Assembly (NCBI GenBank): GCA_947380295.1
Contig: CANCQK010000011.1
Coordinates: 27,975 to 91,974, forward strand
Reading direction: 5' to 3'
From: Bdellovibrionales bacterium
Lineage (GTDB): Bacteria; Bdellovibrionota; UBA1018
DNA: 64,000 nt
A program made the translations under genes and the position numbers. Below, piece after piece: positions 1 through 64,000 of this stretch; positions within the stretch are counted from its first letter, which is position 1, and every line of letters begins with the position of its first letter. The notes under the pieces are model-generated. The model was given only the letters and a program-made list of their open reading frames with translations. It was not told the DNA's origin and made no database searches.

Positions 1-1
1 T

Positions 2-148
2 TTGGATGTTTTAAACGCTATGACTACCTATCAGGATGCTCAAAGACAAATGGATCGTCAGAGTTATGCGTTTAAATTAGACACCGTGAAGCTCAAAGCT
101 GCGACTGGTCAAAGACCTGAAATTGGTGTGACCCACCCTCAACACTGA
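2..148 (+). CDS. 3' end of an outer-membrane efflux factor (TolC-family-like) gene, partial at the window edge
   Basis: The frame is open from the window edge to the TGA at 146-148. The translation LDVLNAMTTYQDAQRQMDRQSYAFKLDTVKLKAATG resembles the C-terminal helical repeat of TolC-type factors. The gene ends 17 nt upstream of two RND pump genes. Confidence 0.45.
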   Translation: MDVLNAMTTYQDAQRQMDRQSYAFKLDTVKLKAATGQRPEIGVTHPQH

Positions 149-164
149 ACTGGGGACTGAATCT

Positions 165-3100
165 ATGAGTATATCTGAAATTTCGATTCGCCGACCCGTC
201 TTCGCCTGGATGTTGATGTTGGGCTTAATTCTTTTTGGAGCGATCTCATTTCAAAGAATGGGAATTAGTCAGATGCCGGATGTGAACTTTCCGGTCGTCA
301 ACATTGCCCTTCGCCTCGACAATGCCGCGCCTGAAGTGATGGAGGTCGATGTGGTGGACATCATTGAGGATGCCGTGATGGGGATCGAAGGGCTCCAGCG
401 GGTGACCTCGAGTGTCAGTCAAGGGATCGCCAACGTCACCTGCCAGTTTGAAATGAGCCATAACATTAACGTAGCGCTTCAGGAGGTTGTGGATCGGATT
501 CAGCAATCCTCTAATTTATTGCCAACTCTACTCTATCCCCCAGTAGTCACGAAAACGAATCCCGAGGACCAACCGATTCTTTGGGTGATGCTCACAGCCG
601 ACGAGACTGTCCCACTCTATCAGCAGATGATCTATGCGCGCAATACGTTAAAAGATCAGCTTTCGACCACCGCTGGTGTGGGGAATGTCACGTTTGCAGG
701 TTATGTTGAGCCCAATCTTAGAGTCTGGGTGGATCGCAAAAAGCTCTATCACTACAACCTAACCTCAGGAGATATCTGGAACGCAATTCAGTCTGAGCAA
801 GTTGAGCAACCTGCTGGACGGATCGAATCCGCCTTGACCGAGTCGAACATTCGGGTGTTGGGAGAAGCAAAAACGGCTGATGAATTTGGAAAAATTCGAA
901 TCAATACCCGAAATGGAGCGCCCAATTTTAATCCAATTCCTTTGAGTCAAGTTGCCAGAATCGAAGAAGGTGTCTCTGATATTCGTCAGATCTCGCGCTT
1001 CAATGGCAAAACCGCCGTAGGTTTGGGAATTGTAAAGCAACATGGCTCTAATGCCGTTGAGGTAGGGCGGCTGATTAAAAATAAAGTTGAACAGATTCAA
1101 AAAACTATTTTACCGGGCTATCAGGTCAAGGTGGAACTTGATACCACGAAGTTCATCGAAGAGTCCGTCCATGAGTTGAATCTCACACTGATCTTTTCGG
1201 CGATTCTGACGTCGATCGTCTGCTTCCTATTTCTAGGTTCTTGGTCATCTACAATTAATGTGTTTTTTGCAATTCCTACTTCGATTGTTGGCGCATTCAG
1301 TGCCTTGTACTTCTTTGGCTTTACGCTCAATACCTTCACTTTGCTGGGGCTGAGTCTCGCGATTGGAATCGTAGTAGATGACGCCATTATGATGTTGGAA
1401 AATATTGTCCGGCACTTTGAGATGGGAAAGACCCGTAGACAGGCTGCTCTTGAGGGTTCAAACGAAATTACATTTGCCGCTCTAGCAACGACTCTCGCGA
1501 TTGCAGCGATTTTCATTCCTGTCGTATTTATGAAGGGGGTTGTAGGTAAGTTTTTCTACCAGTATGGGATTACGGTGACAGTCGCCGTCTTTCTCTCGCT
1601 ATTAGAGGCCTTGACTCTCACTCCTATGAGGTGTGCTCGCTTTTTGCACTCAGGCAAGATGGGGACATCAAGTTGGTTTCTGAGAAAAATGGACGCTTTG
1701 ATGGATGGCCTCGCAGAAAAATATCGCCATGGCCTAGAGTGGTGTTTAGAACGTCGCACCTGGGTAGTGATCGTTTCTCTCGCTGTTTTTGCTGGTTCGA
1801 TCCTATTTCTCTTTACCTTGCGTAAGGAGTTGATCCCACCGCAGGATCAGTCCTTGTTTCTAATTTCGATCAAAACCCCAGCAGGAAACTCAATCCAAGC
1901 GACTGATGCTGTCTATAAAAAGGCGGAAGATTATCTAAGGGTTCAGCCTGAAATTAAAGATCTCTACACAACTATAGGTAATTATCAAAACAACAATGTC
2001 GTTAATGCAGGTGTGATTTACGTGATCTTAAAAGAGCCTAAGCGTCGATCACTCACTCAGCGCGAGATAATGGATCGAAGTAAGACAGACTTAAAGAGGA
2101 TACTTCCCAAAATTGAAGTCTCAACCCAGGACTTGTCTTTGACTGGATTCAGCGCATCGAGGGGGTTTCCGATCGAGTTTACGCTAGAAGGTCCGAATTG
2201 GGAAAAACTGATTGAATATTCTAAGGCTATCAATAATAGACTCGAGAAAACGGGATTGCTAGAAGATCTGAACACGGACTACCAGGTTGGGATGCCGGAA
2301 GTACAGGTCATTCCAAATCGAGCAAATGCGGCCCGTCACGGGGTTTCTGTGACGACGATCGCGCAAGAGGTAGGGCGTTTGATTGGAGGTCAGATTTTTA
2401 ACTCGAATACGCAATTCCCCAAGGACGAGCATCGTTACTACATTCGAGTTCGCTCAGAGCCGAAGAGTTGCGAGAAGCCGAGTGATATTTCCAGCCTCCT
2501 CTTAGGGAACGATCGAGGGACCGCAGGGACCTTAGTTCCACTCTCTAAGACTGCCGAGGTGAAGATCACGACTGGGCCTCAGCTTATCTCGCGGGTGAAT
2601 CGCAGTCGGGCCATTCCGGTTTTTGCAAATGTAGTACATGGGCAGTCTCAGCAGGCAGCGATGGAGGCCGTCATCAAAGTTGGAAAAGAGGTGTTGCCTC
2701 CTAATTTAGGCTATGAACTCAAAGTGACGGGAAGTGCTCAGGCATTTGAAGATGCATTTGAGGGCCTGATCTTTGCGCTCATTCTGGGTGTGGCGGTCGC
2801 TTATATGGTCCTTGCCTCTCAGTTCAATAGTTTCATTCATCCCGTGACAGTGCTCACTGCTCTTCCCTTTAGTTTATCGGGGGCATTGATTGCACTTTTT
2901 GTAACCCGCCAATCTTTGAGTCTCTACAGTATGATTGGGTTGATTCTCTTGATGGGGATTGTCAAAAAAAACTCCATTCTACTCGTGGACTTTACCAATC
3001 AGCGACGTGCAGCAGGGCTGAATCCGGTTCGTGCTCTTTTAGAAGCCTGTCCTGTTCGGTTGCGTCCTATTCTTATGACTTCGGTCGCGACGATTGCTGG

Positions 3101-3272
3101 AGCTATTCCTGAGGCCCTGAATTTTGGTGCTGGTGCTGAAACGCGGGTGCCGATGGCAATTTCCCTCATCGGGGGGGTTTTGCTTTCTACTGTGCTGACT
3201 TTGTTCGTTGTGCCCTGTGTTTACAGTTTGCTGACTCGCTTCGAACGCTCTGATGATGAGCTGGAGGCCTAA
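165..3272 (+). CDS. RND (AcrB/MdtB-type) efflux permease
   Basis: 1035-aa ORF. N-terminus MSISEISIRRPVFAWMLM. RND hallmark blocks GLSLAIGIVVDDAIMMLENIVRH and LLMGIVKKNSILLVDF. Two large loop regions lie between hydrophobic blocks. Confidence 0.93.
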   Translation: MSISEISIRRPVFAWMLMLGLILFGAISFQRMGISQMPDVNFPVVNIALRLDNAAPEVMEVDVVDIIEDAVMGIEGLQRVTSSVSQGIANVTCQFEMSHNINVALQEVVDRIQQSSNLLPTLLYPPVVTKTNPEDQPILWVMLTADETVPLYQQMIYARNTLKDQLSTTAGVGNVTFAGYVEPNLRVWVDRKKLYHYNLTSGDIWNAIQSEQVEQPAGRIESALTESNIRVLGEAKTADEFGKIRINTRNGAPNFNPIPLSQVARIEEGVSDIRQISRFNGKTAVGLGIVKQHGSNAVEVGRLIKNKVEQIQKTILPGYQVKVELDTTKFIEESVHELNLTLIFSAILTSIVCFLFLGSWSSTINVFFAIPTSIVGAFSALYFFGFTLNTFTLLGLSLAIGIVVDDAIMMLENIVRHFEMGKTRRQAALEGSNEITFAALATTLAIAAIFIPVVFMKGVVGKFFYQYGITVTVAVFLSLLEALTLTPMRCARFLHSGKMGTSSWFLRKMDALMDGLAEKYRHGLEWCLERRTWVVIVSLAVFAGSILFLFTLRKELIPPQDQSLFLISIKTPAGNSIQATDAVYKKAEDYLRVQPEIKDLYTTIGNYQNNNVVNAGVIYVILKEPKRRSLTQREIMDRSKTDLKRILPKIEVSTQDLSLTGFSASRGFPIEFTLEGPNWEKLIEYSKAINNRLEKTGLLEDLNTDYQVGMPEVQVIPNRANAARHGVSVTTIAQEVGRLIGGQIFNSNTQFPKDEHRYYIRVRSEPKSCEKPSDISSLLLGNDRGTAGTLVPLSKTAEVKITTGPQLISRVNRSRAIPVFANVVHGQSQQAAMEAVIKVGKEVLPPNLGYELKVTGSAQAFEDAFEGLIFALILGVAVAYMVLASQFNSFIHPVTVLTALPFSLSGALIALFVTRQSLSLYSMIGLILLMGIVKKNSILLVDFTNQRRAAGLNPVRALLEACPVRLRPILMTSVATIAGAIPEALNFGAGAETRVPMAISLIGGVLLSTVLTLFVVPCVYSLLTRFERSDDELEA

Positions 3273-3275
3273 ATC

Positions 3276-6200
3276 ATGATGAGCTTACCCGAACTCTCTA
3301 TTAGACGGCCTGTGCTGGCTTGGATGCTGCTTGCAGCAATTCTTGTTTTTGGAGGGCTTGCCTTTCATCGGTTGGGGATTAGTCAACTTCCTGATGTAGA
3401 TTTTCCCGTAGTTGGAGTTTCACTGAGCCTCCCTGGAGCTGCACCTGAAGTGATGGAGAGCCAGGTTCTTGATCCAATCGAAGACTCCATCATGCAGATC
3501 GACGGCATTAAAAATGTGACTTCTAGTGCTCAACAAAGTTCTGGATCGATTTCCATCGAGTTTGAACTCAGCAAAAATATCGACGATGCGATTCAGGAAG
3601 TAAACAACCACATCATTGAAGTGAAGAATCTCCTGCCGAATGGTCTTTTCCCTCCAGTTTTGAGGAAGACTAATCCTGAAGATATGCCCATTATGTGGCT
3701 CGGGCTCTCAACAGAGGATCCAAATCTCAAGCTGATTGACCTGATGATTTATGCAAAAAATCATCTTAAAAATCAGTTTGGTATGGTTCCTGGAGTTGGG
3801 AATATTGTGATCGGAGGCTATGTTGAGCCGGCACTACGGGTGTGGCTCAATACCGACAAAATGAATCGGCTGGATATGACCTCGGACGACATTCTTCAGG
3901 CGATTCAGCAGGAGCAGGTGGAGATTCCGTCGGGTGTACTGCAAAGCGATCAGAGCGAATATAACGTCCGAGTGATGGGAGAGAGTCAGAGTCCTGAGGA
4001 CTTCGGAAAGATCCGAATAAAAAGTCGAATTTCCCAAGGTCCAAATTATAAGCCCGCTCTACTGAATCAGGTGGCTCGAGTCGAAGAGGGAACTGCGGAC
4101 ATTCGAAGGATCTCCCGTGTGGATGGCCATCTTGCGGTTGGGTTAGGGATTATTAAACAGCATGGCTCCAATGCTGTTGAAGTGGCCTTGGCTGTAAAGA
4201 AAAAGCTGGACGAGCTCAAGCCATTAATTCCAAATCAATTTAAACTGAAAGTGAGAACGGACAATACCCGCTTTATTCGGCAATCTGTGAATCAACTTTT
4301 ATTTACTCTGATGCTTTCTGCACTCTTAACTTCCATCGTTTGCTATTTATTTCTCGGGTCTTGGACCTCGACCTTGAACGTGCTTTTGGCCATTCCGACC
4401 TCGATTGTAGGGACGTTTATTGCTTTTTATGCCTTTGGTTTTACGTTAAATACTTTTACTCTTTTGGGCCTGAGTCTTGCCATTGGAATTGTGGTGGATG
4501 ATGCCATCATGATGTTGGAGAATATTGTACGGCATCGTGAGCTAGGGAAAAAGAAAGTGGCTGCGGCTCTCCGGGGGGCAGAGGAGATCTCATTTGCGGC
4601 AATAGCAGCCACCATTGCCGTTGCAGCAATTTTTTTGCCGGTTGTATTCATGAAGGGAATTATTGGGAGGTACTTTCTCCAGTATGGTCTGACCGTAACC
4701 GTTGCGGTGCTTTTGTCTCTTCTGGAAGCGCTGACGCTTACTCCGATGCGGTGTTCTAGATATCTTGTTGTTGATCATTCACCTCGTGGAATTGCTCTTT
4801 TTATGGACCGGGGCTTTAAATGGCTCTCGGCAAAATACGCATCGCTTCTGTGTGTTCTCCTCGATCATCGATGGAAGACGCTTTTAGTGACCTTGGTGTT
4901 CTTTCTTGGCAGCTGCGTAGTAGGACGGGGGCTTCCGTCTGAAATGATGCCTGCGCAGGATCAGTCGATGTTTATGCTTCGGTTTAAGCTTCCGGTAGGA
5001 ACTTCTCTCAGCGTGACCAATCAAAAAATTAAACAGGTCGAAGACTATCTTCTTACTGTGCCAGAGATCTCAGGTTTTTTTAGCTCAGTCGGAGGATTTG
5101 GGGGAGATGCTGTGAATCAAGGCATGGCCTTTGTTTCTCTGGTGGACCGGGATCAGAGAAAAGCCTCTCAGGCTGAGGTGATTAAAAAAGTGAGGCAGCA
5201 CTCCAAAGGACTGGTTCCTGGTATGGAAACGGTTGTTCAGGATCTCTCACTTCGTGGTTTTGCCGCAACTCGTGGGTTTCCAGTCGAGTTCGTGATTCAA
5301 GGACCCAATTGGAATGAGTTAACGCAGCTCACTCAGAGAATCATAGGAAAAATGAAGGAGTCGGGCCGTGTGGTTGACGTGAACACGGATGTTCAGTCTG
5401 GTATGCCTCAGGTCGAGATTATTCCCATTCGAGCTAAGATGGCCCAACATGCGGTATCAGTCAGTACCGTGACTCAGGTGATTAATACTCTTATGGGGGG
5501 CGTGATCTTGAGCGGCAAGACCCAGTATCCAAAAGGGGACCATCGGTACGAGATCGAAGTCCGTCTGGAGGGAGAAGAGCGGTCCCAGATCCACGATCTC
5601 AAAACAGTGATGGTGAGAAACAACCGTGGCATGCGGGTGCCGCTTTCAGAATTGGTAGAGGTGAGGGAGAATCCTAGTCTCCTTCTGATTTCTCGACTGA
5701 ATCGATCTCGCGCAATCACAATCTATGGAAATCCTGCGCCTGGATATTCACAGCAACAGGCTATGGAATACACTGAGAGTCTTGCGCACTCGATGCTGCC
5801 TCCTGGCTATAGCATCAAAATGACGGGTGGCTCCCAGAGTTTTCGGGAGTCTTTTCAGAGTCTGATTGCAGCTTTGATCTTGGGAATTGTGGTTTCTTAT
5901 ATGGTTTTGGGATCGCAGTTTAATAGTTTTGTCCATCCCATTACTGTTTTAATGGCGTTGCCATTTAGTTTTTCAGGTGCGTTTATTGCGCTCGCTCTTA
6001 CTCATCAGTCGATCAATATGTACAGCATGATCGGGTTTATTCTCTTGATGGGGATTGTAAAAAAGAATTCAATTTTGTTGGTCGATTTCACGAATCAGTG
6101 TCGAGAGGAGGTTCATGATGTTCGCGAAGCCCTGATCAAAGCTTGTCCAGTTCGACTCCGTCCGATCATTATGACTTCAACTGCGACCGTTGCTGGAGCT

Positions 6201-6353
6201 CTGCCTGAGGCTCTGTCGCTTGGGCCTGGATCAGAAGCAATGATTCCCATGGCTGTTTCCATCATTGGAGGGGTGATCGCTTCGACAGTTTTGACATTGT
6301 TTGTGGTTCCTTGTGCTTACAGTTTGATCTCCCGCTGGGAGAGACGTGAATAG
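3276..6353 (+). CDS. RND efflux permease, tandem paralog (MdtB/MdtC-like arrangement)
   Basis: 1025-aa ORF that starts 4 nt after the previous stop. It carries the same conserved blocks (GLSLAIGIVVDDAIMMLENIVRH, LLMGIVKKNSILLVDFTNQ) as the upstream pump. Confidence 0.93.
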   Translation: MMSLPELSIRRPVLAWMLLAAILVFGGLAFHRLGISQLPDVDFPVVGVSLSLPGAAPEVMESQVLDPIEDSIMQIDGIKNVTSSAQQSSGSISIEFELSKNIDDAIQEVNNHIIEVKNLLPNGLFPPVLRKTNPEDMPIMWLGLSTEDPNLKLIDLMIYAKNHLKNQFGMVPGVGNIVIGGYVEPALRVWLNTDKMNRLDMTSDDILQAIQQEQVEIPSGVLQSDQSEYNVRVMGESQSPEDFGKIRIKSRISQGPNYKPALLNQVARVEEGTADIRRISRVDGHLAVGLGIIKQHGSNAVEVALAVKKKLDELKPLIPNQFKLKVRTDNTRFIRQSVNQLLFTLMLSALLTSIVCYLFLGSWTSTLNVLLAIPTSIVGTFIAFYAFGFTLNTFTLLGLSLAIGIVVDDAIMMLENIVRHRELGKKKVAAALRGAEEISFAAIAATIAVAAIFLPVVFMKGIIGRYFLQYGLTVTVAVLLSLLEALTLTPMRCSRYLVVDHSPRGIALFMDRGFKWLSAKYASLLCVLLDHRWKTLLVTLVFFLGSCVVGRGLPSEMMPAQDQSMFMLRFKLPVGTSLSVTNQKIKQVEDYLLTVPEISGFFSSVGGFGGDAVNQGMAFVSLVDRDQRKASQAEVIKKVRQHSKGLVPGMETVVQDLSLRGFAATRGFPVEFVIQGPNWNELTQLTQRIIGKMKESGRVVDVNTDVQSGMPQVEIIPIRAKMAQHAVSVSTVTQVINTLMGGVILSGKTQYPKGDHRYEIEVRLEGEERSQIHDLKTVMVRNNRGMRVPLSELVEVRENPSLLLISRLNRSRAITIYGNPAPGYSQQQAMEYTESLAHSMLPPGYSIKMTGGSQSFRESFQSLIAALILGIVVSYMVLGSQFNSFVHPITVLMALPFSFSGAFIALALTHQSINMYSMIGFILLMGIVKKNSILLVDFTNQCREEVHDVREALIKACPVRLRPIIMTSTATVAGALPEALSLGPGSEAMIPMAVSIIGGVIASTVLTLFVVPCAYSLISRWERRE

Positions 6354-6415
6354 TTTCCTAAATTAATATTCTAAAATTTCTTGACGGATTTTGCTGCAAG
6401 TGATTCAAGAAGTCT

Positions 6416-7453
6416 TTGTGTGATTGGTATGAATTTAGGGGTAAAAAATTGAAGAACTTTAATGGATTTGTACTTTTTAGTTTGCTCGCATGTTTTCTAG
6501 GACATGAGTCTTTTGCTAAGGAAATTCGGAGAATTTCGGCAAAGGAATTTAATGGCGAGACAGAGCGTTTTTACAGAGAATTTGCACAAGAACCCGTGAT
6601 TATTGAAGAGGCTTATGGTGATGATGACGAGCTCAAGTCTCTCACTCTCGATCGGGTAGAAGATTACTTCAAGGATCGAGTACTCTATGGATACAACCGT
6701 AAAAATGACGAAACAGGAAGAGTTCGAGAGGAAATTCCAGGTCCAGTTTTTTTTGCTGATTTAAAAAGAGGCGCATCTTCCTACTATGTTTTTGATCACG
6801 AGGTATCGGAGTCGCCATTTGCAGGACAGTTGGCGCCGCCATCATTTTTAGGTCAAAACTGGCTGGGTGAGGACCATAATTTGAGTCTCACTTTGTCTGG
6901 AAAAGGGAGCTTCACACCCTTTCACGAAGACGGTAGCGGCGAACAGGCCTGGATGTATTTGGTAACTGGAGAGAAACATTGGGTGATCTACCCACCTCAG
7001 TGTCGACCGCTGGTTTGGGATTCACTCTATAAAGATTTTTTCAATCCGAGAAAGTCGGATCGCTCGAGATTTCCCTATCTGAGCTGCGCAGATGCAGAAC
7101 GACTGACTGCCGTTGCACGTGCTGGCGATTTGATTTTCCTTCCTCCGGGGTGGATTCACCAGGTTTTGACTACAGAGGATTCCTTCGGCATCGGGGGAAA
7201 TATTGTGAACGAGTTCCAGGCGCTTGCTTCCGTGGCTACTGGGCTAAATGAAAAGTCCCATGCGCTACGACACGACTTCGATCTAACTCAATTGGTTCTT
7301 GGCAAAAGAGGCCAGTCCGTCACTGAGTATGGTCAAGGCCAGGTCAATCAGGCAATCGAGTTGATTGAAGTCTGGAGTCACCGGATTCGTGACAAGAGTG
7401 ATCAGCTCGTGCCGCTGTTGGCCGGCGTTCGGTCTGAAAGTGGATCCAATTGA
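6416..7453 (+). CDS. JmjC/cupin-type Fe(II)/2-oxoglutarate oxygenase-like protein with an N-terminal signal-like segment
   Basis: FTPFHEDGSGEQAWMYLVTGEKHWVIYPP together with PPGWIHQV fits the JmjC HxD...H metal triad and cupin core. FVLFSLLACFLGHESFA looks like a Sec signal peptide. The start is uncertain: TTG at 6416, or TTG at 6449 preceded by AGGGG. Confidence 0.7.
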   Translation: MCDWYEFRGKKLKNFNGFVLFSLLACFLGHESFAKEIRRISAKEFNGETERFYREFAQEPVIIEEAYGDDDELKSLTLDRVEDYFKDRVLYGYNRKNDETGRVREEIPGPVFFADLKRGASSYYVFDHEVSESPFAGQLAPPSFLGQNWLGEDHNLSLTLSGKGSFTPFHEDGSGEQAWMYLVTGEKHWVIYPPQCRPLVWDSLYKDFFNPRKSDRSRFPYLSCADAERLTAVARAGDLIFLPPGWIHQVLTTEDSFGIGGNIVNEFQALASVATGLNEKSHALRHDFDLTQLVLGKRGQSVTEYGQGQVNQAIELIEVWSHRIRDKSDQLVPLLAGVRSESGSN

Positions 7454-7509
7454 AACTATTCAGGTCGGGTCAACGTTGAATGTCTCTCTGCCTCGTGTAC
7501 AATTGACCT

Positions 7510-10305
7510 ATGGCACAGCACTCCGCTTACTTACGCAATTCTCAGAAGCCTCTCATCTTATTCCCTCTGCTCCTTGCAGTGCTTGCGCCCAACCTAGCGC
7601 AAGCCGAGCTGAGCTACCTCGATCTCAAAGGCATCGACGCGCTTGTAGATCACCCGGGTGCATCGCCGGTTTATGGCTACACTGCTTTAAAAACGGTCCT
7701 TGAGAATCGGCGGTTTTTTGGGAATTACGGGTCTAAAGCTGCGGCACACGGATGTATGGACGGGGCGAGCGCAATTCGCGATCACTTAGTGAAGAATCAC
7801 GACTGCCCACAAGACTTTACGTCGGAGTGGTTGCAGCGCTTATTCCCGTCCCAAGATGGGGTGAATTTCGTAGCAAATCAGGTTGATTCTGACCCGATCT
7901 CACATCTGCGGCCTGAGTTGATTGGCAAGCTTTTGCAGCGCATCCATGATGTGCCCGAAGGAGATTGGAAAGACCCTCAGACCGGTCAAACGCTCGAAGC
8001 TGATCTGATGATGGATCTCTTTCTTGATCTCAACCCGTCTGGATATGCGGATTGGATTAAGCGCCAGCGCAAGGAGCTAGGACGGTTGACCACGGAGAGA
8101 AATACGGCAGAAAAGAAAAGTCGAAGCGAAAAGTGCTCAGTCGAGGAAAGGGCGATTCTCTCTCAGCAAGCACAAGAGTTGAGTTCAAAAGTGGCGATGA
8201 TTGAGGCTTTTTTGGGTCGGACTTCCACACCCGTATCGGAACGGGTGAGAGTCAGTGCTCCCACCGATTTAGATGCGTCAGATGTCGGGTCGGAAAACGG
8301 GCGTAACTCCCCAGGCTCAGCTGCTAGTGAATCTCGCACTAAAGGTGTCGGTAAAGAAGCTGATTTTCGCAGCATCGCTCAAATGCTCGTTGGAGCGCTT
8401 AAGGAGTCCCGCTTGGGTACATCACCCAAGTACCTGCCTGAACAAGCGCTCCTGGCGTTTTTCATTCAGAAGAAGGCGAATTCTAAGACAGATCTCATCG
8501 AACTCTTCAAAGGGATGCCAAAACTCATTCGTAAAGATTCTAGCGCCGCTGATTTCTTGAGCAACCCAGAAAAGCAAGATGCCTTTTTCAAAGACCAGTG
8601 GAAACGCTCAGATTACCACCCTGAAATTCTCCAAATTAACCCAGCTGGCGCAGCCGCTGAATTTGCCGTCCATCCTGAGCTACTGGTTTTTTCAGTGATG
8701 GAAGAAAAACTCAAAGCTAAAGCGATACCCCCAATTCTGTCTTTCGGCTCGGCTAAGCACGACAGCCTGGGTGGTGGCACTTACCCCGACTGTGGAGAGA
8801 CGTCGTTAAGGAATTTTTTTAACATTGCGATTTATAATCCAAAAACAGGCAAGTTCGACGCGGGAGCGCTGACGCGTCTTAGCGCCGATCATCCTGAACT
8901 CAGAATTTCCCCCAGTCTCACATCTTTCTACCAAATCCACTCAGACCCTGCCTCGGCGAGTAACCAAGCGGTGCGAGACGCGTGGAGCGAGACGGTAGTT
9001 TCCCGGCATGCCGAGGTGAATTACATCAAGCCTTCTGCCGCCCCTCAATGCGAGATCAACGCTGGAGTGGATAATATGATGAGTGTGATCGATCCTTTGC
9101 TGTTTAGTGGACAGGGCAAACTCAAGATCGCTGCATTGCGATCCGAAAAAATCGACCTACTCTGCCAAATGCTCTCGCAAGAGGGTAAAATTCTGAGCTG
9201 GAGCGTGGAGGGAGCTAAGGACGAGAGCGAAGCCAAATCTAAGCTCAACGCAAATAACACAGGCATTCATATCCAATTTAAGATCAATAGCGTACCCGCA
9301 TTCTCCTGGGATTTTATGGGAGGGCATTTTTCAGTGCGAGACCTCACCGGTGTCAAAGATTCCTGGAAAAACTTAGTGGGCCAAGAGTTAGCTAAAAATG
9401 TGGCTACGAGTGCTCCTGGCAAAGTTCCTGCGCTACTTACCTGGTTCGGAAGCGGAAATGTGGTGGATGTGGTGGCAAGCACTCACTCAGTTGACCCTCA
9501 CCTGCGCGAACAACTGATCTATGCCCTACCTCTTTCCAACAACGATGGAAGGTTGGAGGGGTTTAGAAAAGTAGTGTCAAGCCCACTGGAGCAGGCTAGG
9601 GCTTTAAAACCCCTGGTGGATCGAATCCGAGCAAAATTACCCGAAGAAGCCGATCATCAAACCAAGCAGCAAATTTACGCCGCCCTCGCTGATGCGAATA
9701 ACCCTTATGAGGGCGACACCATTCATGCGTTGAGCAAACCCGATGCGGTGTACACCCGCGTCTCCCCCGAGAAGCTTGCTGAAAGATACGGACTTAACGC
9801 CGCCAAGAACATGGGCCGGAGCTGGAGTCGCGAGATGTTTGGGCGGCAGCTCATCATCGGTGAGCCGCTATTGGGCGAGAGCGGGCAAGAGTTGCAAAAG
9901 AACTTCGATGATGCTCGAGAAGCGTGCATCAGTCTCAACCCTTTCGAGCAACGAAAGGCTGTGAGAGAGGCGCTTCAAAAACGTGAAGCCGCGTTAGATG
10001 CTGCTCGAAAAGCTAGACCCAATGATTTAGAACAGAAAATCGCAGTGATTCATAGCGCCAACCCTATCCCAGGGGTCTACCTCATGAGCAAAGAGCAGTG
10101 GGGTGTGATTGAATGCGATTTAGGGTACCGTGAACAGAAATATGTCCCGCAGATTTTACCAAAGTTGAAGAACAGATTTTTTTGGTCGGCGTCGGGTCGT
10201 CCTCAAAGCGAATTTGGCGCCTTTCTCTTCGATGGTGGTCGTGGCGACGTCGGGGACAACGGCCGTGGCAACGTCAGATCGGTCCGGTGTGTAGTGGGCG
10301 GCTAG
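7510..10305 (+). CDS. large secreted multidomain protein (931 aa) with a DUF1566/Lcl-like C-terminal domain
   Basis: ATG start with signal peptide LILFPLLLAVLAPNLAQA|AE. A low-complexity or coiled middle region spans roughly aa 190-280. A YPDCGETSLRNFFN motif is followed by GGHFSV. The C-terminus FWSAS...FLFDGGRGDV...SVRCVVGG matches the DUF1566 pattern also seen at 35870 and 48988. Confidence 0.8.
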   Translation: MAQHSAYLRNSQKPLILFPLLLAVLAPNLAQAELSYLDLKGIDALVDHPGASPVYGYTALKTVLENRRFFGNYGSKAAAHGCMDGASAIRDHLVKNHDCPQDFTSEWLQRLFPSQDGVNFVANQVDSDPISHLRPELIGKLLQRIHDVPEGDWKDPQTGQTLEADLMMDLFLDLNPSGYADWIKRQRKELGRLTTERNTAEKKSRSEKCSVEERAILSQQAQELSSKVAMIEAFLGRTSTPVSERVRVSAPTDLDASDVGSENGRNSPGSAASESRTKGVGKEADFRSIAQMLVGALKESRLGTSPKYLPEQALLAFFIQKKANSKTDLIELFKGMPKLIRKDSSAADFLSNPEKQDAFFKDQWKRSDYHPEILQINPAGAAAEFAVHPELLVFSVMEEKLKAKAIPPILSFGSAKHDSLGGGTYPDCGETSLRNFFNIAIYNPKTGKFDAGALTRLSADHPELRISPSLTSFYQIHSDPASASNQAVRDAWSETVVSRHAEVNYIKPSAAPQCEINAGVDNMMSVIDPLLFSGQGKLKIAALRSEKIDLLCQMLSQEGKILSWSVEGAKDESEAKSKLNANNTGIHIQFKINSVPAFSWDFMGGHFSVRDLTGVKDSWKNLVGQELAKNVATSAPGKVPALLTWFGSGNVVDVVASTHSVDPHLREQLIYALPLSNNDGRLEGFRKVVSSPLEQARALKPLVDRIRAKLPEEADHQTKQQIYAALADANNPYEGDTIHALSKPDAVYTRVSPEKLAERYGLNAAKNMGRSWSREMFGRQLIIGEPLLGESGQELQKNFDDAREACISLNPFEQRKAVREALQKREAALDAARKARPNDLEQKIAVIHSANPIPGVYLMSKEQWGVIECDLGYREQKYVPQILPKLKNRFFWSASGRPQSEFGAFLFDGGRGDVGDNGRGNVRSVRCVVGG

Positions 10306-10543
10306 GCGTGGGTTGGCGGGTTTCTGAGAAGCACGGGAAAAAACGAACTCCATAATGAGTCTTATTTTAGAGATACTAACGCTAAAATGCTACAAAAGTC
10401 GGTTTTCTCCAAAACTAGACTGTAGTTTTTGAATGAGTAGGCTCTATTTGTTGAGGCTTAGCGGAGCGTTAGATCGGGCACATTGAGTTCAACCGGCGAC
10501 TAAAGAACGTTGCCGGGCAATAATAAATAGATAAACTGAGATC

Positions 10544-10789
10544 ATGACTCAATTCTGGACACTTCGTTCTTGGATCATTCGTGTATGTCAGGTCATAGTC
10601 TTGGTTGCCATTGTCCCTCACCGTCTAGCGCACGCCGAGCTTAGCTACCTCGATCTCAAAGGCATCGACGCGCTGGTGGATCATCCAGGCGCGTCGCCGG
10701 TTTATGGCTATAACGCTTTAAAAACGGGGTTCTGGCACAGGTGGCACAGGCAGGTCGCACAGGGTGGCACAGGGACGGAGCCAATTTAG
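10544..10789 (+). pseudogene. 5' fragment of a paralog of the 7510-10305 gene, truncated by the RAYT element
   Basis: It encodes a signal peptide followed by AELSYLDLKGIDALVDHPGASPVYGYNALKT. Nucleotides 10634-10727 match 7603-7696 at 85/94 positions. Homology stops at 10727 and the reading frame then runs into GGCACAGG repeats and a stop. Confidence 0.7.
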
Positions 10790-10860
10790 GTCTCGTGTTC
10801 AGGGTGGCACAGGGACGGAGCCAATTTAGGTCTCGTGTTCAGCACTTAGTCAACTCGGCG
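10733..10860. repeat. REP-like array: GGCACAGG iterations plus two perfect tandem 40-bp units
   Basis: The unit AGGGTGGCACAGGGACGGAGCCAATTTAGGTCTCGTGTTC occurs at 10761-10800 and 10801-10840. The related GCACAGGGACGGAGCCAATTTAG units recur at 56131-56260. Confidence 0.85.
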
Positions 10861-11084
10861 TTCTAAATTCGGTTTGTATCAACTTTTTAGGCAAATGAGT
10901 CGGCTGAAGAAGCGAGAATTCGGCAGGCGGGATCTGCTTTATTCTGGGGAAGTCTCCGATTCTTGGGTTTTTTGTGAAAAGGGTCGCAATCTTGATTTGA
11001 TTTGATCAGATTTGAGCGCACTCAGCCCTGCCCCGATCTGGAACCGAGGAAAAGTAAACGGGGTTGAGTTTCGAGCCGGACCAC

Positions 11085-11804
11085 TTAGGTCGGTGAAGCT
11101 CGGGCAATGGCTAAATTTTTTGCGTAAAGCTGTTCCTTCAGATGGGTTTCCATTTTTCTGACCCACACAGCATCACCTATGAAGTGACTTAAGAACTGAG
11201 TCCAGCTGACAGTAAATTGTTCAAGGTATTTGCGAAAGAGGACCCGATAAGCTCGCCGCCTCTCTTCGGGGGTGTTTCCTAGATCTACGTACCATTGAGG
11301 TGGAGTGAGGTGTTTGGTCCACTCATCGACTATTCCATAGGCGTAGAATCGGTAGGAGTTCCAGAAGAAGTATCTGAGTTTCTCGAGTTTTACCATTCCA
11401 GCACGGATGGGGTTTGCTTCGATGTAAAAATGAACCCGCATTGCCGCTGCGATGCCTCCAATCAGAGGAGTTTTTGGGCGTTCATTGGCGACTTTGCCCG
11501 AGCGCTTAAAGACTCGATTGAAGCGCATTCCAAAAGTGCCGTGAGCAACTCGCATGAAATGAGAAAGCTTGGATGCTCCATTTTGGTAACTCATTTGTTG
11601 GTGAACATGGTTGCTCATGAGGCAGAATGAGTGGATCTGGACCGAGTTGTCTGATCTCCGGTGTTTAAGGCCGTAAATCAGACTCTGAAAGAACAATTCT
11701 TTTGCCCCGCTCTGCTCGAGTAGGTAGGCACTGTCGTGACACTTCCAAAATAAGTGAACCATTCCTGTAGGTTGAGATAAAACTTGATAACGGGATACAC
11801 GCAT
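11085..11804 (-). CDS. REP-associated tyrosine transposase / IS200-like HUH (Y1) transposase
   Basis: 239 aa. HUH motif in LMSNHVHQQM. A Tyr-containing helix HFYIEANPIRAGMV followed by WNSYRFY is typical of the COG1943/RAYT family. The protein is about 95% identical to the ORF at 56483-57202. Confidence 0.85.
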   Translation of the reverse strand: MRVSRYQVLSQPTGMVHLFWKCHDSAYLLEQSGAKELFFQSLIYGLKHRRSDNSVQIHSFCLMSNHVHQQMSYQNGASKLSHFMRVAHGTFGMRFNRVFKRSGKVANERPKTPLIGGIAAAMRVHFYIEANPIRAGMVKLEKLRYFFWNSYRFYAYGIVDEWTKHLTPPQWYVDLGNTPEERRRAYRVLFRKYLEQFTVSWTQFLSHFIGDAVWVRKMETHLKEQLYAKNLAIARASPT

Positions 11805-11828
11805 AGTGCGCAGATCAGGTGAAAGAAG

Positions 11829-11893
11829 TGCGCCAATTCAAGCTCCGTCCCTCTTGTCTCCCCCCGTCTCTTTTCCCCTTGTCTCTTTTTTAC
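11829..11893. repeat. right-flank REP-like sequence (inverted relative to the left array) plus GTCTC-rich iterations
   Basis: CAAGCTCCGTCCCTC (11839-11853) contains GCTCCGTCCCT, the reverse complement of AGGGACGGAGC in the left array. It is followed by TTGTCTCCCCCCGTCTCTTTTCCCCTTGTCTC. Confidence 0.7.
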
Positions 11894-11998
11894 GGCTTCT
11901 ACCTCGACGGCGTTGCCGATGACGTCAACTTCGAGTTCGGCCGCAACCACACCGGCTCATCTGTTCGGTGCGGGGCCGCAGCGCGGGAACCGAAGTAG
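11894..11998 (+). pseudogene. 3' remnant of a DUF1566-like gene, probably the tail of the gene truncated at 10727
   Basis: The frame translates GFYLDGVADDVNFEFGRNHTGSSVRCGAAAREPK*. This aligns with the C-termini AFLFDGGRGDVGDNGRGNVRSVRCVVGG (10305) and AFNFIGSEGYIYHDNRGSIESVRCVVGG (50355). Confidence 0.5.
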
Positions 11999-12066
11999 TA
12001 GCGTAGGTTTCGTCGGCCCAGCGGGTTGTCGAGCGCATGGATGCGCGCTGTACCTTTTGACTGCGT

Positions 12067-12555
12067 TCAGTTTCTTGTGAGGGGCGGCTGCCTGATTTCC
12101 GTTGCGCGCCGCCCGGTTTTCTTTTTGTTAGGTTCAGGGTAGGGAATGCCCTTTTGCTCGAATTTCTTCCTCCAGTGGGACTCCACTTCCTTTTTCGCTA
12201 AGTCGCTGTCCCGGAGAAATAGGTATGGGTCAAAGCCACAATTTTTACAATAAATGCTGGCTCTGGCTCGGGTTCGATAAATGACTTCAAAAATGCACCA
12301 AAAGGGGATAAAAGAAACCAAACCTTTCCACTCAAAAAGCGTCCAAGTCAACAGAGTAAAGAACGCCGAGGTGAGCAGAACCTGTGCAAAATGCCTGGGT
12401 TGCGGTGTGGGGTGGGTTGGGACTTTTCGTTCAAGTCGGCAAAGAGGGCAGATAAATCCCCAGCCTTGATCGCGACGGTCAGCCTTCCAAAGGCTTTTGA
12501 GTTGAGTGATTTCACCCGGGGTGAAAATGTCTTGGAGATGAGTGCGGTTCATTTT
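12067..12555 (-). CDS. hypothetical membrane protein with two CxxC pairs (zinc-ribbon-like)
   Basis: The start is taken at MNRTHLQD, because the longer ORF would overlap the divergent gene. It has CPLC and CKNC pairs flanking hydrophobic segments FAQVLLTSAFFTLLTWTLF and LVSFIPFWCIFEVI, and a basic C-terminal tail. Confidence 0.55.
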   Translation of the reverse strand, partial: KMNRTHLQDIFTPGEITQLKSLWKADRRDQGWGFICPLCRLERKVPTHPTPQPRHFAQVLLTSAFFTLLTWTLFEWKGLVSFIPFWCIFEVIYRTRARASIYCKNCGFDPYLFLRDSDLAKKEVESHWRKKFEQKGIPYPEPNKKKTGRRATEIRQPPLTRN

Positions 12556-12625
12556 GAGCTCCGTAATTACTCCCTGTAAAAAACTGATTGTAATTAAATT
12601 AATATAACATAAAAATGGAATTAAA

Positions 12626-13903
12626 ATGACCATCTCTCAAATGAACTCGTTTCCCCCTGCGTGGCTTTGGCTAGTTGATGAGGCGATCCCAAAGTGGGTA
12701 AAAAAGTCCTACAGTCCCAAAGAGTCTTGGAAAGACAAACCTTTTACTCTCGATGATGCAAAGTTCTTTTTTAAAGGCGTGGAGGAGCTTTCTGAGCTTT
12801 TTACGGATGAACGCCCCAAAGGGATGCCTCAGTACTTTTTGCATCCCCGGTATCGCTCCGGCTATTTGCTGTACTTTTTGCCACTCCAGGCGGCCAAGTT
12901 TTTAACTCTTTTTCAAATGCACTCGAAAGCGATTGAGTCTGCGCTGCAGTTTGCTCGTCAAGAAGGAGTGCTTCGGATTGCTGACTTAGGTGCAGGCCCG
13001 GGTACAGCATCGTTGAGTCTACTTTTAGTTCTGCTGAATCAAAAATTGGCTGCGGGGGAGGAACTTCCTCCAGTCGAGCTCCACTGGTTTGATACCAATC
13101 TCAGCGTCATGAAAGATGGTCAGTTTCTGGTCGAAGAGCTAGCCAATAGTTTCCCTAAACTCAGAGGTAAAATTCAGTTGTTTCTCAATGAGTTACCCTG
13201 GTGGAAGGCTCCTTCGAAGTTACCGAAGAGCTTGGCTCTGACCGTGATGGGGCACATTCTCAATGAATCGACTGCACCACAAGGTGAAGTCGATGGATTT
13301 TGGGAAGAGATCGTCCTGAGGTCAAAAGGTGGAGGATTACTCTTGGTTGAGCCTGCCTCGCGACGGCCTTCCCAGGTCTTGTCCTCCTTAAGGGACGAGT
13401 TTCTTGCATCAGGTTTGATTGAGAACACTCCTGCTCGGATTTGGGGGCCCTGCTTACATTCGGGCGCATGTCCAATGGCTGAGGGGCGCGATTGGTGCCA
13501 TTTTTCAGTCCCAGTTCAGATTCCCGGGAAATGGTTTCGCGGATTTTCTGAGGGCTTAGGTTCTGAACGCCATTGGCTAAAGTACTCTTACCTTTGGTTG
13601 GCTTCTGAAGGCTTTCAGGCACCCGTTGTTGCTAATCATCTCCGCCGTGTGATTAGTGATGCTCTCGGGCGCGGGCCTCGGCCTGAAGTGTTGATTTGTG
13701 AACCTGAAGTGGCTGGACGTTGGAATGTACCTACTTATGGTCCTGCGGAGAGAGCCACGGTTAAACGGGGAGATGTCATTTCGGTTCGCCCATCGAGTCC
13801 GGAGAGGCCAGTTCGAGAAAGTCGAGGGCCTTTAAAATCGCGTGAAAAGCCCAAAGGCTTTAAAGTGTCCGAGAAACGGCCACGTCCTAAAAACTCTCGC
13901 TAG
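12626..13903 (+). CDS. class I SAM-dependent methyltransferase, Rsm22-like
   Basis: SAM motif I is LRIADLGAGPGTASL. The downstream Cys cluster GPCLHSGACPMAEGRDWCHFSV is typical of the Rsm22 family. The C-terminal tail is basic. Confidence 0.65.
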   Translation: MTISQMNSFPPAWLWLVDEAIPKWVKKSYSPKESWKDKPFTLDDAKFFFKGVEELSELFTDERPKGMPQYFLHPRYRSGYLLYFLPLQAAKFLTLFQMHSKAIESALQFARQEGVLRIADLGAGPGTASLSLLLVLLNQKLAAGEELPPVELHWFDTNLSVMKDGQFLVEELANSFPKLRGKIQLFLNELPWWKAPSKLPKSLALTVMGHILNESTAPQGEVDGFWEEIVLRSKGGGLLLVEPASRRPSQVLSSLRDEFLASGLIENTPARIWGPCLHSGACPMAEGRDWCHFSVPVQIPGKWFRGFSEGLGSERHWLKYSYLWLASEGFQAPVVANHLRRVISDALGRGPRPEVLICEPEVAGRWNVPTYGPAERATVKRGDVISVRPSSPERPVRESRGPLKSREKPKGFKVSEKRPRPKNSR

Positions 13904-13956
13904 CGGCGCTGGTTTGGGCTTGACATCAGGTTTCCAAAACAGATAAATCTGCGTGC

Positions 13957-14442
13957 ATGTCCGTAAATAAAGTGATTTTAGTTGGTCGTCTAGGGCAAAA
14001 CCCGGAGGTGAAATACACCCCTGCGGGCGCGCCTGTTGCTAATTTTAGCGTTGCCACAAGTGAAAGCTGGACTGATAAATCCGGTCAAAAGCAGGAAAAA
14101 ACTGAATGGCACCGAATTGTGGTTTGGGGCAAGTTGGCTGAGCTTTGTGGTCAATATTTGTCTAAAGGCCGTCAAGCCTACATTGAGGGGCGCCTTCAGA
14201 CCCGCCAGTGGCAGGATAAAGACGGACAAACTAAGTACACTACTGAAGTTTTGGCTCAGACCGTACAATTTCTAGGTGGAGCCACGGGCACTGCTGAGCG
14301 ATCCGCTCCGCGTGATGCTGGCTTTGATGCTCAGTCAACAGGAGGTGGGATGGGATCCTACGGTTCTCCTTCGATGGGTTTCCAGCCCAGTGGCCCATCT
14401 CACACTGAATCTTCTTTTACTGAAGACGATATCCCATTTTAA
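13957..14442 (+). CDS. ssb: single-stranded DNA-binding protein
   Basis: N-terminus [36 protein letters not shown] and [14 protein letters not shown] indicate the OB fold. A Gly-rich linker is followed by the acidic tail DDIPF. Confidence 0.96.
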
Positions 14443-14457
14443 TGAGAGACTAAACGA

Positions 14458-15189
14458 GTGCGTACTCTAATCGTTATACCAACATACAATGAAGCAGAAA
14501 ACGTAGGCCCGATCACTGAAGCGGTGCTTTCAGTGACCTCATCTGAGGTTTCGATCCTTGTCGTTGATGACGGTTCGCCAGATGGCACCGGACAGATAGC
14601 CGATGAAATTGCAAAGGCGAACCCTCGAGTCAACGTACTGCATCGGCCTAAAAAAATGGGGCTTGGGACTGCTTATGTCCACGGCTTCCGATGGGGTCTT
14701 GAGAAGGGATTTGACTCCCTGATTGAGATGGATGCAGACTTTTCGCATAATCCTCGATACCTCCCCCAAATGCTTGAGTTGCTCACTCGGCATGACGGCG
14801 TGATTGGATCTCGCTACGTGCCTGGTGGAGGAACTTTGAATTGGGGCTTGGGACGAAGAATCTTAAGTCGCTGTGGGAGTGTATACTCCCGAGTGATTCT
14901 AGGGGCTCCGATTCGGGATTTTACGGGAGGCTTCAATGGGTGGCGTGCCTCGCTTCTCAAGGGCGTTGACTTTCAAACTCTTAAGTCGGACGGTTATTCT
15001 TTTCAAATTGAGTTGAAATATCGGGCATTCTTGAACCGATATAGCTTGGTTGAGTTTCCGATCATTTTTGAGGACCGAAAAATCGGGAAATCGAAAATGA
15101 ATCGCCGAATCGTCATTGAAGCTCTCCTTCGAGTTTGGTCATTTCGAAAAACAGTAGCGCGTCAGGATGCAAAACGCGTCCTGACTTGA
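14458..15189 (+). CDS. GT2 polyprenol-phosphate mannosyl/glycosyl-transferase (Dpm1-like)
   Basis: The blocks IVIPTYNEAENV, VVDDGSPDGT, MDADFSHNP and GSRYVPGG are typical of dolichol/polyprenol-phosphate mannose synthases. The start codon is GTG. Confidence 0.85.
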   Translation: MRTLIVIPTYNEAENVGPITEAVLSVTSSEVSILVVDDGSPDGTGQIADEIAKANPRVNVLHRPKKMGLGTAYVHGFRWGLEKGFDSLIEMDADFSHNPRYLPQMLELLTRHDGVIGSRYVPGGGTLNWGLGRRILSRCGSVYSRVILGAPIRDFTGGFNGWRASLLKGVDFQTLKSDGYSFQIELKYRAFLNRYSLVEFPIIFEDRKIGKSKMNRRIVIEALLRVWSFRKTVARQDAKRVLT

Positions 15190-15222
15190 CAATCATACCT
15201 GGGGTTTTTTAAAATTAATTCA

Positions 15223-16113
15223 ATGAGCCCATTACGACTTCTTAGAGTCTTTGTCGGACTTATCCTGGTGTTCTCTGGTTCTCAAGGCTACGCGTCGGGC
15301 GATGGAACGACAGCTATTCTGGTCGATAAAAAGACCAATAATCTTCATGTCGTCCATTACGACTCTCAGCACTATAAAATCTTAAAGACTTATCATGCCA
15401 CTCTCGGGCAGGTGAAGGGTGATAAGGAACAGGAAAACGACTTAAAGACCCCAGAGGGGATTTACACGTTTAATTCGCTCCTTACCCCTCCTTCTCTTCA
15501 AAAGAAGTTTGGAGTCATGAGCTTTTATATGAACTTCCCGAATACTTTTGACCAACTTGCGGGTCGAACTGGTTCGGGGATCATGCTTCATGCCACGAAC
15601 GAGCCAGATCGATTGAAAAAGAACTACGATAGCCAAGGCTGCGTAGTAGTTAAAAACGAAGAAATTCAAGAGATTAAGTCTTATATTCGTTTAGGTTTGA
15701 CTCCGATCTTAATTTTTTCCGAGCTGACCGACGAATACCTCAATCCTGGATCTGACCCTAAGCTTGGCGAATTTTTCGATAGCTGGGTAAAAGTTTGGGA
15801 GACGAAAAATCTCGATCAGTACATGGATCACTACCACTCTGATTTTTCTGCTCAAGGCAGAAATAAGGCGGCTTGGAAGCAATACAAGGCTGATTTAAAT
15901 CGAAAGTATTCTTCCATCGAAATTCGTCCCGAGGATGTGAAAATTTATCGGCATCCAAAATATTCTGTGGTCACTTTTACCCAGAACTACCGGTCGAAAT
16001 TGAAAAACGGCGGATGGGGACATCGATCCCGCGGAACCAAGATCCTCTACATTGCCGAAGAAAATAATCAGTCAAAAATCATAGCTGAGACATTCACGCA
16101 ATTGATGTGGTAG
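15223..16113 (+). CDS. L,D-transpeptidase-fold protein (YafK-like) with an extra C-terminal domain
   Basis: It has a signal peptide. ILVDKKTNNLHVV...DLKTPEGIYTF and IMLHATNEP...SQGCVVVKNEEIQEI supply the YkuD His/Cys catalytic motif. Confidence 0.8.
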   Translation: MSPLRLLRVFVGLILVFSGSQGYASGDGTTAILVDKKTNNLHVVHYDSQHYKILKTYHATLGQVKGDKEQENDLKTPEGIYTFNSLLTPPSLQKKFGVMSFYMNFPNTFDQLAGRTGSGIMLHATNEPDRLKKNYDSQGCVVVKNEEIQEIKSYIRLGLTPILIFSELTDEYLNPGSDPKLGEFFDSWVKVWETKNLDQYMDHYHSDFSAQGRNKAAWKQYKADLNRKYSSIEIRPEDVKIYRHPKYSVVTFTQNYRSKLKNGGWGHRSRGTKILYIAEENNQSKIIAETFTQLMW

Positions 16114-16123
16114 ACTTTCCGTC

Positions 16124-17341
16124 ATGATTCAGACGGTAGAGACCCTGATTATCGGGGCAGGTGTCATCGGGAGTAGCGTTGCCATGCACTTGGCAAAGGT
16201 TGGGATGACCGGGATTCATGTTATTGATCTCGATTTGGAGGGAAGCCTCAGTAGCTCCGAGCTCAACGCTGGGGGAGTGCGGGCAACCTGGGTACAACCC
16301 ATCAATATTGAGATGTCCAAGTTGACCATCGACTACTTTTCTCAAGTTGCTGATCAAGTTGGGTATAAGCCTTGTGGTTATCTCTGGTTGCACCCGGAGG
16401 ACCGTTGGAACCGAGCCCTCCAGGCACGTGATCGCCAACTGGAGATGGGATGGCCGGTTGAGGTTTGGGATGTTGCCCAGCTTCGCAATCGAGTCCCTTT
16501 TCTGGACAAAACGGATGGTATTGCTGGAGCTATGTTTGCTCCTAGAGACGGCCTAATTAATCCAAATTTATTAAAAAATCACTACCGAGATGTAGCTCGT
16601 TCTCTTGGGGTTGGCTTCGAGGATCGAACCGTATTGCGAGGGGTCAGCTACGAGAATCACTCGCCGTCACCGATTCATGCCACCTGTGAGCGGTTTGAAA
16701 AAGTGATGTCCCACGAGACCAAATTGGAAATCTCTGCTTCAGAGAGTCACGATTTGGGACGAGCCAAGATCGAATATCGCGCTCAGCTGATTATTAATTG
16801 CGCAGGACCTTGGGCATTTCGTGTTGCACAGATTTTGGGCTATTCAACTTCCGCGCGTCCCGTGCGGCGTCAGGTTTGTATTTTTGATGGCCGAGATGTG
16901 GACCTCACTCCCTATGGGATGATTGTGGATACTTCGGGGGTGTACTTTCACCCTGAGGCCATGAACGGACTCGCTGGTTTTGCTAATTCAGACGAAGCCA
17001 CGGGGATTAATTTTGAATATGACGGTGAGAGATTTTTCGAGGAACGGATCTGGCCTGCACTTTATGAGCGTTCGACCGCTTTTGAGCGACTCAAGCATGT
17101 GACCGGTTGGGCCGGTCTTTATGAAGTATCCCCAGATGAGTGCGGTATTATCGGATCGGTTCAGAAGGGTGTTTTTGAGGCGCACTCATTTTCTGGGCAT
17201 GGAGTGATGCATAGCTATGCTGCAGGACTGGTTCTGGCTGAGGAAATTGTGTTTGGTCGCTCCAGAACGATCGATAGTGCTCTGCTTTCGGGGGATCGAT
17301 TTAAGACAGGAAAACTGATTCACGAAAATCTAGTGATTTAG
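16124..17341 (+). CDS. FAD-dependent oxidoreductase (DAO/sarcosine-oxidase-like family)
   Basis: The N-terminal dinucleotide fold is TLIIGAGVIGSSVAMHLAK. The C-terminal FSGHGVMHSYAAG is typical of the DAO family. Confidence 0.85.
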   Translation: MIQTVETLIIGAGVIGSSVAMHLAKVGMTGIHVIDLDLEGSLSSSELNAGGVRATWVQPINIEMSKLTIDYFSQVADQVGYKPCGYLWLHPEDRWNRALQARDRQLEMGWPVEVWDVAQLRNRVPFLDKTDGIAGAMFAPRDGLINPNLLKNHYRDVARSLGVGFEDRTVLRGVSYENHSPSPIHATCERFEKVMSHETKLEISASESHDLGRAKIEYRAQLIINCAGPWAFRVAQILGYSTSARPVRRQVCIFDGRDVDLTPYGMIVDTSGVYFHPEAMNGLAGFANSDEATGINFEYDGERFFEERIWPALYERSTAFERLKHVTGWAGLYEVSPDECGIIGSVQKGVFEAHSFSGHGVMHSYAAGLVLAEEIVFGRSRTIDSALLSGDRFKTGKLIHENLVI

Positions 17342-17351
17342 AGAAAAGTAG

Positions 17352-18494
17352 GTGGGAGAAATGGTTGAGGGTTTTTCGGCTCCAGTGACTTCGACTCGAT
17401 TTCCTCTGACTGTGCAGGCAATTCACCAAGCCCTCGAGACTGACGTTGCCCCAGGCTTTGCTGTTGGGATCTGGTGCAAAAAGGAACCCAGCCAGTTTTG
17501 GCTCGGAGCCTGGGGGAGTCGGAGGGTTGTGCCCTCGCGGCTTCCGATTTCCGTCGATACTCCTTTTGACTTGGCCTCCCTGACGAAAGTTGTGGCGACT
17601 TCAGTTTTAGCTGCGACGATGGTGGATCGAGGTTGGCTCCGATGGGATACTCCGGTGGCGTCGATTCTCACTCAGTTTTCCGCTCAGGATGTCGAGGTGA
17701 GGCATCTACTTTCTCACACGGCTGGGTTTGTGGCTTGGAAACCCTACTGGCAAGCCTTGCGTGAGGGACTCACTCACCATGGACTCGCAGCTGAGTTAGA
17801 AAAGATTCCAGTAAAAATTCGACAAGCGCGGATGCGTGAACTGATTCTAGCGGAGGTCCCGGATGAAAAGCCGGGGGCTCGCGTGCTGTATTCGGACGTT
17901 TCCTTTTTACTTTTGGGATTTTTGTTGGAGGAGGTCACTGGTCGACCCCTTGATCGAGCAGTCCGAGACTTCGTTTGGGAGCCATTGGGGCTGCGTGAGT
18001 TTCAATATCGACCTGGACATCAGCCCTCCGAGATCATTGCTGCTACCGAAGACTGCCCATGGCGTAAGAGGGTTCTTCAGGGTGAAGTTCATGACGACAA
18101 CTGTTGGGCAATGGGTGGCTATGCAGGACATGCGGGAGTATTCGGGACTGTGAACGGGCTGTTAAAATTCATCCGCAGTTTAGTGATGGATCGGTTTTTG
18201 AGTCCGCGAGTTTTGGCCGAGATGTGGACCCCTGTGGCTGAACCGGCCGGGTGTGGCAGGACTTTGGGTTGGGATACTCCTTCGGAGGTAGGCTCTTCGG
18301 CTGGGCAGTACTTTTCTCGTCGTTCGGTAGGGCATTTGGGGTTTTCGGGAACCTCGCTTTGGTATGATGCGGATGCAGGAGTAACGGTTGCTATGATTTC
18401 CAATCGAGTCCATCCTTCCCGGGAAAATAATCGGATGAAGGAATTTCGGCCCATTTTTCATAATGCTGTACGGACTGATCTACTGCAGTTCTAA
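17352..18494 (+). CDS. serine hydrolase, beta-lactamase / PBP4*-like family
   Basis: The SxxK motif lies in FDLASLTKVVAT. A YSD motif (YSDVSFLLLG) and HLGFSGTSLW (the HxG box) are also present. Confidence 0.85.
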   Translation: MGEMVEGFSAPVTSTRFPLTVQAIHQALETDVAPGFAVGIWCKKEPSQFWLGAWGSRRVVPSRLPISVDTPFDLASLTKVVATSVLAATMVDRGWLRWDTPVASILTQFSAQDVEVRHLLSHTAGFVAWKPYWQALREGLTHHGLAAELEKIPVKIRQARMRELILAEVPDEKPGARVLYSDVSFLLLGFLLEEVTGRPLDRAVRDFVWEPLGLREFQYRPGHQPSEIIAATEDCPWRKRVLQGEVHDDNCWAMGGYAGHAGVFGTVNGLLKFIRSLVMDRFLSPRVLAEMWTPVAEPAGCGRTLGWDTPSEVGSSAGQYFSRRSVGHLGFSGTSLWYDADAGVTVAMISNRVHPSRENNRMKEFRPIFHNAVRTDLLQF

Positions 18495-18544
18495 GTTGAC
18501 TCGGGCGATCGATTGAGGGGACAATTAAGCCCTAACCTAAGGGA

Positions 18545-20026
18545 GTGGATATGAAATTGCCTGAGCTGAATTCCTTAAAAAATGTTCATATCATCGGTGT
18601 TTGTGGAACTCTGATGGGCGCCTTTGCCTCTTATCTACAGAATCGAGGGATTCGAGTCAGCGGGAGTGATCAAAATGTTTATCCTCCGATGAGTGATGTG
18701 CTCAAGGCAGCCGGAGTCCACCTGATCAATGGGTATCGAGCTGAAAATCTTTTGAATTCTGGCTCAAAGCCTGACCTTGTGGTCATTGGAAATGTGATTC
18801 GGACAGATAATCCCGAGGCAAGAGCTGCAATTGATGGGGGCTATGTCTACACGTCGTTGCCCGAGGCGATGGAGCGACTCCTTTTAAATAAAACTCGAAA
18901 TCTCGTTGTCGCAGGGACCCATGGTAAAACGACGACATCCAGTCTTTTGGCTCATGTGCTCTTCGAGTGTAGGCAAGATCCGAGTTACTTCATCGGGGGT
19001 GTTTCTCAGGATTTGCCTCAAAGCTTTTATCTGTCGGAGAGGGATTTTGGGATTCAGTCTCGGTCTATGGGTTCAACCCAGCGACCCGGCTATTTTGTAC
19101 TTGAGGGAGACGAGTACGATACTGCATTTTGGGATAAGGTCCCGAAGTTTAACCATTACTTGCCTGATGATGTGATTCTGACTTCGGTTGAGTTTGATCA
19201 CGCGGATATTTATGCGGATCTCGCCGCTGTTATGAAGGCTTTCGAAGGACTAGTTACACGAGTCCGACCCGGTGGACGATTGATCTGTTGCACGGATTAC
19301 TCTACCGTTCAGGAGCTCGTCCGTCAGGCTCGAGTTCCTGTTTTAACTTATGGAACCCGCCTGGATGGGGGTGCGCGATTTACGGTTCGCACTGTGAAAG
19401 TTGTGGACGGATTAACCACTTTTGCTGTCTTTGATGGCGAACAGCAAGTAGATGAGCTGACTCTTCAGATTTCAGGAACTCACAACCTTTTGAATGCTTT
19501 AGCTGTTTGGATTCAGACCCGCGAGTTGGGGCTGGATCGCGAAGTCGTGGCTGCTGCGTTTCGATCGTTTCGAGGGGTGAGGAGAAGGCAAGAAGTGAGA
19601 GGCGAGCCTCGAGGTGTTTTAGTGATTGATGATTTTGCACATCATCCCACGGCTGTTCGAGAAACCCTCAAAGGTCTGCGGGCAAAGTATCCTGGGCGGC
19701 GGGTGATTTCAGTTTTTGAACCAAGAAGCGCGACCTCTCGACGAAAGATATTTCAAAATGATTATGTTTTGGCCTTTCAAGAGTCAGACTTAATTTGGAT
19801 TTCAAGTCCCTTTGATCAGTCTCGAATTGCTCCGGCTGATCAGTTTTCAAGCCAGACTTTGGTTGATGATTTAAATGGAAGAGGTAAAGAGGCTCACATT
19901 CTTGAGTCTGTGGATCGAGGTGTTCTGGATGTGGTCCGTGCAGCTCGACCGGGTGATTTAGTGGCCGTACTCTCAAACGGTGGGTTCGATGGATTCATTC
20001 CGAAGCTGCTCAAGGCGATGGAGTAG
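18545..20026 (+). CDS. mpl: UDP-N-acetylmuramate:L-alanyl-gamma-D-glutamyl-meso-DAP ligase
   Basis: HIIGVCGTLMGAFASYL..GIRVSGSDQNVYPPMSDVL matches the Mpl-type N-terminus. The P-loop is GTHGKTTTSSLLAHVL. A Mur ligase C-terminal domain is present. The start could instead be the ATG at 18551. Confidence 0.9.
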   Translation: MDMKLPELNSLKNVHIIGVCGTLMGAFASYLQNRGIRVSGSDQNVYPPMSDVLKAAGVHLINGYRAENLLNSGSKPDLVVIGNVIRTDNPEARAAIDGGYVYTSLPEAMERLLLNKTRNLVVAGTHGKTTTSSLLAHVLFECRQDPSYFIGGVSQDLPQSFYLSERDFGIQSRSMGSTQRPGYFVLEGDEYDTAFWDKVPKFNHYLPDDVILTSVEFDHADIYADLAAVMKAFEGLVTRVRPGGRLICCTDYSTVQELVRQARVPVLTYGTRLDGGARFTVRTVKVVDGLTTFAVFDGEQQVDELTLQISGTHNLLNALAVWIQTRELGLDREVVAAAFRSFRGVRRRQEVRGEPRGVLVIDDFAHHPTAVRETLKGLRAKYPGRRVISVFEPRSATSRRKIFQNDYVLAFQESDLIWISSPFDQSRIAPADQFSSQTLVDDLNGRGKEAHILESVDRGVLDVVRAARPGDLVAVLSNGGFDGFIPKLLKAME

Positions 20027-22070
20027 AGCGAGGCTCCTTTGCGTCTGTTTTTTTCATTTCCAGCTGTTCGTCTAGGATGACCGTCTTGCCTTCTTCGATA
20101 GTCACCTGAACGGTCTTGGACATCCCCAAGATTTCGTTTTCGAGGATAATTTTATAGGGTCCGATGGGGACTTTTTCCCCTTCCAGAGGAGTTTGCTTGA
20201 CCCAAGGCGAGCCATCGATGAGCAGGGTAGCGTTAGCACTCGGTGTCGTATGAAGGGTCAAGAAGCCATAATGAAGGGGCTCAATCCCTAGATCCATGAC
20301 CCATTCCTTGAGACCGGCGGCCTGCTTGGAGTCTACGACGAACTGACTCTCAAAGGGCTTAAAGCCCAGTCGATTCACGGTGAGGTCGAGAGGGGTATCG
20401 AGGCGAACTCGGATCGACGTTTGACCCGCAGGTAAGGTTTTTCCATTTAATGAAATCGAGGGATTCCCGCCGCCAGGCGAGAGTTGTAGTTTTAGAGTAA
20501 TGGATGGACCGCCGAGTTCTCGATCGGTCTCGCTAGGGCCTTCCGATATCTGTGAAGGGGGAAGGGGAGCTGGAGAGGAGCCCTTTTGAACGGGGTTTTG
20601 GCTGAAAAGCTGAGGGATGAACTCTAAAGCGCCAGTCCGATGTGTTCCTAGAACAGGACTAATGGCTAAGACTCCGAGGAAAATCAAAAGGGCAGCGATT
20701 CTTAAATGAGATTTCTTTGGCAGAGATCCGCCTGGAGGTGGTTCTTGCGCCTTAGGTTTTGCCATGGATCGGGGCTTCATTTGAGATGACTGAGTCTGTG
20801 ATTTTTCCAATTCGATTCGGGACGATCGAGTCCCTGAGGGAGGATGTCCCGATCGAGTCTGAGAGCGAATCTCTTGGGGCATCTTGTCAAGTTGAGCCTT
20901 TACTTCGTTTACTGACTGAGGGGAATCCGAGTGCTCTTCTGGCGAATCGATCAAACGGCTATTGAGAGCGATGGATCGTTTTTCTGGTTTGCTAAGATCT
21001 GCGGCGGGGACTTTCGGGTGGGGCGTAACTCCAATTCGAGTTGCTGCTGTTCCCCGAGTTTCTAATGCGAGCTGGACCTCGATTTCAGCATTAAGGCTCT
21101 GAATTTTTTTCCGGTCTTCCACGATTTCATTTTTAAATAAATCCTTGGCGTAATAAGCGAGGTCAGTGGGATTGAAGTCGTCAAAGTAGGTGTAAATAAA
21201 CTTATGGAGAGCTCGAGCCATGTCCTCTGCAGTGCTAAATCGGCGCTCTCGTTGTTTGGCAAGCGCTCGAAGTACGATATCATTTAATTCCTTGGGGATA
21301 TCTGGATTGTGAATTGAGGGCGGCTTGACGTGAGTAGAGCTGCTCTCGATCATTTTTAAAACAGCCAAGTCATTTTCACCTGCAAAAAGTTTCTTCCCCG
21401 TAAGTGCTTCCCAGAGGACCGCTCCAAGTGCAAAGATATCGCTTCGTCCGTCGAGTGACTCGCCGCTGATTTGTTCGGGGGAGAGGTAGCTCGGTTTCCC
21501 TTTGATGATCCCGGCTCGAGTTGCTTCTGAGTTCGTAGCCGCTTTTGCAATTCCAAAATCAATGACTTTGACGTTTCCCTCGAAAGAAATGATAATATTT
21601 TGGGGACTTACGTCTCGATGAACCACATTGAGTCGATCTCCAGTGATTTTGTCTCGATAATTGTGAGCGTACTGCAGACCAGATGCAGCTTGCTCTGCAA
21701 TAAAGGCTGCGAGTTCGATCGGAAATGGCTTTTTAAGTTCGGCGAAGCGGTTAATCAGTTGTCTTAGGTTTCGACCGTCGACCCACTCCATAGCAATGTA
21801 AGGCTGATGATCTTCTTCGCCAAAATCATAAACTTGAACGATATTCGGGTGGTTAAACCCTAAAGTGACCTTGATCTCCGATTTGAACATATGGAGAAAA
21901 TCTCGGTTCTCTCCATAGCTCGATTGGATCTTTTTGATGACAAGGAGTCGTCCCGCAACGTCGGTGGATGCGAGGCGGGCTCGGTAGATCTCGGCCATGC
22001 CACCTTGGGCCAAGAGGTCCAAGAGGTAGTATTTTCCGAATCTCTTTTTAGTCTCTGTCATGAATCCCAC
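20010..22070 (-). CDS. Hanks-type Ser/Thr protein kinase with a TM segment and PEGA-like C-terminal domains
   Basis: Kinase motifs are GQGGMAEIYRA, HRDVSPQNIII, DFGIAKA and SPEQ. After an S/P-rich linker and the TM segment IAALLIFLGVLAI comes LLIDGSPWVKQTPLEGEKVPIGPYKIILEN (PEGA-like). The gene overlaps the convergent mpl 3' end by 17 nt. Confidence 0.9.
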   Translation of the reverse strand: MGFMTETKKRFGKYYLLDLLAQGGMAEIYRARLASTDVAGRLLVIKKIQSSYGENRDFLHMFKSEIKVTLGFNHPNIVQVYDFGEEDHQPYIAMEWVDGRNLRQLINRFAELKKPFPIELAAFIAEQAASGLQYAHNYRDKITGDRLNVVHRDVSPQNIIISFEGNVKVIDFGIAKAATNSEATRAGIIKGKPSYLSPEQISGESLDGRSDIFALGAVLWEALTGKKLFAGENDLAVLKMIESSSTHVKPPSIHNPDIPKELNDIVLRALAKQRERRFSTAEDMARALHKFIYTYFDDFNPTDLAYYAKDLFKNEIVEDRKKIQSLNAEIEVQLALETRGTAATRIGVTPHPKVPAADLSKPEKRSIALNSRLIDSPEEHSDSPQSVNEVKAQLDKMPQEIRSQTRSGHPPSGTRSSRIELEKSQTQSSQMKPRSMAKPKAQEPPPGGSLPKKSHLRIAALLIFLGVLAISPVLGTHRTGALEFIPQLFSQNPVQKGSSPAPLPPSQISEGPSETDRELGGPSITLKLQLSPGGGNPSISLNGKTLPAGQTSIRVRLDTPLDLTVNRLGFKPFESQFVVDSKQAAGLKEWVMDLGIEPLHYGFLTLHTTPSANATLLIDGSPWVKQTPLEGEKVPIGPYKIILENEILGMSKTVQVTIEEGKTVILDEQLEMKKTDAKEPRSTPSP

Positions 22071-22124
22071 CTGTACAGGTATCTGTACATTAAGCAGTCG
22101 GAATAATTTTGGAATTTCTTAAAC

Positions 22125-22820
22125 TTAGTTTTGATTTTGTATTTCAGGGTCAAGTTTATAGCCAACCCCGTAGACCGAGTGGATGCTCTGCGAAAGGTTT
22201 GGGATTTTCTTCCTCAAAGCGCGGATATGGACGTCAATCGTTCGGTCGTTGGTGCTTAATGAGTCATCCTTCCAGACCGCCTTTAAGATTTCCTCTCGGG
22301 AAACGACAGTGCCTTTGTGGTCTGCAAGAAGGCGCAGGATGTCAAATTCAGTGAGGGTTAGGTGAGTTTTCTTGCCTTGGTAAAGAACTTCGCGTGTTGT
22401 GGGGTCAATGACTAGGTCTCCTACCGTAACTACTGGATTTGAATCGGACTTGGGCTGAGTTAGACGGTTTCGAATTCTTGCAAGGAGTTCTTTATAATCA
22501 AACGGCTTGGGAAGGTAGTCGTCTGCCCCAGCGGCTAATCCCAAAGAAACTTCTGAGCGGATCGATTTTGAAGATAGAAAAATAATCGGGATATGCTTGG
22601 TCTTCGAATCCTTTTTGAGTAGGCTGCAGACGTCATAACCACTCAGAACTGGGAGAACTACATCCAAGACGATGAGATGAGGGAGTCGAGACCGGGCTGT
22701 CTCTATTCCGGATGCGCCATTATCAGCGCAAATGATTTCAAATTCGTTCCCTAGCATGGCCTCTAGGAAGCGTCGGGTGCTGGGACTCTCATCAATGATT
22801 AAAATTAGAAGTTTTTTCAT
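22125..22820 (-). CDS. OmpR/PhoB-family response regulator
   Basis: The receiver domain shows ILIIDES...LIVLDVVLP...KPFDYKELL. The winged-helix output domain shows LTLTEFDILRLL...TIDVHIRALRKK...VYGVGYKL. Confidence 0.93.
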   Translation of the reverse strand: MKKLLILIIDESPSTRRFLEAMLGNEFEIICADNGASGIETARSRLPHLIVLDVVLPVLSGYDVCSLLKKDSKTKHIPIIFLSSKSIRSEVSLGLAAGADDYLPKPFDYKELLARIRNRLTQPKSDSNPVVTVGDLVIDPTTREVLYQGKKTHLTLTEFDILRLLADHKGTVVSREEILKAVWKDDSLSTNDRTIDVHIRALRKKIPNLSQSIHSVYGVGYKLDPEIQNQN

Positions 22821-22909
22821 AGTCTAATCTACTCAAAGTTCTTATCGGTAGGTTTTGAATGAGGTTGATTTATTTCTTCAATTTCTCAGCCATTTTCCGA
22901 TAGACTGTT

Positions 22910-24031
22910 ATGACCGAAGCAAAGAATTCAAAACGTCTACGAGCTGTTGGGGTAGTCGTCGGTCTAACTTTACAGATGAGTGGATTAGCTTCGACCGCCT
23001 GGGCGCGACAAGATATTATTGCTGGCTCGCGATTTACGCCGGCTCAGATCGCTGCATTGGGGGACTCTGCTTTCACGCTTGGCGATGAAATGTCAACCGG
23101 ACTTTTTTATAATCCTGCGAATTTAGCGAAAATTAGGAAATTCAATCTTCAGCTTTTGAACTACTCAATAGGTGGTACGAGTGCCTGGGTCAATCATTTG
23201 AATTCCAATTCGTTGGATGTCATCAATCTTAATTCTTATGCTTCTACTATGGACTCCTACCCAGGGCAGAAATTTGGTGGAAGCTGGTCGTTTTTTCCAA
23301 GTATTTCATTCCCTTTTTTAACCTTTGGGATTTTGGCTCAAAGTGAATTCGGCGGAAAATCAGATGGCAGCGGTACCATTACTTATCAAACAGTGAGCCA
23401 ACTCATTCCAGCCATTGGGACTGGTTTTCGTTTCTTTAATGGCGTGGTCCGTTTTGGGTATAGTTTGCAGTATGTCAACGAGGCTGTCGGAACACAGACA
23501 GCATCTTCATCGAGCAGCTTAAACTATACTTCAGGCTTATCGCAGGGATCTGGATTGTCTCACACCTTTGGGCTGTCCATTGTGATCCCGCAGCCCTCGA
23601 TACCAACGCTTTCGGTCGTTGTGAGAAATGCTTTTAATACGGTGTATTCGAGCTTTAGTCTTTTTCAGTTTTCTCAGTCGCCTAGCGGTACGCCCCCAAC
23701 AGAGCTGATGACGGTGGATTTGGCTTATGCCATGAGCATGCGGGTGGCTCCCGGAGTGAATTCACACTGGTCGATTGCCTATCGAGATCTCCAGAATCGC
23801 TCTGATGTGGCTTCATGGATTGCACACATGGGATCAGGAGTAGAGCTTGCCATCAAGGAGAGCTTCTTTTTAAGGACTGGGTTTCGAACAGGGTACGTTT
23901 CGTTTGGGATGGGAATTAAGAAGCCTGGGGCAGAAATTTCTTTGGCTTATTATAGCGAAGAAGTTGGTTCTCACTATCTAGAACAAGCAGATTCTAAATT
24001 TATTTTTCAACTAAGAACATCAATCTACTGA
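22910..24031 (+). CDS. putative outer-membrane beta-barrel protein
   Basis: It has a signal peptide (GLTLQMSGLASTAWA). The sequence is Ser/Gly/Tyr-rich with alternating hydrophobicity. ALGDSAFTLGDEMSTGLFYNPANLA resembles the N-terminal plug motif of TraF/PorV-type barrels. The C-terminal residue is aromatic (..RTSIY). Confidence 0.5.
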   Translation: MTEAKNSKRLRAVGVVVGLTLQMSGLASTAWARQDIIAGSRFTPAQIAALGDSAFTLGDEMSTGLFYNPANLAKIRKFNLQLLNYSIGGTSAWVNHLNSNSLDVINLNSYASTMDSYPGQKFGGSWSFFPSISFPFLTFGILAQSEFGGKSDGSGTITYQTVSQLIPAIGTGFRFFNGVVRFGYSLQYVNEAVGTQTASSSSSLNYTSGLSQGSGLSHTFGLSIVIPQPSIPTLSVVVRNAFNTVYSSFSLFQFSQSPSGTPPTELMTVDLAYAMSMRVAPGVNSHWSIAYRDLQNRSDVASWIAHMGSGVELAIKESFFLRTGFRTGYVSFGMGIKKPGAEISLAYYSEEVGSHYLEQADSKFIFQLRTSIY

Positions 24032-24047
24032 GCGGAAAGGTGAATTC

Positions 24048-25247
24048 ATGAAGTTAGCGATGACTGTATATTCTCCAAGTGCATCAAAGGAAAAGCTTTG
24101 GGTTGAGCAAGTTCATTCGGCACTTCAGAAGTGGATTGATGTGGATGCTAGAGAAGGATCAAAAACAGACAGTCTTGGCCAAATTATTTTTATTGATGCA
24201 ACAGATCCTGTGTCAGGGCATCACTATGCCGGTCGTCTCCTTGATGAGGTCTTTTCTCGATTCGAGCGTCGGGGAAGAGTCGTTTTTCTTGTGGTCCATG
24301 AGGAGACAAAGGACTTTCCGGCCCTTCTCTTGGAGCGTCGGGTAGATGATGTTTTGTTGATGCCATTTCGTCCATTAGAGCTATTGAGTAAGATTCAAAA
24401 TTATGAGCAGCTCTTGCTCTGGAATGAGCTTAGTCAGCTGAATGCTTCTTTTTCAGAGATTTTGGGACACCTTCATTTTGATTTAGAGCTAGCCGAAAGA
24501 TTGCAAAAGTCGCAGCTGCCTAAAAGATTCACAGGAATTAAAGGACTCGATGTTTTTCATCGGTATTTAGTGGGAGGTCGATCAGGAGGGGATTATTTTG
24601 ATTTGGCCGAAGCGAACGATCAATCGACCCTTTCGTTAGTTTTGTCAAACTCATCCAGCTACGGACTTTGCAACTCAATTCTTTCTGTGCTGATGCGAGT
24701 GTGCTTGAAAATTTCGACTGACCAACTTCAGAAAGCCGATGCGACGACTGATGTCGTCAGGTCTATTTATCAAGAGATTTTATTGACGCTTCGAGCAAAA
24801 GATTATTTCTCGATTTTCTTTGGGACATTGGATCGTAAATCACTTCTCCTGCGATTTACCTTTATGGGGGAGGGTGCTCTCTATTACGCGCCTCCGGGGC
24901 AGTCGTTTCAATATTATCCTCCGATGGAGCAAGTTATTTCCAGGGAAAGTGTTTTTCCTGAGGCGGGAGAGTTTCATATTCAGCTCCATCCTCGTGGAAG
25001 GCTGATTTTACTTTCGGGTGGAACGATGGACCTCCTAGGAGGTGCGTCTGAGATTGCGAAGGTGATTGAATCCTGTGACGGGAAGCCTCTTCAAGATCTG
25101 CTCAATGAAATTTCATATCGGATTAAATCTGGTCTTGAAGAGGGGGAACTTCCAACTCGTGATTGTACTGCTATTGCTTTTGAAATGCAGGCAGGCGGTG
25201 CACCAAGTCTTGCGGTAGTAACTAAGCCAGGGCAAGTCGAGAGCTAG
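24048..25247 (+). CDS. PP2C/SpoIIE-family phosphatase with an N-terminal degenerate receiver-like domain
   Basis: LAERLQKSQLPKRF...FHRYLVGGRSGGDYFDL is the RsbU/SpoIIE signature. The N-terminal roughly 120 aa are receiver-like (IIFIDATDP, VLLMPFRPLELL), but Met replaces the conserved Lys. Confidence 0.8.
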   Translation: MKLAMTVYSPSASKEKLWVEQVHSALQKWIDVDAREGSKTDSLGQIIFIDATDPVSGHHYAGRLLDEVFSRFERRGRVVFLVVHEETKDFPALLLERRVDDVLLMPFRPLELLSKIQNYEQLLLWNELSQLNASFSEILGHLHFDLELAERLQKSQLPKRFTGIKGLDVFHRYLVGGRSGGDYFDLAEANDQSTLSLVLSNSSSYGLCNSILSVLMRVCLKISTDQLQKADATTDVVRSIYQEILLTLRAKDYFSIFFGTLDRKSLLLRFTFMGEGALYYAPPGQSFQYYPPMEQVISRESVFPEAGEFHIQLHPRGRLILLSGGTMDLLGGASEIAKVIESCDGKPLQDLLNEISYRIKSGLEEGELPTRDCTAIAFEMQAGGAPSLAVVTKPGQVES

Positions 25248-25365
25248 ATCTAAGGATCCGCTTAATCAGTTCTTTTAATTTACGCATATGGCCTAGAGAA
25301 TAGTCGATTAGGTTTAAAAAATCAACGAAGATCGGTATGCGTGCGTACTCAGTCAAGCCATTGGG

Positions 25366-26532
25366 TTAAACGTTCCTGAGCGCTTGCTCTAAGTCAGTTT
25401 TTAAATCTGCGAGATCCTCGATCCCAGTACTGACTCGGATCAAATTGTCGTGGATACCCAAGAGCTTACGGGTCTCAGGTGGAATGCTGGCATGGGTCAT
25501 GATGGCAGGGTGTTCAATGAGAGACTCTACCCCTCCAAGGCTCTCAGCGAGAGAAAAGAGTTTCACGCTCTCGAGAAACCGACGAGCTGCCGCAAGATCG
25601 CCTTTTAGAAAGAAAGTAATCATTCCGCCGAAACCTGACATTTGCTTTCGTGCGAGTGCGTGCTGAGGGTGGGATTCTAGTCCTGGGTAAATGACGCGTT
25701 CCACCTTAGGGTGGGCTTCAAGAAACTTCGCGAGTTCAATGGCATTTTTTTCGTGTCGCTCCATTCGGACGTGGAGTGTTTTTAGACCGCGCATCACGAG
25801 AAAACAGTCCATGGGGGCAGGAACCGCGCCTACAGCATTTTGAAGGAATTTGAGCTCTGAGTAGAGTTCAGCGCTGTTGGTCGCAAGTACTCCGCCGACC
25901 ACGTCGCTGTGGCCGTTCATATATTTGGTGACGCTATGAACGACGATGTCGGCTCCGAGTTGAAGTGGTTTTTGAAAATAGGAACTCATGAAGGTGTTAT
26001 CCACTACCGTGCGCACTCCTCGTTTTTTTGCTAGGCTTGAGAGTGCTTGGATATCAAGAATCTTGAGCATCGGGTTAGTGGGTGTTTCCATCCATAAAAG
26101 CTTTGTATTAGGACGAAAAGCAGCCTCTGCCTGCTTGAGGTCTGAAAGGTCAACGAAGCTAAATTCAATTCCCATTTTCTTGAAAACTTTGTCGAAAATT
26201 CTAAAAGTTCCACCGTAAACATCGTCGCAGGATACGACGTGATCACCGGTTCTTAAGGTATGAAGAATCGCATCTGTGGTTGCTAGACCTGACGAAAAAG
26301 CAAGGGCATGTTGAGCGCCCTCGAGTGCGGCCACGCATGCCTGGTAGGCAGTTCGAGTGGGGTTGTCGGTACGTGAGTACTCATATCCCCGATGTTTTCC
26401 CGGTGACTCTTGTACATAGGTGCTGGTTTGAAAAATTGGCGTCATGACTGCGCCAGTAGTCGCCTCGGGAGGTTGGCCGGCATGGATGGCGAGTGTTCCG
26501 AATCCAGAATGAAGCAAATCAGAGTGTTGCAT
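25366..26532 (-). CDS. cystathionine gamma-lyase/synthase family PLP enzyme
   Basis: SVTKYMNGHSDVVGG contains the PLP lysine. The N-terminal GFGTLAIHAG and C-terminal LIRVSTGIED blocks are also present. Confidence 0.9.
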   Translation of the reverse strand: MQHSDLLHSGFGTLAIHAGQPPEATTGAVMTPIFQTSTYVQESPGKHRGYEYSRTDNPTRTAYQACVAALEGAQHALAFSSGLATTDAILHTLRTGDHVVSCDDVYGGTFRIFDKVFKKMGIEFSFVDLSDLKQAEAAFRPNTKLLWMETPTNPMLKILDIQALSSLAKKRGVRTVVDNTFMSSYFQKPLQLGADIVVHSVTKYMNGHSDVVGGVLATNSAELYSELKFLQNAVGAVPAPMDCFLVMRGLKTLHVRMERHEKNAIELAKFLEAHPKVERVIYPGLESHPQHALARKQMSGFGGMITFFLKGDLAAARRFLESVKLFSLAESLGGVESLIEHPAIMTHASIPPETRKLLGIHDNLIRVSTGIEDLADLKTDLEQALRNV

Positions 26533-26534
26533 GT

Positions 26535-27926
26535 TTAAGCTCCTCGGTGTCCTAAATAGGTCAGAAGATCAATTTTTGTAATAATGGTGATGAGATTTCC
26601 AGCTCGATTGGGGTCGCTCACGAGAGGGGTTTTGCCCGCTGTGACGAGTCGAGAAACCTTCTCTATTGGATCTTCAAGGGTGACGAATTCCACGGATGGG
26701 TCCACTAGGTTTTCGATAGATTGCTGGGATTGAGTTCGTCCCTCATAAAGAGCGCTAAGGAGGGTGCTTTCTGAGATTAATCCCTTAATCCAACCTGCGT
26801 CATCGATGACGGGAAGTTGGCTGATGTTTTTTTCTCTCATGCGCTCGATAATTTCCGAGACCTTTTCGCTTTGTTTGGCCATCACTACAGGTTCTTGTGA
26901 ATGTGTTGAGCCTCGAATGAGGTCCGCAACTAAGCCGAGAGAAGGCTTCTCTAAAAAACCAGCTTCTCGCATCCAGTCATCGTTGAAGACTTTGGAAAGG
27001 TAGCGATTTCCGCTGTCAGGAAGGATGACTAAAACGTTTTTATTGTGAAAGGTTTGTCCCTGTTGGCGTATCCATTTTAATGCGCCTACCGTCGCTGCTC
27101 CGCAGGAGACTCCGCAGTAGAGGCCCTCGCGAGTCAACATTTCTCGGGTCATGAGAAAGGACTCTTTGTCTTCGACTTGAATCATGTCGTCAATGACTGA
27201 AAAATCATAGTTTTTCGGGATGAAGTCTTCCCCGATGCCCTCGATTTTGTAGGTCTTCGGTGCGGACTTGAGGTTTCCAGTCTTAAAGTAATCGTAAACG
27301 ATCGACCCGACTGGGTCGACTGCGATCACCTTGCAAGAGGGTTTGTGTTCCTTGAGGTATTTTCCAACGCCACAGACAGTACCGCCGGTTCCGATTCCTG
27401 CAACAAAGACATCAATATCAGGCATTTGTCGGAGAATTTCTGGACCCGTGTACCTATAGTGAGCTTCTCGATTGGCCAGGTTGTCATACTGATTCATGTA
27501 GTAGGAGTTGGGGGTCTCTTGAGCGATTCGACGCGAAACTTGATAATAGCTCCGGGGGTCTTCGGGTGCGACTGCGGTGGGCGTGACCACTACTCTTGCT
27601 CCGAAGGCCCGGAGTGTACGAATCTTTTCTTGAGACATTTTGTCTGGTAGTACAAAAACAGTTTTGTACCCTTTGATCGCTGCGGCGATGGCTAGTCCAA
27701 CTCCTGTGTTCCCGCTGGTGCTTTCGACGATTGTTCCGCCGGGGTTGAGAAGTTGTCTTCTTTCGGCGTCCTCAATGAGGTACCAGCCGATGCGGTCTTT
27801 GATTGATCCTCCAGGATTCATAAATTCTGCCTTCGCAAAGAACTTTGCATCCCCCTTCTGAGATACCTGATTCAAACGAACAATCGGTGTGTTTCCAATG
27901 GCTTGAAGTATGTTTTCGAAGATCAT
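26535..27926 (-). CDS. cystathionine beta-synthase (PLP domain plus tandem CBS domains)
   Basis: NPGGSIKDRIG and SGNTGVGLA belong to the PLP fold type II. The C-terminal roughly 130 aa form a CBS pair (ISQLPVIDDAG...). Confidence 0.9.
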   Translation of the reverse strand: MIFENILQAIGNTPIVRLNQVSQKGDAKFFAKAEFMNPGGSIKDRIGWYLIEDAERRQLLNPGGTIVESTSGNTGVGLAIAAAIKGYKTVFVLPDKMSQEKIRTLRAFGARVVVTPTAVAPEDPRSYYQVSRRIAQETPNSYYMNQYDNLANREAHYRYTGPEILRQMPDIDVFVAGIGTGGTVCGVGKYLKEHKPSCKVIAVDPVGSIVYDYFKTGNLKSAPKTYKIEGIGEDFIPKNYDFSVIDDMIQVEDKESFLMTREMLTREGLYCGVSCGAATVGALKWIRQQGQTFHNKNVLVILPDSGNRYLSKVFNDDWMREAGFLEKPSLGLVADLIRGSTHSQEPVVMAKQSEKVSEIIERMREKNISQLPVIDDAGWIKGLISESTLLSALYEGRTQSQQSIENLVDPSVEFVTLEDPIEKVSRLVTAGKTPLVSDPNRAGNLITIITKIDLLTYLGHRGA

Positions 27927-28137
27927 CTTATTATTATGAATAGTTCAATTGATCAGGGAAGAGTAGAGGATAATTCTCTTGTTTGGATGATTTTTCGACC
28001 CAATCCCTGACAGGTTTACCTTGCGAAACAGTTTGACGTGGGCTATCAAAAAATTTCAGACTTGAACAAGATACTAGTAACTTTGACTCAACAACGATAA
28101 ATGAAGAGCAAAGTAAAAAACATTAAGTAGGTAAATC

Positions 28138-28728
28138 ATGGTTCGCATCTCTGGGACTCAAAAGAAGGTGGGCATAGCAGTTTCCTTGCTGGTAGGGCTT
28201 GTGGCTATTGCAGGAGTGCTCTGGGTTTTTCCCTCCGCCTCGAATCAAGGCTACGCTCCTGAGCAGCCCATCCCGTTCAGTCATAAACTCCACGCGGGAG
28301 ATAACAAGATTCAATGCTTGTACTGTCACTCAAATGCTGACAAGTCGCGTCACGCCACGATCCCTCCGTTGAGCGTATGCTTGAACTGTCACACTGTTGT
28401 GAAGACAGATAGTCCATACATTCAGCAAATTCAAAAGGCATTTGCCGAAGGTAAGCCGATTGAATGGGTTAGGATTCATGAGCTCCCCGATCATGCCTAT
28501 TTCCCCCATAAGCGCCACGTTGCAGCTGGTGTTGCTTGTGAAGTTTGTCACGGCGACGTTGCTAAGATGGAAAGAGTCTATCAGTACGCTCCTTTGACGA
28601 TGGGTTGGTGCATGGAATGTCATCGGGGTCAGACCACGCCTCCAGAGGTTTTGTCTAAAGCCCATCCAGGCATGAAAAATCCGAGCGGACCCGTGGCTCC
28701 TGTGAACTGTAATACGTGTCACAACTAA
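28138..28728 (+). CDS. actA: Alternative Complex III subunit ActA (pentahaem cytochrome c)
   Basis: An N-terminal TM anchor is followed by five CxxCH motifs (CLYCH, CLNCH, CEVCH, CMECH, CNTCH). It is the first gene of the act operon. Confidence 0.9.
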   Translation: MVRISGTQKKVGIAVSLLVGLVAIAGVLWVFPSASNQGYAPEQPIPFSHKLHAGDNKIQCLYCHSNADKSRHATIPPLSVCLNCHTVVKTDSPYIQQIQKAFAEGKPIEWVRIHELPDHAYFPHKRHVAAGVACEVCHGDVAKMERVYQYAPLTMGWCMECHRGQTTPPEVLSKAHPGMKNPSGPVAPVNCNTCHN

Positions 28729-28791
28729 GATCGGCCAGAGAGCGACGCAGTCGATTAGTGTTAAGAACTTTTGAAGTTGAAGAGAGATATT

Positions 28792-31700
28792 ATGGATAAT
28801 CATCACGACGAAACTAGTAAGATAGCACCTAACGCAGCTTCCTCTGTGGATAGCTCATTCGTTCCACCTCGGCATTGGATTGGTCCAGATGAGCTTGAGG
28901 CAAGCTACTGGAGTAATCCCCAGGTTCAAGAAAAGCGAAGCCAAGAGTTTTTTGAAAAACCTGTTGAGTTTATCGATAAGTTAGATCGAAGTCCCCAGGG
29001 CGGCGTGGCGAGACGTGACTTTCTCACGATCATGAGTGCCAGTATGGCGATGGCGGGTTTTGCCTGTGCTCGGCGCCCCGTTCACAAAATCATCCCTTAC
29101 GTCGTTAAGCCTGAAGAAATCACCCCAGGTGTTCCGAATTGGTATGCGTCCACCTGTCAGGAGTGTGCAAAAGGTTGCGGCGTTTTAATTAAGAACCGTG
29201 AAGGACGTCCAATTAAGCTCGAGGGTAATCCAGATCACCCAGTGAACAAGGGATCGCTCTGTGGTCGCGGCCAAGCTTCAGTTTTAGGCTTGTACGACCC
29301 AGATCGCCTGAAAGCTCCAGTGGCTCGGAATCGTGCCGATGGGACCCGTAAGGAATCAAATTGGGCCGATGTGGATGCAGCTATTCAGGCCCAGCTTAAG
29401 AAAATTGCAGGCCAAGGCGGACGAGTTAAGGTTCTGTCAGGTGAGATTCAGAGCGAATCTACCCGCCGGTTGGTCAAAGAGTTTTTGGGTGCTTTCCCGA
29501 AGGGCGAGCATATTGAGTTTGAGCCGCTTGCTTTGGATGAAGTACCAGCCGCTCAGGCGCTCTCCTATGGAAATGCTGTTGTTCCAAGATACCGCTTTGA
29601 TCAGGCTCACTACGTGCTCTCTCTGGGTTCCGATTTCTTAGGGAATGGCCTTTCTCCTCTCGAGTCTACAAAACTCTGGACTGAGCGGCGCAAGCTCTTA
29701 GGGCAGAATCCGGCGCAGGCCCAACTCGGAAAGTTAGTTTGCGTTGAGTCTATGATGACCCTGACTGGGGCAAACGCAGATCAGAGAATGCCGGTTCGAC
29801 CAGGCGATGAGCTCAAAGTAGGGATGGCAGTTGCCCATGATTTGATCATTCGGCAGAAAAAGTCTCGATTTGCTCAGGACAACTCCGTGATTTCTGCTCT
29901 GCAGGGGTACTCACCCGAGGTGGTTGCGGCTGAGATTGGCCTTTCGCAGGGCGCGGAAAGTATCCGTGCGATAGCTTCTGCTCTTTGGGAGAATCAGGGT
30001 AAGAGCATTGTGGTTGCCGGAAGTGTTCAGGCTAAAACCGCAGATGCAATGGCCTTACAGATTGTTGCAAATCTTTTAAATTCCGCTCTCGATAATGACG
30101 GCAAGACGGTTGATGGAAGCGTGAACTACTCTGTCAGCAGAAGTAGTTTTGTTGCTTTGAGTCGCCTCGCCGACGAGATGAAGGCAGGACAAGTTGATGC
30201 GTTAATCGTCTATCGCTCGAACCCGCTTTACGCAGCACCGAGAGCTGCTCTTGGTTTGGCCGAAGGATTGAAGCGCGTACCGCTGGTGATTGTGGTTTCT
30301 GAGTACGAAGACGAGACTGCTGCTCTGGCTGACTACGTTTTGCCAGATCACCATTACCTCGAAAACTGGGGTGATGCTCATCCAAATCAGGCAGTTTACA
30401 GCCTGCAGCAGCCGGCCATGGCTCCTATTCATTCGAGCCGCGCTTTCCAAGACTCGCTCTTGATTTGGAAAAAAGGTGGCTTAGCTGTGAGTGGTCTTGC
30501 CGCTAAATCACTTGATTGGCATGATTACCTCCAGAATAACTGGAAAGAAACAGTCTATCGAGAAGTTGGCGCCGCAGGTTCATTTGAGCAGTTCTGGAAC
30601 GGAACGCTTCGAGCAGGAGTTGTGGATGTTTTTGCTGCGAAGGGCATCTCTTCTGAGAAGGTTGCCCCTCGTGCTTTCAGAACAGCTTCAGTTGCGAACC
30701 TACCCAAGTACAGTGCGCAAACTGAGGCTCTTACATTAGCTCTTTATGCCAAGACCTCGCTGTATGACGGCAGAAATGCAAATAATGCTTGGCTCCAAGA
30801 GTTGCCAGATTCGATTTCATCCGTCACTTGGGATAATTATATCAATTTGAGTCCAGCACTAGCGAAGAAGCTCGATCTTAAAGATGATGATGTAGTTGAG
30901 TTGGTGTCCGGTGATCGCTCCGTCGAGCTTCCGTTGCACATTCAGCCCGGTCTTCATTCTCAAGTGGTGACGGTCGCTGTGGGCTACGGCCGCACTGCTG
31001 TGGGCAAGGTCGGTAATCATACCGGTGTAGACGTGTTCCCATTGACTCAGGTTTCTGGAGCAAAAGGGGCCCCTCCTGCCTTGGTCTATGCAGGTCAGAA
31101 GGTCAGCCTCCGAAAAACTGGAAAATTCTACAAACTAGCGCTCACTCAGTGGCACACCGCAACTGAGAATCGCCCTGTGATCAATGATATTACCTTGGCT
31201 GAGTATCGAAAAAATCCGGCTCAGTCTAACCATACCGATCCACATCTTCGCTTGGAGACCGTTCCTACGATGTGGAAAAAGCATGAGTACAAGGGATATC
31301 GATGGGGAATGGCGATCGACCTGACTGCTTGCACCGGGTGCAGTGCTTGTATGATTGCATGCCAGGCTGAAAATAATGTGCCTGTTGTCGGTCGCGATCA
31401 GGTGCGTGTAAGTCGGCAAATGCACTGGATCAAGATTGATCGTTACTACTCTGGCTCGGCGGAAAACCCGAATGTGGTGTTTCAACCGATGCTTTGTCAG
31501 CATTGCGAAAATGCGCCTTGCGAAACCGTCTGCCCGGTTTTGGCAACGGTTCATGATGATGAAGGCTTGAACGTTCAGGTTTATAATCGCTGCGTAGGTA
31601 CTCGCTACTGCCAGAACAACTGTCCTTACAAAGTTCGACGATTTAACTTCTTCGATCATTGGAAGTCGTATGAAGGGACTGCTAACATGGTCTGGAACCC

Positions 31701-32031
31701 AGACGTGTCAGTCAGAACCCGCGGGATCATGGAAAAGTGTACTTTCTGCGTCCAACGAATTCGCGAGGCCAAGGATCTTGCAAAAGATGCTGGCGATCAG
31801 GTGAAAGACGGTGCGTTGAAAGCTGCATGCCAACAAACCTGTCCTGCTGATGCAATCGTGTTCGGGAATTTGAATGACCCCGAAAGTCGAGTTTCTAAAA
31901 TGAAGGAAAGCCCACAGGCATTCCGAGTTCTGGAAGTTCTCAACACGCTTCCAGCAGTTTCATACATGACCAAAGTTCGGAACCAGGCTGGGTCGGCTCA
32001 TTCTGGGCATGGCGCTGGACATGCTGAATAG
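28792..32031 (+). CDS. actB: Alternative Complex III subunit ActB (molybdopterin-oxidoreductase-like domain fused to an FeS domain)
   Basis: The Tat-like motif is [19 protein letters not shown]. The Cys clusters are [39 protein letters not shown] and [19 protein letters not shown]. The ATG at 28792 is preferred over the TTG at 28771. Confidence 0.92.
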
Positions 32032-32036
32032 GAAAG

Positions 32037-33461
32037 GTGAATAGATTCATGAGTACCTCTACGGAAGTGACGACCTTTAAACCTGAAGCTCTAGTAACCG
32101 GCGGCAAAAACTACGTGAGCGTCAACGACGACGTTTCGGCCCCGTTAGAGCGTTTTCCCGCCAAAACGTGGTGGATCTGCTTCATTGCAGCAATTTTGGC
32201 TTTCAGCCTTGGAGCAGTGCTCGCTGCGCAGATGTTCATGGATGGCTTGGGAGTTCTTGGACTTAACCAGCCCAACGGCTGGGGTATCTTCATTGTAAAC
32301 TTTGTCTTTTGGGTGGGTATCGGTCATGCCGGTACTTTGATTTCGGCGGTTCTGTTCTTGTTTCGACAAAAGTGGCGTACCGCGATTAATCGTTCCGCAG
32401 AGGCGATGACTATTTTTGCAGTGATGACGGCCCTTTTGTTCCCAGTGATTCACACAGGTCGTCCTTGGTATGCAGCGATTTGGCTCTTGCCTTATCCGAA
32501 TCAAAGGCACCTCTGGGTGAATTTTCGTTCACCGCTGTTGTGGGACGTTTTCGCTGTTGGCACCTACTTTACGATTTCCTTGACGTTCTGGTTCGTTGGT
32601 TTGATACCGGACTTGGCTTCGATCCGTGATCGAGCCAAAAATCCGATTCGCAAAACGATCTACACTTTGCTGTCTTTAGGTTGGAGAGGTTCAAATAAGA
32701 ACTGGAGCCACTATGAGACGACCTACATGATTCTGGCAGGTCTCTCGACTCCTCTTGTTCTTTCCGTTCATAGCGTGGTTTCATTTGACTTCGCGACGTC
32801 CAACGTGCCGGGATGGCATACTACCATTTTCCCTCCTTACTTTGTTGCAGGGGCAATTTTCTCAGGCTTCGCCATGGTGGTGACTTTGCTGGTTATTGCG
32901 CGTGAAGCTTTTAATTTGAAAAGCTACATCACCCTCAATCACTTAGAGAAAATGAACAAGATCATCATGGCGACAGGGATGATCGTAGGTTACGCCTACT
33001 CCTGTGAGTTTTTCATTGCTTGGTACAGTGGTAGCCCATTTGAGAGATTTGCATTCATTAACCGTGCATTCGGCCCTTATTGGTGGGCTTACTGGATCAT
33101 GGTGAGCTGCAACGTCTTTATTCCCCAAGTTTTCTGGTTCAAGAAGGCGCGAACCAGCATTCCGGTGATGTTTGTCGTTTCCCTTTTTGTGAACATTGGG
33201 ATGTGGTTTGAACGATTTGTGATCGTTGTGACCTCTCTTCATCGTGACTTTTTGCCTTCTAATTGGAAGTACTATGTTCCTACTTGGTACGACTGGGGCA
33301 TTACTCTGGGTAGTTTTGGTTGGTTCTTCATTTGGTTCCTCTTGTTTTGTAGAGTGCTACCAGTGATCGCAATGGCCGAAGTGAAGGGTGTTATGAATCT
33401 AGAAGAAGGGGACGAAAAGCACGATCCATCCCCATTGAAGGAGGTTCCTGCTCATGGATAA
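32037..33461 (+). CDS. actC: Alternative Complex III subunit ActC (NrfD/PsrC-like quinol-binding membrane subunit)
   Basis: This is a polytopic membrane protein immediately downstream of act[12 protein letters not shown] and the PWY...W-rich helices are NrfD-like. The start could instead be the ATG at 32049. Confidence 0.88.
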
Positions 33462-34023
33462 TCAGACTAAAGCTCCACATCTAGCAGGTGTTATCGGGTT
33501 TTTCAGTGATCCTCATCAGTTGCTCCATGCAACGGAGAAGGTGCGCGACTCGAGCTACAAACACTTCGACGCGTTCACTCCTTATCCGGTCCATGGCATG
33601 GATGCAGCTCAGGGATTAAAGCGTTCTCCTTTGCCTTTCGTGACTTTTGCTGCGGGCCTGACGGGTTGTACCTTAGGGTTTTTGCTGCAGTATTGGACAT
33701 CGGTTGTGGACTGGCCAATTATTGTAGGGGGCAAGCCCATGAATTCTTGGCCTGCATTTGTCCCCGTCATGTTCGAGTGTACGATCTTGTTCGCCGGTTT
33801 GGCGACAGTGGGCGCCATGTTCCTCTTGAACGGCCTCCCGAATCACAAAAGAAAGTCATTTGACCCGAGAATTACTCGTGATCAGTTTGCTCTTTTAATT
33901 GAGGCTCCCGTTGCTCTCGAGGCGGACCGTGCCGAGCAGTTTAATGAGAGTAAAGCTGCGGAGTTTTTGAAGTCGATCGGTGCGAAGGAAGTGAAAAGCG
34001 TTTACTCCGAGGGATGGTTCTAA
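33454..34023 (+). CDS. actD: Alternative Complex III subunit ActD (DUF3341-type)
   Basis: 189 aa. It overlaps actC by 8 nt. [37 protein letters not shown] matches the ActD/DUF3341 N-terminus. Two TM helices are present. Confidence 0.85.
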
Positions 34024-34601
34024 TCATGCAAGTTACATTTCGCGATTCATTTTCGCAGTTGGTGCTACTTTTGGGGATTTCTTTAGGGGTAGTTGGCTGT
34101 AAGCACGAAAAACCCAACTACATTTATATGCCAGATATGGTTTACAGCCCGGCATTGAAGGCCCAGAAAGAGGGCTCGATGCGGATGCCGGTTCAGGGCA
34201 CTGTGCCCCGGGATTTTGTGCCTTATCCTTATAAGAATGACCCGGATGCGGCAGGACGAGAGTTGAAAAACCCTCTTCGTCCAACCCAGGCGGTCCTCGA
34301 ACGAGGACAGCAGGTGTTCAACATCACCTGCCGTGCCTGCCACGGCTCCCTCGGACTTGGAGATGGAACGGTAGTTCCTCGCTACCCTCGCCCACCATCG
34401 CTGCAGTCCGATAAGGTCAGGAACTGGCCGGACGGAAGTATTTACCACGTCATTACGATGGGACAGAATATCATGCCGAGTTATGCTTCTCAGATTGCTC
34501 CGGCAGATCGTTGGAAGGTGGTTCATTACGTGAGAGTCCTCCAGCGCTCTCAGCACCCGACCGCTGAAGATCTTAAAATTTTAAATCAGGAGTCTAAGTG
34601 A
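34014..34601 (+). CDS. actE: Alternative Complex III subunit ActE (monohaem cytochrome c lipoprotein)
   Basis: The lipobox is LGVVGC and there is a single CRACHG haem site, followed by IMPSY. The gene overlaps its neighbours. Confidence 0.85.
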   Translation: MVLIMQVTFRDSFSQLVLLLGISLGVVGCKHEKPNYIYMPDMVYSPALKAQKEGSMRMPVQGTVPRDFVPYPYKNDPDAAGRELKNPLRPTQAVLERGQQVFNITCRACHGSLGLGDGTVVPRYPRPPSLQSDKVRNWPDGSIYHVITMGQNIMPSYASQIAPADRWKVVHYVRVLQRSQHPTAEDLKILNQESK

Positions 34602-35797
34602 CCATGGGACACGCTACGACCATAAAAAATCCAGGAACCTTTGAGGTGTCTGGGACCATTAAAAATATTCTCATTGCATGTGTTGCAGTGGGTGTCGTTA
34701 CTTTTGCGTTTAGTTTAAATGCCGATCCAACCCGTGCATGGGCAAGCTTCGTGATGAATCACTTTTACTTCATGAGTTTGGCCATCGGGGGATTATTCTT
34801 TGCCACTCTTCAGTGGATCACTGGTGCAATGTGGAGCGCGCCTATTCGTCGAGTGGGTGAGTCCTTGACGGCGTATCTGCCTGTTGTTTTTGTGACTTTC
34901 GCCATTTTGTACTTTGGTGTGCCAAAGCTTTATCTTTGGAGTCACATGGAACATGTTAAGGGCGACCTGGTTCTTGAGGGTAAGTCAGGCTATCTCAGCT
35001 TGGGCTTTTTTGTGATCCGCAATGTGGTTGCGATTGCTCTCTGGATTTTCTTCGCTCTCAAGATGGTAGGTAATTCGATTGCACAAGATGCGAGTCGCGA
35101 CTATCGATTGACGGAAAAGAATCGGTTTTGGTCTCCCGTTTTTCTGATTGTTTTTTCACTTACTTTTACTATGGCGAGTTTTGACCAGCTGATGTCCCTC
35201 GATCCTCATTGGTTTAGTACCATTTTTGGGGTTTATACATTTGCCGGCATGTTCTACTCGACCTTGGCTACTATTTGCTTGTTGACCTTGCTGCTGAAGT
35301 CTCATGGCAAATTGGACGGTTTAGTGAATGAAAACCATCTGCATGATCTAGGTAAGTACATGTTCGCTTTCACCGTGTTCTGGGCTTACATCGGATTTTC
35401 TCAGTTCATGTTGATCTGGTACGCGAACTTGCCTGAAGAAACCGGCTACTTTATTCGCAGGATGGAAGATGGCTGGATGGGTGTTTCCACGTTTTTATTG
35501 GTGGGAAAATTCCTGGTTCCTTTTTTCATCTTGATGCCTCGTGAGGCTAAGAGAAATGAAAAAGTCCTCCGAAACGTTGGGATTTTCATGTTGATCGCTC
35601 AGTGGGTGGATATGCTCTGGATGGTTCAACCAGAGTTTTTCAAGGATGGTCCCCGAATCGGTTTGACCGAAATTGGAGTCACTCTTGGATTTCTGGGTGT
35701 CTTCGGTCTGATGGTTTTCCGATTCCTTGCTAAGTATAATGTCGTTGCAATTGGTGACCCTAGACTCGAAGAGTCAGTTAGCCACCATCATCAATAG
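34598..35797 (+). CDS. actF: Alternative Complex III subunit ActF (second NrfD-like membrane subunit)
   Basis: This 399-aa polytopic membrane protein overlaps actE by 4 nt and is the last gene of the operon, followed by a terminator. Confidence 0.85.
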   Translation: MTMGHATTIKNPGTFEVSGTIKNILIACVAVGVVTFAFSLNADPTRAWASFVMNHFYFMSLAIGGLFFATLQWITGAMWSAPIRRVGESLTAYLPVVFVTFAILYFGVPKLYLWSHMEHVKGDLVLEGKSGYLSLGFFVIRNVVAIALWIFFALKMVGNSIAQDASRDYRLTEKNRFWSPVFLIVFSLTFTMASFDQLMSLDPHWFSTIFGVYTFAGMFYSTLATICLLTLLLKSHGKLDGLVNENHLHDLGKYMFAFTVFWAYIGFSQFMLIWYANLPEETGYFIRRMEDGWMGVSTFLLVGKFLVPFFILMPREAKRNEKVLRNVGIFMLIAQWVDMLWMVQPEFFKDGPRIGLTEIGVTLGFLGVFGLMVFRFLAKYNVVAIGDPRLEESVSHHHQ

Positions 35798-35822
35798 TTA
35801 GAAGTTAAAAAGATCGTTTTTT

Positions 35823-35852
35823 AACCCCGGCCAGTAGGTCGGGGTTTTTTCT
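35823..35852 (+). terminator. rho-independent terminator after actF
   Basis: The stem AACCCCGGCC / GGTCGGGGTT includes one G-U pair, with loop AGTA, followed by TTTTTTCTTTTT. Confidence 0.75.
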
Positions 35853-35869
35853 TTTTCTAGGGGTAAAAA

Positions 35870-36463
35870 ATGGCAAAAAGGCGCGGATCACGATCCCTTC
35901 GTATGGGTCTTATTTTTTTTCTTCAGATCACTTTTTGGAGTGCTCCACCGGAGTGTTCGGCTGATGTAGAGAGTTCTGGGGTGGTGCAGCATTTTTTGCG
36001 AGTGATCCAATCTGGAGATCCTGTTTATAATCAGTTTTGTCAGGCATTTCGTAATCTGAGGCTCTTGGTCGAAACTCCAGCTTGGGAGGCGCAAGATCAT
36101 ACTTTAATTTGGAGTGGCCCTGCTCCCGGACTCAGAGAATATCATCGGGCAAAGTCCTACTGTGAGTGTATTGGTGCAAAGCTTCCAAGTCAGGAAGAAT
36201 TTTGGGCTTTGAGTCGTGCTCTAGGTGCAGCAGCCCCGCAGAGTAATCAGAGTTTGAGTGGCTACAATCCTAGTCCATTTCCTGCTTCCTTAGAGGATAT
36301 TTTTTGGACGGAGACGAAAGATGTGATTCGGGTGTATGCCTATGTTTTTTCAGGGTATGATGGCTATCAAGGATTAAACCACATTGAGACCCCGCGAAGA
36401 GTCGTTTGTGTGTTTAGATCGAGAGTCCAAGACCCGTTGACAGATCATATCCAGACAGAGTGA
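35870..36463 (+). CDS. small secreted DUF1566/Lcl-like domain protein
   Basis: It has a signal-like N-terminus (LRMGLIFFLQITFWSA). LIWSGP...YHRAKSYCECIGAKLPSQEEFWALSRALG...IFWTETK...YVFSGYDGY...RRVVCVF follows the DUF1566 pattern: W..A..C...g..LP...E...L, then yWs, then vRCV. Confidence 0.65.
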   Translation: MAKRRGSRSLRMGLIFFLQITFWSAPPECSADVESSGVVQHFLRVIQSGDPVYNQFCQAFRNLRLLVETPAWEAQDHTLIWSGPAPGLREYHRAKSYCECIGAKLPSQEEFWALSRALGAAAPQSNQSLSGYNPSPFPASLEDIFWTETKDVIRVYAYVFSGYDGYQGLNHIETPRRVVCVFRSRVQDPLTDHIQTE

Positions 36464-37448
36464 TGCTGCCGTTTGTGCGGAGGTACTGGGCCTGGATGCC
36501 TAAGCTCACGTGTGAAACTAAAGGAACGCTCAGGCGCGAAGTAATTTTCCATCCCTGACTGGTTAGTGCGGTGGATGAGCCTGCGAGAGTTGAACTTGCT
36601 AGCAAGCTATAGGCTCCATCCAAAAAGAAATGTGCAGACTGTCCAAGGAGAGGGAAGTGGGTGTGAACGCCAGCCCCTGCCCAGATGATCTGTGTCGAAA
36701 GGGTGGCGTATCCTGTCGGGCTGCCCGCGTTTGAGCCTAGCGGATACGGCAGAGGTAGTGACTCATAATTGACGAAAACATAAGGCGAAAAAGATGTTTT
36801 ATTGAGATACTCTGCTTGAAGTTGAGTACTCCAGATCAACGGAAAAGTGTAAGTGCTTGATCCAAAAACATAGGTGAGATGAGCGCGAACTGTGAGGTCA
36901 AGTCCCGATATTCGAGGATTTTTACCAAACAAATAGGAGATCAGCGGGCTTGCGCTGATTCCATAGGTGTTGGCGCCTGAGGTTCGGCTGCCTCCGCTAT
37001 TGGTTGTGTAGGAGTAGTTAAAAGCCCCCGATCCTCCGACAAGCAGTTGTGCTCTCCATCGAGGGCCGTTGTAGGGCGGTGCCGTATTTACTTTGGCCGT
37101 AACTTGCGGTTCGGTTTTTGAGGATGCTGGTCTTCTAGGGGATGCGGATATCGCTGTTTCAGGCAGCCAGGCGAACTTCTGGCCTTGGACTGGTTTTCCT
37201 AAAAGAACGGCTCGAAAACCATTTTTAGATTTTTTTGTGACCCAGACTCGGATTGAGCCCGGAGATTGTCCGATAATGGGTGACTTCTGGGTTGGGGTGA
37301 GTCTCAGTGGAGTGGGGTCTTTGCGGGTGATTCCTTTCATCCAGGGTGAGTTGTCTTCCGCTGCAAAAGAAAACTGAGGGAACGATAAAAGTACTAAAAA
37401 AGCTAAACTCTTTAGTTTTAGACTGTTAGGTGCAGCCCTCCTGTTCAT
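36414..37448 (-). CDS. hypothetical outer-membrane beta-barrel-like protein
   Basis: It has the signal peptide LAFLVLLSFPQFSFA, followed by a small N-terminal domain and a Ser/Gly/Thr/Tyr-rich alternating C-terminal region. Its 3' end overlaps the convergent ORF 35870-36463 by 50 nt. Confidence 0.5.
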   Translation of the reverse strand: MNRRAAPNSLKLKSLAFLVLLSFPQFSFAAEDNSPWMKGITRKDPTPLRLTPTQKSPIIGQSPGSIRVWVTKKSKNGFRAVLLGKPVQGQKFAWLPETAISASPRRPASSKTEPQVTAKVNTAPPYNGPRWRAQLLVGGSGAFNYSYTTNSGGSRTSGANTYGISASPLISYLFGKNPRISGLDLTVRAHLTYVFGSSTYTFPLIWSTQLQAEYLNKTSFSPYVFVNYESLPLPYPLGSNAGSPTGYATLSTQIIWAGAGVHTHFPLLGQSAHFFLDGAYSLLASSTLAGSSTALTSQGWKITSRLSVPLVSHVSLGIQAQYLRTNGSITLSGYDLSTGLGLSI

Positions 37449-37504
37449 TATTTTATAGTAAATGAATTGAATAGGAGGTCGCTAGGATTATTTTTGGTGA
37501 TGAC

Positions 37505-38395
37505 TCAGTGCACAGGCAGATAGTAACTCCAGAGATCAATGCACGCGGCTCCGAGATAAATAATGAGGCTGAAGTTCACCCAGAGAAAAAATGATAGCCA
37601 GTGCTTACCCTCCGGCTGGCGTAAGTATCGGACCAGCTCGAGAATCACCTTGAAACTGACTAATCCAGTAGGGATAAAATAAATCCATCGAACCTTAATG
37701 AAAAGTGGAGCAATGAGTGCCAGACCAACATAGCAAAGGCACCATACAGTGATTTGGCGGAGAGTGACTTGTTGCCCGTGAACGACGGGAAGAGTTGGAA
37801 ACCCCCCGACTTGATAGTCTTTTTGGTACCGTAGGGCCAGCGCCCAAAAGTGGGGCATTTGCCAAAAAAAGAGGACAAAGAAAACGTAAAGACCACCAGG
37901 CGTCAAAATAGTGCCGCACGCAGCGGCGTGGCCCATTAAAATAGGAAGGGCTCCCGGAATGGCGCCGGGAACTGCCGCATAGGCCCAGCGGCGTTTCCAC
38001 CAAAGAGTATAAAGACCGTTGTAAGAAATCGCGGCTGCGCAGCCTAAAATAAAGAGGTCTAGAGAAAGTGCGAGTAAAACAGCTAATCCAGAAGTAATGC
38101 AGACCACGACAAAGCCTACGACCTGATTAGGCTTGAGTCTTCCAGAGGGGAGAGGTCGTGATGCCGTTCTCGGCATGAGAGAGTCTAAATCTCGTTCTTG
38201 CCACTGATTCAGGGCGCTTGAGCCCGAGGCAAGAAGCAGAATGCCCGTGAGGGTGAGTAGCAGGCGGCCAAGGCTCAAGGGCAGTTCCGAGGGTTGTCCG
38301 ATTAAATAGCCCGCAAGCACGCTGATGAGAACCAGGGTGACGATCCCAGACTTAGACAGCTCACGCCATGTTTTTAGAGTTTCTTGAAAAGTCAT
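37505..38395 (-). CDS. ctaB: protohaem IX farnesyltransferase (haem O synthase)
   Basis: This UbiA-family polytopic protein carries NQWQERDLDSLMPRTASRPLPSGRL, the CyoE/CtaB signature. It is adjacent to ctaA and the cox genes. Confidence 0.9.
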   Translation of the reverse strand: MTFQETLKTWRELSKSGIVTLVLISVLAGYLIGQPSELPLSLGRLLLTLTGILLLASGSSALNQWQERDLDSLMPRTASRPLPSGRLKPNQVVGFVVVCITSGLAVLLALSLDLFILGCAAAISYNGLYTLWWKRRWAYAAVPGAIPGALPILMGHAAACGTILTPGGLYVFFVLFFWQMPHFWALALRYQKDYQVGGFPTLPVVHGQQVTLRQITVWCLCYVGLALIAPLFIKVRWIYFIPTGLVSFKVILELVRYLRQPEGKHWLSFFLWVNFSLIIYLGAACIDLWSYYLPVH

Positions 38396-38398
38396 AGG

Positions 38399-39028
38399 TC
38401 AATTCTGAGGGGAAAGAGCCGGACGAAAGCCCCCGGTTCGAATCAAAATAAAAAACAAATGTCCCCAGAGCGCGTAGCCAATGGCCATATGCATGAGTCT
38501 AGAGTCTGGATGGATTTGCGTCATGACTACGCCAATCCCTAAGAAGACCTGAGCAAGGGAGAGTCCCGCTGATCTCTTTGCTGGAGCCAGGAGTTCGGGT
38601 GCTGACTTGACCGCGGCCACAGCAAGGTGAAAGAAAAGACCAAGCATTAGAATTCCCCACCAACGATGGGTGAACGCAATTGAACTTTCAAAGTTGAAGG
38701 GTAAAAAGCTTTCAGCGCACTTAGGAAATTCAGGGCATGAGAGGCCGGCCTGATAATTTCTAGATAGAGCCCCCAAAAGGTACTGGATCAGTAAAGATCC
38801 GAGTCCCGCTGTGGCTAGTCGTTTGAGTTTAGGCGCCAAAACCGCTTCTGATGGTGTCCAAGTGAGATGACATGCTGCACCTAAAGTCAGGCTCCAAGCA
38901 ATCAGGATGAACACAGTGCCTAATTCCTTTACGATGGGTGATGGAATGAGGTTGGAGGTATCCACTCGATTAAACCAAACTAATACAAAGTAAAGCAATC
39001 CAACCAAAAACCACGAAATTTTGCGCAT
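38399..39028 (-). CDS. ctaA: COX15/CtaA-like haem A synthase (short form)
   Basis: 209-aa polytopic protein with conserved His-containing helices (FTHRWWGILML, MHMAIGYALWGHLFF) and Cys pairs. It lies directly upstream of ctaB with a 3-nt gap. It is shorter than canonical CtaA, so the assignment is tentative. Confidence 0.55.
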   Translation of the reverse strand: MRKISWFLVGLLYFVLVWFNRVDTSNLIPSPIVKELGTVFILIAWSLTLGAACHLTWTPSEAVLAPKLKRLATAGLGSLLIQYLLGALSRNYQAGLSCPEFPKCAESFLPFNFESSIAFTHRWWGILMLGLFFHLAVAAVKSAPELLAPAKRSAGLSLAQVFLGIGVVMTQIHPDSRLMHMAIGYALWGHLFFILIRTGGFRPALSPQN

Positions 39029-39166
39029 GCGAATCTTTTATCACTGAACACGGCCCTGTTCGAGCTTAATCTTGACTTGGGTGCCGGCCAAAATTATATT
39101 GAGGTCACTTTGAAGATTTCCCAAAAAAACCTCGTTCTGATTCCATGGATTCGTCGCTCAGGCATC

Positions 39167-39994
39167 ATGATGGCCTGCACCCCTTTCTTGATTGTAATAG
39201 TCTTCTTTTTGGGCCTGTCCCATCTGAGTTTGGCAAGTGCGGTCCCCGATGAACTCAAAGACTCTGGTGTGATTGAACATCTCGGGGCAGATATCGCGCC
39301 TGCAGACTATCGCCTTACCGATGAGGAAGGTCGAAGTGTACAGCTCTCAGACTTTTTCAAACGGGGGAAACCTGTTCTCCTGACTCTGGTCTACTATCAG
39401 TGCCCCAATCTTTGTAATTTCATGCTGAATGGCCTGGTGAGCTCGCTTAAAAGTTTAGATTGGAGCGTGGGGGATCAATTCGACATTGTGGCAGTGAGTA
39501 TTGATCCAACGGAAACGCCTGAATTGGCGCGAAGAAAAAAAGAAGCTTATCTGCGAGCCTACGGTAGAATGAGTGCTGAGGTAGGATGGCATTTTTTAAC
39601 GGGTTCCGAAGACCAGGTGAGAAAATTGGCGGCGGCAGTAGGCTTCGGGTATAAGTTTGTGCCCGAAGAAAAACAGTACGCTCACAGTGCTGTGATTCCT
39701 GTTTTGACTTCTTCCGGCGTAATTTCTCGCTACCTTTACGGGATTGAGTTCAGAAAATCGGACTTGCGGTTAGCAGTTCTTGAAGCATCGCATGGAAAAG
39801 TTGGATCGGTAGTAGATCGTTTGCTTTTGTTTTGTTATAGGTATGATCCGAAAACAAGAAAGTATTCAGTTTATTTGAACAGTCTCATGCAAGTTGGCTG
39901 TGGTTTGACTGTTTTGATTTTCGGTGGCTATTTAGCGATTTTTTGGCGAAGACAGAGAAAAGGAGCCTCAATCGAATGTTTAACCAGGCTTTAG
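39167..39994 (+). CDS. SCO1/SenC copper chaperone
   Basis: An N-terminal TM/signal segment is followed by the thioredoxin-fold motif LTLVYYQCPNLCNFMLNG (CxxxC), a downstream His (YAHSAVI) and a C-terminal TM segment. The start is taken at the ATG at 39167. Confidence 0.85.
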   Translation: MMACTPFLIVIVFFLGLSHLSLASAVPDELKDSGVIEHLGADIAPADYRLTDEEGRSVQLSDFFKRGKPVLLTLVYYQCPNLCNFMLNGLVSSLKSLDWSVGDQFDIVAVSIDPTETPELARRKKEAYLRAYGRMSAEVGWHFLTGSEDQVRKLAAAVGFGYKFVPEEKQYAHSAVIPVLTSSGVISRYLYGIEFRKSDLRLAVLEASHGKVGSVVDRLLLFCYRYDPKTRKYSVYLNSLMQVGCGLTVLIFGGYLAIFWRRQRKGASIECLTRL

Positions 39995-40977
39995 CAGGTA
40001 GTGTTCCCATTCAAGGAACGGCAGTTGCCGCGCGTTGGGATGGTCTGTGGGATTTTTTGATAGGCCTGAGTGCCTTCTTTTTTGTTTTGGTCGTGGGTGC
40101 GATGATTTATTTCATTATTGCCTATCGGCATCGTCCTGAGAAAAAGACGACTTACCTTACGGGAAGTCACCTTCTTGAGGCGGTCTGGATCGCAGTTCCA
40201 ACTCTCCTTTTGATGATTATCTTTGGCTGGGGATATTCAATTTACCACTCGATGACACAGGCACCTGCAGATGCTTACGAAGTCCGAGTGATTGGTAAAC
40301 AGTGGCTTTGGACGTTTCAATACGACAGTGGTCGCACCACGGTAAACGAAGTTTTCGTTCCTCTGAACCGACCCGTAAAATTTGTGATGACCTCTGAAGA
40401 TGTTCTACACGGATTTTACATCCCGAATTTTCGAATTAAGCAGGACGTAGTTCCGGGCATGTACAGCAGCATCTGGTTTCAGGCTACCGTTCCGGGCAAG
40501 CACCAAGTGTTTTGTACTGAGTACTGCGGAACTTCTCACTCTGGCATGCTTGCTAAGGTCATCGTTCTTGATGATGCACAATGGAAAGCTTGGAATTTGA
40601 ACCGTCCTATCGGCAACGTTCCTGAAGTGAAGTACTCAGGAGTTGAAGAGGTTTCGGCTCAAAGCCCGGTGGCATCCGCTCAGGGCAGTTTGGTAGAACA
40701 GGGTAAGGCTGTTTACGAAAAGAAAGGCTGCACCGCGTGCCATTCTGTGGATGGTACAACCAAAGTAGGACCAACTCATAAAGGGCTCTTTGGGAGCAAA
40801 GTTGAGCTTGCCGATGGTCGAACCGTGGTTGCAGATGAAAATTATATTCGTAATCACATCGAGAATCCGCAGTCCAGCACGGTTAAAGGTTTTAACGCAG
40901 TCATGCCGACATTTAAGGGTCTGATCTCTGAGACAGAGATGAATGCCCTGATTGCTTACATTAAAAGTTTGAAATAG
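39976..40977 (+). CDS. ctaC: cytochrome c oxidase subunit II with a C-terminal cytochrome c domain (caa3-type)
   Basis: Two TM helices are followed by the CuA site [13 protein letters not shown] and the C-terminal haem site CTACHS...MPTF. The ATG at 39976 is preceded by AAGGAG. Confidence 0.92.
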
Positions 40978-40990
40978 GGAGAGTAAAATT

Positions 40991-42619
40991 ATGGCTCATC
41001 AAGCAACAGTAGCGGATGGAGGAGATAACTACCTCAACCACTCTAAAGGGTTGATGTCGTGGTTGACTACCTTGGATCATAAAAGAATCGGTCTGATGTA
41101 TCTGGCCAGCGTTTTGCTCTTCTTTTTGGTGGGTGGGATTTTCGCACTCCTGATTCGACTCGAACTTTACAAAAGTGGCACCCAGATCATTGATGCCAAT
41201 ACTTACAATCGGTTTTTCACCTATCATGGCGCCATCATGGTGTTCTTGGTGATCATTCCTTCGATTCCGGCAGCACTGGGGAACTTCATTTTGCCGATTA
41301 TCTTAGGTGCAAAAGACGTCGCTTTTCCGCGGCTCAACCTCGCGTCTTACTACATCTTTATGGTAGGAGCGATTTTTGCCGTGGCTGCCCTTTTCTTGCG
41401 TGGAGCAGACACGGGTTGGACGTTCTACACTCCTTACTCGATCAGAACCAATACGACTGTGATCTTAGTTCTCACTGGGGCTTTCATCGCGGGGTTCTCT
41501 TCGATTTTGACCGGATTGAATTTCATCGTGACGATTCACAAGCTTCGTGCGCCTGGGTTGTCCTGGTCTAGACTCCCTCTCTTTTGCTGGGCACTTTACG
41601 CGACCAGCATCATTCAGGTTTTGGCTACCCCAGTTCTTGCAATCACCTTGCTCTTGTTGATGATGGAGAGAATCGTTGGCATTGGGATCTTTGATCCTAA
41701 ATTGGGCGGAGACCCGATCTTGTTTCAGCACTTTTTCTGGTTCTACTCTCATCCCGCGGTGTACATTATGATTCTGCCAGCCATGGGCGTGATTTCTGAA
41801 ATCATTCCTGTGTTTTCGCGCAAGCCGATGTTCGGTTACAAAGCAATTGCTTACTCTTCGTTCGGGATTGCTTTGATCGCCTTTATCGTCTGGGGACATC
41901 ATATGTTCGTCAGCGGTCAAGCCGAGTTAGCCAACTTTGTTTTCTCACTTTTGACTATGTTCGTCGCTGTTCCGACGGGCGTGAAGGTGTTTAGTTGGAT
42001 TGGGACCATGTATAAAGGCTCCATGCACTATTATGCTCCCATGCTTTATGTTTTTGGATTTCTTGAGCTATTCACTATCGGTGGCTTGACTGGCGTATTT
42101 TTGGCGACTCTGGCAATCGATGTTCACTTGACCCAGACCTACTTTGTCGTAGCTCACTTCCATTATGTCATGGTGGGCGGGACTTTGATGTCGTTGATGG
42201 CTGGACTCCATTATTGGTTCCCGAAAATGTTCGGCAAAATGTACTCCGAGCGCTCAGCTCAGATCTCATTCTGGTTGATTCTCATCGGGTTTAACGTGAC
42301 CTTCTTGCCTCAGTTTGTTCTGGGAGCGCAAGGCATGCCTCGCAGGTATTGGGATTACTTGCCTGAGTTCACGACCTTGAACCGAATTTCCACCGTAGGT
42401 TCATGGTTCATCGGTTTGGGTTTCCTGTATGCAGCAGTGTATTTTTATCAAGCACTGAGATCCGGTAAAAAGGCTAGCGCTAATCCTTGGAACGCATTGA
42501 CCTTGGAGTGGCAGACATCGTCTCCCCCTCCTCATGATAATTTCATTGAAACGCCGGTGGTGACCTCATGGCCCTACGAGTACTTGCCTGAGAACATCTA
42601 TATGCAGGGAAATTCTTAA
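40991..42619 (+). CDS. ctaD: cytochrome c oxidase subunit I
   Basis: Haem-copper oxidase hallmarks are [29 protein letters not shown] and VAHFHYVM. Confidence 0.97.
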
Positions 42620-42633
42620 TTTAAGGAGACATC

Positions 42634-43284
42634 ATGTCGAACGGAGAAACTGCACTACAGCATCATCATGCTCATCACTTCGCTAGTGCTGATGATGAAT
42701 TTGAAGCGTCAAAGCAGGGAATGTGGATTTTTCTGGTGACCGAAGTCTTGATGTTCGGTGGGCTTTTTGTTGCCTACGGCATCTTGCGAGGTCTTTATCC
42801 AGAAATGGTGCACGAGGCTCACAAGCTTTTGGCCGTGAAAATGGGAGCGATCAATACGGTAGTGCTGATTAGTAGCAGTATTACTATGGCTCTTGCGGTG
42901 AGCTCGACCCAGAAGGGGCAGCGAAGCCGTGCCATCATGTACCTGGTTACAACCATTCTGCTTGCCTCCTGTTTCTTGGTCGTGAAGTACTTCGAGTATT
43001 CGGCCAAGTTTCATCATGGCCTGTTGCCAGGTGCACATTTTACTAATGGCGAGTTGAAAGATTCCAAATCACCCCTGTTTTTCTCCCTCTACTTCATGAT
43101 GACTGGTCTTCATATGATTCACGTTTTATTGGGGATGGGCGTGATTGGTTGGATCCTTCGTCGAACAATTCGCCGCGAATTTGGTCCAAACTTCTATACA
43201 CCAGTTGAGCTCGTGGGGTTCTACTGGCACTTCGTTGACTTGGTTTGGATTTATCTCTTTCCGCTTCTCTACTTGGTGGGTTAA
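42634..43284 (+). CDS. ctaE: cytochrome c oxidase subunit III
   Basis: 216 aa with MWIFLVTEVLMFGGLF and YWHFVDLVWIYLFPLLYL, both typical of subunit III. Confidence 0.93.
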   Translation: MSNGETALQHHHAHHFASADDEFEASKQGMWIFLVTEVLMFGGLFVAYGILRGLYPEMVHEAHKLLAVKMGAINTVVLISSSITMALAVSSTQKGQRSRAIMYLVTTILLASCFLVVKYFEYSAKFHHGLLPGAHFTNGELKDSKSPLFFSLYFMMTGLHMIHVLLGMGVIGWILRRTIRREFGPNFYTPVELVGFYWHFVDLVWIYLFPLLYLVG

Positions 43285-43287
43285 TTT

Positions 43288-44409
43288 ATGGAATCTCATT
43301 CGGAAAAACAAAAGCATCATCACCATCATATCCTTCCCGTTCGGACGACTTTACTGATCGGGGGAACTCTGATGTTCCTCACTTTCGTGACCGTTTGGAT
43401 TGCTGGAGTGGACCTCGGTCGTTTGAATTTTGTAGTCGCTATGGCAGTGGCTACGACCAAGGCAGCGTTGGTCGCGCTTTTCTTTATGAATCTTTACTAT
43501 GATCGTAAAGAGAACGGCGTGATCTTTGGGACTTCCTTTGTGTTTCTGGCGATTTTTTTCGTCCTGACTTCAATGGACTTATTCTTCCGCGGCAAAGTAG
43601 TCGTGGACCCAAAGCTGATGGAAGCTCCTCAGGCTGGGTCCAAGCTGAAGAAGCCTTGGATTTCCACTCCCGAACTAGTTGCTAAAGGAAAAGAGCTTTT
43701 CTCAGTTCAGTGCGTGTCCTGCCACGGAGTCGAAGGACAAGGCAACGGCCCGGCTGCTGCTGCGCTGAATCCTCCCCCTCGGAATTTCCATACGGACCAG
43801 GGCTGGAAAAATGGAAGAAAAGTTTCCATGATTTTCAAAACATTGAAAGAGGGTCTTCCTCCATCAGCTATGGCATCCTACGCTTCGCTGCCTCCAGATG
43901 ATCGATGGGCTCTTACCCATTATGTGATCGCTTTGGGTCCAACTCCTGCGCCTACTGATACGCCTGACGATTTCAAAAGGGCTGGAGTTGACACGACCCA
44001 GGAAAGTGGTGGCTCTGAGGCTGTTGTTGCTACCGTGCCTGTCGATTTTGCTTTAGAGCGAGTGGAAGTTGCTGCGAACGATGCTGAGAAGTCCGCGCAC
44101 CTGTATGATCCGAGCCAAGCTCAATGGGTCAGTCGAGGCGTTCCTCAATCTCGTGGCGCTCAGATCTATGCTGAGAGTTGCGTCCAATGCCACAACACCA
44201 AGGCCCAAGGAGGGATCAAGATCCTACGAGGGACTGTGATCGTACCCGCTTTGACTGCTCAGAGCGAAGGGATGAGATCTCAGGAGGCGTTCAATCGCTG
44301 GGTGATTCAAGGGATTCCTGGTAATTTGATGCCTGGATTTGGGCAATACAGTTCAAGCGACTTGCGCGACTTGTATCGTACGATTCAGACGATGAACGCT
44401 GGCCGTTAG
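43288..44409 (+). CDS. cytochrome c oxidase subunit IV-like membrane domain fused to a dihaem cytochrome c domain
   Basis: The N-terminal roughly 100 aa (LTFVTVWIAGVDLG...AVATTKAALVALFFMNL) resemble the bacterial CoxIV/CyoD family. The C-terminal part carries CVSCHG and CVQCHN haem sites. Confidence 0.8.
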   Translation: MESHSEKQKHHHHHILPVRTTLLIGGTLMFLTFVTVWIAGVDLGRLNFVVAMAVATTKAALVALFFMNLYYDRKENGVIFGTSFVFLAIFFVLTSMDLFFRGKVVVDPKLMEAPQAGSKLKKPWISTPELVAKGKELFSVQCVSCHGVEGQGNGPAAAALNPPPRNFHTDQGWKNGRKVSMIFKTLKEGLPPSAMASYASLPPDDRWALTHYVIALGPTPAPTDTPDDFKRAGVDTTQESGGSEAVVATVPVDFALERVEVAANDAEKSAHLYDPSQAQWVSRGVPQSRGAQIYAESCVQCHNTKAQGGIKILRGTVIVPALTAQSEGMRSQEAFNRWVIQGIPGNLMPGFGQYSSSDLRDLYRTIQTMNAGR

Positions 44410-44472
44410 AGCCGTTTCAAATACTCCTGCTTGGATGTGCTTCGTGCACCCCTGGCTCATGATATGCATCCA

Positions 44473-44509
44473 CTAAGGCACTATGATTCATAGTGCCTTA
44501 GTTTTTTTT
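44473..44509 (+). terminator. rho-independent terminator of the cox operon
   Basis: CTAAGGCACTATGA (44473-44486) and TCATAGTGCCTTAG (44488-44501) form a perfect inverted repeat, followed by TTTTTTTT. Confidence 0.85.
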
Positions 44510-44926
44510 AATGTGTTCAATCACGGACTTCAGGCAGGAATTGCGGGGGGTGGGGTAGGTGAGTCTTTAGGAGCAGGATCCCCATTCACTAGCTACACAG
44601 CTGCTGCCGTAGTTTATGTACTCATCGCAAGCGTTTTAATTACCGGCTTACTTCTGGGGGCGTTTCTGATCATCAATCTGGGCTTGCTCTCCAAGAGGCA
44701 AGAGGATCGGGTTGGTCACCGAGACCCAAGTGATTTGGGCATCCTCAAGACGGGTCTTTGGCCAGAGGAGCCCGAGGACACGGCTGTTTTGCCTGCTGAG
44801 GAATCAGAGGAGATTTTGGTCGCTTCGCAGGTGATTTCAGAAAAGCTCGAAGCAAGCAAGGGTGCTGTTCGAGGAGAGTTTCAGCGCAAACAGTCTGAAA
44901 AGGGCCAGGAAAAGCGTACTGCTTAG
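44483..44926 (+). CDS. hypothetical single-pass membrane protein with an acidic tail (start uncertain)
   Basis: It has one hydrophobic helix (AAVVYVLIASVLITGLLLGAFLIINLGLL) and an E-rich tail. The listed ATG lies inside the terminator stem, so either the ORF or its start is doubtful. Confidence 0.3.
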   Translation: MIHSALVFFNVFNHGLQAGIAGGGVGESLGAGSPFTSYTAAAVVYVLIASVLITGLLLGAFLIINLGLLSKRQEDRVGHRDPSDLGILKTGLWPEEPEDTAVLPAEESEEILVASQVISEKLEASKGAVRGEFQRKQSEKGQEKRTA

Positions 44927-44933
44927 GTGATTC

Positions 44934-45422
44934 TTATTTGAGCTGGGTCTCGATCTCCGATTCAAGGGCCTCTGGCTCAGTCTGAGGTGCAAATCGCTTG
45001 AGAACCTCTCCGTCGCGGCTCACGAGAAACTTAGTAAAGTTCCATTTGATGGCCTCGGTTCCAAAGAGTCCCTTTTCGGCCTTTTTGAGGTGTTGGTAGA
45101 GCGGGTGGGTTTCTGGACCGTTGACGTTGACTTTCGCAAACATCGGGAAGTCCACGTGGTAGTTGAGGTTGCAGAAATTCTTAATTTCATCCTCGCTTCC
45201 CGGTTCTTGTCCCGCAAATTGGTTACAGGGGAAACCGAGTACGGCCAGTCCTTGATCTTTGTACTTTTGGTAAAGGGCCTCAAGACCTTTATATTGGTAG
45301 GTAAAGCCACATTTGCTGGCTACGTTGACGATCAGCAAAACCTTACCTTCATACTCCTTAAGTCGGATTTCTTTGCCGTCGATGGTTTTCACCTCAAAAG
45401 AATAGATATCATGAGCGGGCAT
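44934..45422 (-). CDS. gpx: glutathione peroxidase (Cys-type)
   Basis: The motifs are LIVNVASKCGFTYQY, LGFPCNQFAGQEPG and IKWNFTKFLV. The catalytic residue is encoded by TGT, so it is Cys and not Sec. Confidence 0.93.
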   Translation of the reverse strand: MPAHDIYSFEVKTIDGKEIRLKEYEGKVLLIVNVASKCGFTYQYKGLEALYQKYKDQGLAVLGFPCNQFAGQEPGSEDEIKNFCNLNYHVDFPMFAKVNVNGPETHPLYQHLKKAEKGLFGTEAIKWNFTKFLVSRDGEVLKRFAPQTEPEALESEIETQLK

Positions 45423-45500
45423 TTGAATTCCTCCTGGTATGGGGCAGTAAATCGATTGTGGTGGATATATAGGGTTGGAGGTTCATTCGCAATGGATTTT

Positions 45501-47318
45501 TTAGGCCGCGAGCGATTCTTCGCCTATGAGAGGATAGTTCACTCGGGCTTTCAGTCGATGGGAGCCCACATAGAGAGCGCAGTTTACGAGAAAGGTGTGG
45601 GTTTCGACGCAGGGAAATTTTTCGGGAAGTGGGTGCTCTGGGGTGGTGATCTGATTTCCCATCAGCCCGAGGGTGTTGGAGTAAGTGCAGAGCTCGGCAA
45701 GGCGGTCAATCGCCTCTTCATGACGTTCAGAAAGGGCTAGGGCAGTTGTGAACTGGAGGCTATTTAGGAGGTCTAGTGGCTCCTCTTTGTTGAACTCGAG
45801 GCGGTTTTTGCTTCGGCGGATAAACACCCCTTGCGCTAAGTCAGTTTGAATCGCATGGAGTGTTCCCTGGATTCGCGGATCGTCGGCTGGAAGAAATTGG
45901 AGTAGGACCAGCCAAAGGCAAGAAGAGTCCAGCGCGCTCTCACCAAAGGATCGCACAAAGGTATTTTGGTGCGAGTCAAATCCTTGCCGACAGATAGTAC
46001 GGTGGAGTGTTCCCTTTTCAGCGAGCCAGCGGGGAGAGGTGGGTTGGCTGAGGCGATCGGCAAGCCAGCAAATTTCTTCAAGCGCTTTCCAGCAAAACAA
46101 CTTCGAGACCACGAAGTGTTCAGCCCTCCCTGGATAGTTCCAAGGTCCATGATCAGGTCTCCTCCAGGCTTGGCTCAGGTAATCTGCGATCCCCACCAGG
46201 TGGGGCCAAATGGATGCCGGTAACTCCTTAAAAATCCGATAATACTGGCTCACCGTAAGAACGAGGTGACCGTAGGTGTCGAGTCTAAATTGCCTTGGAT
46301 CTAGAGAAGAAAGCGAGTAAATCGGGGATCTTTCCGGTCCTTCCTTTGCGCCATCGAGGGTGTAGTAGGATTGGAGGCCTTCGGCTCCATCCCGGACGAG
46401 CAAATTGTAGGTCCAGGCAAAATAGGATCGTGCCTCTTCCTGATATCCCAATTGGTCAAGTGCTTGGAGAACAAACGCGCCATTACGCAAGGAGGCATGG
46501 CGTTCTCCATTGGGATGGGCACGAGAGTGGGATTTAGGGGTGTTGGTGACAGATTGAGCAATTCCGCCTGAATAAGCCTGTGTGAGACTCTTTAAAACCA
46601 ATCCTGATCGAGAAACCAGGTCATGCCATGGTCCTCCGAAAACACAGCCCTCGGGGGGGCAGTGGTGGGCCAGTTTTCGCCATTGAAGAACGGTAGGTTG
46701 AACCTCGGGGGCCTGAACTTTCTTGTGGGAATTCACCTCTAAAAAGTTTCCCGTTCGACCCCAAATCCAGAGCACGGTGGTGGATTGACCTGTGTCTAAA
46801 GAGAATTCTCCGATTGCCTTTGAGTTGCGCTCGGTCATCTTCAGTTCGAAATCCGCCTGAAGTATAACGCGATCCTCCGGGTGAGCTCCTCGAAAGAGCA
46901 CTCCGCGGGGGTGGGCCTCGGTCTGTGCCGTGTCTGTCCCATAGTGAAAGCGGGGTACGCAGCTGAGAACCCAGTCGATAGTTCCTTCAATCACCGAAAC
47001 TTTGCGGCAAAGAATGGGACAGGCAGGGTCATCTTTTGCGAGTGGCATCCAGTCTGAAACGGTCCCGCGACCTGACGGGGTTTCGAAGAGCGTTTCTAGA
47101 ACGAGGGTGCGTGCGAAATAAGTTTGCTTGGAGCGAAACTCGCCTCGAGGCGAAATTTGAAATGAGCCTCCTTGATTCTGATCTGAATAGCTTGCGAAAT
47201 GGCTGGGTGAATCGAGATAGGGGAAACAACACCAGTCAACCGAACCCAGTCGACTGATGAGCGCCGCGCTAAAGTGGTTTCCAACTAAACCGTAGTCGTG
47301 AGGTGACAGGTAGCGCAT
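45501..47318 (-). CDS. glycoside hydrolase family 15 (glucoamylase/trehalase-like)
   Basis: The N-terminus YGLVGNHFSAALISRLGSVDWCCFPYLDSPSHFA is characteristic of bacterial GH15 proteins. An (alpha/alpha)6 catalytic region follows. Confidence 0.85.
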   Translation of the reverse strand: MRYLSPHDYGLVGNHFSAALISRLGSVDWCCFPYLDSPSHFASYSDQNQGGSFQISPRGEFRSKQTYFARTLVLETLFETPSGRGTVSDWMPLAKDDPACPILCRKVSVIEGTIDWVLSCVPRFHYGTDTAQTEAHPRGVLFRGAHPEDRVILQADFELKMTERNSKAIGEFSLDTGQSTTVLWIWGRTGNFLEVNSHKKVQAPEVQPTVLQWRKLAHHCPPEGCVFGGPWHDLVSRSGLVLKSLTQAYSGGIAQSVTNTPKSHSRAHPNGERHASLRNGAFVLQALDQLGYQEEARSYFAWTYNLLVRDGAEGLQSYYTLDGAKEGPERSPIYSLSSLDPRQFRLDTYGHLVLTVSQYYRIFKELPASIWPHLVGIADYLSQAWRRPDHGPWNYPGRAEHFVVSKLFCWKALEEICWLADRLSQPTSPRWLAEKGTLHRTICRQGFDSHQNTFVRSFGESALDSSCLWLVLLQFLPADDPRIQGTLHAIQTDLAQGVFIRRSKNRLEFNKEEPLDLLNSLQFTTALALSERHEEAIDRLAELCTYSNTLGLMGNQITTPEHPLPEKFPCVETHTFLVNCALYVGSHRLKARVNYPLIGEESLAA

Positions 47319-47573
47319 CGTCTAGACAGACAGCAAAGACTAGGCCAAGATTGCAGCAGAGAGTCCTAAAGAGTTAAGGCCAGGTGTTCGAGTTTGAGAT
47401 ATCGGCGTCGCCGTTCGCATTGCAGGCCTAGACCTGGGTCCACTCCAGTTCCGCAGTCCTGATGGCTCGCTGAGTCGATTTGAGTAGGATGCCTAAATAC
47501 GGTATTGACTCATTAAAAATGACACCTTAGGTCCTTGTTGACTCACAATGAGGGCATCCTATGCATGAGATGT

Positions 47574-64000: not shown

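What the first reader, a model, noticed from the sequence alone, without database searches (positions are those of the whole stretch)
7510..10305. 931-aa secreted protein with a papain-fold-like Cys/His signature and the same DUF1566-like C-terminus
**Seen in the sequence.** After the signal peptide come a conserved leader module (AELSYLDLKGIDALVDHPGASPVYGY), a charged low-complexity region (about aa 190-280) and a central region. The central region contains GGGTYPDCGETSLRNFFN (Cys codon at 8791) and, 178 aa later, SWDFMGGHFSVRD (His codon at 9325). The last roughly 160 aa carry the DUF1566-like domain with a helical insertion (EQRKAVREALQKREAALDAARKA).

**Established knowledge.** '(D/N)CGxx(S/A)L' at a helix N-terminus combined with a downstream 'GHF/HF(I/V)' is the arrangement of catalytic residues in C39-like peptidases and in UCH-type deubiquitinases.

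**Inference.** This may be an exported cysteine protease or deubiquitinase-like enzyme. It belongs to the same family as the ANK-RING protein at 48988, so the pair could act on the same (host or prey) modification pathway.
Basis: partly seen in the sequence, partly recalled or inferred. Interest (0 to 1): 0.66.

Follow-up and report, generated by a model that had tools for sequence, protein, structure and literature searches.

The report
Exported Cys/His enzyme of unknown family
This gene encodes an exported three-part protein from a large, unstudied bacterial family whose central domain keeps one cysteine and one histidine in every relative, so it is probably a thiol enzyme, but it matches no known protease or deubiquitinase by sequence or predicted fold.

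Summary

- **Conservation:** in 170 relatives, Cys428 is kept in 162/162 and His606 in about 158/159. Asn522 (94%), Asp102 (99%) and Tyr505 (98%) are also kept. Asp611, the proposed third residue, is not.
- **Structure:** AlphaFold2 models are confident (full length pLDDT 85.8; core aa 400-640 pLDDT 92.4). Cys428 is the first residue of a helix and His606 the first residue of a beta-strand.
- **No known relatives:** Pfam, NCBIfam, PDB profile searches and Foldseek against the PDB link the core to no C39, UCH, OTU or other solved fold. The only credible structural neighbour is an uncharacterised giant-virus protein.
- **C-terminus:** it is C-type-lectin-like, and Legionella Lcl C-terminal domain is the top fold hit. 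It carries a 43-aa helical insertion and scores below Pfam's cut-off.
- **Family:** about 1,900 clusters, mostly from uncultured Oligoflexia/Bdellovibrionota, Dependentiae, Paracaedibacteraceae and Holophagaceae. A conserved N-terminal module plus Cys/His core is joined to swappable ANK, LRR or lectin-like tails.

Best reading: a new family of exported, targeted thiol enzymes, most likely hydrolases. Spatial adjacency of Cys428 and His606 could not be measured.

The parts
7510..7602 (+). Sec-type signal peptide (aa 1-31, predicted cleavage after LAQA)
   Evidence: Read from the sequence. AF2 pLDDT <50 for aa 1-12 and 24-31. The Ala before the conserved 'AE' is kept in 88% of relatives. 113/141 N-complete relatives have a hydrophobic N-terminal segment.
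7603..7959 (+). Conserved N-terminal module (aa 32-150) with the leader motif, DCPQD and QRLFPSQDG motifs. Asp102 (7813-7815) is 99% conserved and Arg68 92%.
   Evidence: Invariant columns in A1. Conservation in 170 sequences. Present together with the core in nearly all members. pLDDT 80-96. No Pfam or PDB match.
7960..8355 (+). Long helical hairpin (helices 156-238) followed by a disordered charged/Ser-rich linker (aa 245-275)
   Evidence: DSSP and pLDDT of the full-length model. Composition. This segment is missing from most distant relatives.
8356..8721 (+). Helical subdomain before the core (aa 283-404), conserved across the family (Glu311, Leu314, Glu390)
8722..9384 (+). Cys/His core domain (aa 405-625), alpha+beta. 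Key codons: Cys428 at 8791-8793, Asn522 at 9073-9075, His606 at 9325-9327.
   Evidence: Core-only AF2 model has pLDDT 92.4 and pTM 0.86. Cys428 starts helix 428-441 and His606 starts strand 606-611. C, N and H are the only invariant columns in 28 diverse cores. C 162/162, H 157/159, N 94%. No PDB fold match. Matches a Yasminevirus protein at E 1.7e-7.
9385..9714 (+). Helical region after the core (aa 626-735)
   Evidence: DSSP. Conserved only in the closer part of the family.
9715..10305 (+). C-terminal region (aa 736-931 plus stop). A small beta/alpha unit is followed by an Lcl_C/DUF1566-like C-type-lectin-like domain interrupted by a helical insertion (aa 812-854).
   Evidence: Foldseek 8q4e_A prob 1.00 and snake-venom C-type-lectin-like chains. 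Pfam Lcl_C in 6/39 homologues. E 0.19 for this protein once the insertion is removed. 36% identity to the C-terminus of the protein at 48949..50355.
10544..10727 (+). 5' remnant of a second, tandem family gene (signal peptide plus leader module only), truncated by a repeated element
   Evidence: 89% nucleotide identity to 7594-7696 (D4). tblastn 73% over 48 aa. No further family sequence lies downstream.

Best explanation
The gene encodes a Sec-exported modular enzyme of a large family that has never been characterised.

**Shown**
- The family shares a signal peptide, a conserved N-terminal module, a helical subdomain and an alpha+beta core.
- Within the core, Cys428, His606 and Asn522 are essentially invariant.
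- Cys428 caps a helix and His606 opens a beta-strand.
- The C-terminal tail is interchangeable. Here it is a C-type-lectin-like (Lcl_C-like) domain. In most distant members it is ankyrin repeats, and sometimes leucine-rich repeats.

**Inferred**
- Cys428 is a nucleophile activated by His606.
- Asn522 orients the His or forms the oxyanion hole. Asp427, Glu430 or Asp102 are alternatives for that role.
- The enzyme works through a thioacyl intermediate and most likely hydrolyses a peptide, isopeptide or amide bond.
- The tail chooses the target. In this copy that would be a glycan or cell-surface ligand, by analogy with Lcl, which binds sulphated glycosaminoglycans (PMC11162425). In ANK/LRR copies it would be a protein.
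- Given the bacterial lineages involved and the eukaryote-type repeats, the targets are probably in protist cells.
For: **Residue conservation**
- Cys428 is kept in 162/162 and His606 in 157/159 relatives, down to ~20% identity.
- Asn522 is the third invariant column in the diverse core alignment A4.

**Structure**
- The models are confident, with Cys at a helix N-terminus and His at a strand start.

**Family size and architecture**
- 1,918 cluster representatives at E<=1e-3 and 422 at E<=1e-30.
- N-terminal module plus helical subdomain plus core is nearly universal, with variable tails.
- 34 of 42 long members carry ANK repeats and one carries LRR. Lcl_C appears in close homologues.
- One member has a CUE domain at E 7e-5.

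**Expansion and context**
- Several paralogues per genome and tandem arrays, including the truncated second copy here.
- No conserved operon partner, so it acts as a stand-alone enzyme.

**Distribution**
- Oligoflexia/Bdellovibrionia, Dependentiae (TM6), Paracaedibacteraceae, Holophagaceae and Myxococcales MAGs, plus a structural homologue in a giant virus, Yasminevirus.
- In the cultured Dependentiae member Chromulinavorax, 78% of ANK proteins carry signal sequences and are viewed as secreted host effectors (PMC6561590).
Against: - The distance between Cys428 and His606 in the model could not be measured, because no coordinates are available.
- No sequence or fold similarity to any known thiol enzyme, so the chemistry rests on residue conservation and local geometry only.
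- A Sec signal alone takes the protein only as far as the periplasm. No route into a target cell is evident.
- A free thiol would have to stay reduced outside the cell.
- One relative is in Mesoterricola silvestris, the only homologue whose source name gives a binomial species; to my knowledge a cultured, free-living soil isolate. A eukaryotic target is therefore not required.
- Hydrolase versus transferase or ligase cannot be told apart.
Confidence: 0.45

Rival explanations
1. It is a very divergent clan-CA (papain-like) peptidase in the strict sense, related to C39, UCH or OTU, and acts as a deubiquitinase or UBL protease.
For: - Local motifs resemble C39/UCH signatures: D-C-G-x-x-S-L at a helix start and G-H-F-x-V at a strand start (sequence; the family signatures come from my own knowledge).
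- Cys comes before His, and His lies on the last strand of a meander sheet after a helical lobe, as in OTU-type enzymes.
- ANK/LRR fusions and one CUE hit, plus a RING-like paralogue sharing the C-terminal domain, hint at eukaryotic ubiquitin biology.
Against: - No Pfam hit at E<=10 for this protein, and none to C39, UCH, OTU or USP models in 81 relatives.
- No PDB profile hit.
- Foldseek with a pLDDT-92 model finds no cysteine peptidase among its best matches, although the PDB holds many OTU, UCH, USP and C39 structures.
- The acidic residue after the His (Asp611) is not conserved.
- The exported location of this copy and its lectin-like tail fit poorly with a cytosolic ubiquitin substrate.
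Confidence: 0.12
2. The Cys/His domain is a thiol-dependent transferase rather than a hydrolase. It could be a ubiquitin-ligase-like enzyme (in the manner of SidC or NEL effectors), a transglutaminase, a deamidase or an acyltransferase, directed by the swappable repeat domain.
For: - Catalytic module plus ANK/LRR tail mirrors effector ligases and modifying enzymes (the comparison is from my own knowledge).
- The fold is unclassified, as was the case for SidC and NEL when first solved.
- Extra conserved polar residues (Asp102, Glu430, Tyr505, Arg434) exceed what a simple peptidase needs.
Against: - No similarity to the SidC, NEL, HECT-like, transglutaminase or Cif/deamidase structures in the PDB.
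- The signal peptide and lectin-like tail of this copy suggest an extracellular site, where E1/E2-dependent ligation is impossible.
Confidence: 0.2
3. Cys428 and His606 are not catalytic. They bind a metal or play a structural role in a binding or scaffold domain.
For: - D-C-G-E plus a distant His could form a metal site.
- No homology supports catalysis.
Against: - A single invariant Cys and a single invariant His, with no second Cys or His conserved nearby, is a poor structural zinc site.
- A Cys at a helix N-terminus next to a strand-start His is a typical nucleophile/base geometry.
- Family-wide invariance at 20% identity is stronger than usual for structural residues.
Confidence: 0.1
4. 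It is a periplasmic or prey-directed cell-wall amidase of the NlpC/P60 or CHAP type, used by a predatory bacterium.
For: - The closest homologues come from MAGs labelled Bacteriovoracaceae/Bdellovibrionia.
- It carries a Sec signal and a Cys-then-His order.
Against: - No Pfam or fold match to NlpC/P60 or CHAP.
- ANK/LRR tails, and presence in Dependentiae, Paracaedibacteraceae and a giant virus, point away from peptidoglycan.
Confidence: 0.05

Closest known systems
   Same: - Cys before His.
- Cys at a helix N-terminus followed by Gly, with a small residue and then Leu one turn later.
- His at a strand start followed by an aromatic residue.
- A helical lobe between the two, as in OTU-type enzymes.
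   Different: - No profile or fold match.
- No conserved Asp/Asn after the His; Asn522 lies between Cys and His instead.
- 178-aa spacing.
- An extra conserved N-terminal module with a 99%-conserved Asp.
- No ABC-transporter fusion or double-glycine substrate context.
Legionella pneumophila Lcl C-terminal domain (Pfam PF07603 Lcl_C / DUF1566; PDB 8Q4E)
   Same: - Best PDB fold match for the last ~150 aa.
- Shared C-terminal ...FW(S/T)(A/S)...VRCV motif.
- Several homologues hit the Pfam model.
- Lcl binds host sulphated glycosaminoglycans (PMC11162425), which suggests a surface or glycan-binding role.
   Different: - A 43-aa helical insertion.
- This protein's own Pfam score is 12.4 bits against a cut-off of 34.9.
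- The domain is attached to an enzyme module rather than to collagen-like repeats.
Modular bacterial effectors that join a catalytic domain to a repeat-type targeting domain (e.g. IpaH/NEL LRR ligases, OspC-family ANK enzymes, SidC)
   Same: - A conserved catalytic module with an essential Cys plus interchangeable ANK or LRR domains.
- Paralogue expansion and tandem arrays.
   Different: - No homology to any of them.
- Sec signal peptide rather than type III/IV signals.
- The catalytic module is N-terminal to the repeats.
- The comparison itself rests on my own knowledge.
Yasminevirus sp. GU-2018 uncharacterised protein A0A5K0U8Z2
   Same: The only significant structural neighbour of the core: Foldseek E 1.7e-7, prob 1.00, TM 0.57 on the query, 246 aligned columns.
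   Different: Only 16% identity, viral, function unknown. Its sequence could not be fetched to check the Cys and His.

Membership tests
Peptidase C39 (Pfam PF03412) | Significant match to the family profile | tested here: not met
   No Pfam family at E<=10 for the 931-aa protein. No C39 hit among 39 + 42 relatives.
Peptidase C39 (Pfam PF03412) | Cys/His with a conserved Asp about 16 residues after the His | tested here: not met
   Cys and His are invariant, but Asp611 is D in only 13/39. Position 621 is D/E/N in 27/39.
Peptidase C39 (Pfam PF03412) | Fold similarity to solved C39 domains; fusion to or pairing with an ABC exporter | tested here: not met
   No such Foldseek match. Neighbours here are an RND pump and a JmjC protein, and no partner is conserved across 34 loci.
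UCH deubiquitinases (C12, PF01088) and OTU (PF02338) | Profile match or fold match to solved members | tested here: not met
   no hit at permissive thresholds.
UCH deubiquitinases (C12, PF01088) and OTU (PF02338) | Reactivity with ubiquitin/UBL substrates or probes | not testable with these tools
   Needs biochemistry.
Papain-like thiol enzymes in the broad sense | Nucleophilic Cys at the N-terminus of a helix and His at the start of a beta-strand | tested here: met
   DSSP of two confident models: helix 428-441 and strand 606-611.
Papain-like thiol enzymes in the broad sense | Cys and His side chains within hydrogen-bond or ion-pair distance | not testable with these tools
   Model coordinates are not exposed. 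Covariation analysis with 155 sequences gave only gap artefacts.
Papain-like thiol enzymes in the broad sense | Overall fold similarity to a solved papain-like domain | tested here: not met
   Foldseek on the core model: best E 0.57, prob <=0.21, TM <=0.16, and no peptidase among the 50 matches listed.
Lcl_C / DUF1566 (PF07603) | Profile score above Pfam's gathering cut-off (34.9 bits) | tested here: not met
   No hit for the intact protein. 12.4 bits, E 0.19, after removing the insertion. 6/39 homologues hit at E<=0.01.
Lcl_C / DUF1566 (PF07603) | C-type-lectin-like fold similar to the Lcl C-terminal domain | tested here: met
   8q4e_A is the top PDB match (prob 1.00, TM 0.53 on the target), followed by snake-venom C-type-lectin-like chains.

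The most novel reading that the evidence does not exclude
The core is the founding member of a new clan of cysteine enzymes with a fold not yet seen in solved structures. Protist-associated and predatory bacteria, and at least one giant virus, deploy it as an expanded family of exported effectors. Their specificity is set by swapping ANK, LRR or lectin-like tails, and their chemistry (protease, isopeptidase, ligase or other) is unknown.
Probability: 0.35. Interest if true: 0.8.

Novelty: new variant of a known kind. Interest (0 to 1): 0.6.

Why it matters
If Cys428 and His606 are catalytic, this is an unrecognised enzyme family of about 1,900 sequence clusters with no Pfam model and no solved structure. 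It is concentrated in poorly known bacteria that live with or prey on other cells.

- It would add a new class of exported, targetable thiol enzymes to the list of effector activities.
- It would give a function to a share of the many 'ankyrin repeat proteins' of Dependentiae and Oligoflexia.
- The near-invariant Cys and His give two ready-made control mutants for the proposed assays.

Tried and rejected
- **Covariation:** mean-field covariation analysis on 155 core sequences, meant to infer Cys/His proximity, ranked only gap artefacts on top. Abandoned.
- **Genome scans:** the scan with the single protein found nothing. The alignment-based scan worked.
- **Viral contigs:** the IMG/VR scan found no relatives.
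- **Literature:** a full-text search for the motif CGETSLRN returned no paper.
- **Core-only homologue search:** a word-index search with the core alignment returned only 16 fragments.
- **Cluster look-ups:** ten distant members gave only 'hypothetical protein' labels from MAGs.
- **CUE/PUB domains:** I looked for the single member with CUE and PUB hits among members that seemed to lack ANK repeats, and did not find it.
- **Diversity-generating retroelement:** DUF1566 domains are common targets of these elements (papers listed). I rejected this for lack of any template/variable repeat pair for the C-terminus in the window.
- **Conserved partner gene** (immunity, chaperone or secretion): rejected, as nothing recurs across 34 loci.
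- **PHROGs and PADLOC:** only noise.
- **Weak Foldseek hits:** recurring weak hits to GNAT-fold and FliN proteins were treated as noise (prob <=0.21, rmsd 8-19 Å).
Full report
**1. The observation**

The ORF at 7510..10305 (+) is real and encodes 931 aa.
- the leader module at aa 32;
- GGGTYPDCGETSLRNFFN at aa 421, with Cys428 = TGT at 8791;
- SWDFMGGHFSVRD at aa 599, with His606 = CAT at 9325;
- the helical stretch EQRKAVREALQKREAALDAARKA at aa 813.

The N-terminus reads as a Sec signal peptide by inspection (positive n-region, LILFPLLLAVLA, A-Q-A before Glu32). No predictor was available.

The window is ordinary chromosomal DNA at 46-51% G+C. It carries an RND pump, SSB, AlaRS and a molybdopterin oxidoreductase.

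**2. Library searches find no family**

- Pfam and NCBIfam return nothing for the protein even at E<=10.
- PHROGs and PADLOC give only noise.
- Profile searches of all PDB sequences return nothing meaningful, with either the family alignment or a core-only alignment.

**3. The family**

A word-indexed search found 43 relatives, mostly 870-980 aa. A full HMM search of 1.84 billion cluster representatives found 1,918 proteins at E<=1e-3, 1,147 at E<=1e-10 and 422 at E<=1e-30. Those that carry names are 'hypothetical' or 'ankyrin repeat' proteins from metagenome-assembled genomes.

A scan of one genome per species placed members in the following groups, often with 3-5 copies per genome:
- MAGs labelled Bacteriovoracaceae, Oligoflexia and Bdellovibrionia;
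- Holophagaceae;
- Candidatus Paracaedibacteraceae;
- candidate division TM6 (Dependentiae);
- Myxococcales and Alphaproteobacteria.

Some loci hold tandem arrays: three full genes in L016, two in L030 and two in L034. One member is from Mesoterricola silvestris, the only hit carrying a binomial species name. The closest relative is 56% identical and comes from a Bacteriovoracaceae-labelled MAG, so the window probably comes from a related bacterium (inference).

No neighbouring gene recurs across 34 loci.

**4. Conservation**

| Alignment | Result |
|---|---|
| 39 closest relatives | 19 invariant columns besides the start Met, including Cys428, Gly429, Glu430, Arg434, Trp492, Asn522 and His606; several lie in the N-terminal module (Arg68, Asp98, Pro100, Asp102, Phe112) |
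| 42 long, distant members (~20% identity) | Only three invariant columns: a Tyr, the Cys and the His |
| 28 diverse cores | Only Cys, Asn522 and His invariant |

Across all 170 sequences (numbering offset 17):

| Residue | Conservation |
|---|---|
| Cys428 | 162/162 |
| His606 | 157/159 (one miss is a one-column misalignment) |
| Asp102 | 143/144 |
| Tyr505 | 154/157 |
| Trp492 | 96% |
| Asn522 | 94% (otherwise Ser/Thr) |
| Glu430 | 92% |
| Asp427 | 91% (plus 7% Asn) |

**5. Structure**

The full-length AlphaFold2 model has mean pLDDT 85.8 and pTM 0.77. A core-only model (aa 400-640) has pLDDT 92.4 and pTM 0.86.

Both models place Cys428 as the first residue of helix 428-441, directly after a short strand. 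Both place His606 as the first residue of strand 606-611, which is the last strand of a meander sheet (562-566, 586-592, 595-603, 606-611). A helical lobe lies between them. This is the local geometry of thiol hydrolases.

I could not measure the Cys-His distance because the coordinates are not exposed. A covariation attempt failed.

**6. Fold comparison**

- With the full model, the only credible PDB matches are to the C-terminal domain. These are the Legionella Lcl C-terminal domain 8q4e_A (prob 1.00, E 0.096, TM 0.53 on the target) and snake-venom C-type-lectin-like chains.
- With the core model there is no credible PDB match: best E 0.57, prob <=0.21, TM <=0.16. No cysteine peptidase, OTU, UCH, USP, C39, NlpC/P60, SidC or NEL structure appears among the 50 matches listed.
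- Against predicted viral structures there is one significant match, an uncharacterised Yasminevirus protein (E 1.7e-7, TM 0.57 on the query, 246 columns, 16% identity).

The core is therefore either a new fold or too divergent for Foldseek to place.

**7. Architecture**

Region-specific HMMs show that the N-terminal module, helical subdomain and core travel together in nearly all members. The tail varies:
- an Lcl_C-like domain in about 60 of 170;
- ankyrin repeats in 34 of 42 long members;
- leucine-rich repeats in one of those 42, and in P0041/P0042;
- single weak CUE and PUB hits.

For this protein, removing the helical insertion (aa 812-854) makes Lcl_C the only Pfam family to appear, but at E 0.19 and 12.4 bits against a cut-off of 34.9. 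The C-terminus is therefore Lcl_C-like at fold level and is not a formal Pfam member.

It shares 36% identity over ~100 aa with the C-terminus of the ANK plus Cys-rich protein at 48949..50355, and nothing else.

**8. Interpretation**

The evidence supports an exported, modular thiol enzyme. Cys428 would be the nucleophile and His606 the base. Asn522 is the best candidate for a third residue or oxyanion-hole residue. Specificity would be set by the swappable tail.

Lcl binds sulphated glycosaminoglycans on eukaryotic cells (PMC11162425). By analogy, this copy may bind a glycan or surface ligand.

ANK/LRR tails, the bacterial lineages involved, the giant-virus homologue and the Sec-dependent ANK effectors proposed for Dependentiae (PMC6561590) all suggest eukaryotic targets. 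This is inference, and the member in Mesoterricola silvestris, to my knowledge a free-living bacterium, argues for caution.

I cannot tell a hydrolase from a transferase or ligase.

**9. Comparison with known families**

The motif resemblance to C39 and UCH (D-C-G-x-x-S-L; G-H-F) is real at the level of a few residues. Every membership test run here failed: profile match, fold match and the conserved acid after the His.

The protein works like a Cys/His enzyme. It should not be filed as a C39, UCH or OTU member.

**10. Verdict**

| Item | Verdict |
|---|---|
| Observation | Confirmed |
| Interpretation | Partly supported |
| Novelty | New variant of a known kind: an unclassified family or fold of Cys/His enzyme with interchangeable targeting domains |
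| Interest | 0.6 |

The decisive missing step is simple. Read the Cys428-His606 distance from the model, then test C428A and H606A proteins with thiol and ubiquitin-like probes.

Noticed in passing
window 10544-10727 (+): 5' remnant of a second family gene (signal peptide plus leader module). It is 89% identical in DNA to 7594-7696 and is cut off by an inserted repeated element, so the locus was once a tandem pair.
   Followed up: partly
window 10758-11867 and 56151-57300: Two copies (78-87% identity) of a ~1.1-kb element. Each carries a minus-strand IS200/Y1-transposase-like ORF (11085..11804; 56483..57313). The first ORF scores below Pfam's cut-off for Y1_Tnp (E 1.5e-3). Each copy has ~40-nt tandem repeats at one end (GGTGGCACAGGGACGGAGCCAATTTAGGTCTCGTGTTCAG).
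   Followed up: partly
window 6416-7453 (+): The gene directly upstream encodes a JmjC/cupin_8 hydroxylase-like protein with an apparent signal peptide. That domain is typical of eukaryotes. It is not found next to homologues elsewhere.
   Followed up: partly
window 48949-50355 (+): Signal-peptide protein with ankyrin repeats, a Cys/His-rich RING-like stretch (no Pfam RING hit) and an Lcl_C-like C-terminus (Pfam E 8.8e-5, below cut-off). It shares only that last domain with the 931-aa protein.
   Followed up: partly
window 35870-36463 (+): A 197-aa ORF whose product resembles the Lcl_C-like C-termini of family members by tblastn (29-36% identity). It has no Pfam hit, and would be a third lectin-like domain protein in the window.
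   Followed up: no
L016 2515-13793; L030 7482-12791; L034 7008-16915: Tandem arrays of two to three full family genes in Oligoflexia and 'Deltaproteobacteria' MAGs, plus a 93-aa fragment in L016.
   Followed up: partly
BFVD entry A0A5K0U8Z2 (Yasminevirus sp. GU-2018): A giant-virus protein is the only significant structural match to the Cys/His core. Its sequence could not be retrieved to check the Cys and His.
   Followed up: no
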